Positions 1 through 60,440 of a DNA stretch of 60,440 nt are shown here, piece by piece. Position numbers and translations under genes: made by a program. Origin of the DNA: Candidatus Sulfomarinibacteraceae bacterium (lineage in GTDB: Bacteria > Chloroflexota > Limnocylindria > Limnocylindrales > CSP1-4); NCBI GenBank assembly GCA_035466655.1, contig DATIUS010000052.1:1-60440 (forward strand), given 5' to 3'. The notes beneath the pieces were generated by a model that searched no databases, was not told where the DNA came from, and saw nothing but the letters and a program-made list of their open reading frames with translations. Each line of letters begins with the position of its first letter. Positions within the stretch are counted from its first letter, which is position 1.

Positions 1-100
1 AGGCCCGCGACCGCTCGTCGTTCGGATACGGGTTGCGGAAGATCGAACGCCAGACGGGGCTGCGGCGAATGGTGTTGTCCACCCGCTCGAGGAAACTCAC
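1..100 (-). CDS. 5-prime end of a CDS that runs off the window (hypothetical). The N-terminus VSFLERVDNTIRRSPVWRSIFRNPYPNDERSRA weakly resembles N-termini of cytochrome b-type membrane subunits.
   Basis: Not in the ORF track because it has no stop in the window. GTG at 100..98 overlaps the TGA stop (99..97) of the upstream gene as GTGA. The frame stays open to position 1 and third codon positions are G/C-rich. Confidence 0.5.
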   Translation of the reverse strand, partial: MSFLERVDNTIRRSPVWRSIFRNPYPNDERSRA

Positions 101-1932
101 CTGGATCCTCCTGCCACGCCGGCCGTACCGGCGAGCTGGGCATCACGGTACGACTCCTTGTAGAGCCGGCCGTCGCTCGAGACCTCCTGGAGCTCGAACC
201 GCTCCATCGTAATGGCGTCGAACGGGCATCGCTTGACGCACAGCGCGCAGCGGATGCAGCGCTCCTCGTCGAGGACCATCGCGGCGCCGTTCTCCCAGCC
301 GTACGCCTCCTCGACCTCGGGCAGGAGTCCCTCGCTCTTGAGCTGGTTGATGTCCACCATGTGGATGACGCCCTCCGGGCAGACGTCGGCGCAGGCGCCG
401 CACAGGACGCACCGGAACGGGTCGAACCAGATGTTGTAGTTGCACATCAGGCAGCGCGTGGACTCGGCGACGGCCGCCGTCGCGTCGTAGCCGAGCTCGA
501 CCGGGATGTTGAAGTTGACCTCCGGATCGGTCGACGACATCCGGTGCTGCTCCTGGGCCATCGGGATGTGCTGGCGCGGGAGGACGTCGTAGAACTCGGG
601 CATCTCGTGGCGCCAGGAGCTCGTGATCTTGACGTTGGTGCTGACGGTCACGTCGGCCCGGCCGGCGAGGTAGCGATCGATCGCGTAGGCGGCCTTCTTG
701 CCGTGGCCGGCGGCCTCGATCAGGGTCGTGGGGCCGGTCACGAAATCGCCGCAGGCGAAGACCCCGCGGACGTTCGTCGCGTAGGTGGCCGGATCGACCT
801 TGACCCGGCCGTGACTGACCTCGAAGGAGGACTCGACCCACAGGAAGGAGATGTCGGTCGCCTGGGAGACGGCGGGAATGACGGTCTGTGCCGGGATGAC
901 GAACTCGGAGCCCTCGATCGGGACCGGCGAGCGGCGGCCGGAGGCATCCGGGGCGCCGAGGCGGTTGCGGATGAACTTCACGCCGGCCACGTGCCCGTTC
1001 TCGCCGAGCACCTCGACCGGGCTGGCGAGGAACTCCATCCGGACGCCCTCACGCTCGGTTTCGCCGAGCTCCTCGTCGTCGACGACGAGCTCCGACCGGG
1101 TGCGCCGGTAGACGATCGAGACGCGCTCGGCGCCATGTCGCAGGCTCGTGCGCGAGCAGTCCATCGCGGTGTAGCCGCCGCCGATCACCACGACGTCGGT
1201 CCCGACGGTGAGCGGCTCGCCGAGGTTCGCGCGCTTCATGAAGTCGACGCCGTACTGGACGCCCTCGAGGTCCGACCCGGGGATGTCCAGCTCGATCGCG
1301 TTCATCGCCCCGGCCGTCAGCGCGATCGCGTCGTAGTCCCGCTGGAGCTGATCGAACGGGATGTCACGCCCGATGGTGGTGTTGTAGTGGAACCGCACGC
1401 CGAGCCGTTCGATGAGCCGGACGTCCATCTCGATGGCGGCCCTGGGCAGGCGGAAGGCCGGGACGCCGACGAGCATGAAGCCCCCGGCATAGGGCAGGCT
1501 GTCGAAGACGTCCACCTGGTAGCCCTTGACGGCCAGCTCGCGCGACACGGCGAGCCCGGCGGGGCCAGCTCCGACGACCGCGACCTTCTCCTGCCGCGGT
1601 GTGATGTGGGGCATGACGTCCGGGATCCCGGATGCCTCGTGCCACTCGACGAGGAAGCGCTTCATCGCCCGGATCGCGAGCGGCCGGTCGATGTCGCCGC
1701 GCCGGCAGGCGCGTTCGCACGGGGCCGAGCAGACGTAGGAGCACATCGCCGCGACGGGATTCGGCTCCCGCGACAGGATGTAGCCCTCCTCGAATCGGCC
1801 CTCGGCCGCGAGGTTCAGGTAGCCCCGGCAGTTGGTCCCGACCGGGCACGCCTCCTGGCACTCGATGTTGCACTGCAACCACGAGGCGTCGACGGGCTGG
1901 ACGAGGAACTCCTGGTGCGGATCGAGTGCCAA
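97..1932 (-). CDS. GltD-like NAD(P)H-dependent FeS flavoprotein (glutamate synthase small-subunit family) fused to a C-terminal 2x[4Fe-4S] ferredoxin domain
   Basis: N-terminal Cys cluster CQEACPVGTNC...CSAPCERAC. Two Rossmann motifs, VAVVGAGPAGLA and VVVIGGGYTAMD, plus ACGD. C-terminal CVLCGACADVCP and CIRCALCVKRCP. The track ORF extends to 2190, but homology starts near LALDPHQEF. TTG at 1932 is my best start guess and is uncertain. Confidence 0.85.
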   Translation of the reverse strand: MALDPHQEFLVQPVDASWLQCNIECQEACPVGTNCRGYLNLAAEGRFEEGYILSREPNPVAAMCSYVCSAPCERACRRGDIDRPLAIRAMKRFLVEWHEASGIPDVMPHITPRQEKVAVVGAGPAGLAVSRELAVKGYQVDVFDSLPYAGGFMLVGVPAFRLPRAAIEMDVRLIERLGVRFHYNTTIGRDIPFDQLQRDYDAIALTAGAMNAIELDIPGSDLEGVQYGVDFMKRANLGEPLTVGTDVVVIGGGYTAMDCSRTSLRHGAERVSIVYRRTRSELVVDDEELGETEREGVRMEFLASPVEVLGENGHVAGVKFIRNRLGAPDASGRRSPVPIEGSEFVIPAQTVIPAVSQATDISFLWVESSFEVSHGRVKVDPATYATNVRGVFACGDFVTGPTTLIEAAGHGKKAAYAIDRYLAGRADVTVSTNVKITSSWRHEMPEFYDVLPRQHIPMAQEQHRMSSTDPEVNFNIPVELGYDATAAVAESTRCLMCNYNIWFDPFRCVLCGACADVCPEGVIHMVDINQLKSEGLLPEVEEAYGWENGAAMVLDEERCIRCALCVKRCPFDAITMERFELQEVSSDGRLYKESYRDAQLAGTAGVAGGSR

Positions 1933-2159
1933 GACGCGGTGGTGCCTTTCTCGTCGTGGGCGCTGACCGGAGACGGGCGACAGGAGGATACCGGCGAGGT
2001 CGGCGGCCGGCGCCGGGAATCTACCATCCGCCGAAGCGCGCCTGCAAAACGAGGCCGGCGCGCGCACGCACACGATGGGTTGACGGGCTCCCCCGTCGCA
2101 GCTACGCTCCCGGCGGGACGGACGGTCGGAGGAGGATGCCCGACCGGGAAGGACGGAGG

Positions 2160-3356
2160 ATGACCGCGAGCGAGTTCGCCTTCCTGGCACTCGGTCTCGT
2201 GCTCGGCGTCGCCGGGGGTTCGGCGCTCGTCATGGCCCTCGGGAGCCACCGCCCGGCACGCGAGGTCAGGGTCACCGTCGGGCGCGATGCCGTGCCCCGT
2301 CGTGCGGCAACCCTGTCGTCGGACGCCTTCACGGCGCACGGCGAGCCGGCCCGCGGCGGACCCGCGGACCGGCGGCGCATGGACCGCGACATGCCCGCCA
2401 GCGACCCGCCACCGGTGCCGCACGGCTATCCCGGGATCCCGGTGATGGGCTCGGCGACCGAGGGTGCTGTTCCCGGGGCCCAACACGTCTCGGGGCCCCA
2501 GGTTCGAACGAGCGTTCCATTCAGCCTCCCGCGCGCGACCGGTCCGGACCCCGGAGCGGCGTCCGCCGTGGCAATCGACCCGGTCGCGCCGGAGCGGGAC
2601 CCGTCGCTCGACGCGCTGCGGGTCCAGGCGGTCCTGGCGGCCGAACGGGCGCAGCGAGCGGGGCTGCCGACGGCGATCGCCCTCCTCGAGAACCGGCCGG
2701 CCCCCGAACCCGGTCCGGCCGGGTCGCCCGCGACCGCGGCGGCGACAGACCCGTCGGCCGATCCATCGGCCGCCCCGGGCCACGCGCTCGAGGTCGACGG
2801 CACGCCGGCGATCCTGCGGATCCTGCGCGGCGACCAGCGCGCCCTCCTGCGCACGGTTGCGACGCTCGCAGCCGGGGACGACGCGATGCGACGGCCATGG
2901 CAGGCGGCGATCGCGGCCATCGCGGACGGCATCGTCGGGCGCGCCATCGTCCGGGGCGTCATCGACTTCCCGGTCGGCAACCCGTTCTGGGACACCTTCC
3001 CGACCAGCCAGTGCCGGACGATCGCGGCCGCCCTGGCGGCCATGGGGTTCCGGTTCGACGGCGTCGACGGCTGGGCGGAGGAGCGCGTTCCGGCCTACCG
3101 CGACCTCACGATCGCCGTGGCCGCGGCCGGTCTCGATCCACGACGCATCCGGGCATGGCCGACGCAGGAGGAGATCGCGGCCCTCTACCGGGAGGTGACG
3201 GTGGCAGCCGACGAGCTCGTGACCACCGACGCGCCCGACCTCGAGCTGGCCGCGGTCCAGGAGCTGGCCCGGACGCGCCTGGCCGAGGCCGAGCTCGCAT
3301 GGCGCCACTGGGAGATCGTCCGCCCGGTCCTCGACGGCCCGGTTCCGGCCGCCTGA
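2160..3356 (+). CDS. Hypothetical protein with an N-terminal membrane anchor and an Ala/Pro-rich linker
   Basis: ATG at 2160 is preceded by GGAAGGACGGAGGA. N-terminal TM segment FAFLALGLVLGVAGGSALVMAL. High GC3. The upstream part of track ORF 1632..3356 lies antisense to the GltD-like gene. Confidence 0.7.
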   Translation: MTASEFAFLALGLVLGVAGGSALVMALGSHRPAREVRVTVGRDAVPRRAATLSSDAFTAHGEPARGGPADRRRMDRDMPASDPPPVPHGYPGIPVMGSATEGAVPGAQHVSGPQVRTSVPFSLPRATGPDPGAASAVAIDPVAPERDPSLDALRVQAVLAAERAQRAGLPTAIALLENRPAPEPGPAGSPATAAATDPSADPSAAPGHALEVDGTPAILRILRGDQRALLRTVATLAAGDDAMRRPWQAAIAAIADGIVGRAIVRGVIDFPVGNPFWDTFPTSQCRTIAAALAAMGFRFDGVDGWAEERVPAYRDLTIAVAAAGLDPRRIRAWPTQEEIAALYREVTVAADELVTTDAPDLELAAVQELARTRLAEAELAWRHWEIVRPVLDGPVPAA

Positions 3357-3365
3357 CCTTCCCGG

Positions 3366-4160
3366 CTACTCCTTCGTTTCGGTGTGCATCGCCGCCGAAT
3401 CCGGGCCCTCGTCCTCGTCCTCGTCGATCACGATCAGCCGGAACGCCTCCGCGGCCGCGACGCCGATCGGCTCGCCCTCCGTCCTGGCCCAGTCGTGGAT
3501 CCGCTCGGCGAGCTGGTCCGGGTGGCGGATCTGGCTCGCGTGGGCCCGCAGCCCGTCGATCTTCCGCTCGATCGTGGCGCTGACGTCGATCCGGACCGTC
3601 GCGTGATTGGGCCAGAAGAGGTAGAGCCGGCGGACGCTGTGGGCCGCAAGGCCGGCACGCGCCAGCCACGGGAAGGACATCGGGTTGCGGGCAGCAGGGT
3701 AGACGGCATCCACCGCTGCCATTCCCGCAGCGCGGTGGTCGGCGTGGTTGATCCCGCCGTCACCGTAGAAGAGCACCTCGGGATCCGTGGCGAGGACGGC
3801 GTCCGGCCGGAAGGTCCGGATCTCGCGGACCAGGAGCTCGCGGAGGGCGAGATCGTTCGCGAGCGCTCCATCCGGCTGGTGGAGGAAGCTGACGCCGGCG
3901 TAGCCGACGATCGCCGCGGCTGCGCGCTGCTCGGCCTCCCGTCGCGCGGCGAGCGCCAGCGGGTCCGCGTCCGGATCGTCGCCCCCCGCGTCGCCGCTCG
4001 TGCAGCAGACGAGCCAGCCCGTGGAGCCGGCGTCGATCCAGCGTGCCGCGGTGGCCGCCGGCCCGAAATCCGCGTCGTCGGGGTGCGCGGCGATGACCAT
4101 GAACCGCGCCGGCCGCCATTCGTGCGGTGCGGATCCGCCGCTCGCGGATGCCGACGTCAT
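3366..4160 (-). CDS. PIG-L/LmbE family N-acetylglucosaminyl deacetylase
   Basis: Motifs VIAAHPDDADFG, HADH and CCTSGDAG are typical of the LmbE/MshB/Mca fold. The start ATG at 4160 overlaps the upstream stop as ATGA. Confidence 0.85.
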   Translation of the reverse strand: MTSASASGGSAPHEWRPARFMVIAAHPDDADFGPAATAARWIDAGSTGWLVCCTSGDAGGDDPDADPLALAARREAEQRAAAAIVGYAGVSFLHQPDGALANDLALRELLVREIRTFRPDAVLATDPEVLFYGDGGINHADHRAAGMAAVDAVYPAARNPMSFPWLARAGLAAHSVRRLYLFWPNHATVRIDVSATIERKIDGLRAHASQIRHPDQLAERIHDWARTEGEPIGVAAAEAFRLIVIDEDEDEGPDSAAMHTETKE

Positions 4161-4678
4161 CCTTCGGGCTCCGGCGCACCCGTCGGCTCCGCACCAGCCG
4201 AGCGCTCCGCCACGAGCGCTCGCAGCTCGGCCAGCACCTCGGCCGCGTGGCCCTCCGCCTTCACCTTCGGCCACGAACGGGCAATCCGTCCGTCCGGGTC
4301 GACGAGGAAGCTCGAGCGTTGGATCCCCATGGACGACGTCCCGTAGAGCGTCTTGAGCTGCCAGGCGCCATACCGCTCCGCGACGACGTGACCCTCGTCC
4401 GAGAGGAGCGTGAACGGCAGGCCGAACTTCTCGCGGAAGCGTCGGTGGCTCGCTGCGCCGTCAGGGCTGATGCCCCAGACGTCCGCCCCCTCGGCGCGGA
4501 TCGCCGGGTCCGCGTCGCGGAACTGGCACGACTCGATCGTGCAGCCGGGGGTGTCGTCCTTCGGGTAGAAGTAGACGATCGTCCAGCGGCCCCGCCGGTC
4601 GGCGAGCCGGTGGATCGTGCCCGTGTCGTCGGGGAGGGCGATCTCGGGGGCGAGGTCGCCGGGACCGGGTGCGCTCAT
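4157..4678 (-). CDS. bcp: Thioredoxin-dependent thiol peroxidase (peroxiredoxin Bcp)
   Basis: Motif FYPKDDTPGCTIESC, with peroxidatic and resolving Cys spaced as in Bcp/PrxQ. ATGA overlaps at both ends. Confidence 0.9.
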   Translation of the reverse strand: MSAPGPGDLAPEIALPDDTGTIHRLADRRGRWTIVYFYPKDDTPGCTIESCQFRDADPAIRAEGADVWGISPDGAASHRRFREKFGLPFTLLSDEGHVVAERYGAWQLKTLYGTSSMGIQRSSFLVDPDGRIARSWPKVKAEGHAAEVLAELRALVAERSAGAEPTGAPEPEG

Positions 4679-5367
4679 TCCGCGAGGGTAGCAGGGGCCT
4701 CGATGACGAGGATCCGCCCCTGGCGGACGCTGACCCAGGCCGCGGCCGCAGTCCGGACGTTGGACAGGCCGCGCGCCGGGCCGGCCGGCAGCGCCTCGTC
4801 GTGGAGCGGGAAGCGGAGGCCGGCGGTCGTGACCCCGGTTGCGCCCTCGACGGTGATGAGCGAGACGAGGTCGCCGACGCGACCCGGGAGGCCCAGGCGG
4901 GCCGGCCGGCCGTCCGGACCGGGCCCCGTGAGCAGGCGGACGCGAGCCCGGTCGTCGAGCAGGCGGACCGCGAGCCGGGCCGCCGCCGGGTGGGCCAGCA
5001 GGCCGAGGTTGGCGAGCTCGTGGTCAAGCCGCGGCCCGCCGAGCGCGCCGAGGATCGTGACCTCGCCCGCGCCGGCCCGGATCGCCGCGAGGAGGGCGAG
5101 CTCGGCGTCCGATTCGTCCTTGTCGGCGGGGGCGTGGGTGATCGGAACGCCGGCCCGCCGAAGCTCCTCGAGCTCGGCGGCGCCCAGGGAGTCGCCGTCT
5201 CCGACCCACGCGTCCACGCGCAACCCGAGCCGGCTCGCCAGGCGGGCCCCGCCATCGGCCGCGACGACGAGGTCGACGCCGTCGGCCCAGCCCGGCCAGG
5301 CGGCATCGAGGCCCGCGCGCGTGGGGGCGCCGCCGTCGGCCAGGATGATCGCCCGACGCGCCGTCAT
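4675..5367 (-). CDS. thiN: Thiamine pyrophosphokinase
   Basis: Motifs ADGGA, VGDGDS, ADKDESDAELAL and ILGALGGRLDH-like (ILGALGGPRLDHELAN). The C-terminal half resembles a thiamine-binding domain. The internal start at 5367 was chosen from homology and the ATGA overlap. Confidence 0.85.
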   Translation of the reverse strand: MTARRAIILADGGAPTRAGLDAAWPGWADGVDLVVAADGGARLASRLGLRVDAWVGDGDSLGAAELEELRRAGVPITHAPADKDESDAELALLAAIRAGAGEVTILGALGGPRLDHELANLGLLAHPAAARLAVRLLDDRARVRLLTGPGPDGRPARLGLPGRVGDLVSLITVEGATGVTTAGLRFPLHDEALPAGPARGLSNVRTAAAAWVSVRQGRILVIEAPATLAE

Positions 5368-6008
5368 TGCCCGTCGAGGAAGCCGTCCACCCAGCCGGCG
5401 ACCGACTCCGCGACCTCGGAGGCCCCGGCCGCGACCAGGTCCGCCCGATCGCCGAGGACCGACAGGATCCCGACCCCGAGCGCGCCGACGGCGCGGGCCA
5501 TCCGCATGTCGTCGAGAGCGTCGCCGACGTAGGCCGTCCGCTCCGGCACGGCCTCGAGGCCAAGCTCCGCGAGCGCCTTCCGGAGCGGCGCCGGATGCGG
5601 CTTCATCACCGGCAGGTCGCCGGCGCAGACCCGCACCGGGAGGTATCGCCCGAGCCCGGTCGAGACGAGCTGGGACTCCACGACGCCTCGTTCCCCGGCC
5701 GTCACGAGCCCCATCGAGAGGCCCGCGGCGGCGAGGCGCTCGAGCGCCTCGAGGGCGCCGTCGGTGACCTGGACCGTGCCGATGAGCCGCCGGTACGCAT
5801 CCAACCACCTGCCGGCCGCCTCGTCGATCTGCCCCGCCGGGACGCCGAGGCGCGCGTACATCAGCTGCCAATCCGGCGAGTACGCCTGGCGATAGGCGTC
5901 GAAGTCGAACGGGATGCCGTACGACGCGAGCACCTCGGCGTTGGCGAGGTTGATGGCGGGCAGCGAATCGACGAGCGTGCCGTCCCAGTCGAAGACGATG
6001 GCATCCAC
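5364..6008 (-). CDS. HAD-superfamily hydrolase (phosphoglycolate phosphatase-like, subfamily IA)
   Basis: Motif I DWDGTLVDS, motif II TAGER region, motif III/IV K...VGDALDD. Confidence 0.85.
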   Translation of the reverse strand: MDAIVFDWDGTLVDSLPAINLANAEVLASYGIPFDFDAYRQAYSPDWQLMYARLGVPAGQIDEAAGRWLDAYRRLIGTVQVTDGALEALERLAAAGLSMGLVTAGERGVVESQLVSTGLGRYLPVRVCAGDLPVMKPHPAPLRKALAELGLEAVPERTAYVGDALDDMRMARAVGALGVGILSVLGDRADLVAAGASEVAESVAGWVDGFLDGQ

Positions 6009-6087
6009 GTTGCCGATGCTATCGCCCCCCGGGCCCGGGCACCAAAGCCGGGTGGGCCCAGCCGGACCGGATGCTAGACTCGGGCTC

Positions 6088-6618
6088 GTGCCACCCTCGC
6101 TTGATCACCCCGCGGTTCGGCGCGTCCTCGAGGCCGCCCGGCGAAAGGGCGTCGAGCTCGAAGTGACCGTCTTTCCCGAGTCGACGCACACGGCCGAGGA
6201 AGCCGCCCGGGCCGTCGGCGCGGAGCTCGGCCAGATCGTCAAGTCCCTCGTCTTCGTCGCCACGGCCGAGGAGGACGGGCTCGAGCCGATCCTGTGCCTC
6301 GTGTCCGGCCCCAACCGCGTCGATCTCGCGCGGCTGGCGGCCGTGCTCGGGCGCTCGGACGTGCGCCGAGCGACCGCGAAGGAGGCGAACGAGCTGACCG
6401 GGTTCGTCATCGGCGGGATCCCACCCGTCGGTCACGCACGGCGCGTTCGCGTGGTGATGGACCCGGACCTCGGGCGCTTTCCGGTCGTCTGGGCGGCCGC
6501 CGGGCTGTCGACCGCGGTCTTCCCGGTGGCGCCGGGCGTCCTCCGGATGCTCGCCGACGCCACCGTCGCCCCGATCGCCGAGGAGCGCCGCCGAGCGGAC
6601 CTCCAGGCGGCGACATGA
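6088..6618 (+). CDS. YbaK/EbsC-type aminoacyl-tRNA trans-editing deacylase domain protein
   Basis: KSLVF, ILCLVSGPNRVDL and TGFVIGGIPPVGH are typical of the YbaK/ProX family. GTG at 6088 was chosen because homology starts there. The track ORF starts at 5914. Confidence 0.8.
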   Translation: MPPSLDHPAVRRVLEAARRKGVELEVTVFPESTHTAEEAARAVGAELGQIVKSLVFVATAEEDGLEPILCLVSGPNRVDLARLAAVLGRSDVRRATAKEANELTGFVIGGIPPVGHARRVRVVMDPDLGRFPVVWAAAGLSTAVFPVAPGVLRMLADATVAPIAEERRRADLQAAT

Positions 6619-6721
6619 GCCCGCGGCCCGGCCCGACACGCCGTCGTCGCGCCGCCGTGCCGTCCGAACGGGAGCCCACGAAACGCCGCCCCGTGGGAGC
6701 CGCGCGCCCGGACCCCGTGCC

Positions 6722-7294
6722 TTGAGCGCCGATCCCCGCGACGCGACCGTGACCTATCCCGGCGGGTTCCGGGCGCGCTGGCGATGGGGCGGGAGCGGTC
6801 AGGCGGCAGCGGTCTTCGCCCTGTCCGAAGCCGGCGGAACGCTGGCGGACCACGGCTCGCTCGTGGCCGACGATCCGGATGCGCGCTGCCGAGCGGAGCT
6901 TCGCGTGGATGGCCCCTCCGGCGCCTGGTCGGCACGGTTCGCCTCGACGCTCCACGACGAGCCGGCGGCGGTCTACTGGGACACCACCGGGTTGCTCGTC
7001 GTGAAGTACGGGTTTCATGCCTACGGCCTCGACGCGCGCGGCGGCGAGCTGCGCTGGAACCTCAGGTCGGCAACGCCGATCCTGGCGGTCCTCGGTTCGC
7101 CCCGGCTTCGTCACGTGCTCGTCCAGAGCGAACTCGAGACGTTCGCGCTGGAGGCCGACGGCTCCGTCGCCTGGCGGATCGCCCACAGCGACGTCGTGAC
7201 CGGGGCCGAGCTCGTCGGCGGCCGGCTGGTCCTGACGAGCTACGGGGGCCAGCACAACGCCCTCGATCCCGGGACCGGGCTCCCGGCAGCCTGA
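6722..7294 (+). CDS. Hypothetical protein with PQQ-like/BamB-like beta-propeller repeats
   Basis: Repeated G-x-L-x-W blade-like motifs (GGELRWNL, DGSVAWRI). High GC3. TTG start. Confidence 0.55.
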   Translation: MSADPRDATVTYPGGFRARWRWGGSGQAAAVFALSEAGGTLADHGSLVADDPDARCRAELRVDGPSGAWSARFASTLHDEPAAVYWDTTGLLVVKYGFHAYGLDARGGELRWNLRSATPILAVLGSPRLRHVLVQSELETFALEADGSVAWRIAHSDVVTGAELVGGRLVLTSYGGQHNALDPGTGLPAA

Positions 7295-7500
7295 CGCCCG
7301 GGGGGCCTCGCGGGCCCGGTCCCCGGTGTGGACGCCGGGTGGATAACCGCGCCGGATTCCGGGAACTTGGTGGACAGCGGCGGTTGACGCCGCCGTCGAC
7401 CCGGCCGTAGCGTTGTCACCAGCCCGGAGGGGCTGAGCGACACTAACGGCGGCGATCGCATCAACGCCCACGTGTCGGGTAGGTTCCTCCGGGCCTTTCC

Positions 7501-8478
7501 ATGTCCTCGGCCGGAGAGGCGCGGCCCTGCCCGCATGGTTGCGCCGGACCTCCCGTGCGATCATTCGCGCCCGTGGACGCCCTCCTTTCGATCCTTGCCG
7601 GCCTCGTCGCGCTCGGTGCAGCGACGATGGCGGTTCGTTCGCCGGGACCGCGCGGCCGCGTGGCACGGCTCCTGGCGTCGGCGCCGAGGGTCACGATCAC
7701 CGAGGCCGTGGCGCTGGCGAAGGGCGGGCGGGCCGTCTATGTCCGGCTGGCCGGCCGGATCGACAGCGAGGCGGAGTTCGAGGACGCCGACCACCGGCCG
7801 CTCGTGCTGCGGCGGACCCGCATCCAGGTGCTCCGCGACGGCCGCTGGGCCGATGTCGAGACCGCGTCGGAGATCGTGCCCTTCGAGCTCCGCGAGGGCC
7901 TCGACGGCATCGCCATCGACGGTGCGGCCCTCGGCGAGGGACTCGTCGTCGTGCCGCGCGAGAGCCTCGGCGTCGCGGCCGACCTCGGCGATCGCGTCGC
8001 CGACGACGTCCCGGACGACCTGCCGGCCCGGTTCGTCGTCGAGCATGTCTCGAGCGTGGAGCACGCGATCGCCCTCGGCGTCCCGACGCTCGATCCCGAG
8101 GGACGGCCCCGCCTGGGCCCCGGCCTCGGACGGCCGCTCATCCTGAGCACCCTGGAGCCCGCCGAGGCGATGCGAATCCTGGCGGGCCGCTCCCCGACCC
8201 GGACCCGGCTGGCGGCCGGGCTGCTCCTGGTGGCGGGGATCCTGCTGCTCCTCGGGATCCTCCTGCTCGTGGTCCCGGGTGATGCGCTGGCCGCGTCCCC
8301 CTCCCCGACCGCCATGACCGGCTCGGACACGCGGAGTCCGGGCGAGGGCCCCGGGTTCGTCGGCGCCATCGGCCCGGCGCTCCTCGGCGTCGCGGCGATC
8401 GCCGTCGTCACGATCGTCGCGACGCTCGCCTTCGTGCGCCTGACGGGCGGGAAGGCCGGTCGCTCGCGGGACCCCTGA
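7501..8478 (+). CDS. Membrane protein, possibly GIDE-domain-like (one N-terminal TM, a soluble middle, two C-terminal TMs)
   Basis: TM segments LLSILAGLVALGAATMAV, LAAGLLLVAGILLLLGILLLVV and LLGVAAIAVVTIVATLAFV. High GC3. Start uncertain. Confidence 0.65.
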   Translation: MSSAGEARPCPHGCAGPPVRSFAPVDALLSILAGLVALGAATMAVRSPGPRGRVARLLASAPRVTITEAVALAKGGRAVYVRLAGRIDSEAEFEDADHRPLVLRRTRIQVLRDGRWADVETASEIVPFELREGLDGIAIDGAALGEGLVVVPRESLGVAADLGDRVADDVPDDLPARFVVEHVSSVEHAIALGVPTLDPEGRPRLGPGLGRPLILSTLEPAEAMRILAGRSPTRTRLAAGLLLVAGILLLLGILLLVVPGDALAASPSPTAMTGSDTRSPGEGPGFVGAIGPALLGVAAIAVVTIVATLAFVRLTGGKAGRSRDP

Positions 8479-8489
8479 CCTTCGGCCTA

Positions 8490-11435
8490 TTGGCAGGATC
8501 TGTGGGGTTCGCAGAATGGGAACCGAACTTCACAAATCCTACCGGGGGACTGGTGATCTCGGGCGCTCTGCTCCGTCCTCGGCCGACCGACGCGACGCTC
8601 ACGGTGACGAAGGCCGCCCACGTGCTGGGTGTCCATCCGAACACGATCCGTGCGTGGAGCGACGCCGGGCGCCTCCGCTACTACCGGATCAACCCTCGCG
8701 GTGACCGGCGCTACCGGCTCGGCGACCTGCGGCGCTTCCTCGTGAGCGCGGCGAACGGGCCGGCCGTCGACGCGGAGCCCCGCGCCGGCACCGACGGGCA
8801 CCGGGCCAGCATCCGGGCGCGGGTCCCGGGGGCTCGACGCCCGGCCGGCGGCCCCGGCCGTGCCGGCCTCGATGTCCTGGCCGGGCTCGGGAAGATCGCC
8901 GCTTCTGTGATCGGGTCGGTGATCGACCCGGAGACCCTGCTCGGATCTGCCGCCCGGGTGATCCGGGAACGAGCCGGCCTGCGCCAGGTCTCCATCTGGC
9001 GGCTGGACGACACCCGCCTCGTGCCGGTCGGCGTCTCGGGGCCGCCCGGTGCTCGCCTCGTGGAGCGGCCACGCCACACGGGCGTCCTTGGCACGGCCCT
9101 CCGCAAACCCGCAGCGGCGGCGCCCGACGCAACCGGCCGCGAGATCGCGGCGGCGATCCCCGGAGCCGATGGGCCATGGGGCGTCCTCCTCGCGACGACG
9201 GAGGGCGACGGGCCGCCGGCTGCGGAGCTGCGCGATCTGGTCATTGCCGCCGCCGAGGCGATCGCGACGATCGTGCGGGCAGCCGGGGCCGCGGCCGAGG
9301 TCACCCACCACCTCCATCGAGCCGAAGCCCTCCAGCGGGTCGCCGGGGACATCGGGAGCCGCCTGGACCTGGACCAGATCCTGGCTGGCCTCGTGGAGCA
9401 CGCGGCCGGCCTGTTCGGCGGCGATCGCGCCGCGGTCCTGGTCACCCAGCCTGACGGCACGCGTCGCGCGGCGGCGTCGCGGGGCCTCTCGGCGGCCTAT
9501 CTCGCGGGGATCGAGAAGGTCACCAACCGAACCCTGGTCGCCTCCGCGCTCGAGGCAGCGGAGCCCGCCTTCTCGGTGAACTTCCGCGACGACCCGCGGG
9601 CCGCCGAGATCCGGGAGGCGGTCATCGAGGAGGGCTTCGACACGCTCTGCGTGGCCCCGCTCTTCGACGGCCCGGATCGTCCGGCGCTTGGCAGCCTGAA
9701 CATCTATCACGATCGTGCGCATCACTGGAGCCGAGACGAGATCGAGACCATGAGCGCGCTCGCGACCCAGGCCTCGGTCGCGATCCAGACGGCCAGGACG
9801 TACGCCCAGCTCGCGACCTGGGCGGCCCAGCTCCAGTCCATCCAGCAGCTCGGGACACGCCTGAGCCGGCTCGCCACGGTCGAGGAGATCGGGACGACGA
9901 TCGCGACGGAGCTTCAGCAGCTGATCGACTACCACAACGTCCGGGTCTACCGCGTCCGGGGGCACGACCTCGTGCCGGTCGCGATGCACGGCCGGATCGG
10001 CCAGTACGACCACGAGACCGCCGAGCAGATCCGGGTCCAGATCGGGACCGGAATCACCGGCTGGGTCGCCGAACACGGCGTGGCCCAGCTGCTCCACGAT
10101 GCGGCGGCCGACCCGCGGGCGGCCACCGTTCCGGGGACGGAGGCCGATCTCGACGAGTCGATGCTCCTCGCACCGATGATCCATGAGGACCAGGTCCTCG
10201 GCGTGCTCGTCCTCTCGAAGCTGGGGCTCCGCCAGTTCCGTGACGACGACCTTCGGCTGCTGGAGATCTACGCCAGCTTCGCCGGGCAGGCCATGGCGAA
10301 CGCCGACGCGACCGAGCGCCTGACTCGTCAATCGGCGACCCTCGAGCGGCAGATCCGGGGCCAGCGCGAGCTTCTCCAGATCACCGAGTCGATCCTGACC
10401 ACGCTCGACGTGCGGCGCATCCTCGAGGCCGTCGCCGATCGGCTCGGGGAGGTGGTCGGCTGGGACAACGTGGCGATCGAGCTGGTCGAAGGGGGCGACG
10501 GCGCGCTGAACCCGATCGTCGCCAAGGGCGCAGACGCCGCGTACTACCTCAAGCCGTGGCAGCCCGGCGAGGAGGGCCTCGCGACGTGGGTCCTCGCGAG
10601 GAACGAGCCGGTCCTGATCGCCGACCAGTACGGGGACCCGCGCGTGGCCCATCCCGACTCGGGGCCGGCCCACGGCAGCCTGATCTGCGTCCCGCTCCGC
10701 GGCCGGGACCGGGCGATCGGCGTGCTCACCCTGGAGCGAATCGGCGAGGGCCGCACGTTCACCGAGGAGGAGTTCGAGCTGGTGAAGCTCTTTGCGGCCC
10801 AGGTGTCGATCGCGATCCAGAACGCACGCGCGCACGGGGCGCTCGCCCGGCGGGCACAGACCGACGACCTGACCGGCCTGGGCAACCACGGCAGCTTCCG
10901 CGAGCGCCTCGCCGCGTCGGTGGTGGATGGGGCGCCGTTCAGCGTCCTGATGATCGATCTCGACGGGTTCAAGCTCGTCAACGACACGTTCGGCCACGCC
11001 GCGGGCAACGACCTCCTGGCCAAGATGGCTGCCGCGATCGTCGGGGCGAGCCGCGACGCCGACGCGGCGTTCCGGTACGGCGGCGACGAGTTCGCCGTGA
11101 TCCTCGCCGGGACGGACGCGGACCGGGCGGGCCCGGTGGCCGAGCGGATCCGCCGGTCCATCTCGCGGCTCGTCGGACGCGGGTCCGGCCTCCATGCCGC
11201 GGGCCTCCGGCTCGACGCCTCGGCCGGCGTCGCGACGTACCCGGTGGACGGATCGACAGCGGACGAAATCCTGCTCGCCGCCGACCGCGCCTGCTTCGTC
11301 GCGAAGCGGAGCGGCGGTGGACGTGTCGCGACCGCCGCCCAGGGACTGACCCTTGCCGGGGCGTTCGCGCTCCAGGTGCCGACCCCGATCGATCCCGCGC
11401 CCGGGGGCGACGCCGAGGCGCCGGCGGTGCTCTGA
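8490..11435 (+). CDS. Multidomain signalling protein: N-terminal MerR/excisionase-type HTH, four GAF domains, C-terminal GGDEF diguanylate cyclase
   Basis: HTH: LTVTKAAHVLGVHPNTIRAWSDAGRLRYYRINPRGDRRYRLGDLRRFL. Four GAF-like blocks each end in an ...SVAIQ(T/N)A-type helix. GGDEF domain: DDLTGLGNHGSF...DLDGFKLVNDTFGHAAGN...RDADAAFRYGGDEFAV, with an RxxD I-site five residues upstream of GGDEF. Start uncertain: TTG 8490 or a GTG about 60 nt downstream. Confidence 0.9.
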   Translation: MAGSVGFAEWEPNFTNPTGGLVISGALLRPRPTDATLTVTKAAHVLGVHPNTIRAWSDAGRLRYYRINPRGDRRYRLGDLRRFLVSAANGPAVDAEPRAGTDGHRASIRARVPGARRPAGGPGRAGLDVLAGLGKIAASVIGSVIDPETLLGSAARVIRERAGLRQVSIWRLDDTRLVPVGVSGPPGARLVERPRHTGVLGTALRKPAAAAPDATGREIAAAIPGADGPWGVLLATTEGDGPPAAELRDLVIAAAEAIATIVRAAGAAAEVTHHLHRAEALQRVAGDIGSRLDLDQILAGLVEHAAGLFGGDRAAVLVTQPDGTRRAAASRGLSAAYLAGIEKVTNRTLVASALEAAEPAFSVNFRDDPRAAEIREAVIEEGFDTLCVAPLFDGPDRPALGSLNIYHDRAHHWSRDEIETMSALATQASVAIQTARTYAQLATWAAQLQSIQQLGTRLSRLATVEEIGTTIATELQQLIDYHNVRVYRVRGHDLVPVAMHGRIGQYDHETAEQIRVQIGTGITGWVAEHGVAQLLHDAAADPRAATVPGTEADLDESMLLAPMIHEDQVLGVLVLSKLGLRQFRDDDLRLLEIYASFAGQAMANADATERLTRQSATLERQIRGQRELLQITESILTTLDVRRILEAVADRLGEVVGWDNVAIELVEGGDGALNPIVAKGADAAYYLKPWQPGEEGLATWVLARNEPVLIADQYGDPRVAHPDSGPAHGSLICVPLRGRDRAIGVLTLERIGEGRTFTEEEFELVKLFAAQVSIAIQNARAHGALARRAQTDDLTGLGNHGSFRERLAASVVDGAPFSVLMIDLDGFKLVNDTFGHAAGNDLLAKMAAAIVGASRDADAAFRYGGDEFAVILAGTDADRAGPVAERIRRSISRLVGRGSGLHAAGLRLDASAGVATYPVDGSTADEILLAADRACFVAKRSGGGRVATAAQGLTLAGAFALQVPTPIDPAPGGDAEAPAVL

Positions 11436-11518
11436 GGCGGGTGAGCCCGGGGAGCGGTCGGCGCCGGCTTCGCCCGCCCTCGTAACGCCGCGAACCCGAG
11501 TGGCGTCAGACTGGCGCC

Positions 11519-12757
11519 ATGGACGATCCCGAGCGCTCCGCGAGGTCCCCTCAGCCCGTGGCCACGTCCGCCGGCAACCCGCTCGCGACGCCGGCGGCGG
11601 CCGGCCTGCTCGCCGTCGTGCTCGTCGCCCTCGTCGGCGCGATCGTCGTGGCGCCAGGCCTCCTGCCGGGTTCGGCATCGGCCACGCCGGGCGGCGGCGC
11701 GGGCGTCTCGGCCGGATCCGCCGGCCCCGGCGGGACGTCGACCCCGGTGGGCTCGCCGGCGGATTCGCCCGGCTCCACCCCGATCCCGAGCTTCGTCCGG
11801 CCCACGCCGACGCCTGAGCCGACGTTCCGGAGCTATACCGTGCGGCCGGGTGACAGCCTCAATTCGATCGCGGACGCCTTCCTCACCTCCGCCCGCAGCC
11901 TCGCCTGGTGGAACCGCGGCACGTACCCGAACCTCGACCCGGAGTCCGAGGCGTACGACCCGGACCACATCGAGCCGGGCTGGGTGCTCGTCCTCATCCC
12001 CCGGGTGGTCGTCGACGACGCCGCGCCACCGACGCCCAGCCCGGGCCCGCCCTCGCCGGTGCCGACCCCGGCGGCGTCGGCCACGCCCTTCGCGACGCCC
12101 TTCGCCACGCCGACCGCCGGCGGCCCGGCGACCGTCATCAGCCACGGGCCCCGCGGCACCGACCAGGTGGCGCTGACCTTCGACATGGGCGGCCGGCTCG
12201 ATCCTGCGCTCGAGATCGTCGGGTGGCTGATCGACCACGAGATCCACGCGACGATCTTCCCGACCGGCAAGGCCGGCACGACCACCGCGGAAGGCCGCGC
12301 CGTGCTCGAGCTGGCCGCCACCCGGCCGGACCTGCTCGATGTGGGCAATCACTCGTGGGACCATCCTGATTTCACGACCCTGACGGCGGCGCAGGTCGCG
12401 GACCAGCTGGGCTCGACCGAGGACGCCGTCCGCGGTCTCGTCGGGACGTCGACGGCGCCCTGGTTCCGGCCGCCGTACGGCGCCTGGACGGAGGTGGTCA
12501 GGGAGCGAGTCGGAGTGGCCGGCTGGTCCCGGCTCGTGCTCTGGGACGTCGACACCATCGACTGGCGGAGCACGGCCGACGGCGGCCCGACCGCCGACGA
12601 CATCGTCACGAAGGTCGTCTCGACGGCGCAGGGCGGCTCGATCGTGCTCATGCACCTGGGCGGCTGGCACACCCTCGAGGCGCTACCCGGCCTGATCGCC
12701 GGCCTCGGCACGCGGCACCTGACGCCGGTGACCCTCGACGAGATGCTCGGCGGCTGA
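11519..12757 (+). CDS. Membrane-anchored LysM domain plus polysaccharide deacetylase (NodB homology) protein
   Basis: TM LLAVVLVALVGAIVVA. LysM: YTVRPGDSLNSIADAF. NodB motifs: ALTFDMG, HSWDHPDF, RPPYG, LMH. Confidence 0.9.
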   Translation: MDDPERSARSPQPVATSAGNPLATPAAAGLLAVVLVALVGAIVVAPGLLPGSASATPGGGAGVSAGSAGPGGTSTPVGSPADSPGSTPIPSFVRPTPTPEPTFRSYTVRPGDSLNSIADAFLTSARSLAWWNRGTYPNLDPESEAYDPDHIEPGWVLVLIPRVVVDDAAPPTPSPGPPSPVPTPAASATPFATPFATPTAGGPATVISHGPRGTDQVALTFDMGGRLDPALEIVGWLIDHEIHATIFPTGKAGTTTAEGRAVLELAATRPDLLDVGNHSWDHPDFTTLTAAQVADQLGSTEDAVRGLVGTSTAPWFRPPYGAWTEVVRERVGVAGWSRLVLWDVDTIDWRSTADGGPTADDIVTKVVSTAQGGSIVLMHLGGWHTLEALPGLIAGLGTRHLTPVTLDEMLGG

Positions 12758-13279
12758 GTCGTCCGCCGGATCGACGGGCGGCGGCCAGACCTTGTCGAAC
12801 CGCTCGAGGACGACCGGCGTCGCCTCGGTCAGGCGCGTGCCCACCGAATCGAAGTACCAGAGGTGACCGCGACACCAGTCGGCGAGGGTGCGGTCACCCT
12901 CCCCCTCATCCCAGGCGAACGCCTCGTCCACCTCGCCGAAGGGCCGGATCTCCACCGAGGCGGTGCGGACGATGCACAGCGGCCGGCCCTCGCCGTCCAG
13001 GATCACGGAGTGATCCCCGGGCCGAGGCATCGGCTCTCCCTCGCCGTAGTCGGCAACGAGCGACGTGGTCGCCCGCTTCGGGCCGTCCCGCACGAGCAGG
13101 CCGAGCTCGGTCATGAGCGCCGGCTTGCCGTCGTCGCCGAACCCCCAGGCCGTGTACGGCCCGGTTGCGCCGGAGGCGGCCGCGTACTCCGCCCAGAACC
13201 GCGCGACGGCGCCGGGATCCTCCTCGGTCACGGCTCGGGGCAGCTCACCGAGGCAGTATCGCGTCGGGGACCCAGACAT
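12683..13279 (-). CDS. ASCH (PUA-like) domain protein
   Basis: AWGFGDD...GPKRATTSL...PFGEVDEAFAWDEGEGDRTLADWCRGH matches the ASCH/YqfB-like pattern. The 5-prime end overlaps ecfT by 35 nt. The 3-prime end overlaps the convergent deacetylase gene by 75 nt. Confidence 0.8.
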   Translation of the reverse strand: MSGSPTRYCLGELPRAVTEEDPGAVARFWAEYAAASGATGPYTAWGFGDDGKPALMTELGLLVRDGPKRATTSLVADYGEGEPMPRPGDHSVILDGEGRPLCIVRTASVEIRPFGEVDEAFAWDEGEGDRTLADWCRGHLWYFDSVGTRLTEATPVVLERFDKVWPPPVDPADDSAAEHLVEGHRRQVPRAEAGDQAG

Positions 13280-14093
13280 CCGAGCTGGTGGTCGTGAAGC
13301 CCGCCACGGTCGCGACGACGAGCATCGTCACCAGCAGCGCCACGACGATCCGGTCGGTCCCGTCGAAGCGGAGCTCGCGGAGCCACGACCGCGGCCCCGT
13401 GCCAAACCCTCGAAGATCCATCGCGTCGATCGTGTCCTCGGCCCCGACGATGGCGTTGATGACGGTGGGTACGAGGATCGGCCCCTGGCGGCGGATCCGG
13501 CCGAAGAAGCCGCCGGCACCGCGGTCCAGCTCCAGGCCCCGGACGCGCTGGGCATCGATCGTCGTCTGCAGGTCGGCGGCAAGGGACGGGACGAACCGGA
13601 AGGTGAGGTCGATCGCGAACGCGAACCGGTCCGGGATCCCGAGGCGCGCGAACGTCACCCCGAAGTCGGCCGGATGCATCGCGAAGGCGAGCGGGAAGCC
13701 GACCGCGGCCATCGCGAGGAACCGGATCAGCTGGGTGAGCGCGTACATCAGCGACTCGGCCGACACGGGCGTCCCGATGAGCGGCAGGTGGAGGTACACG
13801 TGGAGCCGCTCGGACGGGATCCGCGGCACCTGGCCGCCGGCGATGACCCCGTTCACGAGCACGAGGAGCGTCACGAAGAAGATGACGAAGGCCCACTGAC
13901 GGCGCACTGCCCGGAACGGGATCGCAGCGCTCCGGTAGTAGACGAGGGCGATCCCCGCCAGGGCCAGCATCAGCCGCAGGTCCCACACCTGGATGGCGGT
14001 GAACACGAAGCAGACGACGGTGAGGACGAGCAGGCGGGGGTCCCGCCGGGACAGCCAGGACCCCCGCCCGAGGTAGCGCGGCGTGTAGTTCAC
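13245..14093 (-). CDS. ecfT: ECF transporter transmembrane (T) component, EcfT/CbiQ family
   Basis: Polytopic membrane protein with the conserved coupling region A...RVRGLELD (RG motif) and TIDAMDLRGF. GTG start. Confidence 0.85.
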   Translation of the reverse strand: MNYTPRYLGRGSWLSRRDPRLLVLTVVCFVFTAIQVWDLRLMLALAGIALVYYRSAAIPFRAVRRQWAFVIFFVTLLVLVNGVIAGGQVPRIPSERLHVYLHLPLIGTPVSAESLMYALTQLIRFLAMAAVGFPLAFAMHPADFGVTFARLGIPDRFAFAIDLTFRFVPSLAADLQTTIDAQRVRGLELDRGAGGFFGRIRRQGPILVPTVINAIVGAEDTIDAMDLRGFGTGPRSWLRELRFDGTDRIVVALLVTMLVVATVAGFTTTSSDVWVPDAILPR

Positions 14094-14123
14094 GGCCGGA
14101 CGTGACGCCGGGCCGTCGGCCGA

Positions 14124-14690
14124 TCAGCGGCCCATCCGCTCCTTCACCGGCTCCCACGCGTAGGTGAGCACCGGCACCAGGATGATCGTGGAGACGAGGT
14201 TGCCGATGACCACCGGGATGTACTCCGTGGTGATCACGGTGTTGACGTCGTAGCCGCTGAGGGCCATGTCGGTGAAGACGAACAGGAAGCCGACCAGGAC
14301 GCCGACAATGCCGGCGATCGCGCCTGCGATCGCCCGGTTCATCAGGGTGCCGCCCATCATCCCGGCGAGGTACATCGGTGCGAGGCCGGCGATGAGGCCG
14401 ACGAAGCCGTTCGCCAGGCTCCAGTTCCATGACGTGAGGAGACCCCAGCCGGAGATCTGGTCGCCGATCGCGTTCCCGACGAACCCGGTGAAGAAGCCGA
14501 CGATCGGGCCGAACGCGTAGCCGAAGAACGGAACCAGTGCGAAGGCCGGGCGGGCGCTGACGTCCTTCGTGCCGGGCACCGGCACCTGGAGGACGAGCAG
14601 GACCCCATAGAGCGCGGCACCGATGGCCGCGTAGACGATGACGCGCGAGTCGACGCTCCACATCGAGCGTGAGCTGGACATCGAGGACAT
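14124..14690 (-). CDS. ECF transporter substrate-specific (S) component; substrate unknown
   Basis: About 6-TM small membrane protein with Gly-rich helices (FGPIVGFFTGFVGNAIGD). ATG at 14690 is preceded by AAGGAGGGATCGG. It sits between the ecfA and ecfT genes. Confidence 0.8.
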   Translation of the reverse strand: MSSMSSSRSMWSVDSRVIVYAAIGAALYGVLLVLQVPVPGTKDVSARPAFALVPFFGYAFGPIVGFFTGFVGNAIGDQISGWGLLTSWNWSLANGFVGLIAGLAPMYLAGMMGGTLMNRAIAGAIAGIVGVLVGFLFVFTDMALSGYDVNTVITTEYIPVVIGNLVSTIILVPVLTYAWEPVKERMGR

Positions 14691-14730
14691 CCGATCCCTC
14701 CTTGGATACCCCATTTCAACAACGAGACGG

Positions 14731-16434
14731 TCAGCCAGCGCCGACGGCCGATCCTCCTTCCCTCGTGGTGCCGCCGCCCGGGGCGTCCAGGAGGACGCGA
14801 GCGGCAAGCGTCTCAGCGTCGAGGAACCCGCCGTCCTGGCGCGGCCATCGGGCGTTGGCGCGGATCAGCGACGTCGGGCGAAGGTTGCACGCGATCCAGC
14901 GATCGACGTCCTCGACGACAAGTGCGGGCGGGCCGTCGGCGACGACCTGACCGTCCCTGAACAGCAGGATACGGTCTGCGTGCGTCAATGCAAGGTCCAC
15001 GTCGTGGGTCACGAGGTAGATCGAATCGAGGCCCGGGATCGAGAGGACCTCGCGCATGAACCGCCGGGCGGTACGGTGATCCTGCCCGGCCGATGGCTCG
15101 TCGAGGATCAGGGTTGACGGTTCGAGGGCCAGTGCGATCGCCAGGGCGAGTCGCTTCTGCTGTCCGAAGGACAGCGTGAGCGGGGGTCGCTCGAGGATGT
15201 CCTCGAGCATGTCGAGCGAGGTCCGCCGGAGCGCGTCGGCCACGATCCGCTCGAACGTCGCGGGATCGCGTCCGAGGTTCCGCGGGCCGAAGACGAGCTC
15301 TTCGCGGACGGTCCGCGCGAACAGCATCTGGCTTGGGCTCTGGAAGACGTAGCCGAAGACCCCGGCCAGTTGGGCAACCGTCCGGCCCGTGATCGACGAG
15401 CCGTCGACCCGGATCTCCCCCGCGGTCATCGGGAGGAGCCGCATCGCGGCCCGGAACAGGGTCGTCTTGCCCGAGCCGTTCGGGCCGAGCACGGCGACGA
15501 CCTCGCGGCGTCCGAGCCGAGCATCGACGCCGTGGAGCACCTCGTGATCGCCGTAGCCGGCACGTACACCTGCGTACTCGAGTCGCGGGGCGACGTCCGG
15601 GGCTCCCGGTGGGCCGGGCGGGCGGGTCCGGGGCGGCTCCCCGGCCGCCGCGACGGCGAGGGCGGGCTCGGCCCGGTATCGCGCGAGGACGTCGTCGAAC
15701 GGAAGCTTCACGCCGTCCGGATCGGCGATCCGCAGGAACCCGGCGAGGTCGCCGAGGTAGCGCGCCTCCCCCTCCTCGAGGTAGAGCACCCGGTCCGGGC
15801 GGAGGTCGAGCGCCTCCTCGACGCGGTGCTCCACGATCACGATGGCGTGGCCCTCGTCGGCGAGCCCCCGGAGGATCGCGAGCAGGCGGGCGGCGCTCGC
15901 CGGATCGAGGTTGGCCAGGGGCTCGTCCACGACATAGAGCCGCGGTTCGAGCATGAGGATGCCGCCCATCGCCAGGATCTGGCGCTCGCCGCCCGACAGG
16001 GCCGACGTCTCGCGCCCGAGGAGCGGCCGGAGCCCGGCCCGGTCGGCGACGTCCCCGATCCGGCGCCGGATCTCGGTCCGGTGGATGCCCAGGTTCTCCG
16101 GCCCGAAGGCGAGCTCGGCCTCGACCGTCGCGCCGACGATCTGCTTCGCGGGGTCCTGGAGGACGGTGCCGACGAACCGCGAGATGTCGCGGAGCCGCTG
16201 CTCCCCCGTGGACATGCCGCCGACCCGGACGGCCCCGGAGAGCTCGCCCGGATAGGCGTGCGGGATCAGGCCGTTGATGGCCCGGATGAGCGTGCTCTTG
16301 CCACACCCCGATGGGCCGGCCACGAGGAGGACCTCGCCGGGCTCCACGGTGAGGCGGATGTTGCGGATCGCCGGCACGGTCGCCCGTCGGTAGCGGAAGG
16401 TCAGGTCATCGACCTCGACGATGTGCTCCGCCAC
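14731..16434 (-). CDS. ecfA: Fused double ABC ATPase of an ECF transporter (EcfA1-EcfA2 type)
   Basis: Two Walker A motifs (GPSGCGKST, GPNGSGKTT), two signature motifs (LSGGERQ, LSFGQQKR) and two Walker B motifs (LYVVDEP, TLILDEP). Confidence 0.92.
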   Translation of the reverse strand: MAEHIVEVDDLTFRYRRATVPAIRNIRLTVEPGEVLLVAGPSGCGKSTLIRAINGLIPHAYPGELSGAVRVGGMSTGEQRLRDISRFVGTVLQDPAKQIVGATVEAELAFGPENLGIHRTEIRRRIGDVADRAGLRPLLGRETSALSGGERQILAMGGILMLEPRLYVVDEPLANLDPASAARLLAILRGLADEGHAIVIVEHRVEEALDLRPDRVLYLEEGEARYLGDLAGFLRIADPDGVKLPFDDVLARYRAEPALAVAAAGEPPRTRPPGPPGAPDVAPRLEYAGVRAGYGDHEVLHGVDARLGRREVVAVLGPNGSGKTTLFRAAMRLLPMTAGEIRVDGSSITGRTVAQLAGVFGYVFQSPSQMLFARTVREELVFGPRNLGRDPATFERIVADALRRTSLDMLEDILERPPLTLSFGQQKRLALAIALALEPSTLILDEPSAGQDHRTARRFMREVLSIPGLDSIYLVTHDVDLALTHADRILLFRDGQVVADGPPALVVEDVDRWIACNLRPTSLIRANARWPRQDGGFLDAETLAARVLLDAPGGGTTREGGSAVGAG

Positions 16435-16456
16435 GGGCCCGTTGCGCCTCGTCCGG

Positions 16457-17284
16457 TCAGGCGGCGCGGATGCGCACCGGGCGGTCGAGCGCGAGGCCCA
16501 GCCGCTCCGCCGCGTTGCCCTGGTTATCCGCGAGCGAGAGATTCCCTTCGGAATCCTCCATCAGGAGCGAGGCACCCAGCGGAACGCTGCCGAACGTCCG
16601 CTCCCAGACCGTCGTCTCAACGACCGCGGGGCGCCCGTCGTGGGCGGGGAACTCCACGATGACCCGCCGCCCGGGGGTGAGCGGCCCGATCGCGGCCTCC
16701 AGGTCCGCAGTGGTGCCCGCGAAGGTGACGTTGCCGAAGATGAGGACGTGGGTGATCCGGCTCTCGAGCTCGCCCTCGCGGATCGTCGGGGTCGGGAGGT
16801 CGAGGCGGACGAGCGTCGCCGGATCGATCGCCGGGCCGACCGCCTCGAACGGCGACCCCATCGCCAGGTGCGCGGCAATCGGCGCGAAGACGTCGCGGCC
16901 GTGGAAGCTGCTCGTCACAACGGGCAGCATGAAAGCCCGGTTCTCGAGCGCGCGCGCCGCGACGATCCCGCCGAGCCGCTCGGCGGCGGGCAGGAGGAGC
17001 CCGTTGTCCGGCCCCAGGAGCATGTCGCCCCGGACGACCTTGAGCGCGATCCCCCGGCGGTCCGTCCCCACGCCGGGGTCCACGACAGCGACGTGAACAC
17101 CGATCGGCATGTACGGGAGGGCGAAGACCAGCGTACCGGCGCCCTCGCGGATCGCGTACCGCCGCACCTGGTGGCTGATGTCGATGATCAGCGCATCGGG
17201 TGCAATCCCGTACATGACGCCCCGACAGACCGCCGGGGCGGCCGGCCCGAAATCCGTGGTGAAGGTGATGACCGGGCGGGACAT
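16457..17284 (-). CDS. DUF62-family S-adenosyl-L-methionine hydrolase (SAM:hydroxide adenosyltransferase-like), paralog B
   Basis: ITFTTDFG, VVDPGVGTDRRGIAL, GPDNGLL, SSFHGRDVFAP and FGNV. The internal ATG at 17284 was chosen. Track ORF 16457..18442 reads through antisense or out-of-frame sequence. Confidence 0.88.
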   Translation of the reverse strand: MSRPVITFTTDFGPAAPAVCRGVMYGIAPDALIIDISHQVRRYAIREGAGTLVFALPYMPIGVHVAVVDPGVGTDRRGIALKVVRGDMLLGPDNGLLLPAAERLGGIVAARALENRAFMLPVVTSSFHGRDVFAPIAAHLAMGSPFEAVGPAIDPATLVRLDLPTPTIREGELESRITHVLIFGNVTFAGTTADLEAAIGPLTPGRRVIVEFPAHDGRPAVVETTVWERTFGSVPLGASLLMEDSEGNLSLADNQGNAAERLGLALDRPVRIRAA

Positions 17285-17292
17285 GGCGCTCC

Positions 17293-18123
17293 TCAGGTGG
17301 GCCGGACCCGAACGGAGCGCCCGGCGGTGATATCGAGCCGCGCCGCCGCATCGCCCTGGTTGTCCGCGATCGCAAGCTGCCCGAACGAGTTCTCGTAGAC
17401 GAGCGGTGCACCCGGCGGACGCTCCCCGAACGTCCGGGCCCAGGGCATGACCTGGGCAATCGCGGGCCGGCCCTCGTGGGGCGCGAACTCGACGCTGAGC
17501 GCCCGGCCGGGCGTGAGCGGGCCGATGGCGGCCTCGAGATCGGCTCGCTCGCCGGCCAGCCGGACGTTGCCGAAGGAATCCACGAACAGCACCGTCGTAT
17601 CGAGGCCGCCGTCCACCTCGACCGGGGCCGGGAACTCGAGGGCGACGAGGTTCGCCGGGGCGATGCTCGGACCGACCTCCTCGAAGGCACGCCCCGTGGC
17701 GAGGTGGCCGGCCATCGGCGCGAAGACGTCCCGACCGTGGAAGGTGGAGGTGGTCCGCGGCAGCATCATGGCTTGGTTGTCGAGGATTCGGGCCTCGGTG
17801 ATCCCTCCGAGCGCGGCCGCGGCCGGCATGAGGACCCCGTTGTCCGGGCCGATGAGGATGTCGCCGCGGGCCACCCGGAGACCGATCGGCAGCCGCGTCG
17901 TCCCGACTCCGGGATCCACGACCGTGACGTGCACCCCCACCGGCAGCCACGGGACCGCGGACCAGAGGAGGTACGCGCCGTCGCCGATCGCGAACTTCCG
18001 GACGCCGTGGCTGATGTCGATGATCTGAGCGTCGCGGGCGATCGACAGCATCACCCCGCGGCAGATGGCAGGCGCGGATTCCGGGCCGAAGTCGGTGAGG
18101 AAGCTGATGACGGGCCGGTCCAT
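17293..18123 (-). CDS. DUF62-family S-adenosyl-L-methionine hydrolase (SAM:hydroxide adenosyltransferase-like), paralog A
   Basis: ISFLTDFG, VVDPGVGTTR, GPDNGVL, STFHGRDVFAP and FGNV. ATG at 18123 (MDRPVISF). Confidence 0.88.
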   Translation of the reverse strand: MDRPVISFLTDFGPESAPAICRGVMLSIARDAQIIDISHGVRKFAIGDGAYLLWSAVPWLPVGVHVTVVDPGVGTTRLPIGLRVARGDILIGPDNGVLMPAAAALGGITEARILDNQAMMLPRTTSTFHGRDVFAPMAGHLATGRAFEEVGPSIAPANLVALEFPAPVEVDGGLDTTVLFVDSFGNVRLAGERADLEAAIGPLTPGRALSVEFAPHEGRPAIAQVMPWARTFGERPPGAPLVYENSFGQLAIADNQGDAAARLDITAGRSVRVRPT

Positions 18124-18230
18124 GGGCCGCGATGGTACAGAAGCGCCAAGGGAGCGAGCGCCCGGAATCGGCAATGGCGCCGGAAAGCGGCGGCGGACGC
18201 CCGCCCCGGCACACGTGCGCGGCCTGGAAT

Positions 18231-18267
18231 CCGAAGCGGCGCCCGGAGGAGGAGGGCGCCGCTTCGG
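18231..18267 (-). terminator. Strong GC-rich hairpin (14-bp perfect stem, 9-nt loop) between the small ORF and the DUF62 operon
   Basis: ccgaagcggcgccc / ggaggagga / gggcgccgcttcgg. It lies 55 nt downstream of the minus-strand ORF ending at 18322. On the minus-strand RNA it is followed by AUUCC. There is no long U tract. Confidence 0.45.
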
Positions 18268-18321
18268 AGGGTGGTTGCCGGCCCGCGGAGGAGGGCCACT
18301 GGCCGGCGAATGTGGTCGGGG

Positions 18322-18579
18322 CTACGTCGAGGCCGCCCCCGTCGGGATGGCCGGGATCGCCAGGCCGTCGTCCGCGCCGAGTCGGCCGGTTCGGCACAGG
18401 TCCCGGAGGAAGAGGAGCCGATCGATGTCCGCCAGGCGCCACGGGCGCCCCTGTCCCACCTCGATCCCCGCCATGTAGGCGGTCAGGTTCGCGGCCTCAC
18501 CGGGCGTGAACCCACGGACGAGCAGCGAGCGGTAGGTCGCTCGAGTCGTGAAGCCGTGGTCCGGGTCCTGCGTGGCCAT
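18322..18579 (-). CDS. Small conserved-looking hypothetical protein (85 aa)
   Basis: Third codon positions are almost all G/C by my own codon-by-codon reading. ATG at 18579. Sequence MATQDPDHGFTTRATYRSLLVRGFTPGEAANLTAYMAGIEV...LLFLRDLCRTGRL. Only the C-terminal part of track ORF 18322..18861 is used. Confidence 0.6.
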   Translation of the reverse strand: MATQDPDHGFTTRATYRSLLVRGFTPGEAANLTAYMAGIEVGQGRPWRLADIDRLLFLRDLCRTGRLGADDGLAIPAIPTGAAST

Positions 18580-18778
18580 CGGTGGAGCCCTGTCGATCCT
18601 CTGTGCTGCCGTAGCCGGGGCCGTCCCGGTCGGTTCGGTGGCGTCATGGTCGGACGATGGTCCCTGACCGGCGATGACCCGACGGTCCCGGTCGACCCGG
18701 TACTTCCGGCGGCCGCTGCACGACGGGGTCGGCGTTGTCGCCGCGGTCGTCCGGGTATGCTCGGCGCCAGGAGGCGAG

Positions 18779-19789
18779 ATGGGCGAGTTCCGCGAGGATG
18801 GGGGCTCCAGCGCGAAGCGAGACCGCGGCGCGCGGCTGCTCCGCGTCGCGAACCTCCTCAAGGCGCATCCCGACGGGATCCGCGCCGAGGAGATCGCCGA
18901 GCGGCTCGGGATCTCGCGCCGAACGGCCTACCGTGACCTCGTCGCGCTCGAAGGCGAGCTGGAGATGCCGACCTGGTCGGAGGACGGGCGCTGGGGGATG
19001 CTCGACGCGGCGTTCCTCCCGCCGCTCAAGCTCACGACGTCGGAGGCGATGGCCGTCTTCCTCGCCGCGCGGCTCATGGTCCGCTACGCCGACAAGTACG
19101 ACCCGGACCTCGCCTCGGCCTTCGAGAAGCTCACCGAGGGCCTCCCGGCGGCGCTGACCGAGCACGTCAACCGCTCGCTCGACGTGCTCCAGCGCGCCAG
19201 GCGCGATCCCGCCTTCGTCGAACACGTCCACGCCCTCACCCGCGCCTGGGCGGAACGCCGGGTCGTCGAGATCGACTACGCCGCCGCGCGCTACGAGGGC
19301 CGTCCCGGGACCGCGCGACGGGCGACCGTCCGTCCGTACCTCATCGAGCCGTCGACCCAGACCCATGCGCTCTACCTGATCGGGTTCGACGAGGGCCGGG
19401 ACGGGCTCCGGACGTTCAAGATCGAGCGGATCCGGTCCGTGGCCGTCACGCCGCGCCGCTTCGAGCCGCCCGAGCCGGGCACGGTGGAGACGATGCTCCG
19501 GCAGGCCTGGGACATCATCGCGGACCAGCCGTCGACGGAGATCGAGCTGCGGTTCGTGCCGGCGGTCGCCGGCCGGGTCGCGGAGACGATCTGGCACCCG
19601 ACGCAGCGCCTCGAGCCGCGGGCCGATGGCTCGCTCGTCTGGCGGGCCACCGTCAGCGGGACGATCGAGGTCCGGCTGTGGGTCCTGTCCTGGGGGGACG
19701 AGGTGGAGGTCCTCGCGCCAGCCTCGCTCCGCGACGATGTCCGCGCGACCCACGCTCGGGCGCTCGCGAAGCTCGGACCCGAGCGCTGA
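18779..19789 (+). CDS. HTH-WYL-WCX transcriptional regulator (PafBC/YafY-like)
   Basis: wHTH: RLLRVANLLKAHPDGIRAEEIAERLGISRRTAYRDLVALE. WYL-type core: VVEIDYAA...VRPYLIEPSTQTHALYLIGFDEGRDGLRTFKIERI. C-terminal extension domain. ATG at 18779 follows AGGAGG. Confidence 0.88.
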   Translation: MGEFREDGGSSAKRDRGARLLRVANLLKAHPDGIRAEEIAERLGISRRTAYRDLVALEGELEMPTWSEDGRWGMLDAAFLPPLKLTTSEAMAVFLAARLMVRYADKYDPDLASAFEKLTEGLPAALTEHVNRSLDVLQRARRDPAFVEHVHALTRAWAERRVVEIDYAAARYEGRPGTARRATVRPYLIEPSTQTHALYLIGFDEGRDGLRTFKIERIRSVAVTPRRFEPPEPGTVETMLRQAWDIIADQPSTEIELRFVPAVAGRVAETIWHPTQRLEPRADGSLVWRATVSGTIEVRLWVLSWGDEVEVLAPASLRDDVRATHARALAKLGPER

Positions 19790-19792
19790 GCG

Positions 19793-21241
19793 ATGCCCCG
19801 CCCAGCGCATCATCCGTTCTCGGCGGTCAACCTGATCAGCGATCCGATCCACGGCTACGTCGAGCTGACGAAGCGCCTGGCGCCGGACGAGGCGGCCGTG
19901 GCCGGGCTGGCGCCCGAGGATGCCGCCGAGGACGACCTGCTCGACACGGCGTGGGTCCAGCGGCTCCGGCGAATCAGCCAGCTCCAGAGCGCCCGCTGGG
20001 TCTTCCCGACGGCCGAGCACTCGCGGTTCACGCACGGCCTCGGCGTCATGCACGAAGCCGGACTCTGGGCGAGATCCCTCTACCCCACGCTCCGGGCCGT
20101 GCTCGCCGCCCGATCGGCGGGCGCGGCTGGCGACGCGGGTGACCGGAAACCGTCCGAGCCGATCCCGTCCGAGGGTCTCGTCGTCGAGACCCTCCGTGTC
20201 GCCGGGCTCCTCCACGATGTCGGGCACGGCCCGTTCGCCCACTACTTCGACGACCGGTTCCTCGCGGCGCTGCCGGCCCCACCGGATTCCCGGCGTCCCG
20301 GCGTGAAGTCTCTGTCACACGAGGACCTGAGCCAGCTGATCATCGAGCGGGAGCTGGCCCCGGTCATCGGCGCCCTCCGCCGCGCGCCGGGGAATGCCCC
20401 TGCGCGCGACTCGTTCGCGACCGGCGAGGCGATCGACCCGCGCTGGGTCTCGTTCATCGTCTCGAAGCCGGCGCTGGCCGACCCCTCGATGCCGCGCTGG
20501 GTGCGGCTCCTCCAGCCGCTCCTGTCAGGCGTCTTCACGGTCGACAACCTCGACTACGTCCGGCGAGACGCGCACTTCACCGGCGTCCAGGTCGGGATCG
20601 ACGCCGAGCGCCTCCGCCGCTACGCGTTCATGGGCGAACGGGGGCTCACGCTCTACGAGTCGGGCGTGCCGGCGCTCGAGGGGTTCCTCGGCGCGCGGCT
20701 GCTCCTGTACCAGCAGGTCTACTTCCACCGGACGGTCCGGGCGATCGACCTCGATCTCGCGGAGGTGTTCGCGCCGTCGATCCTGGCGATCTTCGGCGAC
20801 CGCTCGCCGGTCGACCGCCTCGGCGACTATGCCGACCTCGACGAGTACGCGCTCCTCCACCAGGCCGCCCGCTGGTCGCGCGGCGAGGACATCGCGGCCC
20901 CCGGGACGGCCCGGGCGGGCGACGGCCGGGTCGAGCGGACCGTCGCCGACGGATGGCGGGGGATCCTCCTTCGGCGGCCACGGTGGCGAGTGGACGGCGA
21001 GGTCCGGGCGGAGTTCGAGGCCGGCGCGTTCCCCGACGCCGTGGTCGCGACGCTCGGTGCGGCCGAGCCGGGGCGGGTGGCGATCGACCTTGCCCTGGTG
21101 GACGCCCGGCTGCCGGACGTCGAGGCCGCCGGCCGGCTCACGATCCAGCGACGGGATGGCTCGGTGCCGGCGCTGTCCGAGGCGCTCCCGAGGATTCCGG
21201 GCTATGCGCTGATCGCCCGGCGGTATCGCCGAACCGATTGA
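19793..21241 (+). CDS. HD-domain phosphohydrolase of the SAMHD1/dNTP triphosphohydrolase-like family
   Basis: HSRFTHGLGVMH, LLHDVGHGPFAHYFD and DNLDYVRRDAHFTGV. It starts 4 nt after the WYL gene stop. Confidence 0.85.
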   Translation: MPRPAHHPFSAVNLISDPIHGYVELTKRLAPDEAAVAGLAPEDAAEDDLLDTAWVQRLRRISQLQSARWVFPTAEHSRFTHGLGVMHEAGLWARSLYPTLRAVLAARSAGAAGDAGDRKPSEPIPSEGLVVETLRVAGLLHDVGHGPFAHYFDDRFLAALPAPPDSRRPGVKSLSHEDLSQLIIERELAPVIGALRRAPGNAPARDSFATGEAIDPRWVSFIVSKPALADPSMPRWVRLLQPLLSGVFTVDNLDYVRRDAHFTGVQVGIDAERLRRYAFMGERGLTLYESGVPALEGFLGARLLLYQQVYFHRTVRAIDLDLAEVFAPSILAIFGDRSPVDRLGDYADLDEYALLHQAARWSRGEDIAAPGTARAGDGRVERTVADGWRGILLRRPRWRVDGEVRAEFEAGAFPDAVVATLGAAEPGRVAIDLALVDARLPDVEAAGRLTIQRRDGSVPALSEALPRIPGYALIARRYRRTD

Positions 21242-21292
21242 GGGCACGGTCGTCCGGACGCCGGCGCGGGGTGGGAGGCGAGCCGCGGCGCG

Positions 21293-22222
21293 TCAGCGGA
21301 TCCCGGCGGTCTCGAGGGACGGAAGGACGAGCAGCGGGTCGATCCTCGCGGTGAGCTCGAGCGGCAGGAGCATGCGCCCGGCCGCCTCCGGGTCAAGTCC
21401 GAAGGTCGCGACCTCCTCCGGGGCGAACAGGCCGTAATGGAGGTGGCAGCCTGAGGCCCGGCCCGTGGCGCCCTCGTAGCCGAGCAGGTCGCCGGCCTCG
21501 ACGAGGTCGCCCGGCTTGACGACGACCTTTCTGAAGTGCGCATAGAGGCTTCGGTAGCCGTTCCCGTCGTCGATGACGACGACGATCGGGAGGGTGGCCC
21601 AGAGGCGCTCGGCGTCGAGCCGGTCCGTGTACGGCCCGAGGTCCCCCTGCCAGCCCATGTACTCGTCGTACCGGCGCCCGGCGGCGAGAACGATGCCGTC
21701 GTGGGCTGCCGTGATCCGGTCCCCGCAGAAGGTCGCGAGGTCCAGCCCGTCGTGGTACTTCTCACCGTTGACGAGCCGGGAGCCCCAGGGGGACGGCCCG
21801 AACGGAAGGGTCAGGCGGGCGTTCCGAATCGGCCACCCATAGCCGGTGAGCGTGCGGACCGACGGCACGAGTCCGCGCGCGGGCGACCGGCCCTCCCCGA
21901 TCGAGGCCGAACCCTGCCGCCAGAGGCGCGGTTCGGCGTCCGTCGTCAGCGGACCGGCTGGGGCGTCGTGGGCCGCGGTCGCAGCGGGCAGCGCGGCTGG
22001 AGCGTCCAGGGCTACCACGACGTGCGCCGCTTCGCCGACGTCCCCCGGGCTGGGAACCGGGGTGGCCACCACGCTGAGGACCTCGCTCGACGGCGGCGAG
22101 GGCGACCCGCCGAAGAGGATCGGGGCGAGCAGGAGGGCCGCCAGGCCCGCGATCGCGACCGGCAGCCGGCGAAGGACGGCATGCCGCCGGGACCGTCGAT
22201 TCGGGATTCGGCGTGCGTGCAC
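21293..22222 (-). CDS. M23 family metallopeptidase (LytM-like) with an N-terminal membrane/signal anchor
   Basis: HDGLDL, YRSLYAH and GATGRASGCHLHYG (HxxxD and HxH motifs). Anchor LPVAIAGLAALLLAPILF. Start uncertain: GTG 22222 or the upstream ATG at 22288. Confidence 0.85.
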   Translation of the reverse strand: MHARRIPNRRSRRHAVLRRLPVAIAGLAALLLAPILFGGSPSPPSSEVLSVVATPVPSPGDVGEAAHVVVALDAPAALPAATAAHDAPAGPLTTDAEPRLWRQGSASIGEGRSPARGLVPSVRTLTGYGWPIRNARLTLPFGPSPWGSRLVNGEKYHDGLDLATFCGDRITAAHDGIVLAAGRRYDEYMGWQGDLGPYTDRLDAERLWATLPIVVVIDDGNGYRSLYAHFRKVVVKPGDLVEAGDLLGYEGATGRASGCHLHYGLFAPEEVATFGLDPEAAGRMLLPLELTARIDPLLVLPSLETAGIR

Positions 22223-22588
22223 GGGCAGATTGTGGACTGCCGCAAGGCGGCCCGCGCAAGGGTCCCGTACAGGAGCCGGGGATGGCACCCCGGTGGCGAT
22301 CGGCCGGCGTCGCGCGTCGAGCGCGCGTGACCGGACCTGCTCGCGCCCGCCTCAGGGGAGCGCGCGAGCGGCCCGCCAGCGATGGATGTCCGGGTACGGC
22401 ATGACGATGACGTACTTGCCGGCGAGCGCCAGGGACCAGGCGGAGACGGGGCTGGACGTGCCGGTCCCTGCCCCGGCGACCGCCTCGGTGCCACCATGCG
22501 GGGGCTGTCGGGGGCGCGGGCCATGCGGAAACCGTACCGGATGGCCCCTCGGTTCGTTCCCGCCCCGGTCAATATCAGGCGAGTGCCA

Positions 22589-22960
22589 TCAGGCCAGCGC
22601 TTTCCGAATCGCCGGCACGTCCGAGCCGCCGATCACGAGGCGCCCGTCGACGGTCAGGTAGAGGAGGTCGACGTTGACCTCGGCGTCGGCGAGCCGCCGG
22701 AGGAGCCCAGCGGCGGCGCCCGGCATGTTCTCGACCGGGACGACGGCGACCTGCCGCTCCACCCGGAGCTCGAACCCGGCGTCGATCAGGGCGCGGCGCG
22801 CCCGCTCGGCGTCGATCACCAGCACGTGGTAGACACCCTGCTCCTCGCAGACGAAACCGCAGGCGCCCTCGATGTTGACGCCCGCCCGGCCGAGGACGTC
22901 GCTGGCCCTTGCGAGCGAGCCGGGCCGATCGACGAGCGCGACGGTCAGATCGGTTGTCAC
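22589..22960 (-). CDS. ACT domain protein
   Basis: Two ACT-like beta-alpha-beta-beta-alpha-beta halves (VDRPGSLARASDVLGRAGVNIEG, ENMPGAAAGLLRRLADAEVNVD). Confidence 0.8.
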   Translation of the reverse strand: MTTDLTVALVDRPGSLARASDVLGRAGVNIEGACGFVCEEQGVYHVLVIDAERARRALIDAGFELRVERQVAVVPVENMPGAAAGLLRRLADAEVNVDLLYLTVDGRLVIGGSDVPAIRKALA

Positions 22961-23056
22961 GGTGTGGTCTCCCCCGTTGCGATGATCGGATCGTAGCGTC
23001 GCCGGTCAACGCCTCTGGAGCTGCGACCGGAGCCGTGCGCTACCCTTGCGTTCCGC

Positions 23057-23133
23057 GCGCCCGTAGCTCAGCGGACCAGAGCATGTGGCTTCGGACCACA
23101 GGGTCGGGGGTTCGAATCCCTCCGGGCGCGCCA
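23057..23133 (+). tRNA. tRNA-Arg, anticodon UCG, with encoded CCA
   Basis: Hand-folded cloverleaf. Acceptor GCGCCCG/CGGGCGC; D stem GCTC/GAGC; anticodon stem TGTGG/CCACA with loop CT-TCG-GA; T arm GGGGG-TTCGAAT-CCCTC; discriminator G; CCA at 23131..23133. Confidence 0.9.
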
Positions 23134-23134
23134 A
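23119..23134 (+). repeat. att-like core, copy 1 (3-prime end of tRNA-Arg): cctccgggcgcgccaa
   Basis: Exact 16-nt direct repeat with 23354..23369. 14 of its nt, or 15 nt starting at 23118, recur at 38363..38377. Confidence 0.7.
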
Positions 23135-23136
23135 TG

Positions 23137-23281
23137 TCATGAGTCGCGACATCGGCGACACATGTGGTCAGCCAGTCGCTCGAGACCCCGGCCATCGGCT
23201 GATACGGCACTCGGCTGCTGCGGCGGTGACGGAAAGCTGCCCTGAGACGACCTTGAGGACGGCCACGCGGTGCTTCGACAT
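23137..23281 (-). mobile_element. Frameshifted, truncated N-terminal remnant of a transposase (HTH region; looks IS481/IS3-like)
   Basis: Minus-strand ATG at 23281 gives MSKHRVAVLKVVSGQLSVTAAAAECRISRWPGSRATG*. After a frameshift it continues ...ADGRGLERLADH..RR. This resembles the HTH plus GGLEAL...RSRRP N-termini of actinobacterial IS transposases. It ends abruptly at the tRNA boundary. Family assignment is from memory only. Confidence 0.45.
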
Positions 23282-23353
23282 GCGCGGCACTGTCACGCAT
23301 GTCCCGACTCAGGTGTGCCCTATCAGGTGTCACCTATGTCCTGAACTCAGACA

Positions 23354-23369
23354 CCTCCGGGCGCGCCAA
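23354..23369 (+). repeat. att-like core, copy 2: cctccgggcgcgccaa
   Basis: Exact 16-nt direct repeat of the tRNA-Arg 3-prime end, 235 bp downstream, enclosing the transposase remnant. Confidence 0.7.
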
Positions 23370-23711
23370 GGTATCGTCGGCCGCCGGACGAACGCCCTGG
23401 TCACGGACCTATTCCGCGGGCTCGGGGACCACGGGTCCGCTGCGTTGCTCGGATCCGAGCTCACACAATCGATCGTCCTCCTCGTGGTCTATCGCGCGGC
23501 GACTTGCGAAGCAGTGACGGGCAGAGGCGCGGCGGAACGAGAAGTCGATCCTCGACAGCGATCCGGACCTATCGATCCGGTGAACCGACCATCGTTCTGT
23601 CGGATGATCGATTCCCGACTATCGGCGACGCCGGGCGGATGCCCAGCCTGTTTCGGACGGTATGCTGGTGCCCTGGCCGCCTTCGCGCCAGGGAGAGCAC
23701 AGGTTCCCAAC

Positions 23712-24470
23712 GTGAGCTTCGATGTCGCCGCCGAGGCCTACGACGACTTCATGGGTCGATACTCGCGCTTGCTGTCTTGTCAACTGGCAGACCTCGCCTC
23801 GGTGCGCCGAGGGCAGCGAGTCATCGACGTCGGTTGCGGCACGGGCGCGCTCACCGGCGAGCTGGTTGCCCGGCTGGGGCCCGACGCAGTGGCGGCCGTC
23901 GATCCGTCCGAGCCGTTTGTTGCCGCGACGCAGGCGCGCCACCCCGGCGTCGACGTTCGACGCGCGGCTGCCGAACAGATTCCGTTCTCGGATGACGCCT
24001 TCGATGCCGCCCTCGCGCAGCTCGTCGTCCACTTCATGAAGGATCCGGTCGCGGGGCTGACCGAGATGGCCCGGGTGACCCGGCGCGGCGGTGTCGTCGC
24101 CGCGTGCGTGTGGGATCACGGCGGGGTCAATGGACCGCTCCACCTCTTCTGGGACGCTGCGCGTGCGCTCGACCCTGATGTCGACGATGAGTCCGACCTC
24201 CCGGGTGCCCGCGCAGGTCACCTGGCCGAGCTGTTCGGCGCCGCCGGGTTGCGTGAGGTTGCCGATACCGCTCTCTCCGTCCGCCTCGAACACCCGACGT
24301 TCGACGCTTGGTGGAAGCCGTTCACGGCTGGCGTTGGTCCCGCCGGCGCCTACCTGGCAAGCCTCGATGCGGACCAGCGCGTTGCGTTGCGCGACGAGTG
24401 CCGGCGAAGGGTGCCCTCGGAGCCGTTCCCGGTTACCGCCGTTGCGTGGGCGGCGCGCGGACTCGCGTAG
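23712..24470 (+). CDS. Class I SAM-dependent methyltransferase
   Basis: Motif I VIDVGCGTGALT, post-I VDPSE, and Methyltransf_11-like FDAALAQLVVHF. GTG at 23712 was chosen. The upstream part of the track ORF crosses the tRNA. Confidence 0.85.
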   Translation: MSFDVAAEAYDDFMGRYSRLLSCQLADLASVRRGQRVIDVGCGTGALTGELVARLGPDAVAAVDPSEPFVAATQARHPGVDVRRAAAEQIPFSDDAFDAALAQLVVHFMKDPVAGLTEMARVTRRGGVVAACVWDHGGVNGPLHLFWDAARALDPDVDDESDLPGARAGHLAELFGAAGLREVADTALSVRLEHPTFDAWWKPFTAGVGPAGAYLASLDADQRVALRDECRRRVPSEPFPVTAVAWAARGLA

Positions 24471-24557
24471 CGCGGAGCGAGAAGGCGTGCCAGAACAACA
24501 TCGTGGACTTCTCGAGTGGCGAGGCGCCTGCAACTGCGCCCGCCGAAGCGCCTACCG

Positions 24558-24896
24558 CTAGTAGTCCAGCCGCTGGATCCGAGACAGCTCGAAGTTCCGC
24601 AGCCAGACCGAGCCGTATGCCACCCCGATCTTGAGCCTGCCCCGGGCGGTCGGATACGTCGCCACGATGCGGTTCGAGGCGACGTCCACCCGATTGATCT
24701 CCTCCGAGCCGGCCAACCAGACTGCCTCGTCCGTGGCGAAGTTGGAATCCGTCACCCGCCTGGGCCTGGCTCAGCGGCAGGAAGGCCGATCCAGCACCGG
24801 AGATCGGATCGACCCGGAGTAGTCCCCTGGGAGTGCTCACCGCGCCTTCATCCCCAAACAGGGTGAGCCAGAGGGAGTCCGTGCCCTTGCCGCCAG
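24558..24896 (-). pseudogene. Frameshifted C-terminal fragment of a beta-propeller (NHL/YVTN-like) repeat protein
   Basis: Two frames join into blade-like repeats: SLWLTLFGDEGAVSTPRGLLRVDPISG, then AVWLAGSEEINRVDVASNRIVATYP, then GSVWLRNFELSRIQRLDY. No plausible N-terminus or start. Confidence 0.5.
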
Positions 24897-24914
24897 GCAG
24901 GTGCGCCTGCCCTC

Positions 24915-25545
24915 GTGCTTCACGCGACAGACCAGGTCTTCGATCTTTCGTTCGAAGCGCTGCCGTCCAGCCATCACTACGTCGGCCCGCTCGGCATCTG
25001 GGAGCCGCCCAGCATGCCGCCCGATTACCTGGCCGGGCCCGGCGACCCATGGGTGACTCGTCTCGATCAGCTCGCAGTTTCAGGACGACGTGCCGCTAGC
25101 CGAGGCCGCCCTGGAAGCACTCGCTGACCGCCCCGTGCGCGTGGTGCTGACGGTCGGGCCGGACCACAATCCCGGCGAGGTGTCGGCTGTCCCTGCCAAT
25201 ACTCGGGTCGAGCGAACGATCTCGCACGCGGCGGTGCTGCGGCACGGTGCGCTCCTCGTGAGCCATGCCGGCCACGGCTCGGTGATGAAGGCGCTCTGGC
25301 ATGGCCGACCCATGGTCCTGGTGCCATGGGGCCGCGACCAGCCGGGAGTGGTCGTGCGTGCCGCGGCACTCGGCGTCGCTGAGGTCGTGCCTCGTCAGGA
25401 GGCCTCCGGCGAGATGCTCGCCGCAGCGGTGGATCGGGCCCTGACGAACCAGCAGATGCGAGCGACCGCCGCGTGGCACGCGGCAAGACTCCAGGCGGCT
25501 GATCCTCCGAGCGTGGCTGCGACACGCATCGAGTCGCTCCTGTGA
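24915..25545 (+). pseudogene. 5-prime-truncated and frameshifted GT1-family (MGT/UDP-glycosyltransferase-like) glycosyltransferase
   Basis: Frame 1 gives HHYVGPLGIWEPP...GDPWV. After a frameshift near 25050-25060 it continues LVSISSQFQDDVPLAEAAL...VSHAGHGSVMKALWHGRPMVLVPWGRDQP (the C-terminal donor-binding domain). The whole N-terminal acceptor domain is absent. Confidence 0.6.
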
Positions 25546-25617
25546 ATCGGAGATCCAGCTCGCGGGTGAGGTCGAATGAAATCGCCTTGCACCCGCGGGG
25601 ACGGTCGCTGCGCGAGA

Positions 25618-25750
25618 CTTGACGAGCTCGAGGGCGAGGTCAGCTTCAGCCGGGCCGGCCAGACGATCAAGGCGCAGGCGGGAGACTGGACCCACGTCCC
25701 GAGAGGCGCCAGCCACTTCCAGACAGGCATGTCCGGCGCGAGCTACCTCG
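25618..25750 (+). pseudogene. Possible cupin-fold gene fragment
   Basis: EGEVSFSRAGQTIKAQAGDWTHVPRGASHFQ resembles cupin motif 2. There is no motif 1 and no credible start. It lies next to other fragments. Confidence 0.3.
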
Positions 25751-25858
25751 GCGCCATGCACGCCTGGCGGCGAGGAGCCGCGCTTCCGCGAGGTGGCCGC
25801 GAGTTCCGATCGCGAGTGAAGGCCATCGGGCGTGTGAGGCAACGCTCTGGCGCGGATG

Positions 25859-26344
25859 TCATGGGCGCGACGACAGATAGCCCTCCGGCACGGGTCCGAC
25901 GACCTCCATGGCGTACCGCTCGGCGAGAGCACCAAGGTCCTCCGCGGACACCCCCTTCCGGATCGCGTCTGCAAGTTCGTCGAAGTAGCCGACCATCCCG
26001 GCCGGGGTGTAGAGATTGAGCTTGCGACTGCCCGGTTCCACGCTTACGAACGTGTGCACCAATCCCTTCGGCACGTACACGAACGATCCCGAGGGGCAGT
26101 CGAGGTCATGGCCACCGAGATGCATGCGGTATCGACCGGCGAGCACGACGAACGACTCGGCGCAGTCGCGATGGATATGGAGCGGTGGACCCGTTCCGAC
26201 CTCCGTCTCAGTGGTCTCGATCAGGCTGAACGCGCCGTCGGTGAGCTCGCCGTCGGCGAGCACACCGACGACAAAGCTGCCCTCGTCGATCTGCCGACCC
26301 TGACCTCGGAGCAGGACGATGCCTCCGCCCTCGATCGCTGCCAC
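25859..26344 (-). CDS. Cupin domain protein
   Basis: GPPLHIHRDCAESFVVLAGR...SGSFVYVPKGLVHTF contains cupin motifs 1 and 2. Confidence 0.85.
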   Translation of the reverse strand: MAAIEGGGIVLLRGQGRQIDEGSFVVGVLADGELTDGAFSLIETTETEVGTGPPLHIHRDCAESFVVLAGRYRMHLGGHDLDCPSGSFVYVPKGLVHTFVSVEPGSRKLNLYTPAGMVGYFDELADAIRKGVSAEDLGALAERYAMEVVGPVPEGYLSSRP

Positions 26345-26467
26345 GTTCGTCCCTCACTCTCGCCCTCGGGCGACCGGAGGCCGTCGTTCGGCGCCCGCCT
26401 TCGCCACGTCACGGTCATCGAATCTACTCCCTGGCCCCCGTTCGCCTCGCAAAGTCAGCGGCGGGGC

Positions 26468-26486
26468 CCGAGGGCACGCCCCTCGG
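26468..26486 (-). terminator. Short hairpin just downstream of the last gene of the minus-strand operon
   Basis: ccgaggg-cacgc-ccctcgg (7-bp stem), 9 nt beyond the stop at 26495. No U tract. Weak call. Confidence 0.3.
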
Positions 26487-26494
26487 GACGATCG

Positions 26495-27322
26495 TCAATA
26501 CGGTTGGATCAGTGCTCGCCAGAGGAGCGCGATCCCGACCGCGGTCGCCTGGAGGTCGACGAGGATGTACGCGCGGCCGACGGGCTCGATGATAAGGAGG
26601 CCCCGCCCGCTCCGGTGGAGGATCGGGACCAGAGCCTGGATCCCGAGGGCCGTCGCGTTCAGCACGAAGACGACCAGCGTGAGCGCGAGCAGGTTCTCCG
26701 CGCCCGACCCGCCTGCGCCAAGGCCCGGTACGAAGACACTCGACAGCATGGCGAGGCAGATGCCGATGACCGGGAGGGCGAAGGCCTCGCGGGATCGCAA
26801 CATCCCGATGCGGACGCAGATGCTCGACACGATGAGCCAGCCACAGAGCGCGGCCGCTCCGAGCAGCCAGGCGAGCAGGTTCGCCGGTCCGGTGAGACCG
26901 AACGTATCCATCAACGGCTTCAGCGCCAACCACGCGAGGAACAGCGTCCGGTAGTGCTGGAGCCCCGCGACGGTGGCAAGGAGGCGCGGCAGCAGGGCCC
27001 CTTCGGACCCTCCTTCGATCGGCAGGAAGATCAGCTGGATCGCGAGGCCCACGAACGAGAGGAAAGCGACCAGGAACATCGTCAGGACCGTGTCGAAGGC
27101 CTGCGGATCGACCGTCGATTGATTGCGCACGAGCGTGACGAGGAGCACGATCGCGGTGACCGAGATCGCCGCCTGCCCGCTGATCAACGGGATCGTCCGT
27201 CGAGCGACATCAGCCAGGTCCCAGGGCGCGGGCGAAAGATCCACGCGCTCGTGCCGGCCGAGCCAGCTGGCCAGCGGCGTTGTGACTCCGACGATGACGA
27301 TCAGCGCAACGAAGGCAGGCAT
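26495..27322 (-). CDS. Polytopic integral membrane protein, hypothetical
   Basis: About 7 hydrophobic helices. ATG at 27322 (MPAFVALIVIV) is preceded by GGAGGAGCG. The track ORF starts upstream at 27433, so the start is uncertain. Confidence 0.7.
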   Translation of the reverse strand: MPAFVALIVIVGVTTPLASWLGRHERVDLSPAPWDLADVARRTIPLISGQAAISVTAIVLLVTLVRNQSTVDPQAFDTVLTMFLVAFLSFVGLAIQLIFLPIEGGSEGALLPRLLATVAGLQHYRTLFLAWLALKPLMDTFGLTGPANLLAWLLGAAALCGWLIVSSICVRIGMLRSREAFALPVIGICLAMLSSVFVPGLGAGGSGAENLLALTLVVFVLNATALGIQALVPILHRSGRGLLIIEPVGRAYILVDLQATAVGIALLWRALIQPY

Positions 27323-27505
27323 CGCTCCTCCGCGATCGTCGGCCGACCCATTGGCGGGAGGGCCGCGTCGCCGAACATCCTTGCGCGACTCGGACGCCAT
27401 GACAAGATCGTCCGGGGCCGCGCTCGACCCCATAGTGCGACGTTCCTTCGACCATCCGGTCGGCCCGGCGAAAGCCTGGCCCTCGTGCCGGGCGACGCGC
27501 CGTAC

Positions 27506-27985
27506 CTACTCGACGATCACGACTCCGCGCATGCGGGCATCCCAGTGACCCGGAACATGGCAGCCCAGCAGCACCTCGCCCGGCTGATCGAACGTCACGA
27601 TCAGCTCCGCGGTCTCGCCCGGCTCGACGAGCACGGCGATGCCGTGGTCGCGCATCTCCAGGGAGCCGGATCCATCGAAGAACAGGCGCATCTGCTGCTC
27701 GTGGCGCTCCTGTGCTTCGAGGTCGCCCACGGTCAGATCGTGGATCACCGCCCCGGCGTTGTGAACGACGATGCGCACCGTCTCCCCAAGCCGGACGACG
27801 ACGCTGTCCGGCTCGAAGCGCATCGCGTCGGTGGTCGTGAGCCGGACGATGCGTGGCTCGCCGCCGGGACTGCCTGCGGTCCCTCCGCCGATGTCGGTCG
27901 GTGCGGCACCGGCACTCCCGGGGCCGCACCCGCTGATGGCGGCCGCAAGGAGAGCCACGAGCGAGACACCGCTGCTCCCGGCCAT
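27506..27985 (-). CDS. Azurin/plastocyanin-like type-1 copper protein (cupredoxin), lipoprotein
   Basis: Lipobox LLAAAISGC. Candidate type-1 Cu ligands: H in VVHNAGAVIHDL, then CHVPGHWDARM (Cys-x4-His-x4-Met). Confidence 0.85.
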   Translation of the reverse strand: MAGSSGVSLVALLAAAISGCGPGSAGAAPTDIGGGTAGSPGGEPRIVRLTTTDAMRFEPDSVVVRLGETVRIVVHNAGAVIHDLTVGDLEAQERHEQQMRLFFDGSGSLEMRDHGIAVLVEPGETAELIVTFDQPGEVLLGCHVPGHWDARMRGVVIVE

Positions 27986-28008
27986 GTTCGCCGCCCGTGC
28001 CCCCGAGG

Positions 28009-29580
28009 CTACGGGGTGATCTCGAAGGCCAGATGGAACGCGGGCAGGACCTCACCCGGATGGTCGTCCGCGTAGGTGAGCTGCGGGATCCGGAAGTTGT
28101 ACACGCCCTCGACGTCGGTCCCCTTGTAGAGACCGGGGTAGAAGTCGATGTAGTGGATCCCGGGCTCGCCCGTCGCGGGCAGGAAGATCGTGATGTTGCC
28201 CTGGGCGGTCACTGAGCACGAGTACCCGAGCATCGCGTTGTCGTACACGAGCATCAAGATCTTGCCCGTGTCGGTGTCGTCGACGCCCTGGATGTTGATC
28301 TCGATCTCGGTGCCCACGGGTCCCCGGGCAGGCGAAAGCGCCAGCACGGACGGCCGGACGCGGAGCGCCGTGTTCGCGACGATCTTGTCTCCGCTGACCA
28401 GGGATATCTCGTGGCTGCCGCCCTTGTCCTTGGGAACCTCGAAGTCAGCCCGGAAGGCGCCCGAGGCGTCGCTCGTGACCGTGCCGATCTCCCAATCCGC
28501 GTCGGGGCGAGCCTGACCGGTGCCCCCGATGATCCCGGTGTCGACGCCGACCTGGGTCTTCCAGAGGACGTCGAACGTGGTCCTGGCCGGCAGGCCCGCC
28601 CCTTCCAGGACGAACGACGCGCCGACAGTGGCCTCGACGCGGTCGGGCCACACGACCGGGCCCGTTCCGGCCGGTCGCTCGGCTCGATCCGACGACACGA
28701 TCGCCTGCGTCTCGGCAGGCGGCGGCAGGATGGGCTGCCCGTCGGTGACGGTGAAGATCGCGGTGTAGGTCGGGCGGGTCGGATCCGGCGACTGAGCCGG
28801 GTTGAGGTAGGGGAACGTGAATGAGCCGTGGACGATCTTGATCACGTGCTTGCCAGGCCCGCCGGTGGCCGGGATGACCGCCCTGGCGTGCCCTTGGGTC
28901 GTGACCGACGACAGCCAGCCCGTGAAGCGGTTGTCGTAGGTGACGAGCCAGCTGCGCGTCAGGCCCGTCACGCCGACGCCCTTGACGTCGATCGTGATCG
29001 GCGTGCCCGGTGGGCCGCTCGACGGGGTGACGCTGAACTGCATGTCCACCTTGAAGGCTGCCTGGTTGCGAACGACGCCTTCCTCGAGAACTCGGACGTC
29101 GTGGCCGAAGCCAAACCCCTCGGGGACCTCGAACGAGGCGCTGAACGCCCCGCCCGCGTCAGTTCGGGCGGTGGTCAGGGGAACGAGCTCCTCGTCGTAG
29201 GCCCGCCCCTTGAAGTTGGCGGGATCGGCCATGTCAACCTTCCAGCTGCCGCGGAAGGCCTGCCACACCAGCTGCATCTCGACGTTCGGGCTGAAGCCGC
29301 TGCCGGAGGCGGTGACGTTCGTGCCCGGCTGGCCGTGCTTGGGCGCAAGCGCGAACTCACCGACGTATGCGATCGGGGCGGGGGTGGCGGGGGCGGCGGG
29401 GGCGGCGGTCGGCTGGCTTGCGGCGGTCGGCTGATTTGCGGCGCCAGCCGCCGGGGCAGTCGATCCGGGATCCTGGCCCGGCGTGCCGGCTGCCCCGGCG
29501 CCGACAGTCACTAGCCCTGCCCCGACCAGCGCGCCGAGGAGAAGCAGGGTCACACTTGACGGGATACGTGTGCGATCCAT
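28009..29580 (-). CDS. Secreted protein with repeated Ig-like (IPT/TIG-like) domains and an Ala/Pro/Thr-rich linker
   Basis: Signal/anchor VTLLLLGALVGAGLVTVGA. Linker NQPTAASQPTAAPAAPATPAP. Internal duplication: VTPSSGPPGTPITIDVKGVG...VTYDN...SVTTQGHARAVIPATGGPGKHVIKI versus LSPARGPVGTEIEINIQGVD...LVYDN...SVTAQGNITIFLPATGEPGIHYIDF. Confidence 0.8.
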   Translation of the reverse strand: MDRTRIPSSVTLLLLGALVGAGLVTVGAGAAGTPGQDPGSTAPAAGAANQPTAASQPTAAPAAPATPAPIAYVGEFALAPKHGQPGTNVTASGSGFSPNVEMQLVWQAFRGSWKVDMADPANFKGRAYDEELVPLTTARTDAGGAFSASFEVPEGFGFGHDVRVLEEGVVRNQAAFKVDMQFSVTPSSGPPGTPITIDVKGVGVTGLTRSWLVTYDNRFTGWLSSVTTQGHARAVIPATGGPGKHVIKIVHGSFTFPYLNPAQSPDPTRPTYTAIFTVTDGQPILPPPAETQAIVSSDRAERPAGTGPVVWPDRVEATVGASFVLEGAGLPARTTFDVLWKTQVGVDTGIIGGTGQARPDADWEIGTVTSDASGAFRADFEVPKDKGGSHEISLVSGDKIVANTALRVRPSVLALSPARGPVGTEIEINIQGVDDTDTGKILMLVYDNAMLGYSCSVTAQGNITIFLPATGEPGIHYIDFYPGLYKGTDVEGVYNFRIPQLTYADDHPGEVLPAFHLAFEITP

Positions 29581-29629
29581 CGCATCAACCTCGCTTACCT
29601 CGGCTGCTGGCCCTGGGTTTCTTCGCTGA

Positions 29630-30214
29630 CTACTCGGGGATGACCGGCCGCACGTCGTCGGTGACGGTCAACATGGCGAACGGGATCGGAAATTGCTCGA
29701 AGCTGCCCGTTCGGCCGTCAATCCCCTCCGCGGTGAGCGTGTAGGGGACGGTTCCGCTCGGGAAGCCCTCGGGCACGACCCAAGAGGTCGTCCAGAAGCT
29801 TTCGAGCGGGTTGTCACGCGGGTGGGGTCCATAGCGGAGCGCGAGCGTCTCGGTCGGGAGCTTGAGCTCGACCGAGGCCACGGCCGTGTCGTCCAGCCGC
29901 TCACCCGTCGCCCCGTCGATGACCCGGACGCGCCACACGATCTGCTCGTTGTGTGCGAACTTGTTCAACTGGATGCAGATCTTCTGCCCGCGCTCGGCCT
30001 CGGTCAGGTTCTTCGGCCCGAGGACCGTGTCGGTCTGGATCACCAGAGCGGCCGGCGGGACAGGCTCTTCCGTGGCAGCCACGGGCGACGGCGTCGGCGC
30101 CACGGTGGTGGGGCTAGCTGTAGCCCCGCCACCGGGTGGGGTTGCCGAGCCACAGGCCGCCACCAGCACCCCGATCATGAGTGCGGCGAACGTTGTCGGA
30201 ATCCAGCGTGTCAT
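29630..30214 (-). CDS. Lipoprotein, hypothetical (beta-rich/Ig-like)
   Basis: Lipobox GVLVAAC. ATG at 30214 is preceded by GGGAGGACGGTGC. High GC3. Confidence 0.75.
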   Translation of the reverse strand: MTRWIPTTFAALMIGVLVAACGSATPPGGGATASPTTVAPTPSPVAATEEPVPPAALVIQTDTVLGPKNLTEAERGQKICIQLNKFAHNEQIVWRVRVIDGATGERLDDTAVASVELKLPTETLALRYGPHPRDNPLESFWTTSWVVPEGFPSGTVPYTLTAEGIDGRTGSFEQFPIPFAMLTVTDDVRPVIPE

Positions 30215-30240
30215 GCACCGTCCTCCCTAGTCGCGAGGCC

Positions 30241-30852
30241 TCAGCGGCCCAGCAGCCTCTTGCTAAACCTGCCCTGTCGTTCCGCCCGACCGCCCGTCGC
30301 GGCGATAGCGCTCGCCCTGGAGATGCCGAGCACGACGCGAAGCAGCACGAGAACCAGAAGGCCCGACACGGACAGCGCAATGCCGGCCGCGACGGGACCT
30401 GCCCACGCCCCCACGACCGTCAGTCGCGCAGGGGGTGGGGCGAGTGGTGACACGGCATCGGCAACCTCGAGGACGGCCTCGTTGGAGACCGCCGTGCCGT
30501 CGTCGAACGAGGTTCGAGCGACGATCCGATGCAGTCCGTTCCACGTCGGCCGATAGGTGAACCTCGCCGTCCCGCTCGTGTCCGTTTCGCCCGTGCCGAG
30601 GAGGACCGGGCGGACGCCGAGGAACTCAACCGTCGCGCTGAACCTCACCAGGTGGCGGCCGATCGCTCCCGAGGATCGATCGCGGAGCCGGGCTTCAAGC
30701 AGCCATGCACCCTCGGCCATGGGCTGGGCGGACAGGCTGAACTCCGCGTTGGCGTGCGAGGCGGCCGCGGGCAGGACCGGCCCGAGCGCGAGCACGAGCA
30801 GCGCGGCGACGGCGGCCGACAAGACCAGGGTCACCGGTCCGAGGCGCTTCAT
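30241..30852 (-). CDS. Exported protein with a signal peptide, one Ig-like domain and a C-terminal TM anchor
   Basis: MKRLGPVTLVLSAAVAALLVLALGPVLPAAAS. C-terminal TM VAAGIALSVSGLLVLVLLRVVL. The start ATG overlaps the nrfD-like stop as TGATG. Confidence 0.75.
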   Translation of the reverse strand: MKRLGPVTLVLSAAVAALLVLALGPVLPAAASHANAEFSLSAQPMAEGAWLLEARLRDRSSGAIGRHLVRFSATVEFLGVRPVLLGTGETDTSGTARFTYRPTWNGLHRIVARTSFDDGTAVSNEAVLEVADAVSPLAPPPARLTVVGAWAGPVAAGIALSVSGLLVLVLLRVVLGISRASAIAATGGRAERQGRFSKRLLGR

Positions 30853-32234
30853 CAGGCGATACCTTCTGGCGTTGGTGCCGCGAGCGCCGGCCGTGGCGTG
30901 TCGTCGGCGGCCGCTTCGCCCCTCGCTGCGGCTTCGGCGGCCGCGGCTTCCTCGATCTCGTCGATCGCGAGGATCGGGACGAACCGGAACAGGAGCATCA
31001 GCCCGAGCGCGATCCCCGCCGTCGCGGCGGCCGTGATGAGCAGCGGGACCCAGGTGAAGACTGCCGTGCCCCATGGCCCGGCGTCATCGATCAACGGCAG
31101 CGTCGACGACGGCAGCGTGATCAACAGGCGCTTGAGCCACATGCCGACAACCGCGAAGGCCGCGGCCAGTGCGAGGGCCGCGACCCGGCGCCGGGTCGGC
31201 AGCGCGATCAGGGCGATCGGGGCCAGCAGGCCGAACGCAATGAAGCCCCAGAAGGCCGGGGCGTAGGCCCCCTCGAGCAGCGTGACCACGACCGGCAGCT
31301 CCTCTCGGGTGCCCGCGTAGGCCGTGGTGAGGAGCTCGGAGAATGTGAGGTACAGGTACACGAGCCCAAGGGCGGCCATCATCCAGGCCAGCGACAGGAT
31401 CTGGCGCGGCGTGATAAAGGCCTCGAGCCGATAGGCCCGCCGAAACGCGGCCACGACGAGAATGACCAGGCCGACGCCGGAGTACAGCGCCCCGACGACG
31501 AAGTAGGGCCCGAAGATCGTGCTGTGCCAGCCCGGCCGCGTCGTCATCGAGAACGTGTAGGCCAGCACCGAGTGGACTGACACGGCCAGCGGCACGACGA
31601 GAATGGCCACGATCGCGATCCCCCAGCGCAGCCGCTGTCGCTGTTCGTCGAGGCCCTGCCAGCGGATCGCCAGCATGCGGCTCAGGCGGCCCCGGAAGGA
31701 GGCCGTCGGCAGGCGGTCGCGCAGGCGTGCCATGTCCGGGATGAGCGGCAGATAGAGGAAGATCACTGTCGCGGTCAGGTAGATCGTGATGGCCAGGAAG
31801 TCCCACACGATCGGCGAGCTCAGGTTGCCGGAGATCAGGATCAGGAACACCCGCTCCGGCCGGCCGAGATGGACGATCGCGAAGGCGCCGCCGACGATGA
31901 GCGCCACGACCGCCATCGCCTCCGCCATTCGGCTGAGGGGCGCCCCCCAGCGCGCATTCACGAGGCGCAGGACCGCCGACACGACGGCTCCGCCATAGCT
32001 CACCCCGATGAACGCGACGAGGTTCGCCTCGTAGATGCCGTAGAAGGCGCGGTCGGAGTAGCCGGCGACCCACATGCCCTCGGTGAACTGGTAGACGAAC
32101 GCCGCCACGCCGCCGAGGACGATGATGGCCAGCAGGGCAGCGACCGGCCAGAACCAGCGACCGGGGGAGAAGATCGGCCGGAAGGCCGCCGCCTCGAGGG
32201 CGTCGGTGTCGAGTCGGGCAGGGTGTCCGATCAT
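30852..32234 (-). CDS. NrfD/PsrC/DmsC-family polytopic membrane subunit (quinone-interacting anchor of CISM-type complexes)
   Basis: About 10 TM helices with an NrfD-like pattern: long first loop, HLGRPERVF, WDF. ATG at 32234, 10 nt after the nrfC-like stop. Confidence 0.8.
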   Translation of the reverse strand: MIGHPARLDTDALEAAAFRPIFSPGRWFWPVAALLAIIVLGGVAAFVYQFTEGMWVAGYSDRAFYGIYEANLVAFIGVSYGGAVVSAVLRLVNARWGAPLSRMAEAMAVVALIVGGAFAIVHLGRPERVFLILISGNLSSPIVWDFLAITIYLTATVIFLYLPLIPDMARLRDRLPTASFRGRLSRMLAIRWQGLDEQRQRLRWGIAIVAILVVPLAVSVHSVLAYTFSMTTRPGWHSTIFGPYFVVGALYSGVGLVILVVAAFRRAYRLEAFITPRQILSLAWMMAALGLVYLYLTFSELLTTAYAGTREELPVVVTLLEGAYAPAFWGFIAFGLLAPIALIALPTRRRVAALALAAAFAVVGMWLKRLLITLPSSTLPLIDDAGPWGTAVFTWVPLLITAAATAGIALGLMLLFRFVPILAIDEIEEAAAAEAAARGEAAADDTPRPALAAPTPEGIA

Positions 32235-32244
32235 CGGCCTGTCC

Positions 32245-33105
32245 CTAGAACCCCAGATCCTCGCCGTGGCCGAGGATGTACCAGACCCGCGGGCCGGTGT
32301 TGAGCTCTTCGCGGTAGCGGAGCGCGTGGTGTTCCCGAAGGAACGTCGACAGGCGGACCGTCTCGGCGCCGTTGGTTGCCACGTCCGCGTCGAGGTCGCC
32401 GATGTAGATCGCCTCCATCGAGCATGCCGTGACGCACGCCGGCAACTCGCCGCGCGATGTCTGGTGGACGCAGAACGTGCACTTGCCCACGGTCCCCTTG
32501 CGCTGCGGCGCGGGGAACTCCGGAGTCGGAACAACCGGCAACGGTGGGCGGCGGGTCGGCTCAATCCAGTTGAAGTAGCGGGCCTCGTACGGGCAGGCCG
32601 CCATGCACAGCCGGCAGCCGATGCAGCGGTCCTGGTCGACGAGCACGGTCCCGCCGGCCGTCTTGAATGACGCTCCGACTGGGCAGACCCGGAGGCACGG
32701 TGCGTCCTCGCAGTGCATGCACAGGCGCGGCATGAAGTACTCGGTGCCGGCCTGGGTGTGGAGGTTGTAGACCTTCAGCCAGGTCTGTTCGGGCTCGAGA
32801 TAGTGGGTCGTCTGGCAGGCCTCGGTGCACTTCTCGCAGCCGTCGCAGCGGCGAAGGTCGATGACCATCGCCCAACGGCGCGTGGCGCCCTCCTGATCAG
32901 CCGAGGCGTGGGCCGGAGAGACGACGTCGAGGAGATCGACCAGCCCGCTGACGTGCGCCCCGGTCGCTCCGATGGCGGCGAGAGACGCTCCCGCGCCCAC
33001 GGCGGCCAGCGAGCGAAGCAGGGTGCGCCGAGAGACGGCCCTGGGAAGGCCCTGCTCGGCGACGGCGGAGATGGCGGCCGGCGGGGACGTCTCCCGTGTT
33101 TCCAT
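32245..33105 (-). CDS. Tat-exported 4x[Fe-S] ferredoxin subunit of the NrfC/HybA/DmsB family
   Basis: Twin-arginine signal SRRTLLRSLAAVGAGASLAA. Cys clusters CDGCEKCTEAC, CMHCEDAPCLRVCP, CIGCRLCMAACP and CTFC...CVTAC. Confidence 0.88.
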   Translation of the reverse strand: METRETSPPAAISAVAEQGLPRAVSRRTLLRSLAAVGAGASLAAIGATGAHVSGLVDLLDVVSPAHASADQEGATRRWAMVIDLRRCDGCEKCTEACQTTHYLEPEQTWLKVYNLHTQAGTEYFMPRLCMHCEDAPCLRVCPVGASFKTAGGTVLVDQDRCIGCRLCMAACPYEARYFNWIEPTRRPPLPVVPTPEFPAPQRKGTVGKCTFCVHQTSRGELPACVTACSMEAIYIGDLDADVATNGAETVRLSTFLREHHALRYREELNTGPRVWYILGHGEDLGF

Positions 33106-33264
33106 TGCAGCTCCCGGCGGAACGCAATGCCATCATCGAGGGCGGGGTTCGTCCGCTACATCCGTGAACCGCGCGAACCGTTCTGCGGCCGTCCGCAGGC
33201 CCGCGGCGGGAACCCGCACCTGCCGGCGGAGCGCGACGCGGTGTAGAGTCGGCCAAGGGATGCC

Positions 33265-33921
33265 GTGGACCGACTGACCGTCCTGCTGGCCGAAGACCAC
33301 GCCGTGGTCCGAGAGGGAATGCGCGAGATGATCGAGCGTGACCCTGGGATCTCGGTAATCGGCGAGGCGGCGGACGGCGCCGCGGCCGTGGCGCTGGCGG
33401 CCGAATTCGCGCCGGATCTCGTGCTCCTCGACCTGGGCCTGCCGGTTCTCAACGGCCTCGAGGCCGCGCGTCGCATCCGGCAGCTGCCGCGACCGCCGCG
33501 GATCCTGATGCTCAGCGCCTACGACGACGACGACTACGTCGTGGCGGCCATCGAGGCCGGCGCGAACGGCTATCTACTCAAGACGGCGCACATGAAGGAC
33601 ATCATCGCGGCGATCCGGTCCGTCGCCCTCGGCGAGGTCGTGCTCGACCCGGCCGTCGCGCGGAAGCTGATCGGCCGGAGCACCCAGCCGGCGACGACGG
33701 GTGACGTGCTGTCGGCTCGCGAGCTCCAGGTCCTCCGGCACGCGGCCCGAGGCGCACGGACGAAGGAGATCGGCAATCTCCTGTCGGTCAGCACGCGGAC
33801 CGTGGAGGCGCACTTCACCAGCATCTTCAACAAGCTCGGCGTCTCGAGTCGAACCGAGGCGATCGTCCACGCCGCGTCGCGGGGCTGGCTGGTCCTCGAG
33901 CGCGACTGGCCCCTGCAATGA
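33265..33921 (+). CDS. NarL/FixJ-family response regulator (REC plus LuxR-type HTH), canonical
   Basis: Acidic pocket LLAEDH, phospho-acceptor LVLLDLGLP, MLSAY, YLLK. HTH: LSARELQVLRHAARGARTKEIGNLLSVSTRTVEAHFTSIFNKLGV. GTG start. Confidence 0.9.
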   Translation: MDRLTVLLAEDHAVVREGMREMIERDPGISVIGEAADGAAAVALAAEFAPDLVLLDLGLPVLNGLEAARRIRQLPRPPRILMLSAYDDDDYVVAAIEAGANGYLLKTAHMKDIIAAIRSVALGEVVLDPAVARKLIGRSTQPATTGDVLSARELQVLRHAARGARTKEIGNLLSVSTRTVEAHFTSIFNKLGVSSRTEAIVHAASRGWLVLERDWPLQ

Positions 33922-35396
33922 CCAGCATCTCGATGCGGCTCGCGCGTCGCCGGCTCGCGTCGCCGCATCGCTGGCTGCGGATCGTGCTGCGGCGCTGGTG
34001 GCCGCCGCTCCGGCGACCGGAGTTCTGGGCGACGCAGGCGCTGGTATTCGTCATTGCAGCTGGTCACGTCGTGCTCGAGATGCTGGAAGTGCCCGGGCTC
34101 AAGCACCTCAACCTGGTCCCGGTCTCACTGTTCCTCGTCCCGGTGATCTATTCGGCGCTCAATTTCGGCCTGCGCGGCGCCGGCCCGACCGCGATCTGGT
34201 GCGGGCTGCTTGCGCTGCCCAACATCGTGTTCTTGCACCCAGGCGCCGATCGCTTCGCCGAGATCTGGCAGGCCGGCCTCGTCGTGGTCGTCGGCCTGGT
34301 CGTCGGACAGCGGATCGACCGGGAGCAGCGAGCGCGGGCGGACGCCCAGCGTCGCGAGCGGGCCAGGCGATCCTCTGAGGAGCGCTACCGGCGGCTGTTC
34401 GAGTCGACCGCGGATCCGATCATGCTGCTGCGGCACGGCGGGACGGTCGAGGAGGCGAACACCGCGGCGGCGATGCTGTTCGGGGTCGCCCGCAGCGATC
34501 TCGCCGGGCGCCGGTTGGAGGACCTCGCCGATCCCGAGCTGGCCATCGCGGTCGAGGCCGCCGACCCGGGCTCAGGCAGCGAGGAGGCCGTCCGCCTCGC
34601 CGACTCGACCGGCCGGATGCGCTGGTTCGAGCCGGTCGTCGCCGACTTCGAGGCCCGTCCCGGCCGGATCCAGGTCGTCCTGCGGGATGTCACCGCGCAG
34701 CAAGAGCGCCAGGCGGGGCTGGAGGCCTACACCCGGCAGACGATGGCTGCCCGCGAAGAGGAGCGCCGCCGGATCGCCCGCGACCTCCATGACGGACCGG
34801 TCCAGGAGCTGGTCCTGCTGTGGCGGGGCCTGGACGAGCTCGGCGACTCGGCTACGGGACAGAATCGCGTGCGGCTCGCGGACGCACGCGCCCTGGCCGA
34901 GCGAATCGCCAACGACCTGCGCCGCATCAGTCGCGACCTGCGACCGTCGCTGCTCGATGATCTCGGCCTCGGGCCGGCGCTGAACGCCGAGTGCGCGGCC
35001 TTCAGCGCATGCTCCGGGATCGCCGCACGCTACGTGGAGACTGGCGCGCCGCGCCGCCTGGCGACCGACATCGAGCTGATGCTGCTGCGCATCGCCCAAG
35101 AGGCGCTCCACAACGTCGACCGGCATGCCCGCGCTCGGACGGCGACGGTACGGCTGACCTTCCGGGCCGGATCGGTCCGTCTCTCGGTAACCGATGACGG
35201 CGTTGGCTTCAGCGGCTCGACGGACAACCGCGCCCTCCTCGCCGAGGGCAAGCTCGGCATCGTCGGGATGCGCGAGCGGGCGCGGCTTGCGGGCGGCGAG
35301 CTGACGCTCCGGAGCGCTCGCAACCGCCGGACCACCGTTTCGGTGCTCGTCCCCGCGTCGCGTCTAGCGGCCGTCCGTCCCGGGGGAGCAGCTTGA
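33918..35396 (+). CDS. Sensor histidine kinase (membrane N-terminus, PAS, HisKA_3, HATPase_c)
   Basis: Four N-terminal TM helices. PAS-like ERYRRLFESTADPIMLL. H-box EEERRRIARDLHDGPVQ. N/G boxes EALHNVDRHA and DDGVGF...GIVGMRERA. ATGA overlap with the response regulator gene. Confidence 0.9.
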   Translation: MTSISMRLARRRLASPHRWLRIVLRRWWPPLRRPEFWATQALVFVIAAGHVVLEMLEVPGLKHLNLVPVSLFLVPVIYSALNFGLRGAGPTAIWCGLLALPNIVFLHPGADRFAEIWQAGLVVVVGLVVGQRIDREQRARADAQRRERARRSSEERYRRLFESTADPIMLLRHGGTVEEANTAAAMLFGVARSDLAGRRLEDLADPELAIAVEAADPGSGSEEAVRLADSTGRMRWFEPVVADFEARPGRIQVVLRDVTAQQERQAGLEAYTRQTMAAREEERRRIARDLHDGPVQELVLLWRGLDELGDSATGQNRVRLADARALAERIANDLRRISRDLRPSLLDDLGLGPALNAECAAFSACSGIAARYVETGAPRRLATDIELMLLRIAQEALHNVDRHARARTATVRLTFRAGSVRLSVTDDGVGFSGSTDNRALLAEGKLGIVGMRERARLAGGELTLRSARNRRTTVSVLVPASRLAAVRPGGAA

Positions 35397-35683
35397 GGGG
35401 TCCCAACGCGACGCGTGGCGCGACGGAGGTCCTTTGGGCCCGGCAGGCCATGATCAATCAACATGGTGGCCGAGCCGGGCGAGGTCGGTGACGGCCTCGC
35501 CGACATCGTCGTGGGCGATATCGAGGTGCCGTCGATCACGGAGGACTGGAGGGCGGCCCAGGACCGGCGCGCGGTCTCGGTTTCGCAAGATCGACAGCTA
35601 CAGCATCGGATTTGCGGGACAGGGGCAGAACCTGCCGGCCGTACGTGGCAGGAACTCGCCGGAGTCGCGGAGGCAGTGCTCTG

Positions 35684-36250
35684 TCAGGCGGACGTGGCCG
35701 AGACCGGTCCGCGAAGCTGCAGACCCACCACGGACCACCCGATCCCGAACGGCAGGGCGGTGAGCGGGCTGAGCTCCGGTGCGATCGACCCAAGGAGCGT
35801 TCCCAGGACGATCGCCGTCACCGTGCCGAGGAGCACGAGCCACCCGCCGAGAGCCGGGATCGTGCCGCTTCGGACGAGGGCCAGGGCGAACCCCAGGCTG
35901 CCCAGCATCCAGGCCATCGAGGTCAGCATGAACGGGATCGCCAAAGGGTCGTCACTGCCGGCGCCCACAACAGCTGAGAACTGGTTCGTGACAATCGCAT
36001 AGCCGCCGACGACCACGACCATGATCCCGCCGAGCGCCGCGATCCAGGCCGAGAACCGGCCGAAACGCCCCGCTCCGCCACCGGCGACGAGCCTCGCACC
36101 AAGCACGCCGATGCCAATCGCGGGTGCGACGACAAAGAACCCATAGATCGCGGGCGACGCCGGAGCGACGGTCATGACCGCCAGGAGCACCGTCATCAGC
36201 GCCCCGCCGAGGATGAGGACGGAGGAACTTGATCGCGCCAACAGGCTCAT
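35684..36250 (-). CDS. Integral membrane protein, hypothetical
   Basis: ATG at 36250 is preceded by AAGAGGAGG. About 6 TM helices. The upstream part of track ORF 35684..36754 is Arg/Ser-rich nonsense. Confidence 0.7.
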   Translation of the reverse strand: MSLLARSSSSVLILGGALMTVLLAVMTVAPASPAIYGFFVVAPAIGIGVLGARLVAGGGAGRFGRFSAWIAALGGIMVVVVGGYAIVTNQFSAVVGAGSDDPLAIPFMLTSMAWMLGSLGFALALVRSGTIPALGGWLVLLGTVTAIVLGTLLGSIAPELSPLTALPFGIGWSVVGLQLRGPVSATSA

Positions 36251-36356
36251 CTGCAGCAACCTCCTCTTGTTGTGATCCGATCCGGTTTCCCGCGCCGGCC
36301 CGACCGCGCGCTCGCGTCGCCCGGCACGCGCTCGCCCGGATCTCCGAATGGGTCCA

Positions 36357-36998
36357 TCAGGATGAGCCCACGACGCGTTGGTCCAGGGCCGGTCGGAGTC
36401 GCGCCAGCCGGGCGTGGCCCTCGACGAGCACGACCGACGCCACCGCGACGACTCCGGCGAGGATGACGAGTTCCTTGGCCACCGCGGGCGTGCCGCCGAG
36501 CAGCGGGATGTTGTGGCCCGGGCCGATGGCGAAGGCAAAGGCGGCCAGGGCTGTCGCCCCGGTGGCCCGGCGGGTCCGGGCGATGAACCAACCGAGCCCG
36601 GCGCCCGTGATGGTCGCCGTGCCCAGCAACTCGACGACGACGATCGCCATAGCCTCCGCGCCCGGGACGAGGAAGGTCCCCCCACCGTCTTCGTCCATCG
36701 CGAAGATCGGCGCGCGAAGCTCCGCGATGACGAGGGCGGGGAGCAGGACTGCACCGACCAGGACGATCACGGCGATCGCGGTCCAGGGCCGTCGCGGAAG
36801 GTGGGGCCGCAGCTCCTCGTAGGCTGCGCCCACCGCCGCACCGCCAGCCGCTGCGACGAGGACACCGATAGGGGCGATGGACCAGATCGGGGCGATCCAT
36901 ACATGGTGGAGCAGCAGGAAGGTCACGAACCCTATGAGCCCCGCTGCCGCGCCGGCCTGCACCGACGCCACCCGCGACTGGCCTGCGTCCATCGCCAT
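36357..36998 (-). CDS. Integral membrane protein, hypothetical
   Basis: About 6 TM helices. High GC3. It starts 19 nt after the SRPBCC gene stop. Confidence 0.7.
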   Translation of the reverse strand: MAMDAGQSRVASVQAGAAAGLIGFVTFLLLHHVWIAPIWSIAPIGVLVAAAGGAAVGAAYEELRPHLPRRPWTAIAVIVLVGAVLLPALVIAELRAPIFAMDEDGGGTFLVPGAEAMAIVVVELLGTATITGAGLGWFIARTRRATGATALAAFAFAIGPGHNIPLLGGTPAVAKELVILAGVVAVASVVLVEGHARLARLRPALDQRVVGSS

Positions 36999-37017
36999 GC
37001 TTCCGAAGTCCTTGGCC

Positions 37018-37467
37018 CTACGAGACCGCGGGAGAGCTGGAGACGAGTGAGACCAGCCGGTCGACCTCGCGGTTACCTGCGGTGTGTGGCCCCGGCTCGA
37101 CCCATCGCCGATCGATCCAGCGGCCGATCGGACCGAGCGGGACCGTCCATTCAGTCGAGATCTCCAGGTCCGTGCCGCCGCCGTCCGGGGCCGAGAGCGT
37201 CGCGACCATGCGGTACGAGGCGCCGAGCGGGCCGGTCGCGACGATCTCGTACAGGCGTCCCGGTTCGGACCGGATCACCCGGGTGGAGAACCGCCAGGGC
37301 CCGCGGATGACCAGGGTGTACCGTGTCCCGGCGACATCGAGCGGGCCGGAGAGGTCGGCGACCGCCGACGCCTCCATCCAGTCCGCCACGAGGTCCGGGT
37401 CAGTGAAGCCGCGGAAGACCTGGTCGGGCGAGGCTCCGATTCGGCGGGTGTACCGATGCCGTCCCAC
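37018..37467 (-). CDS. SRPBCC (START/polyketide cyclase-dehydrase-like) family protein
   Basis: The pattern IGASPDQVFRGFTDPDLVADWM... is typical of the AHSA1/SRPBCC family. GTG start is preceded by AGGAGGAG. Confidence 0.75.
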   Translation of the reverse strand: MGRHRYTRRIGASPDQVFRGFTDPDLVADWMEASAVADLSGPLDVAGTRYTLVIRGPWRFSTRVIRSEPGRLYEIVATGPLGASYRMVATLSAPDGGGTDLEISTEWTVPLGPIGRWIDRRWVEPGPHTAGNREVDRLVSLVSSSPAVS

Positions 37468-37517
37468 GCTCTGGTCTCCTCCTGCTCGCGGGGCCTGCGG
37501 CAGCCCCGACGTGCGCA

Positions 37518-37546
37518 GTATTATTTACCTGACTATGGCAAGTCAA
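37518..37546 (-). promoter_or_regulatory. Candidate sigma70-type promoter (TTGACT-17 nt-TAATAC, minus strand) overlapping a palindrome, TGACTatggcaAGTCA, that could be the TetR operator
   Basis: This is the only AT-rich patch in the 96-bp divergent intergenic region between the SRPBCC operon and the tetR-like gene. Palindrome at 37530..37545. Confidence 0.4.
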
Positions 37547-37562
37547 CAGAATCATTGACGCG

Positions 37563-38192
37563 ATGCCCAGGAGCTATCGACTCGGTCTACGCGCGGCCCA
37601 GATCCAGGCAACTCGGGAGCGGATCGTCGAGGCTGCCATCGAGCTCTACACGGAGCTGGGAATCTCCGGCACCACGATCCGACAGGTTGGCCTGCGTGCG
37701 GACGTGGCGCCCGGGACGCTGCGGCACCACTTCCCCTCGCGCGAAGCGCTCGACGCAGCAATGGTCGAGCGCCTGACGGCCGAGGCGCCGCTTCCCGACC
37801 TCACCATCTTCGACGGCGCCCGGTCGATCGAGGAGCGCCTCGAGCGTCTCATCCTGGCGACCGGGACGTTCTTCGATCAGAGCGCACGGATCTACCGGAT
37901 GTGGCTTCGCGAGCGGATGCTCACCAGGGTCTGGACGGAGACCGGGGCCGCGTACGGGGCAAGGTGGGAGGAGCTGATCCAAGCAGCACTCGGGATCCTG
38001 ACCGATGATCCAGACGCCTCGGCGACCCTGCGAGCCATCCTCGATCCCCCACTGTTCGAGCGAATGCGCTCAGGCACGAGGACAACCGGGGAAGTGTGCG
38101 CCCTGATCACGTCGGTGATCACGCCGTGGTTCGCAGCCCGAGCCGCTGATCGCCACCGCGCGAGCGAGCGGGAGACCGTCGTCGACGACTGA
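37563..38192 (+). CDS. TetR/AcrR family transcriptional regulator
   Basis: N-terminal HTH: RERIVEAAIELYTELGISGTTIRQVGLRADVAPGTLRHHFPSREAL. Confidence 0.88.
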   Translation: MPRSYRLGLRAAQIQATRERIVEAAIELYTELGISGTTIRQVGLRADVAPGTLRHHFPSREALDAAMVERLTAEAPLPDLTIFDGARSIEERLERLILATGTFFDQSARIYRMWLRERMLTRVWTETGAAYGARWEELIQAALGILTDDPDASATLRAILDPPLFERMRSGTRTTGEVCALITSVITPWFAARAADRHRASERETVVDD

Positions 38193-38362
38193 CCTTCGGG
38201 ACGGCCATGGATCTTCGGGATGTGCACGGATACGCGGCTTCGCACCTCGAGGCGCACGAGCCCTGCTTGATCTGGGCCCGTTTGGCGTCAAGGCAGACCA
38301 GCCTGACGCACGTCATTCGCCGTGAAGCCGGCAAGCCGAGCGGGCCGTTCCTGCGCCCGACG

Positions 38363-38377
38363 CCCTCCGGGCGCGCC
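38363..38377 (+). repeat. att-like core, copy 3: ccctccgggcgcgcc (15-nt exact match to tRNA-Arg positions 23118..23132)
   Basis: Same orientation as the tRNA copy. It lies in a 440-bp non-coding stretch at the far edge of the accessory block. Confidence 0.5.
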
Positions 38378-38631
38378 TCCCCCCACAGTCGGGCCGGCAC
38401 CGCGGGGCCTGACGATCCGTCGAGCCGCGCGCGGTGCCGGACTCATGGCGGTCAGAGGCCGTACGAGAACGCCACGAGCATCTGGGCCCGGGCGGACGTG
38501 AACGCCATGATTCGTCCTCCAGCCCGACCCGGCTGCGCCGGCTGACACCTCATTCGGCCCGGGAATCCGGAGGTCGGCTGCCGGGGCGGGCAGCCGATCT
38601 CCGAAGGCGCTGCGATGGGACGCCGGGTTCC

Positions 38632-39135
38632 TCACGACAGCGCGGCGCAGATGTCCATCGTGATTCCGCTCACGGCCGTGACTGCGAAGTTGCCGGCGGC
38701 GTCGATGTCGATGACGACGCGGCCGACCTGGAGGGTCGTCGACGGGCCGGCCGGCACGTCGCTCGGGAAGAGGATCAGCACGTTCTGACCGATCAGGGTG
38801 AGCGTGGTGGTCCCGTCGGGGTGGTTCGCTGCCGCCTGAACCGCCCCCGTGGCGTCCAGGGAGAGCGTGGCGCCCGTCGCCACGTTCGTGAACGTCAGGT
38901 CATTGCCACGGCCCGCGGCGATCCACCACAGGACCTGGCCGGCGTCATCCGTGAACGCTCGGTAGTGCTGCGGGCCGCCGTCACCGACGTCGATCCCCAG
39001 CTCGAACCCGCACGCGATGCCCGCGGGGAAGGTGAGGTCGCTCGCGGCCACTGGAGCCGCGGCGAGTGGTGCCGCGAGGAGCACGCTCGAGGCGAGCATG
39101 GCGACTGCGGCGCGCCTGCGCAACGATCCGTACAT
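38632..39135 (-). CDS. Secreted hypothetical protein
   Basis: Signal peptide MLASSVLLAAPLAAAPVAAS. Beta-rich mature part. High GC3. Confidence 0.7.
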   Translation of the reverse strand: MYGSLRRRAAVAMLASSVLLAAPLAAAPVAASDLTFPAGIACGFELGIDVGDGGPQHYRAFTDDAGQVLWWIAAGRGNDLTFTNVATGATLSLDATGAVQAAANHPDGTTTLTLIGQNVLILFPSDVPAGPSTTLQVGRVVIDIDAAGNFAVTAVSGITMDICAALS

Positions 39136-39344
39136 CGTCCTGTCCTCCAGCCCGACGTTTCAGTGCACGAGAGCGGCCCGTCGGGCCGTGGACCGCTTCG
39201 CAGGGCCGATGCTCGGCGTCTGGGAGCGGCCCGCCATCGGGCGATCCCTCATTTCGATCCCGCCGCCCCCCTCATTCGCGTTGGTCGCACAGAGGGCCAG
39301 GCGGCCCTTCCCGACCGCCGGAGTCGTTCATACGCTCGGCGACG

Positions 39345-42300
39345 ATGAGCACCCGCCGCGCGAGCTCGCTCCTCGTCGGGCGCGAGGAGGAGCTCCTCGC
39401 CCTCGAGGCTGCCGTATCCGACCGTGCCTCCCGTCCCGTGACCCTCATCGCCGGGGAGGCCGGCGTCGGCAAGACCCGGCTTGTCGCGGAGTTCCTCGCT
39501 CGCCAGCCGACGGGGTCGCTGACGACGCTTGGAGCCTGCATCGAGCTCGGCGCCGACCTCGTCCCGTACGCCCCCTTCATCGATGCGATCGGGCGGCACC
39601 TCGAGGCCATCGACGAGGACTCGCCGGCGGCGGGCGCGGGGGTCGCCGGGGAGCTCCGGACGCTCCTGCCGGACCTCGGGGAGATCGTGCCGGACCTCGC
39701 GACGCTCCTCCCGGGTCTCGCGCCCGGCGGCACGGCGGGAGGCCCGGTCAGCCGGGGTCGGATGTACGAGGCGGTGCGGACCCTCCTCGACCGTGCACCA
39801 AGCCCCCTCGTCTGCGTGCTCGAAGACTTCCACTGGGCCGACAGGTCGAGCCTCGAGCTCCTCGCGTACCTCGCACGCCGCCTCCGGCACGGCAGGACCG
39901 CCATCGTCGTCACGTTCCGGACCGACGACCTGCATCGCCGGCATCCGCTCGTGCCGGTCCTGGCGGAGCTCGAGCGGAGCGGCCGCACGACCCGGATCGA
40001 CGTTGGGCGCCTCGACCGGGCCCGGGTCGCGACGCTCGTTCGTGAGATCCGGGGTGACGCCTCGGAGGCGCTCGTCGAGGCGATCGCTCGAAGGTCGCAG
40101 GGCATCCCGTTCCTCGCCGAGGAGCTGCTGGCCGTGGACGCCGGGGTCGGCGAACCCCTCCCCGAGACGTTGCGGGAGCTGCTGCTCGCCAGACTCGCCA
40201 CGCTCCACGACCAGGCGCGGGACGTGCTCGCGATCGTGGCCGCGGTGGAGCGGCCGGCGGACGGGGAACTGCTGGAAGCCGCGTGGGACGGGCCGCCACG
40301 GCGCTTCGAGGCGGGACTCCGTGAGGCCGTCGACCGGGGGATCCTCGTGATCGACCCGGCGACCGGCCGGGTGGCCTTCCGGCACGCGCTCCTCGGTGAG
40401 GCCGTGGTCGACGACCTCCTGCCGGGAGAGCGCGTTCGCCTTCATGCGACGCTCGCGCGGGTCCTCGCCGAACGGCCGGAGCTCGCGCGCCCGACCGCGG
40501 CCGGGGCGGCGGCCGAGGTCGCCCATCATCTCTTCAGGGCACGCGACCTCCCTGCTGCCCTCCGCGCGTCCGCGACCGCGGGCGACGCCGCCGTGACCGC
40601 ACGCGCGTACCCCGAGGCGCGAGAGCTGTACGAGCGCGCCCTGGAGCTGCTCGAACGGCTCCCGGATGCGGCCGACCGCGCACGGGTCGACCCCATCCGG
40701 CTCCTCGACGCCGCGGCCGAGGCGAGCTTCCACGCCGGCGACATCGCCCGCGCGGTCGCTCTCGGGAGTCGCGCCGCGGAGGCGAGCGAGGCGGAGGGGG
40801 ATCAGGCCCGAACCGGCTACCTCCTCGGCCGGCTCGTCGAGTGGACGGAGCTGTCCGGCGACTTCACCCGGGTCGCGGCGCTCGCCGAGCGAGCGGTCGC
40901 GCTCGTGCCGGATCTACCTCCGTCGCGCGAACGCGCGTACGCGCTCATCGGCCTGGCGGCGGCTCGGGGGCACGCCGGGCGAGCTCGCGAGTGCCTCGAG
41001 ATCGCCCGCGACGCGATCGAGGTCGCCGTCGCCTGCGGCGCGACCCCACAGGAGGCGGTCGCGAGATCGAACGCGGCCGCGGCCCTGGCGAAGCTCGGTC
41101 GCGATGCGGAGGCCGTGGCCGAGATCGACCGGGCCGTCCTCCTCGCCGACCGCTCCCGCGGGACCGAGGAGACCAGCGTGGTCCAGACCGACCGGGCGGT
41201 GATCCGCGCCACCGCCGCACGGTTCACCGACCTGGGCGACATCATCGACGAGGTTCGCGCCGCCCTCGATCGCGAGGGATCGCTCGAGGTCCACGACCCG
41301 TGGGTGGTCGCGCCGGAGACCGAGCTGCTCGCGTGGCAGGGGCGGTGGGCCGAGGCCGAGGCCCTGACGACCCGCCTCATCGAGGGGAATACCCGGCCGT
41401 GCCCCCTTGCCTCCCACCTCGTCATGCGCGGGAAGCTGCGCACCCGGACGGGCCGCCTCGACGATGCGACACGCGACCTGCGTGCCGCCATCGACGTCCG
41501 GCCGTCCGCCGAGCCGGACACTCGCGCGGATGCGCTCGGCTGCCTGGCCGAGGTGGAGCTGCTTCGGGCTGATCCTCGACGGTCCCTGGCACTGGTCGAC
41601 GAGGCGTTGGGAGTACTCGCGCCCACCGACGAACTGCCGCAGCGGGTCCATCTTCTCGCGCTCGGCCTCGAGGCCGCCGCCGACGTCCACGAATGGGCCC
41701 GCGCCCGGAGGGATGACGCCCGCTGCGCGGAGGCGGAGGCGGCCGGACGGCGGTACGCGGCAGCCCTCCGCGCTGCGGAGGCCGGCGAGCTCGTGGACGG
41801 CGGAGGGACCGAGGAGCGGATCCGCTCGAGGGTCGCGTGGGGGAAGGCGGAGGATGCTCGGCGCGCGGGCAGCGCCCCGCCCGACATCTGGGCGATTGCG
41901 GCGGCCGCATTGGCCGAGGCGGGCGAGCCGTACCTCTCCGCCACCTGCCGCGTGCGAGAGGCGGAGGCGGCCATCGCCTGCCTCGGCAATCGGGCGAGAA
42001 GCCGGGAGATCCTTCGAGAAACCCTGGCGTGGGCGCGGCAGGTCGGGGCGGCGCCGCTCTCGAGCTCGATCGAGGCCCTCGCCCGCCGGGCCCGGCTCGA
42101 CCTTGCGGGGCCCGAAGTCGACGCCGACGCCTCGGATGGAGCACGCCCGACGCGCGGGATCCCGCCCGACCCGTTCGGCCTCAGCGAGCGGGAACGCGAG
42201 GTTCTCGCGCTCCTCATCGACGGCCGGACGAACCGCGAGATCGGTGCGGAGCTGTTCATCAGCGAGAAGACCGCGAGCGTCCACGTCACCCACATCCTCG

Positions 42301-42380
42301 ACAAGATGGGGGTCGCCAGTCGCGGCGCCGCCGCCGCGCTCGCCGCACGGGGGCACCTGGCGGTACCGTCGCGAGACTGA
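39345..42380 (+). CDS. LAL-type (large ATP-binding LuxR/MalT-like) transcriptional regulator
   Basis: Walker A GEAGVGKT and Walker B VCVLEDFHWAD. A long TPR/helical-repeat middle. C-terminal LuxR HTH: LSEREREVLALLIDGRTNREIGAELFISEKTASVHVTHILDKMGV. ATG at 39345 was chosen. Confidence 0.9.
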   Translation: MSTRRASSLLVGREEELLALEAAVSDRASRPVTLIAGEAGVGKTRLVAEFLARQPTGSLTTLGACIELGADLVPYAPFIDAIGRHLEAIDEDSPAAGAGVAGELRTLLPDLGEIVPDLATLLPGLAPGGTAGGPVSRGRMYEAVRTLLDRAPSPLVCVLEDFHWADRSSLELLAYLARRLRHGRTAIVVTFRTDDLHRRHPLVPVLAELERSGRTTRIDVGRLDRARVATLVREIRGDASEALVEAIARRSQGIPFLAEELLAVDAGVGEPLPETLRELLLARLATLHDQARDVLAIVAAVERPADGELLEAAWDGPPRRFEAGLREAVDRGILVIDPATGRVAFRHALLGEAVVDDLLPGERVRLHATLARVLAERPELARPTAAGAAAEVAHHLFRARDLPAALRASATAGDAAVTARAYPEARELYERALELLERLPDAADRARVDPIRLLDAAAEASFHAGDIARAVALGSRAAEASEAEGDQARTGYLLGRLVEWTELSGDFTRVAALAERAVALVPDLPPSRERAYALIGLAAARGHAGRARECLEIARDAIEVAVACGATPQEAVARSNAAAALAKLGRDAEAVAEIDRAVLLADRSRGTEETSVVQTDRAVIRATAARFTDLGDIIDEVRAALDREGSLEVHDPWVVAPETELLAWQGRWAEAEALTTRLIEGNTRPCPLASHLVMRGKLRTRTGRLDDATRDLRAAIDVRPSAEPDTRADALGCLAEVELLRADPRRSLALVDEALGVLAPTDELPQRVHLLALGLEAAADVHEWARARRDDARCAEAEAAGRRYAAALRAAEAGELVDGGGTEERIRSRVAWGKAEDARRAGSAPPDIWAIAAAALAEAGEPYLSATCRVREAEAAIACLGNRARSREILRETLAWARQVGAAPLSSSIEALARRARLDLAGPEVDADASDGARPTRGIPPDPFGLSEREREVLALLIDGRTNREIGAELFISEKTASVHVTHILDKMGVASRGAAAALAARGHLAVPSRD

Positions 42381-42588
42381 TCCGGCCCAACGAGACCGGA
42401 TCGACATGATGTGCATTGCCTCGGCACCACGATGTGGTGCCACGACGCACCGGATCGCGTCGACACGCGAACCCGCCTCACCTATCCTTCGCCACCAAGC
42501 ACGGGCCCGGCCGCAACCCCCGCATTGCCACGTTGGCCGCTCGCGTGCGCAGTCCTCGGAGCTGCCCGAGGGGAGGAGGGATCACACC

Positions 42589-44115
42589 GTGGCCAAGTTC
42601 ATCAGGCTTCTGGCGCTCATGTCCCTGATCGCAGGAACGCTGGCGTACACGCCGGTGGCTCTGGCAGGCAGCGAATCCTGCGACTCACGCACCACGGACA
42701 ACCTCAAGAAGCTCCTGGCCTGCGTGACGCTGGACGGCGCGCGCGAGCATCAGGCGGCGCTCCAGGCGATCGCCGACGCGAACGGTGGGATCCGGACGTC
42801 CGGCACCCCCGGCTATGACGCCTCGGCCACCTACGCCGCCGGGATCTTCGCGGCGGCCGGCTACAACGTGGCCGTCCAGAACTTCCAGTTCCAGACGTTC
42901 ATCTCGCTCAGCCCGCCCGTCCTCGAGCAGGTCGCGCCGCCACCCGCGGGGCCGGTGGCGAACAACATCATGGCCTACTCCGGGAGCGGCGACGTCACGG
43001 CCGCGGTCAGCACCGTGAGCGACTTCCGTGGCTGCAACGCCGCCGACTTCGCCGGCTTCCCGGCCGGGAACATCGCGCTGATCAGCCGCGGCGTCTGCAC
43101 GTTCGCGATCAAGGCGACCAACGCCTACAACGCCGGCGCCTCCGGCGTGATCATCTACAACAACGCCGCCGGCGTGCTCAACGGCACACTCGGCAGCACC
43201 TTCACGCTGAACATCGGCGTCACCTCGGTCACGCAGGCTGTCGGCCAGCAGCTCGCGGCCACGCCCGGGCTCGTGATGCGCCTCAGGACCGACACCTTCC
43301 GCGGCATCGCGACGACGTCCAACGTCTTCGCCGAGTCCGTGGGCGGCGACCCGAACAATGTCGTGATGGTCGGGGCGCACCTCGACTCGGTCAACGCCGG
43401 CCCAGGGATCCAGGACAACGGCTCCGGCTCGGCCGCGATCCTCGAGACCGCCGAGCAGATGCGCAAGGTCAACCCGCGGAACAAGGTCCGCTTCGCGCTC
43501 TGGGGCGCCGAGGAGTCCGGCCTCGTCGGGTCCAGGTACTACGTGGCCAACCTCCCGGCGGAGGAGCTGGCGAAGATCACCCTGTACCTCAACTTCGACA
43601 TGATCGGCTCGCCGAACCACGTCTTCTTCGTCTACGACGGTGACGACTCGGATGCGGTGGGCGCGGGACCCGGGCCCGCTGGGTCGGCCCAGATCGAGAA
43701 GACGTTCGAGGCCTTCTACACGGCGCGCGGCCTGCCGTTCAAGGGCACGGACTTCAGCGGGCGTTCTGACTACGGCCCGTTCATCGAGGCGGGCATCCCG
43801 TCCGGGGGCCTGTTCACGGGTGCCGAAGGGATCAAGACCGCGGCGGAAGCCGCGCTGTGGGGCGGCACGGCCGGCCAGCAGTACGACCCGTGCTACCACC
43901 TCGCCTGTGACACCTACGCGAACATCAACCTGTCGGCCTTCGACGTGAACATCGATGCCGTTGCGTTCGCCACCCTCCAGTACGCGATGAGCACCGCGGA
44001 CATCAACAACGCGAAGGGCAAGGGGAACTTCCCGCCCCCGAGCGGCGGCGACCCGATCGCGGGCTCATCGGCCGATAGTGGCCTCCACGATGACCATGAG
44101 CTGGTGACCGAGTAG
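42589..44115 (+). CDS. Secreted M28-family aminopeptidase with an inserted PA domain
   Basis: Signal LLALMSLIAGTLAYTPVALA. PA domain: NIALISRGVCTFAIKATNAYNAGASGVIIYNN. M28 Zn motifs: GAHLDS, DNGSGSAA, WGAEESGL, NFDMIGS. GTG at 42589 is preceded by GGGAGGAGGG. Confidence 0.88.
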   Translation: MAKFIRLLALMSLIAGTLAYTPVALAGSESCDSRTTDNLKKLLACVTLDGAREHQAALQAIADANGGIRTSGTPGYDASATYAAGIFAAAGYNVAVQNFQFQTFISLSPPVLEQVAPPPAGPVANNIMAYSGSGDVTAAVSTVSDFRGCNAADFAGFPAGNIALISRGVCTFAIKATNAYNAGASGVIIYNNAAGVLNGTLGSTFTLNIGVTSVTQAVGQQLAATPGLVMRLRTDTFRGIATTSNVFAESVGGDPNNVVMVGAHLDSVNAGPGIQDNGSGSAAILETAEQMRKVNPRNKVRFALWGAEESGLVGSRYYVANLPAEELAKITLYLNFDMIGSPNHVFFVYDGDDSDAVGAGPGPAGSAQIEKTFEAFYTARGLPFKGTDFSGRSDYGPFIEAGIPSGGLFTGAEGIKTAAEAALWGGTAGQQYDPCYHLACDTYANINLSAFDVNIDAVAFATLQYAMSTADINNAKGKGNFPPPSGGDPIAGSSADSGLHDDHELVTE

Positions 44116-44183
44116 CACCACGCTCTCCGGCGGCACGCGGCTGTCCGGGGGGCTTTCGGCCTCCCGCCTGATCACGCTTCTTC

Positions 44184-44218
44184 GATGACGCCCGGCTCGG
44201 ACCGAGCCGGGCGTCATC
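44184..44218. terminator. Perfect 17-bp inverted repeat (gatgacgcccggctcgg a ccgagccgggcgtcatc) in a convergent intergenic region; candidate bidirectional terminator
   Basis: It lies 69 nt after the M28 gene stop. The next gene converges from 44545. No U tract, so it would be an I-shaped terminator as is common in high-GC genomes. Confidence 0.5.
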
Positions 44219-44544
44219 GTGCCGCCCTCGTGCACCGTAACCCCTCACGCCTGGCGGGCACGCGCCAGGGCCCTGGTCAGCATGGTCGAGCTCCGGGACT
44301 ACCGGAACCCCGGCGCGGCCAGCCACAGCCCGCTGACGATCAGCGCCACGTGGATTCCGATCTGGGAGTCATCTCGCCCCGAGGCCGGCGGTCACCGCGG
44401 AGACGAAGATCCAGCCGGGTCCGGCCATTCCCAGCTCGCAGGCCCAGGCCAGTCTCGTTCGAGCGGCCGCCCGGCCGCGCCGCCAGAAGAAACCGTCCTG
44501 GGAGGAGGCAGCGCCGGTGCGCATGCCTCCCCCAGGGTTGTCGA

Positions 44545-44955
44545 TCAGCGCGGGGTCAGCCTGTAGTAGACGGTGAACCCGCCGCTCGGGGCCAACGCAG
44601 TCCACCCATTCGGCGCGGGGGCATCGGAAGCGTTGACCTGCAGATGGATGATGTAGGACTCGTTCTGGCAATGCCCCGCGGCCTGTTTCGCGCCGCCGTC
44701 ACCGCCGACGAGGCCCTTGTCCGTCGCATCGGTGCAGTAGGCCCACAGTGACGGGGTCGAGGCATAGCCCGAGCCGAAGATCTGCGGGAAGAACACCAGA
44801 CCGCGGTGGGTGAGGCCAGTCGCATCGACCGTCCCGGATCCTCCGTCATGCACGTGCCAGTTGTTCCACGAGCCGCGTTCGGCACTCACGGGAGCCGGAG
44901 CGGCAGCCAGGGCCACGAGCCCGACGAGGACCAGAACGAGACGCAGCTTTCTCAT
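44545..44955 (-). CDS. Small secreted hypothetical protein
   Basis: ATG at 44955 is preceded by AAGGAGGTAACGGAC. Signal peptide MRKLRLVLVLVGLVALAAAPAPVSA. Confidence 0.75.
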   Translation of the reverse strand: MRKLRLVLVLVGLVALAAAPAPVSAERGSWNNWHVHDGGSGTVDATGLTHRGLVFFPQIFGSGYASTPSLWAYCTDATDKGLVGGDGGAKQAAGHCQNESYIIHLQVNASDAPAPNGWTALAPSGGFTVYYRLTPR

Positions 44956-45311
44956 GTCCGTTACCTCCTTGCCGAGGCGCGGGAGACGGGGACGACCGCT
45001 CGGCGAGAGCCGGCCGACTTCGGCAAAGGTGCCATGGCACCCCTTTCTGGGCGCAGCAGCGCCCACGCGGAACGGCCGGTCTCGCCATTGGCACAGCGCG
45101 ACGGTCGTGGCGACCGTGGTTGGGACGCCGCGCTGGTGGAGCCCTCCCCCAGAAGGGGTCCGAGCCTCCTGTCCGAGTCGTGGAGCATGCCACTTCATGG
45201 ACGGAATGAGAAGTGGGTTATCTGGCAAGGTGTGCCCTCCGCGCAGGCCCTCCAGTCCCGGTCTCGGCGATTGGGACAACCGGGGTCGACGGCGGCCGCT
45301 ACGCTTCCGCC

Positions 45312-45923
45312 ATGACCCGTCGCGCCAATCCGTGGCCCCGCCCCGCGAAGGTCGCGTTCATCGGCTCGCACGGGATTCGCAAGACATCGGCGGCCCTCGC
45401 GTTCGCGGCCACGGTCCAGCAGGCCGGGCGGTCCGTCGAGCTTGGACGGGAGGTCGTGCGCGACAACCCGCTCGGCTTCAACGAGCGGGCGACCGGCGAG
45501 GCCCAGCTATGGGTCCTCGTCTCGCAGATCCGCCAGGAGCTCGAGCTGGCCCACAAGGCGGACGTCCTCATCCTCGATCGCGGGGTCATGGACAACTTCG
45601 CCTACTACCTGCGCGCCTGCGGCGGGACGGACCGGTTCAGCGTGGAGCCCCTCGTCCGATCGTGGTCGGACACGTATGACCTCGTGGTCCGGCTCCTCCC
45701 GGACGTCGAGCTCCAGGCCGACGGCGTCCGCAGCACGAACGACGCCTTCCGGAACGAGATCGAGGCCATCCTGGACCGGACCCTTCCGGACTTCGATCTC
45801 GCGGACCGCATGCTCACGATGAATGCTTCGCAGGTCACGAGCCGGACCGACTGGTTCGAGGTCCTCGAGCGGCTCGCCATGCGCATCGGCGGCGCAGTGA
45901 CCGCCCCGACCATCTGGACCTGA
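45312..45923 (+). CDS. P-loop NTPase-like protein (AAA_28/NadR-kinase-like) with a deviant Walker A
   Basis: KVAFIGSHGIRKTS (GxxGxRKT instead of GxxGxGKT) and a Walker B-like VLILDRG. ATG at 45312. Confidence 0.65.
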   Translation: MTRRANPWPRPAKVAFIGSHGIRKTSAALAFAATVQQAGRSVELGREVVRDNPLGFNERATGEAQLWVLVSQIRQELELAHKADVLILDRGVMDNFAYYLRACGGTDRFSVEPLVRSWSDTYDLVVRLLPDVELQADGVRSTNDAFRNEIEAILDRTLPDFDLADRMLTMNASQVTSRTDWFEVLERLAMRIGGAVTAPTIWT

Positions 45924-46039
45924 GGCGGCTGATTCGGCGCCGGTGCCGGCGGGCGCGGATCCCTCCGCCACGGTCGCTAGGATGGGGCGGTCCGAGCTGA
46001 AGGGACGAGGTGTCGGCTCGGCAAAGGGAGGGTCGCGAT

Positions 46040-46594
46040 ATGGGTTGGATGGCCGGGGCGGCCGGGTTGGCCTTCGGGGCGGCGCTGGTCCTGCTGGCCT
46101 CGTTCTTCGCCACGAAGAACGAGCGCTTCGACCGCGCTGCGGAGTGGCTGTTCGTCGCCTTCGCGGTGCTCGCGATTCCGATCATGGTGACGACGGCCGG
46201 ACGCCTGTCGAGCGAGGGCCTCACGGTCGGCGTCATCACCGTTGTCGGGATCGTCGGCGTGGCGGTGCTCGGGCTCGGCGAGCTCGGCACCACCCTGAAG
46301 CTCCTTGACTTTCGGCGAATTGCCCCGGCGATGACGATCGGGTTTTTGGCGTTCCTGGCCTGGATCGGCGCCGTTTCGATCCTGACGATCACCGGCGGCG
46401 GACTGCCGGCGGAGCTCGGCTGGTTCGGGCTCGGCACCATCGCCGTCGGGATCGCGATCGTCCTATGGATCATCCGGGTGCCCGGGGTCATGACCGGCGC
46501 CCGGGAGCCGGACGCGAGGCAGATGACCGTCTTCTTCGTGCCGATGGCCGGGATCGTCGCCTGGATGGTCTGGCTGGGCGTGAACCTCGGGTAG
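46040..46594 (+). CDS. Integral membrane protein, hypothetical
   Basis: ATG at 46040 is preceded by AAGGGAGGG. About 6 TM helices. Confidence 0.7.
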   Translation: MGWMAGAAGLAFGAALVLLASFFATKNERFDRAAEWLFVAFAVLAIPIMVTTAGRLSSEGLTVGVITVVGIVGVAVLGLGELGTTLKLLDFRRIAPAMTIGFLAFLAWIGAVSILTITGGGLPAELGWFGLGTIAVGIAIVLWIIRVPGVMTGAREPDARQMTVFFVPMAGIVAWMVWLGVNLG

Positions 46595-46606
46595 GGGGCT
46601 GCCGGC

Positions 46607-48046
46607 ATGTCGAGCCCCGGGGGGACGAATCGGCCGAGGCCGGGGCCGCCGATCGACCCCGCGACGATCCCCTCACCGCCGGTCGGCAGCCGCCTCCTCG
46701 GCCATCAGCCTGCCTACGCGGCCGATCCGCTCGGGACCTTCAGCTCGTGGACCTTGGCCCATGGCGAGGCTGTTCGCCTCCGGTTTGGCCCGATCCGGGT
46801 CCTCCTGCTCACGGGCCCGCAGGCGGCCGAGGACGTGCTCCTTCATGAAGCCGCGGCGTTCCACAAGGCGCCCGTCATCCGGCGTGCGTCGCGGGCGGTG
46901 ATCGGCCATTCGGTCTTCGCCGCGGAGGACGATGATTGGTCGCGCCAGCGGACGGTCCTCGATGGGTTCTTCAGCCCGGACCGAATGGCGGTGCACGTCC
47001 CGGTCATCGCCGACGAGGTCGCAGCGGCGGCGCGTGGATGGTCGGCCCGGGTCACGATCGAGACGCTCCGCGAGACGATGGCGCTCTCGCAGCGGATCGG
47101 CGCGAAGGTACTCTTCGGCGCCGCGGCCACCGACGCCGACGTGACGCGGGTCGAGGCGGCGCTCGCGGTGACAGCGGCCGACTTCCAGGCCCGGGTCAAC
47201 TCGGTCGCCCACCTGCTTCTGCCCGACTGGGTGCCGACGCCAGGAGCCATCCGGCGGCGGCGGGCGGTCTCGATCCTCGACGACATCACCTACCGGCTGA
47301 TTGCCGAGCGCCGGCGGCGGCCATCCGGTGGTCCAGATCTGCTTGGCGAGCTGCTCAGCGAGCAGCGGGAGCTCCCGTGGCTCGACGATCGGCTTCTTCG
47401 CGACAACATCGTCACGCTGCTGGTGGACAGCCGTGAGAACCCCGCGCTCCTGCTCACGTGGGCGCTGTACCTGCTGGCCCGCCACCCCGATGTCGCCGAT
47501 CGGCTGGCGGCCGAGGTCGACGACTCGCTCGGTGGGCGCCCGCCGGAGGCGGCGGACCTGCCGCGGCTGCGGCTCGTCGCGGGCGTCCTTCGCGAGACGC
47601 TCCGCCTCTACCCGCCCGTCTACGCCACGGGCCGGCAGGCGATCCGCGACTGCACGGTGGCCGGGATCTCCGTCCGGCGGGGCACGGTCGTCCTGGTCAG
47701 TCCGGCCGTCACGCATCGAGACCCCCGCTGGTTCCCAGATCCCGACGCCTTCCGCCCGGATCGCTGGCTGGACTCCGCGATCGCGGGCCGCCCATCTGGC
47801 GGGTACCTGCCGTTTGGAATCGGCCCGCGGCGCTGTCTTGGCGAACACCTCGCCTGGACGATCGGGCTGGTCGGGCTGGCGATGCTCGTGCGCGATCATC
47901 GGCTCGAAGCGGTGGACCCGACCCCCGTGGAGCCCCGGGTCCTGCTGAGCCTCCAGCCAGCACGCGAGGTCATGCTCCGGGTCAAGCCGCGCCCTTCCCG
48001 GGCACGTGGCGGAACTCCCGCTGAGACCCACCGGCTCGACGGCTAG
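46607..48046 (+). CDS. Cytochrome P450
   Basis: Haem-binding loop FGIGPRRCLGEHLA, ExxR (ETLR) and a PERF-like FRPDRW. Confidence 0.92.
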   Translation: MSSPGGTNRPRPGPPIDPATIPSPPVGSRLLGHQPAYAADPLGTFSSWTLAHGEAVRLRFGPIRVLLLTGPQAAEDVLLHEAAAFHKAPVIRRASRAVIGHSVFAAEDDDWSRQRTVLDGFFSPDRMAVHVPVIADEVAAAARGWSARVTIETLRETMALSQRIGAKVLFGAAATDADVTRVEAALAVTAADFQARVNSVAHLLLPDWVPTPGAIRRRRAVSILDDITYRLIAERRRRPSGGPDLLGELLSEQRELPWLDDRLLRDNIVTLLVDSRENPALLLTWALYLLARHPDVADRLAAEVDDSLGGRPPEAADLPRLRLVAGVLRETLRLYPPVYATGRQAIRDCTVAGISVRRGTVVLVSPAVTHRDPRWFPDPDAFRPDRWLDSAIAGRPSGGYLPFGIGPRRCLGEHLAWTIGLVGLAMLVRDHRLEAVDPTPVEPRVLLSLQPAREVMLRVKPRPSRARGGTPAETHRLDG

Positions 48047-48102
48047 TATCGAGACTGGCTGCTCGATCGCGCGGTGGCCCAATCAGCGGGGAGGTGCACG
48101 CC

Positions 48103-50628
48103 GTGACGACAGCGATGAGCTCGGCGGTGGAAAGCGCGCCGGCCCGGGAGCCCGAGGCGTTTGCCAGCGGCCCGGAGCTGCTGCCCGAACGCGCTCGGGT
48201 CGTGATCGTGGGCGGCGGCGTCATCGGCGCCAGCATCGCCTACCACCTCACCAAGCTGGGCTGGCGCGATGTCGTGGTGCTGGAACGCAGGCAGCTGACC
48301 GCCGGGACCACCTGGCATGCGGCGGGGCTGATCACGTCCGCGGGCTGCGCCACCGAGAGCCTGCTCTGGATGTCCCGCTACACCCGCGACCTGTGCACCT
48401 CGCTCGAGGCCGAGACCGGCCAGGCCACCGGCTTCCGTCCGATCGGCCACCTTCACCTGGCGACCACGCCCGGACGCCTGGAGGCACTCCGTCGCGAAGC
48501 GGCGTTCGTTCGTGGGTTCGGCGTGGACAACCAGGAGCTCTCGGCTCGCGAGTTCGGCCGGCTGTGGCCGGAGGCCAGGACGGACGACGTCCTCGGTGCC
48601 TTCTACGTCGCCGACGAGGGCCGGGTCAATCCCGCCGACCTCACCATGGCCTACGCGAAGGGCGCGAGGATGCGCGGCGCGCGGATCATGGAGGGCGTCG
48701 CCGCAACCGGCTTCACCCGGGCGCGGGGCCGCGTCACCGGCGTGATCACCGACCGCGGCACGATCGGCGCGGAGTACGTGGTCAACGCCGCCGGCATGTG
48801 GGCGCGAGAGGTCGGCGCGTTGGCCGGCGTGTCCGTCCCCCTCCAGGCGGCCGAGCATTACTACCTGATCACCGACACCGTTGATTGGGCGCATCCCGAC
48901 CTCCCGGTCATCGAGGAACCGGACCGCCACGGCTACTACCGGGAGGAGGGCGGCGGGATCCTCGTCGGGCTGTTCGAGCCCGTGGCCGGACCGTGGTCGC
49001 TCGATGGCATCTCGGGCGAAGTGGCATTCGCAAGCCTGCCGCCCGACTGGGAGCGCGTCGGTCCCTACCTGGTCCGCGCCATGGACCGCATCCCCCCGCT
49101 CCACGAGGCCGGCGTCCGGACCATGTTCTGCGGACCGGAGAGCTTCACCTCCGACATCGGCCCGCTGCTCGGCGAGGCCCCCGAGCTCGGGGGCTTCTTC
49201 GTCGCGGCCGGGATGAACTCGCTCGGCATCCTCCTGAGCGGCGGCGTGGGGAGCATCATCGCCGACTGGATCGTGAACGGCGTCGCACCGGTCGACATGA
49301 CCGGCATGGGGATCGACCGGACGCAGCCGTTCGAGACGAGCCGCCGTTTCCGTGCGGACCGGACCGTCGAGCAGCTCGGGGTGCTGTTCGCCGACGCGGC
49401 CTGGCCGAACTGGCACCCGAGGACGGCTCGCAACGTCCGCCGCTCGGCGATCCACGACCGGCTGGCCGCGGCGGGCGCCCACTTCGCCGTCTCGTCGGGC
49501 TGGGAGTACCCGGAGTGGTTCGCGCCCGACGGCGCGCCGATGGAGGACGAGCTCGGCTGGGGACGCACCGGTTCGTTCCCGCTCCAGGCGGCCGAGCACC
49601 TCGCCGTGCGCGAAGCCGTGGGCATGATCGACATGTCGCTGATGGCGAAGATCCTCGTCCAGGGGCGCGACGCGGAGGCCGTCCTGAACCGGATCTCCGC
49701 GAACGACGTGGCGGTGCCGGTCGGCCGCGTCGTCTATACCCAATGGCTCAACGAGCGGGGCGGCATCGAGGCGGACCTTACGGTCACCCGCCTCGGCGAG
49801 GAGCGGTTCCTCGTCGTCGTGACGGACTTCATCGGTCGCCGGATCGGGCCCTGGATCGAGCGGCACACGCCGGACGGCGCCCACGTGACGGTCACCGACG
49901 TGACCTCCGGGACGACACTCATGACCGTCCAGGGCCCGCGGTCCCGCGACCTGCTCGGGCGGCTGACGAGCGCCGATCTGTCGAACGACGCGTTCCCCTA
50001 CCTCACCGCCGCGGAGATCGACCTGCACTACGCCCGGGTGCTTGCGATGCGGGTCACCTATGTCGGGGAGCTGGGCTGGGAGCTCCACGTCCCGGCCGAG
50101 TTCTCGCTCACCGTATACGACGCACTGACGGGGGCCGGAACCGACCTCGGGTACCGAGACGTCGGCCTCGGCGCGATGAACAGCCTCCGGCTCGAGAAGG
50201 CGTACCGAGACTACGGCCTGGACATCGACAACACCGACACGCCGCTCGACGTGGGCCTCGGCTTCGTCGTCGCCTGGGACAAGCCCGGCGGGTTCCTCGG
50301 GCGCGAGGCCCTCCTGGCGGCACGCGCGAGGCCCGGGCCGCCGACGCGGCGCCTCGTCCCGGTCCTGGTGGAGGACCCCGAACCACTCCTCCACGGTGGC
50401 GAGCCGGTGCTCCGCGACGGCCGCCGGCTCGGGCACGTGCGCGCGGGGGCGTACGGGCACACGCTCGGCGGCGCGGTGGGGCTGGCGATGATCGAGGACG
50501 CGGCCGGGCTGCCGGCCGAGGCGATTGACGGAACCGCGTTCGAGGTCGACATCGCCGGCGTCCGCTACCCGGCCCGGGCCTCCGTCCGGCCGATGTATGA
50601 CCCGGACCGGCGACGCATCAGGGCCTGA
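48103..50628 (+). CDS. Dimethylglycine/sarcosine dehydrogenase-like enzyme: FAD-dependent oxidoreductase fused to a GcvT-type folate-binding aminomethyltransferase domain
   Basis: FAD motif VVIVGGGVIGASIAYHL. C-terminal GcvT-like blocks: DMSLMAKILVQG, YTQWLNERGGIEADLTV, GELGWELHV, RLEKAYRDYG. Start is GTG 48103 (7 nt after GGAGG) or 48094. Confidence 0.9.
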   Translation: MTTAMSSAVESAPAREPEAFASGPELLPERARVVIVGGGVIGASIAYHLTKLGWRDVVVLERRQLTAGTTWHAAGLITSAGCATESLLWMSRYTRDLCTSLEAETGQATGFRPIGHLHLATTPGRLEALRREAAFVRGFGVDNQELSAREFGRLWPEARTDDVLGAFYVADEGRVNPADLTMAYAKGARMRGARIMEGVAATGFTRARGRVTGVITDRGTIGAEYVVNAAGMWAREVGALAGVSVPLQAAEHYYLITDTVDWAHPDLPVIEEPDRHGYYREEGGGILVGLFEPVAGPWSLDGISGEVAFASLPPDWERVGPYLVRAMDRIPPLHEAGVRTMFCGPESFTSDIGPLLGEAPELGGFFVAAGMNSLGILLSGGVGSIIADWIVNGVAPVDMTGMGIDRTQPFETSRRFRADRTVEQLGVLFADAAWPNWHPRTARNVRRSAIHDRLAAAGAHFAVSSGWEYPEWFAPDGAPMEDELGWGRTGSFPLQAAEHLAVREAVGMIDMSLMAKILVQGRDAEAVLNRISANDVAVPVGRVVYTQWLNERGGIEADLTVTRLGEERFLVVVTDFIGRRIGPWIERHTPDGAHVTVTDVTSGTTLMTVQGPRSRDLLGRLTSADLSNDAFPYLTAAEIDLHYARVLAMRVTYVGELGWELHVPAEFSLTVYDALTGAGTDLGYRDVGLGAMNSLRLEKAYRDYGLDIDNTDTPLDVGLGFVVAWDKPGGFLGREALLAARARPGPPTRRLVPVLVEDPEPLLHGGEPVLRDGRRLGHVRAGAYGHTLGGAVGLAMIEDAAGLPAEAIDGTAFEVDIAGVRYPARASVRPMYDPDRRRIRA

Positions 50629-50655
50629 TTCTGGCCTCCACCGGGCGGCGGTCGA

Positions 50656-51573
50656 TCAGGATCGGTCGGCGTGGAGGAGCTCGAGGACCGGGGCCATCGC
50701 GTCGAGCGCGGCGGCCGTCGGCGGCCAGAGGACGACCTCGAGCTGCGTGAAGCCGGCGTCGCGAAAGACGCGGAAGCCGTCGGCGATCTCCCCGGCGGAG
50801 CCGCGCACCGGCGTCCCGATGACCCCTGCCGAGCCCGTGAACGCGGTCGGCTCCACGACGATGCCGGCCGACCGGCCGATCGTCGCGGGATCGCGGCCGA
50901 CCTCGAGGCAGGCATCCTCGAGCGCCGCGAGCCGCGGCCCGAACTCCCCGATGTCGCTCCGCTCCTCGACGTACCAGCTCCAGATGTCTGCATGGAGGGC
51001 GGCCAGGCGGAGCATTCGCGGGCCCTTGGCGCCGATCATGATCGGGATCCGCCCGGGACGCGGCCCGACGGGCCGGTGCTCGAGGTCACGGGCGGCGTGG
51101 AACGCGCCGTCGAAGTCGGCTCGGCCCTGCCGCAGGAGCGGGACGATGATCTGGACCGCTTCCTCGAAGCGGCCGACGACGTGGTCCTCGGGCAACCCGA
51201 AGGCGTGGGCCTGGCGACCGGCGTGCCCGGAGCCGAGGCCGAGCACGAAGCGTCCGGCGCTGATCTCATCGAGCGTCTCGACGGCCTTGGCGGTGATCCC
51301 GGGGTTCCGGTGGAGCGCGGACAGGACCCATGTGCCGACCTTCACTCGCGTGGTCGCGGCGGCGACCGCGCCGGTCATGGCGACACACTCCCACCACCCG
51401 TTCACCGGACCGTCGGGCTGACGCCACAGCAGTTCGTCCGCCACCCAGACCGTGTCGAACCCGGTCTCCTCCGCCCGGATCGCGAGGTCGCGGATCTCGG
51501 TCCATCGGACGGTCGCACCGTCGACGAACGACTCCCCCATCGGGAGCACGAGACCGATCTCGAGCGTTGGCAC
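50656..51573 (-). CDS. Luciferase-like monooxygenase (LLM) class flavin/F420-dependent oxidoreductase
   Basis: FDTVWVADEL, RFVLGLGSGH, and TIM-barrel LLM pattern throughout. GTG start. Confidence 0.85.
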   Translation of the reverse strand: MPTLEIGLVLPMGESFVDGATVRWTEIRDLAIRAEETGFDTVWVADELLWRQPDGPVNGWWECVAMTGAVAAATTRVKVGTWVLSALHRNPGITAKAVETLDEISAGRFVLGLGSGHAGRQAHAFGLPEDHVVGRFEEAVQIIVPLLRQGRADFDGAFHAARDLEHRPVGPRPGRIPIMIGAKGPRMLRLAALHADIWSWYVEERSDIGEFGPRLAALEDACLEVGRDPATIGRSAGIVVEPTAFTGSAGVIGTPVRGSAGEIADGFRVFRDAGFTQLEVVLWPPTAAALDAMAPVLELLHADRS

Positions 51574-51575
51574 GG

Positions 51576-51600
51576 GGGCCTCCGAGGGTGACGGAGGCCC
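51576..51600 (-). promoter_or_regulatory. Hairpin (9-bp stem) whose 3-prime arm contains the Shine-Dalgarno GGAGG of the LLM gene
   Basis: Minus-strand RNA: GGGCCUCCG-UCACCCU-CGGAGGCCC-CC-GUG. It may also terminate the upstream S1 protease transcript. Confidence 0.4.
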
Positions 51601-51641
51601 AGTCTACGGAATCGAGGCGTCGATCGAACCGCGGGCGGCGA

Positions 51642-52391
51642 TCAGGGCAACGTCACGAACCCCGAAAGGAATGCTCGGGCGGAAGCCGAGTCCGTGCGGT
51701 AGGTCACGTTCGTCGAGCGGCAGATCGCGTCGCCCGTGATCGTCGTGGCCGCAACGATGTCCGTGGCACCGAGGAAGTTCGGCCCGCCGGAGTCGCCATA
51801 GCAGGTGCCACCGTTCCCGAGCGACGGGTTCATCGAGATCCGCAGCCAGGCCTTGTTCGTGCTGTTGAGGGTCCCGGTCGCGACCATCCGGACGTCGTTG
51901 TACAGGTACTGGTGGCCGCCCGGCTCGTTCGTGACCTCGTAGGCGCCGTACCCGACCGACGTGAACAGCTGGTTGGACGGCAGGCGTGACAGTGAGCTCG
52001 CCGCGGGAAGGCGCGCCGGGGTGATCCCGTTGACGTACCGATCGAGGACGACGACCGCGATGTCATGCGGGTCGCTTTCGGGTCCGGGGTAGGCCGGGTC
52101 CGCGTGGAACGTTCCCGAATACGTCCGGTCGCCCGCGACGTACGCGGTGTCGAACGTGACAACCACGGACTCGCCGTCCTCGCCGCAGTGGGCAGCCGTC
52201 AGGAAGACGTCGCGAGCGATGAGCGTCCCGGAGCAGTAGAGCCAGGTCCCGTCTGAGTACTGCTTCGGCGAGACGAGTCCCCCGACGTTCGGGTGCGCGG
52301 TCCCGTCCGCGACGCCGAAGGTGATGGCACCGACGGGCGCGGCCGAGGCGAAGACCGTGAGCAGGGTGAGCGCGATGACGGCGCGTCGCAT
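51642..52391 (-). CDS. Secreted trypsin-like serine protease (S1 family)
   Basis: Signal peptide ALTLLTVFASAAPVGA. Catalytic motifs LTAAHC, DIAVV and GDSGGP. Confidence 0.9.
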   Translation of the reverse strand: MRRAVIALTLLTVFASAAPVGAITFGVADGTAHPNVGGLVSPKQYSDGTWLYCSGTLIARDVFLTAAHCGEDGESVVVTFDTAYVAGDRTYSGTFHADPAYPGPESDPHDIAVVVLDRYVNGITPARLPAASSLSRLPSNQLFTSVGYGAYEVTNEPGGHQYLYNDVRMVATGTLNSTNKAWLRISMNPSLGNGGTCYGDSGGPNFLGATDIVAATTITGDAICRSTNVTYRTDSASARAFLSGFVTLP

Positions 52392-52537
52392 GATCGATCT
52401 CCAGCAGGATGGCGAAGGAGGACGATCGTACGCCCCCCGGAAGTCCCGTCTCTACGGCTCGAGGGCGGCGGCGCACCACCAACCGGGGCATCCCGCGGCC
52501 ATGCATGCGGGATTCCGGTGCACGAACGCACCATTCG

Positions 52538-54601
52538 CTACGACGTCCCTGGCTCGCCCGCCTGTTCCGGACCGATCCGGAACGGTCGCATCATCTCGTT
52601 GTCCTCGTGCTCGACGATGTGGCAGTGCCAGACGTACTGGCCGGGCACCAGGAACTGGGCGCGGACGCGCGTCACCTGCCCCGGGTAGGCGATGACCGTG
52701 TCCTTGAACCCGGTCTCGTTCGGCTCCGGTGGCGTGACTTCGCCATCGAGCTCGATGGGCACCTTGACCTCGTCGTCCGCATCGAGCACGAGACCCTCAC
52801 GGTTCACGACCTCGAAGACGAGCTCGTGGACATGCATCGGATGCGCGTCGCCAGTGGTGTTGTAGAACTCCCAGATCTCCGTCGCGCCGACGGCCGGGTT
52901 CTCGGTCACCGGATCCATCCACCTGCGCTCGGTCCAGACACCGTCGACGACCGTCCCGAGGAGCGCCTCGACGGGCCCTTCGATCTCCTCGTCTTCCTCG
53001 CTGAAGCCCGTCCCCATCTTCTCGATGAGGGCGAGCGGCCGAATGGCGGTCTCCTGTGGCAGCGGGATGATGGCCGGGAGCCCCAGGAACGCCGGCGGCG
53101 TCGTACGGTCCCGCCCGATCCTGGGCCCGACGCGGAACTGGAGGACCTGGCCGGTCGAATGCTCGTCCGCGGGCTCGAAGTCCTTTCCGGGCACACCGCC
53201 GCCGAACGGCTCGTCCGGCCCGACGTTCGCCAGGATGTATTCCCCGCGAGGCACGTTCGTGAAGTCAACGATGACGTCGGCACGCTCGGCCAGGCCCATC
53301 AGGATCCGGTTGCCGCCCGCGGTCACGTTCACCGGCGCCGAGAGGAAGCCGCCCTCGTTGCCGATCTGCCAGACCTCGACGCCCGGGATCCCGTTGAAGT
53401 CGAGGATGAGGAACCGGGACTGGCAGCCGTTCAGGAACCGGAACCGATAGCGGCGCTGCTCGACGGCCTGGAAGGGCCAGGTGGCGCCGTTGGCAATGAT
53501 GGTGTTGCCGAAGAACTCGGGGTTCCAGATCGGCGAGAACTCCCCGTCCGGGACGTAGCCCCCGGCAATCCCGTCGAACAGGACGCGCATGTCCGGGTAG
53601 AAGAGCGAGCCGTCCGCGTTGAACGAGCGGTCCTGGATCGCGATCGGGATCTCGTGGTAGGTCGTCCCGGCGAGGTCGCCCAGGGCAGGCGCCGGTCCAG
53701 GAAGGGTGGCGGCACCGCCCGTCCGGAGGTCGGTGACCACGTCGCCCGGACCGCCCCGGATGATGAAGAAGCCGGCAGGCCCGGCGTAGACGTTGAGCCG
53801 GGTCATGCCCAGGGTGTGGTCGTGATACCAGATCGTCGAGGCCCGGTTGTGGTTCGGGTACTGGAACGTCGCGAACCCCGGACCCCAGATCTCACCATAG
53901 CTTGACGCGGCCTTGCCGGCGAAGAAGTCGTACCAGGTGCCACGGTCCGCGTACCCGTACGGCAGCTTCGTACCCAGGTCGGGCAGGTACCAGGCCTCCG
54001 CGTAGCCGTCGCTCTCGTCACCGACGCCGACGGCGCCGTGGACGTGGGTCACCATGGGGACGGGTCCCGTGTACCGGCCGGGCGTGGTGCTGAAGGTCGG
54101 CCGCGTGTCGCGGTGGTCCATCCCGCCGGGCGGGTTCGCCCAGTGGAGCGTCGGGTCGACCGGGAGCAGGTGCGGAAGAAAGTCCCCGTTCGCGTCGAGG
54201 AGCTGGTTGATCCACTTGACCCGGACGGGCTTGTGCCACTTCGCCTCGATCGTGAGCGACGGCGCGTTGAAGATCGCCGGCCCGTTCTGAGCGGCCACGG
54301 GGCCGTAGCCCCAGACCGTGGTGGGGGGCAGGCCGGACGGCAGGATCTGCTGCTGGAACTGGCGGACGGCGATCTCGTAGTAGTCGATGTTCTTGCCGCC
54401 GGAAACCCGCACTTTGCCGGCACGCGGCATCGCCGGCGGGATGAGCAACGGCGTTGCGAACTTCGCGATGCTGGCCGGGTCCAGCGAGGGGCCGGGGGCC
54501 ACCGCGCGGACGACCTTCGCGCCGCCGACGAACTGGTACAGGAAGAGGCTGGTGCCGGCTGCGGCCGAACCAACGAGGAACTGTCGTCTGGACAGGGGCA
54601 T
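52538..54601 (-). CDS. Tat-exported three-domain multicopper oxidase (CotA/bilirubin oxidase-like)
   Basis: Twin-arginine signal MPLSRRQFLVGSAAAG. Copper motifs HVHG, WYHDH, HPMHVH and HCHIVEHEDNEMM. ATG at 54601 is preceded by GGAGG. Confidence 0.92.
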   Translation of the reverse strand: MPLSRRQFLVGSAAAGTSLFLYQFVGGAKVVRAVAPGPSLDPASIAKFATPLLIPPAMPRAGKVRVSGGKNIDYYEIAVRQFQQQILPSGLPPTTVWGYGPVAAQNGPAIFNAPSLTIEAKWHKPVRVKWINQLLDANGDFLPHLLPVDPTLHWANPPGGMDHRDTRPTFSTTPGRYTGPVPMVTHVHGAVGVGDESDGYAEAWYLPDLGTKLPYGYADRGTWYDFFAGKAASSYGEIWGPGFATFQYPNHNRASTIWYHDHTLGMTRLNVYAGPAGFFIIRGGPGDVVTDLRTGGAATLPGPAPALGDLAGTTYHEIPIAIQDRSFNADGSLFYPDMRVLFDGIAGGYVPDGEFSPIWNPEFFGNTIIANGATWPFQAVEQRRYRFRFLNGCQSRFLILDFNGIPGVEVWQIGNEGGFLSAPVNVTAGGNRILMGLAERADVIVDFTNVPRGEYILANVGPDEPFGGGVPGKDFEPADEHSTGQVLQFRVGPRIGRDRTTPPAFLGLPAIIPLPQETAIRPLALIEKMGTGFSEEDEEIEGPVEALLGTVVDGVWTERRWMDPVTENPAVGATEIWEFYNTTGDAHPMHVHELVFEVVNREGLVLDADDEVKVPIELDGEVTPPEPNETGFKDTVIAYPGQVTRVRAQFLVPGQYVWHCHIVEHEDNEMMRPFRIGPEQAGEPGTS

Positions 54602-54959
54602 CGGACCAACCTCCACACGTCCATCCACCTTGCGGCGGCATTCCGTCGGGTGGGAGGTGCGGGCGTGACGATGGGCCTGGCGCAGGTCAGGCCGACCGAG
54701 CAGAACGGCCTCCTCGACCGACAAACCGTCCCCCGGTCGGATTCATGCCGAACCTACCGAGGAGGCGAGACCCTCGTCTTCGGCCGAATGGCATCGTTGA
54801 CGCGGGCCGCAGGTCACGGCCGACCATCGCCGGCTGACGGCATCCGCCACGGGGGCCGAGGGGTCGATCGCGTGGCCCGGCGAACGGGTCGTTTGGCACT
54901 TCTCGGGCACGGGCCCCGCTGGCATCAAGGCGGCATGCTCACCGTGCGCGGGTAGGCGC

Positions 54960-56477
54960 GTGAACCTCGCGGTCCTCGGCGCGAGCGGCTACGTCGGCGG
55001 CCGGCTCGTCGCGCGGCTCCTCGGTGCCGGCCACTCGGTCACGCTCATCGCGCGGGAAGCGGCGCCGCTGGCGGATCGCTTCCCGGCCGCCCGAGTCGTG
55101 AGCGGCGACGCGCTGGTTCCGGGGAGCCTGGCGGACGGGCTCCGCGGGATCGAGACCCTCTACTACCTCGTCTACGCGGCGAGCCGGGGCGCGGGAAGCC
55201 GGGCGGCCCGCACGGCGGGAGCGGACGGGGCCACCGAGCGGGATCTCCGGGCCGCACGGAACGTGGCAGCCGCTGCCGCTGAAGCCGGCGTGGCCCGGAT
55301 CATCCACCTCGCCGGCCTCGACGCCGATCGCGGTTCGGGGCAGGCAATCACGTCTGGCCCGGGCCTCGGCGAAGGCTCCATCGGCGGCGCGCTCGCCGGG
55401 ACCGGCATCCCCGTCACCGAGTTCCGGACCGCCGTGATCATCGGCTCCGGCAGCGCGTCGTTCGAGATCGTGCGCCACCTGACCGAGCGCCTGCCCGTGA
55501 TGCTCACGCCGCGCTGGGTGGAGACGAACTGCCAGCCGATCGGGATCGGGAACGTCCTCGACTACCTCGTCGAGGTGCTCGATCGTCCAGAGGTCCAAGG
55601 CGTCGTCGAGATCGGCGGGCCGGACGTGCTGTCCACCCGCGAGATGATGCTGATCTACGCGCGCGTGCGCGGCCTGCGCCGGCTGATCGTCCGGGTGCCG
55701 GTCGTGGCGCCCGGCCTCAGCGCGCGGTGGCTCGGCCTGGTGACCCCGGTGCCGGCGTGGATCGCTCGGCCGCTCGTCGAACGGCTCCGCGACGAGCTCG
55801 TCGTCCGGGATCCGGGACCCGCCGCCGCGTTCGCGGTCCGTCCGATCGGCGTCGAGGCGGCGCTCCGGCGGGCCCTCGACCGGACGATCGGCAACGAAGT
55901 CGAGTCGACATGGTTCGACGCCTATTCGGTCAGCCACCACGGCCGCGCGGCGCCGCCGCTCGAGCTCGGCGAGGGAATGCTGATCGACCGTCGGTCGACA
56001 ACGGTCGAGGCGCCGCGCGAACTGGTCTTCGCGGAGGTCGAGGGCGTCGGCGGTTCCAACGGCTGGCCGTTCGCCGACACGCTCTGGCGGATCCGGGGCC
56101 TGGTCGACCGCCTCACGGGGGGCGTGGGCATGCGCCTCGGCCGTCGCGACCCGACGCGGGTCCGGGTCGGGGATGCGCTCGACTTCTGGCGGGTGGAGGC
56201 GATCCGTCGCCCGGAGCTGCTCCGGCTGCGCGCGGAGATGCGTACGCCCGGGCGAGCCTGGCTCCAGTACGAGGTCGAGGAGTCGCCCGGAGGTTCCCGG
56301 CTGGTCCAGACGGCGTTCTTCGAGCCCAGGGGGCTGGGCGGCTTCGCCTACTGGTACGCCCTGCTCCCGATCCACGTGGTGATCTTCCGGGGCATGGTGA
56401 CCACGCTCGCCGCTCGGTCGGGCGAACGGGCAAAGGTGACCAATGTCACTACCCGAGACCCGGAGCCGGGCGAATGA
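54960..56477 (+). CDS. NAD(P)-binding SDR/NmrA-like domain fused to a DUF2867-like C-terminal domain
   Basis: Rossmann motif VLGASGYVGGRLV. The C-terminal half has the SRPBCC-like DUF2867 pattern (GDALDFWRVE). GTG start. Confidence 0.8.
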   Translation: MNLAVLGASGYVGGRLVARLLGAGHSVTLIAREAAPLADRFPAARVVSGDALVPGSLADGLRGIETLYYLVYAASRGAGSRAARTAGADGATERDLRAARNVAAAAAEAGVARIIHLAGLDADRGSGQAITSGPGLGEGSIGGALAGTGIPVTEFRTAVIIGSGSASFEIVRHLTERLPVMLTPRWVETNCQPIGIGNVLDYLVEVLDRPEVQGVVEIGGPDVLSTREMMLIYARVRGLRRLIVRVPVVAPGLSARWLGLVTPVPAWIARPLVERLRDELVVRDPGPAAAFAVRPIGVEAALRRALDRTIGNEVESTWFDAYSVSHHGRAAPPLELGEGMLIDRRSTTVEAPRELVFAEVEGVGGSNGWPFADTLWRIRGLVDRLTGGVGMRLGRRDPTRVRVGDALDFWRVEAIRRPELLRLRAEMRTPGRAWLQYEVEESPGGSRLVQTAFFEPRGLGGFAYWYALLPIHVVIFRGMVTTLAARSGERAKVTNVTTRDPEPGE

Positions 56478-56526
56478 TGGCGGTCACAAGATCCGATCGG
56501 CGGAGTCCTGTGACGGGAGGGAACTC

Positions 56527-57939
56527 GTGACGGCATCGGCCGCGGTGGATGCGGGCGCCCGAGAGGGCGTCGGCGCCGATCTCACGCTGGCCGACGGGTC
56601 GCGGATCGCGGTCGTCGGCAGCGGTCCTGCCGGCTCGCTGTTCACCTGCTTCCTGCTCGAGATGGCCGAACGGGTCGGCCTGAAGCTGGCCGTGGACATC
56701 TACGAGCCGAGGGCGTTCGCCCAGCCCGGACCGACCGGTTGCAACATGTGCGGCGGGATCATCTCCGAGACCCTCGTCCAGAACCTCGCCATCGACGGCG
56801 TCAACCTGCCGCCCGGGGTCATCCAACGGGGCATCGATTCGTACGTCCTCCACATGGACGTCGGCAGCGTCCGGATCGCGACCCCGGCCCAGGAGATGCG
56901 GATCGGGGCGGTCCACCGCGGCGGGGGACCGCGCGACGTCACCGAGTCGAGCTGGCGGAGCTTCGACGGGCACCTCCAGGGTCTCGCCCTCGAGCGCGGT
57001 GCGCGGCTCGTCGCGACCCGGGTCGACGAGGTCGGCCGCGAGGACGGGCGCCCGGTCCTCCGCGCGCGCGACGGAACGGCGGAGCGCTACGACCTCGTCG
57101 TGATCGCGGCCGGCGTCAACACCGGGATCCTCAAGACGTTCGAAGGCCTGGGCATCGGCTACGAACGCCCGAAGGTGACCAAGACGCTGATCCGTGAATA
57201 TCACCTCGGCGCCGAGGCGATCAACACCCACCTCGGCGCGTCCATGCACGTGTTCCTGCTCAACATCCCGCGCCTCGAGTTCGCCGCCCTGATCCCGAAG
57301 GGCGACTACGTGACGATGTGCCTCCTGGGCGAGGAGATCGACAACGCGCTCGGCGACCAGTTCGCCGACGCGCCCGAGGTGCGCGCGGTGATGCCGCCGG
57401 GCTGGCAGCCGAACGAGAAGTCGTGCCAGTGCATCCCGCACATCAACATCCACGGCGTCGCCAAGCCGTTCGCCGACCGGATCGTGTTCATCGGCGACAG
57501 CGGCGTCACCCGCCTCTACAAGGACGGGATCGGGGCGGCCTACCGGACCGCGAAGGCGGCCGCGCGCGTGGCCGTGTTCGAGGGCGTGTCCGAGGCGGCG
57601 TTCCGGGAGCACTACCTCCCGATCTGCCGCTCGATCATGACCGACAACCGGATCGGCGGGCTCGCCTTCATCCTCACTCGCGTCGCCCAGCGGGTCCGTC
57701 CGGTTCGCCGGCTCATCCTCCGGCAGACAGCCCGGGAGCAGGCGATCCGGGAGCGGAACGGAGGCTCCGGGAGCGCGGCCCTCAGCTCCATCCTGTGGGA
57801 CATGTTCTCGGGCAGTGCGCCCTACTCGGACATCTTCCGGCGCATGCTCAGCCCCGGGCTCATGGCCAGGCTCGCGCTGGGGGCGCCGGGCGCCCTGCTG
57901 CCGGGCCGGCGGCGGGAACCAGCGGAGGTCGCGCGATGA
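56527..57939 (+). CDS. FAD-dependent oxidoreductase (geranylgeranyl reductase/GR2-like fold)
   Basis: Dinucleotide motif IAVVGSGPAGS, CNMCGGII and IGDSG. GTG at 56527 is preceded by GGGAGGG. Confidence 0.8.
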   Translation: MTASAAVDAGAREGVGADLTLADGSRIAVVGSGPAGSLFTCFLLEMAERVGLKLAVDIYEPRAFAQPGPTGCNMCGGIISETLVQNLAIDGVNLPPGVIQRGIDSYVLHMDVGSVRIATPAQEMRIGAVHRGGGPRDVTESSWRSFDGHLQGLALERGARLVATRVDEVGREDGRPVLRARDGTAERYDLVVIAAGVNTGILKTFEGLGIGYERPKVTKTLIREYHLGAEAINTHLGASMHVFLLNIPRLEFAALIPKGDYVTMCLLGEEIDNALGDQFADAPEVRAVMPPGWQPNEKSCQCIPHINIHGVAKPFADRIVFIGDSGVTRLYKDGIGAAYRTAKAAARVAVFEGVSEAAFREHYLPICRSIMTDNRIGGLAFILTRVAQRVRPVRRLILRQTAREQAIRERNGGSGSAALSSILWDMFSGSAPYSDIFRRMLSPGLMARLALGAPGALLPGRRREPAEVAR

Positions 57940-58343
57940 TTGACCAGGGGGCCCTGGGCCGGGTCTACGAGCCCGGTGAGCTGATCGTTCGCCAGGGTGA
58001 CGTGGGCGACTGCATGTACGTGATCCAGGACGGCGAGGTGGAGATCCTGGCCGAGCGGGACGGCACGGAGGCGCTCCTGCGGGTGGCCGGCCGGAACGAG
58101 ATCCTCGGTGAGATGGCGGTCTTCGAGCACCAGCGTCGATCGGCCACGGTGCGGGCGCGGACCCGGGCGCGCGTGCTCACCCTCGACAAGCGGAATTTCC
58201 TGCGCCGCATCAACGAGGATCCGTCGCTTGCCTTCAACATCGTGGAGACGATGTCGCGCCGGGTCCGGGAGCTCAGCCAGGAAGTGGTCGAGCTCCAGGC
58301 GGCCCTCAAGGCGGCGCGCGACGAGGCGGGGGTCCGCGGCTAG
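57936..58343 (+). CDS. Stand-alone cyclic-nucleotide-binding (CAP effector) domain protein with a C-terminal helix
   Basis: GELIVRQGDVGDCMYVIQDGEVEI...LGEMAVFEHQRRSATVRA (the phosphate-binding-cassette-like FGE..RSAT region). ATGA overlap with the preceding gene. Confidence 0.85.
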   Translation: MIDQGALGRVYEPGELIVRQGDVGDCMYVIQDGEVEILAERDGTEALLRVAGRNEILGEMAVFEHQRRSATVRARTRARVLTLDKRNFLRRINEDPSLAFNIVETMSRRVRELSQEVVELQAALKAARDEAGVRG

Positions 58344-58432
58344 CGCCGCACGGCCGGGGCACCGCCGGGCGCTGTCGAGGACGACCTCCGGCCAGGCGAC
58401 GGCCAGCGCGAGCGAGACGACGATCCTGGGCG

Positions 58433-58600
58433 CCTCGACCGTCGTCGCCGATCCGACGGCCGTGGGTGCAGCAGCAACGACCGTTGTTGGCTGAGCAACG
58501 ACCGTGGCTCGGAATCCAACGACCGTAGGTGAAGGGGCACCGGCCGTCGTACCGAAGCCAACGACGGGCGTGGCAAGTCACGGCGCCCGTCGGCGCAACT
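58433..58600. repeat. Phased 21-nt tandem repeat array (about 8 units; core CAACGACCGTnG), apparently non-coding
   Basis: Exact 10-mers caacgaccgt at 58475, 58496 and 58517. Degenerate units at 58433 (cctcgaccgt), 58454 (cgacggccgt), 58538 (caccggccgt), 58559 (caacgacggg) and 58580. All are in strict 21-nt register. Confidence 0.8.
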
Positions 58601-58703
58601 CGGAACGTGCGTGCCGTACCAATCCGCGGCGGGTGGACCTAGCCTCGGGACAGATGCGTCGACGTCGAAACGACGGACGCTCCAACCGAGAAGGGACAGA
58701 CGG

Positions 58704-59033
58704 ATGGACGGCATCGAAGCGTTCTGGGGAGTCCTCTTCTGGGCTGCGCTGATCCTCGTGCTGCTGTACCTGGGTCCGATGCAGGCCCATCGCGCGCCGG
58801 GGCGGGTGACCCAGGTGGCGACCTGGCTCCTGCTCACGATCCTGTCGCTCGCCTACGGCGGGCTGCTGGTCTTCCTCGTCGTCCACCTCCTCCTGTTCAC
58901 CCTCGGAACGGGCGTGGCCGCCTTCGGGCTCTTCCTGAGCGCGGTCCTGCTGCTCGCCACGCCGGTCGGGTGGTGGATCGGCGTGCGAGCCGTGGCGCAC
59001 CGGATGGATCCCCATGGCCGGGCGCGCGGCTGA
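58704..59033 (+). CDS. Small membrane protein (3 TM), hypothetical
   Basis: ATG at 58704 is preceded by AGAAGGGACAGACGG. TM helices FWGVLFWAALILVLLYL, VATWLLLTILSLAYGGLLVFLVV and AAFGLFLSAVLLLATPV. Confidence 0.65.
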   Translation: MDGIEAFWGVLFWAALILVLLYLGPMQAHRAPGRVTQVATWLLLTILSLAYGGLLVFLVVHLLLFTLGTGVAAFGLFLSAVLLLATPVGWWIGVRAVAHRMDPHGRARG

Positions 59034-59070
59034 GGCCGGCAAGGAGCACGTGGCGGGGAACGGGTCGGAC

Positions 59071-59748
59071 ATGCGCGACGGGACGCTCCGCGTCCTGCTC
59101 GCGATCTTCGATTTCCCGCTCGTCAACGCCGGCCTCCGGGTGGCGATCGACACCGAGCCGGACATGCGGGTTGTCGGGGAGGCGACGAGCCAGGCCGGGC
59201 TGCGAACGCTCATCGAGACGATCCAGGCCGACGCGATCGTCACCGAGTGCCAGCCCTACCCCGACGGCCGCCCGGCCTTCCAGTCGATCGAGGTGGCCCG
59301 GAGCGTGACGCCGGCGCTCAAGATCCTCGCCCTCGAGTGCCGGACCGGGGCCGAGCAGTTCAGCCTGGCCCTGAAGGCCGGGGCTGATGGCTTCCTGACC
59401 AGGGAGGCCCAGCCGGTCGACGTGGTGGCCGCCCTCCGATGCATCCAGCGGGGCGAGACGTACGTGAGCCCGGCGCTCGTGACGAAACTGGTCAACACGT
59501 ACGTCCTGCGCAACCCAGAGCACTCCCTCGAGGACGCGTACGAAACGCTGAGCGACAAGGAGCGCGAGGTCCTCCTCCTTGCCGCCGTCGGGCACACCAA
59601 TCGCGAGATCGCCAAGGCCCTCCACCTGAGCGAGCGGGCCGTCCACTCCAAGCGCTCCAGCATGATGGAGAAGCTCGGCTTCCACGACCGGGTCGATCTC
59701 TTGAAGTTCGCCCTTCGTCGGGGTGTCGTGGGGGTCGGCGAGCTGTGA
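59071..59748 (+). CDS. Atypical NarL/LuxR-family regulator with a pseudo-receiver domain (no phospho-acceptor Asp)
   Basis: Aligned by eye against the canonical response regulator at 33265. Phospho-acceptor D becomes E (AIVTECQP), conserved S/T becomes E (LALEC), conserved K becomes R (FLTRE), and the acidic pair ED becomes FD. The LuxR HTH is intact: LSDKEREVLLLAAVGHTNREIAKALHLSERAVHSKRSSMMEKLG. Confidence 0.8.
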   Translation: MRDGTLRVLLAIFDFPLVNAGLRVAIDTEPDMRVVGEATSQAGLRTLIETIQADAIVTECQPYPDGRPAFQSIEVARSVTPALKILALECRTGAEQFSLALKAGADGFLTREAQPVDVVAALRCIQRGETYVSPALVTKLVNTYVLRNPEHSLEDAYETLSDKEREVLLLAAVGHTNREIAKALHLSERAVHSKRSSMMEKLGFHDRVDLLKFALRRGVVGVGEL

Positions 59749-60440
59749 CCGACCGGGATGGGGTTGGACAGGCCGCCGGGCGCTTCCGCTCCAGCCGTGC
59801 CTGGCTCGCGGTTCACTCGACCGCTTCCGGCGTCCGTCGCGGCATCGCCGCCGGCGCGCGCCGCATCCTCGCCGCGGGTCGAGGCCTCGCCGGGGCCATC
59901 CGCGACCTGGCGAGCCGCGTGGGGCGCGGCATCCGACGTGTCTGGTCAGCCGTCGCGGACTTCTGGCGGAGCGTCCGTCCGACCACTCGTCGAGGCGGCG
60001 CTCTCGGGATCCTCTGGATCATGGGGGGCGCGGTCTTCCTTGCGGTGGGCCTCTTCGTCGGCGCCGCCATCGCCTGGTCGCCGTACCTCGAGTCGGTCGT
60101 CCACCCCGACGCCAACCCACGAGCCTGGGCGGCCCTCGAGCCCGCCTTCGCCGGGACGAGCACCTGCGGGGACTGCCACGCGCCCGAGGCCGCGAAGGCG
60201 TCGGACGCCCGCCACGCCGGGATCGGCTGCGAAAGTTGCCACGGGGCGCTCCTCGACCACTCGCTGATCGACCCGGAGACGCCGGCCGGCGAGGTCGACC
60301 TCGACGTCCCGACCGACGACATCTGCGTCCGGTGCCATGCGGCCGCCGCCGGCCGCCCGACCGAGATCCGCCAGGTCATCGTCTCCGGCCACTACGTCGA
60401 GTTCTGCCTGCAGTGCCACGACCCGCACACGGGGATCTCG
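59745..60440 (+). CDS. Membrane-anchored multihaem c-type cytochrome (at least four CxxCH), 3-prime partial
   Basis: Absent from the ORF track because it has no stop in the window. My translation from GTG 59745 is open to 60440. TM: ALGILWIMGGAVFLAVGLFVGAAIAW. Haem motifs: CGDCH (60165..60179), CESCH (60228..60242), CVRCH (60324..60338) and CLQCH (60405..60419). The GTG overlaps the regulator stop as GTGA. An alternative start is ATG 60021. Confidence 0.8.
   Translation, partial: MTDRDGVGQAAGRFRSSRAWLAVHSTASGVRRGIAAGARRILAAGRGLAGAIRDLASRVGRGIRRVWSAVADFWRSVRPTTRRGGALGILWIMGGAVFLAVGLFVGAAIAWSPYLESVVHPDANPRAWAALEPAFAGTSTCGDCHAPEAAKASDARHAGIGCESCHGALLDHSLIDPETPAGEVDLDVPTDDICVRCHAAAAGRPTEIRQVIVSGHYVEFCLQCHDPHTGIS

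What the first reader, a model, noticed from the sequence alone, without database searches (positions are those of the whole stretch)
58433..58600. Strictly phased 21-nt tandem array (CAACGACCGTnG) upstream of the membrane protein / pseudo-response-regulator / multihaem cytochrome genes
Three perfect 10-mers sit at 58475, 58496 and 58517. Five degenerate units follow or precede them, and all keep an exact 21-nt register. The array lies in the 360-bp gap between the cNMP-binding gene (stop at 58343) and the next start (58704).

A 21-bp period is about two helical turns, so every core faces the same side of the DNA. That is the geometry of iterons or of cooperative regulator-binding arrays. 21 nt is also seven codons. 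The minus strand is open across the array and would encode a heptad peptide: YDGRC PF/TYGRW IP/SHGRC SA/NNGRC CC/THGRR. However, its third-position G/C is only about 64% by my own count of 44 codons, well below what I see in the real genes here. It has no RBS and runs antisense into the upstream gene. All three + frames hit stops.

I therefore favour a non-coding function: an operator array for the adjacent LuxR-type regulator, a VNTR-like contingency locus, or a structured RNA.
Basis: seen in the sequence. Interest (0 to 1): 0.6.

Follow-up and report, generated by a model that had tools for sequence, protein, structure and literature searches.

The report
Phased operator array before cytochrome operon
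A row of short mirror-image DNA sites, one every two turns of the helix, sits in front of a membrane-cytochrome operon in a whole family of uncultured soil Chloroflexota. It is most likely the docking platform of the operon's own phosphorylation-independent LuxR-type regulators, so it is a real element of a familiar kind.

Summary
Window 58433-58592 holds eight units of a 12-bp palindrome (C-R-ACG-NN-CGT-Y-G). Six keep an exact 21-bp register, and three are perfect 10-mers.

It is the only chain of three or more phased sites in the 2.67-Mb genome. The same array recurs upstream of the homologous operon in many genera of the family, probably Limnocylindria CSP1-4. The operon reads: small membrane protein, LuxR-type pseudo-response regulator RR1, multihaem cytochrome, FeS protein, NrfD, cytochrome, second regulator RR2.

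- **Phasing:** across 27 loci, 74% of site pairs lie within 1 bp of a multiple of 21.
- **Not coding:** steps of 20, 22 and 43 bp break any reading frame.
- **Not RNA hairpins:** the symmetric positions do not covary.
- **Not a VNTR:** only the cores are shared; the spacers differ.
- **Linked to the regulator:** the array follows the regulator gene, not the membrane-protein gene or the upstream gene.

Best reading (about 0.7): a cooperative, one-face operator array for RR1 and/or RR2, upstream of a weak promoter. The geometry matches BvgA dimers at Bordetella promoters. Binding, the transcription start and the sign of regulation are inferred, not shown.

The scan had noted 21-bp arrays beside atypical LuxR regulators on other DNA. 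This is a new member of a known kind, of moderate interest.

The parts
58433..58444 (.). Unit 1, degenerate palindromic site (CCTCGACCGTCG, 9.6 bits)
   Evidence: Weight-matrix scan; register listing.
58454..58465 (.). Unit 2 (CGACGGCCGTGG, 13.9 bits; its core ACGGCCGT is a perfect palindrome)
58475..58486 (.). Unit 3, the strongest site (CAACGACCGTTG, 17.6 of a maximum 18 bits)
58496..58507 (.). Unit 4 (CAACGACCGTGG, 15.3 bits)
58517..58528 (.). Unit 5 (CAACGACCGTAG, 14.6 bits)
58538..58549 (.). Unit 6, degenerate (CACCGGCCGTCG, 7.5 bits)
58562..58573 (.). Unit 7 (CGACGGGCGTGG, 12.5 bits), 24 bp after unit 6. It corresponds to the conserved gene-proximal strong site, which lies about 145 nt before the start codon in most orthologous loci.
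58581..58592 (.). Unit 8, weak (7.0 bits), 19 bp after unit 7
58611..58622 (+). Conserved GTGCCGTACC box with a poor -35-like hexamer (GTACCA or TACCAA), 17-18 nt before TAGCCT. The promoter assignment is inferred.
   Evidence: Alignment of 9 loci. The consensus promoter scan finds nothing, so this would be a weak promoter of the kind that depends on an activator.
58638..58647 (+). Box CCTAGCCTCG; its last nine bases (CTAGCCTCG) are invariant in the nine aligned loci of this type. It contains a -10-like TAGCCT. A second group of genera has CCCAGATTCGAC at the same place.
   Evidence: Its function is inferred.
58656..58680 (+). Conserved hairpin in the leader (GCGTC..ACGTCG-AAA-CGACG..GACGC), with one compensatory change in a relative (GCGTT/AACGC)
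58704..59033 (+). Small membrane protein of 109 aa with no Pfam family; first gene of the operon
59071..59748 (+). RR1, a NarL/LuxR-type regulator with a pseudo-receiver domain (phospho-acceptor Asp replaced by Glu, Thr/Ser by Glu, Lys by Arg) and a GerE helix-turn-helix. Candidate binder of the array.
59937..60440 (+). Multihaem cytochrome c gene, cut by the contig end. 59937 is where the protein match begins; the true start lies further upstream, after the RR1 stop at 59748. The operon continues on contig C38 of the same assembly (FeS protein, NrfD, RR2).

Best explanation
The array is a DNA-level operator: a row of two-fold symmetric binding sites (C-R-ACG-NN-CGT-Y-G), one every two helical turns, all on one face of the helix. 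It lies just upstream of a weak promoter that drives the operon small membrane protein - RR1 - multihaem cytochrome - FeS protein - NrfD - cytochrome - RR2.

The most likely binders are the operon's own NarL/LuxR-type regulators RR1 and/or RR2. [quoted passage not shown] The strong distal sites would nucleate binding, and dimers would then spread cooperatively over the weaker sites towards the -35 region. There the last dimer would recruit or block RNA polymerase. I favour activation, at about 60:40.

Both regulators lack the phosphorylation residues. Occupancy would therefore be set by regulator concentration (an autoregulatory loop) or by an unknown signal, possibly relayed by the co-encoded membrane protein.

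**Shown:** the sites, their symmetry, their phasing, their conservation, their uniqueness in the genome, their linkage to the regulator gene, and the pseudo-receiver.

**Inferred:** who binds, the transcription start, cooperativity, and the sign of regulation.
For: 1. **Conservation.** ACG-NN-CGT cores recur about 120-265 nt before the start codon of the homologous membrane-protein gene in almost all of 30 loci taken from 52 positive genomes of the family. The encoded protein falls to 32-47% identity, and the upstream gene is not conserved.
2. **Phasing.** Steps between neighbouring sites are 21 bp (32 times), 22 (8), 20 (4) and 42-43 (9). Of all site pairs, 101 of 136 lie within 1 bp of a multiple of 21, against 14% expected and about 0 in shuffles.
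3. **Symmetry.** Position -2 is C in 83% of sites and its mirror +9 is G in 86%; -1 is G/A and +8 is C/T. Mirror positions vary independently: 35 Watson-Crick pairs against 33.2 expected. That fits a protein dimer on DNA, not an RNA stem.
4. **Uniqueness.** It is the only chain of three or more phased sites in the genome. In 301 genomes of the family, a strict three-unit pattern hits 21 genomes, and 12 of those hits lie directly upstream of this operon. The reversed-pattern control hits 2 genomes.
5. **Linkage to the regulator.** All 23 loci with an adjacent RR1 have strong sites, and 22 have two or more. Two membrane-protein homologues without a regulator (L025, L034) have none. L095, L119 and G335:C21 have an array directly before an RR2-type regulator with no membrane-protein gene.
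6. **Recognition helix.** RR1 and RR2 are NarL/VraR/DevR-like. His and Arg in the recognition helix (H-x-x-R) are invariant in both.
7. **Precedent.** BvgA, of the same family, binds as head-to-head dimers every 22 bp on one face. A distal site nucleates binding, and the proximal dimer abuts the -35 element (PMC7250471).
8. **No room for an upstream promoter.** In several loci an apparent stop codon of the upstream gene lies only about 16-35 nt before the first unit.
Against: - There is no binding, footprint or expression data.
- RR1's recognition helix varies between genera (H-SK-R, H-SV-R, H-NH-R, H-YN-R and others), yet the core motif does not. RR2's helix is invariant (H-NY-R), but RR2 is unlinked in genus g8.
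- Four g8 genomes have a stand-alone RR2-type gene with no array upstream. Which regulator binds is therefore unresolved.
- The A/T-rich 5' flank (aTTCC) has no mirror on the 3' side, so each unit has a direction that a plain homodimer site does not explain.
- A dedicated regulator encoded elsewhere in the genome cannot be excluded.
Confidence: 0.7

Rival explanations
1. The array is an operator, but for a dedicated DNA-binding protein encoded elsewhere, for example a redox or metal sensor. RR1 and RR2 act at other sites, such as the invariant CTAGCCTCG / GTGCCGT boxes next to the promoter.
For: RR1's recognition helix varies while the core motif is constant. Separate boxes near the promoter are conserved more strongly than an ordinary -10 element. 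Stand-alone RR2-type genes in four genomes lack an array.
Against: The array occurs once per genome, and regulators with a single target are usually encoded beside it. The array follows the regulator gene with or without the membrane-protein gene. No other DNA-binding gene is conserved at the locus.
Confidence: 0.15
2. The array is transcribed as part of a long 5' leader and acts as RNA: a row of small hairpins or single-stranded motifs read by an RNA-binding protein, or an attenuator.
For: Each unit could form a 4-bp stem with a tetraloop (CGAC-GACC-GUCG). A conserved hairpin does exist further downstream in the leader (58656-58680).
Against: No Rfam family comes near its threshold. The fold z-score is -1.44. 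The mirrored positions do not covary. The sites are equally good on both strands. Tolerance of 20-22 nt steps together with 42-43 nt skips fits helical phasing. In several loci the upstream gene appears to end 16-35 nt before the first unit.
Confidence: 0.07
3. The array is a VNTR-like contingency locus, or it encodes the minus-strand heptad peptide.
For: The minus strand is open (ORF 58306-58581). The number of units differs between relatives, and L191 lacks three whole units that L189 and L190 have.
Against: In 12 of 25 loci the cores sit in different codon phases. Open frames are everywhere in DNA of 72% GC. GC3 is 0.65 against 0.91-0.93 in real genes. The spacers are not identical, so slipped-strand mispairing is unlikely.
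Confidence: 0.03
4. The array is a set of plasmid-type iterons or a partition centromere.
For: A period of 21-22 bp is typical of iterons.
Against: It sits at the same chromosomal place, before the same operon, across genera. No rep or par genes are nearby. The units are palindromes with variable spacers, not direct repeats.
Confidence: 0.01

Closest known systems
BvgA (NarL/FixJ family) at the Bordetella promoters Pfha and Pptx
   Same: Head-to-head dimers sit on inverted-repeat sites with centres 22 bp apart (two helical turns), all on one face of the DNA. Three to six dimers bind per promoter. A distal site nucleates cooperative spreading, and the proximal dimer abuts the -35 element (PMC7250471). 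Here there are 2-8 palindromic sites at 20-22 bp, the strong ones lie distally, the weak ones lie towards a poor -35-like box, and a regulator of the same family is encoded in the operon.
   Different: BvgA must be phosphorylated by BvgS, whereas RR1 and RR2 lack the acceptor Asp, the Thr/Ser and the Lys. The site sequence is unrelated: CGACG-NN-CGTCG, against an A/T-rich inverted heptad. Binding here is inferred only. There is one target per genome, not a regulon.
DevR/DosR tandem Dev boxes of Mycobacterium tuberculosis, and NarL 7-2-7 sites of E. coli (from my own knowledge, not checked in a paper here)
   Same: These are NarL-family dimers on palindromes. Adjacent boxes about two helical turns apart bind cooperatively, and the proximal box overlaps the -35 element. 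RR1 matches the solved structures of NarL (1A04) and DevR (3C3W).
   Different: Those promoters usually have two to four boxes, their regulators depend on phosphorylation, and the consensus sequences differ.
BldM and WhiI, orphan atypical response regulators of Streptomyces (PMC4125116, listed; details from my own knowledge)
   Same: Two NarL-family atypical regulators work as a homodimer and as a heterodimer with different site preferences. Here two paralogous pseudo-receiver regulators sit in one operon. In three genomes their receiver domains are 99-100% identical while their recognition helices are kept different.
   Different: BldM and WhiI are not encoded together. Their sites are single 16-bp palindromes or composite sites, not phased arrays. 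Heterodimer formation is only a hypothesis here.
Alternative complex III / NrfBCD-type modules (multihaem cytochrome + FeS protein + NrfD)
   Same: The regulated genes encode a multihaem cytochrome, a 4Fe-4S protein, an NrfD-type membrane subunit and a further cytochrome c.
   Different: This concerns the cargo of the operon, not the array. No molybdopterin subunit was seen, and I did not test membership of any named complex.

Membership tests
Phased multi-dimer operator of a NarL/FixJ (LuxR-type) regulator (BvgA type) | Each site is an inverted repeat with two-fold symmetry | tested here: met
   Weight matrix from 72-85 sites gives C-R-ACG-NN-CGT-Y-G, with mirror-image frequencies at -2/+9 and -1/+8. 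The 5' flank aTTCC has no mirror.
Phased multi-dimer operator of a NarL/FixJ (LuxR-type) regulator (BvgA type) | Centres about two helical turns apart (21-22 bp), on the same face | tested here: met
   Steps of 21 bp (32 times), 22 (8), 20 (4) and 42-43 (9). 74% of all pairs are in phase, against 14% expected.
Phased multi-dimer operator of a NarL/FixJ (LuxR-type) regulator (BvgA type) | The array runs from strong distal sites to weak sites that abut the -35 element of the regulated promoter | tested here: inconclusive
   Weak in-phase sites follow the last strong site, and a poor -35-like box plus TAGCCT follow.
Phased multi-dimer operator of a NarL/FixJ (LuxR-type) regulator (BvgA type) | A regulator of that family binds the sites | not testable with these tools
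   Only genetic linkage is available: the array is inherited with the regulator gene. EMSA or footprinting is needed.
Phased multi-dimer operator of a NarL/FixJ (LuxR-type) regulator (BvgA type) | Binding is driven by phosphorylation of the receiver Asp | tested here: not met
   Alignment to NarL and VraR shows the acceptor Asp replaced by Glu, Thr/Ser by Glu and Lys by Arg in RR1. The same holds in all RR1 and RR2 sequences examined.
Cis-regulatory RNA | Match to a described family, or a structure supported by covariation or stability | tested here: not met
   The best Rfam hit scores 15.5 bits against a threshold of 37. Fold z-score -1.44. No covariation.
Protein-coding heptad repeat | One reading frame is kept across the array in relatives, with gene-like codon usage | tested here: not met
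   Cores fall in different codon phases in 12 of 25 loci. GC3 is 0.65 against 0.91-0.93.
VNTR / contingency locus | Near-identical tandem units prone to slippage, with length polymorphism within populations | tested here: not met
   Only the 12-bp cores are shared; TRF reports 78% matches over 2.5 copies. Within-population variation could not be tested.
Plasmid iterons / partition site | Direct repeats next to rep or par genes on a mobile replicon | tested here: not met
   The context is chromosomal and syntenic across genera, with no rep or par genes.

The most novel reading that the evidence does not exclude
The array is a polymerisation track for a pair of phosphorylation-independent LuxR-type pseudo-response regulators, RR1 and RR2. 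In this reading they act as a heterodimer. Their receiver domains are kept identical by gene conversion, so that they dimerise or sense one signal. Their recognition helices are kept different. One helix (H-NY-R) reads the invariant core, and the other reads lineage-specific flanks. Together with the co-encoded small membrane protein, this would form a switch without a kinase, giving an all-or-none response for a multihaem cytochrome/NrfCD electron-transfer module in uncultured soil Chloroflexota.
Probability: 0.2. Interest if true: 0.6.

Novelty: new member of a known kind. Interest (0 to 1): 0.42.

Why it matters
Limnocylindria of the CSP1-4 type are abundant in soils and sediments, have no cultured member, and almost nothing is known of their gene regulation.

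This array gives a precise, testable cis-element with a short list of two candidate regulators, for an operon that encodes a multihaem cytochrome / FeS / NrfD electron-transfer module. It also shows that the BvgA-style layout, with dimers every two turns on one face, occurs in a distant phylum with regulators that cannot be phosphorylated. That raises the question of what sets occupancy.

The element could serve as a marker for this operon in metagenomes. It could also serve as a compact cooperative promoter part if the regulators prove to work in a heterologous host.

Tried and rejected
- **Rfam** scan of 57800-59200 at permissive E-values: only noise.
- **RNA fold** of 58430-58710: z-score -1.44.
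- **Consensus scan** for sigma-70 promoters and terminators: nothing found.
- **Pattern scan of all GTDB species genomes** for three phased cores. Only 7 of these carry the operon. The rest are unrelated tandem repeats in many phyla, so the pattern alone is not specific outside this family.
- **Test of autoregulation.** I asked whether the array always precedes stand-alone RR2-type genes. It does in G335 (C10, C21) and in the L119 genome. It does not in G090, G118, G240 or G251. This is only partial support.
- **Test of co-variation.** I asked whether RR1 helix classes go with different core sequences. No clear relation was found.
- **Same-strain contigs.** An exact-anchor scan of metagenome contigs found none. 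A protein-seeded scan gave three loci of a related species only.
- **Readings rejected:** coding, VNTR, iteron and cNMP-protein-operator. The cNMP-domain protein has no DNA-binding domain and is not syntenic in relatives.

Full report
**1. The observation**

The sequence between the cNMP-domain gene (stop at 58343) and the next start codon (ATG at 58704) holds the 10-mer CAACGACCGT at 58475, 58496 and 58517. Shuffles of the window give 0.09 copies on average. The whole 2.67-Mb assembly (72% GC, 329 contigs; the window is the whole of contig C52) has eight copies, three of them here.

Read in a 21-nt register, further units with two mismatches lie at 58433, 58454, 58538 and 58559. A weight matrix derived from orthologous loci places 12-mers at 58433, 58454, 58475, 58496, 58517, 58538, 58562 and 58581. 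Six units are therefore in exact register, and the last two are offset by +3 and -2.

The minus strand is open, all plus-strand frames have stops, and the GC3 of the minus-strand frame is about 0.65.

**2. What the unit is**

I aligned 72-85 cores from relatives. The conserved part is a 12-bp palindrome, C-(G/a/c)-A-C-G-(A/G/c)-(C/g)-C-G-T-(C/T)-G. The rest of each 21-bp unit is free, apart from an A/T-rich aTTCC just upstream of the core.

Mirror positions have mirror-image base frequencies but vary independently of each other. At -1/+8 there are 35 Watson-Crick combinations, against 33.2 expected under independence. That is what a two-fold symmetric protein dimer on DNA produces. It is not what an RNA stem produces.

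**3. Conservation and context**

The upstream gene is not part of the unit. In the closest relative that has the element (G006), the cNMP-domain gene lies on another contig and the array sits in a divergent intergenic region.

The downstream gene encodes a 109-aa membrane protein with no Pfam family. It has homologues in 52 of 301 sampled genomes of the same family, spread over 15 of 49 genera. Upstream of nearly all of the 30 loci fetched, at about -265 to -120 from the start codon, lie 2-7 ACG-NN-CGT cores. This holds even where the protein is only 32-47% identical.

The operon reads: membrane protein - RR1 - multihaem cytochrome c - 4Fe-4S protein - NrfD - small cytochrome c - RR2. In the window's own genome, the part beyond the contig end lies on contig C38.

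Record titles of matching public contigs read 'Chloroflexi bacterium RBG_16_70_13' and 'uncultured Chloroflexia bacterium'. The sister family in the same order has genomes of about 1.1 Mb. Together these fit Limnocylindria, family CSP1-4, as described in PMC13212565. This placement is an inference.

**4. Phasing**

Steps between neighbouring sites in about 27 loci are 21 bp (32 times), 22 (8), 20 (4) and 42-43 (9). Taking all pairs of sites of at least 9 bits, 101 of 136 lie within 1 bp of a multiple of 21. The expectation is 14%, and composition-matched shuffles give essentially no sites.

Steps of 20, 22 and 43 bp destroy any reading frame. In 12 of 25 loci the cores fall in different codon phases. 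The period is therefore helical, not codon-based.

Three metagenome contigs of one related lineage show that unit number changes by whole units. L191 lacks three distal units, about 64 bp, that L189 and L190 have.

**5. Specificity**

The window's genome has 1195 single sites of at least 10 bits, but only one chain of three or more phased sites, and that is this locus.

Across 301 family genomes, a strict pattern of three cores with 12-14-nt gaps hits 21 genomes. In 12 of them the hit is directly upstream of the membrane-protein gene. Most others are perfect tandem repeats of unrelated sequence. The reversed-pattern control hits 2 genomes.

The same pattern run over all GTDB species genomes is not specific outside the family.

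**6. What the array travels with**

- All 23 loci with an RR1 gene next to the membrane-protein gene have strong sites, and 22 have two or more.
- The two assessable membrane-protein homologues with no regulator beside them (L025, L034) have none.
- Conversely, in L095, L119 and G335 (contigs C10 and C21), an array lies directly before an RR2-type regulator gene with no membrane-protein gene. That gene is flanked by unrelated genes: a divergent GH18 lipoprotein and a convergent DsbA-like protein.

The array thus follows the regulator. One caution: four other genomes of that genus have a stand-alone RR2-type gene with no array.

**7. The regulators**

RR1 matches the solved structures of VraR, NarL, DevR and RcsB over its full length. 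Aligned to NarL, the acceptor Asp is Glu, the conserved Thr/Ser is Glu and the conserved Lys is Arg. The same replacements occur in every RR1 and RR2 examined.

In the recognition helix, His and Arg are invariant in both paralogues (H-x-x-R). The two residues between them are fixed as N-Y in RR2 and vary in RR1: SK, SI, SV, NH, SH, HL, HT, SR, YN, YH.

In three genomes (G317, G298, L102) the first 160 residues of RR1 and RR2 are 99-100% identical, while the helix-turn-helix parts are 82-88% identical. At the nucleotide level the genes are 95-97% identical overall. This points to gene conversion of the receiver half, with selection keeping the DNA-reading halves apart.

I cannot say which paralogue reads the cores, or whether both do as a heterodimer. 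The constant core fits the constant RR2 helix or the shared His/Arg. The constant linkage fits RR1.

**8. Position relative to the promoter (inferred)**

The last strong site lies about 145 nt before the start codon in most loci. Downstream of it come:

- weak in-phase sites;
- a conserved GTGCCGT(A/T)CC box;
- 17-18 nt later, the box CCTAGCCTCG, of which CTAGCCTCG is invariant in the nine aligned loci and which contains the -10-like TAGCCT (other genera have CCCAGATTCGAC there);
- a conserved hairpin;
- the ribosome-binding site.

A consensus promoter scan finds nothing, as expected for a promoter that depends on an activator. In several loci an apparent stop codon of the upstream gene lies only 16-35 nt before the first unit. 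That leaves no room for a promoter upstream of the array.

If transcription starts about 7 nt after TAGCCT, near 58652, the site centres fall near -213, -192, -171, -150, -129, -108 and -84. The next in-phase positions would be about -63 and -42. These numbers depend on an unverified start.

**9. Comparison with what is known**

BvgA of Bordetella is a NarL/FixJ-family regulator. It binds Pfha and Pptx as three and six head-to-head dimers respectively. The centres are 22 bp apart, all on one face. A distal site acts as the nucleation point, and the last dimer abuts the -35 element (PMC7250471).

The layout here is the same in symmetry, period, number of sites and gradient of strength. It differs in site sequence, in having a single target, and in using regulators that cannot be phosphorylated.

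The pair of atypical regulators recalls BldM and WhiI of Streptomyces (PMC4125116). I therefore file the element as working like a BvgA-type phased operator. Membership in the strict sense is untested, because binding by a NarL-family protein has not been shown. The phosphorylation feature was tested and is not met.

**10. Other readings**

- **RNA element.** No Rfam hit, a fold no more stable than shuffles, and no covariation. About 0.07.
- **Coding or VNTR.** Rejected on phase, codon usage and lack of unit identity. About 0.03.
- **Iterons or centromere.** Rejected on context. About 0.01.
- **A regulator encoded elsewhere.** Remains possible, at about 0.15.

**11. Limits**

The genomes are metagenome bins, related genomes are not independent samples, and the weight matrix was built from the same loci in which spacing was then measured. 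The spacing result holds nonetheless for exact ACG-NN-CGT cores alone.

**12. Earlier notes of the scan**

The scan had already recorded 21-bp phased arrays beside atypical LuxR regulators or before small FN3 genes in other phyla (e1-3210280, e1-1121445, e1-1504820). Two of those notes named BvgA as the closest known case. I did not test those loci. They gave me the lead to read the BvgA paper.

**13. Verdict**

This is a real, conserved, non-coding, helically phased operator array, and a new member of a known kind. It is of moderate interest, raised a little by the twin pseudo-receiver regulators that probably read it.

Noticed in passing
L043:6281-6982 and 10937-11698 (G317); L044 (G298); L102:639-1301 and 5394-6056: The two LuxR-type pseudo-response regulators of the operon (RR1 and RR2) are 99-100% identical over their first 160 residues in three genomes, but only 82-88% identical in the helix-turn-helix part. 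RR2's recognition helix (H-NY-R) is invariant across genera, while RR1's varies. This looks like gene conversion of the receiver half, with selection keeping the DNA-reading halves distinct.
   Followed up: partly
window 59937-60440 and contig C38 32126-36208 of the same assembly: The operon cut by the window's end continues at the end of contig C38, on the minus strand: the rest of the multihaem cytochrome, the FeS protein, NrfD and RR2. The two contig ends overlap within the cytochrome gene (residues 138-184 of the query) and probably join.
   Followed up: partly
window 58638-58647: The box CCTAGCCTCG lies 57-66 nt before the start codon, and its last nine bases (CTAGCCTCG) are invariant in the nine aligned loci. 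That is far stronger conservation than an ordinary -10 element shows. A second group of genera has CCCAGATTCGAC at the same place. It may be a separate recognition site, possibly for RR1 or for an alternative sigma factor.
   Followed up: no
window 58656-58680: A conserved hairpin in the presumed 5' leader (GCGTC..ACGTCG-AAA-CGACG..GACGC), with one compensatory change in G317 (GCGTT/AACGC). The other group of genera has a different conserved stem (CGTCGGGC..GCCCGACG) at the same place.
   Followed up: no
L180-L183 (G090, G118, G251, G240), about 250 to 100 nt upstream of the stand-alone RR2-type gene: A conserved non-coding stretch (..CCGAAGGGCCCGGGCCG..GGAGTCCCG..GCAACGCGACCGATGGCCC..) precedes the unlinked RR2-type regulator gene in genus g8. 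There is no palindrome array there. Its function is unknown.
   Followed up: no
G073:C4:19255-19325; G083:C27:33546-33613; G098:C137:3137-3184; G247:C64:2372-2423; G090:C13:109244-109293: Perfect or near-perfect tandem repeats of 20-22 bp that happen to contain ACG-NN-CGT, in other genomes of the family. They are unrelated to the operon. I did not check whether they are coding.
   Followed up: no
L097, L103, L108 (Thermoanaerobaculia MAG SMAG_U3429); L065, L066, L077, L126 (Anaerolineales MAG LaPlata-a_bin-2312); L057, L082, L111, L124 (Phycisphaeraceae MAG): Single genomes of unrelated phyla carry many separate loci that match the three-core 21-bp pattern, often again 63 bp further on. They look like dispersed repeat families, and none lies near a homologue of the operon.
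   Followed up: no
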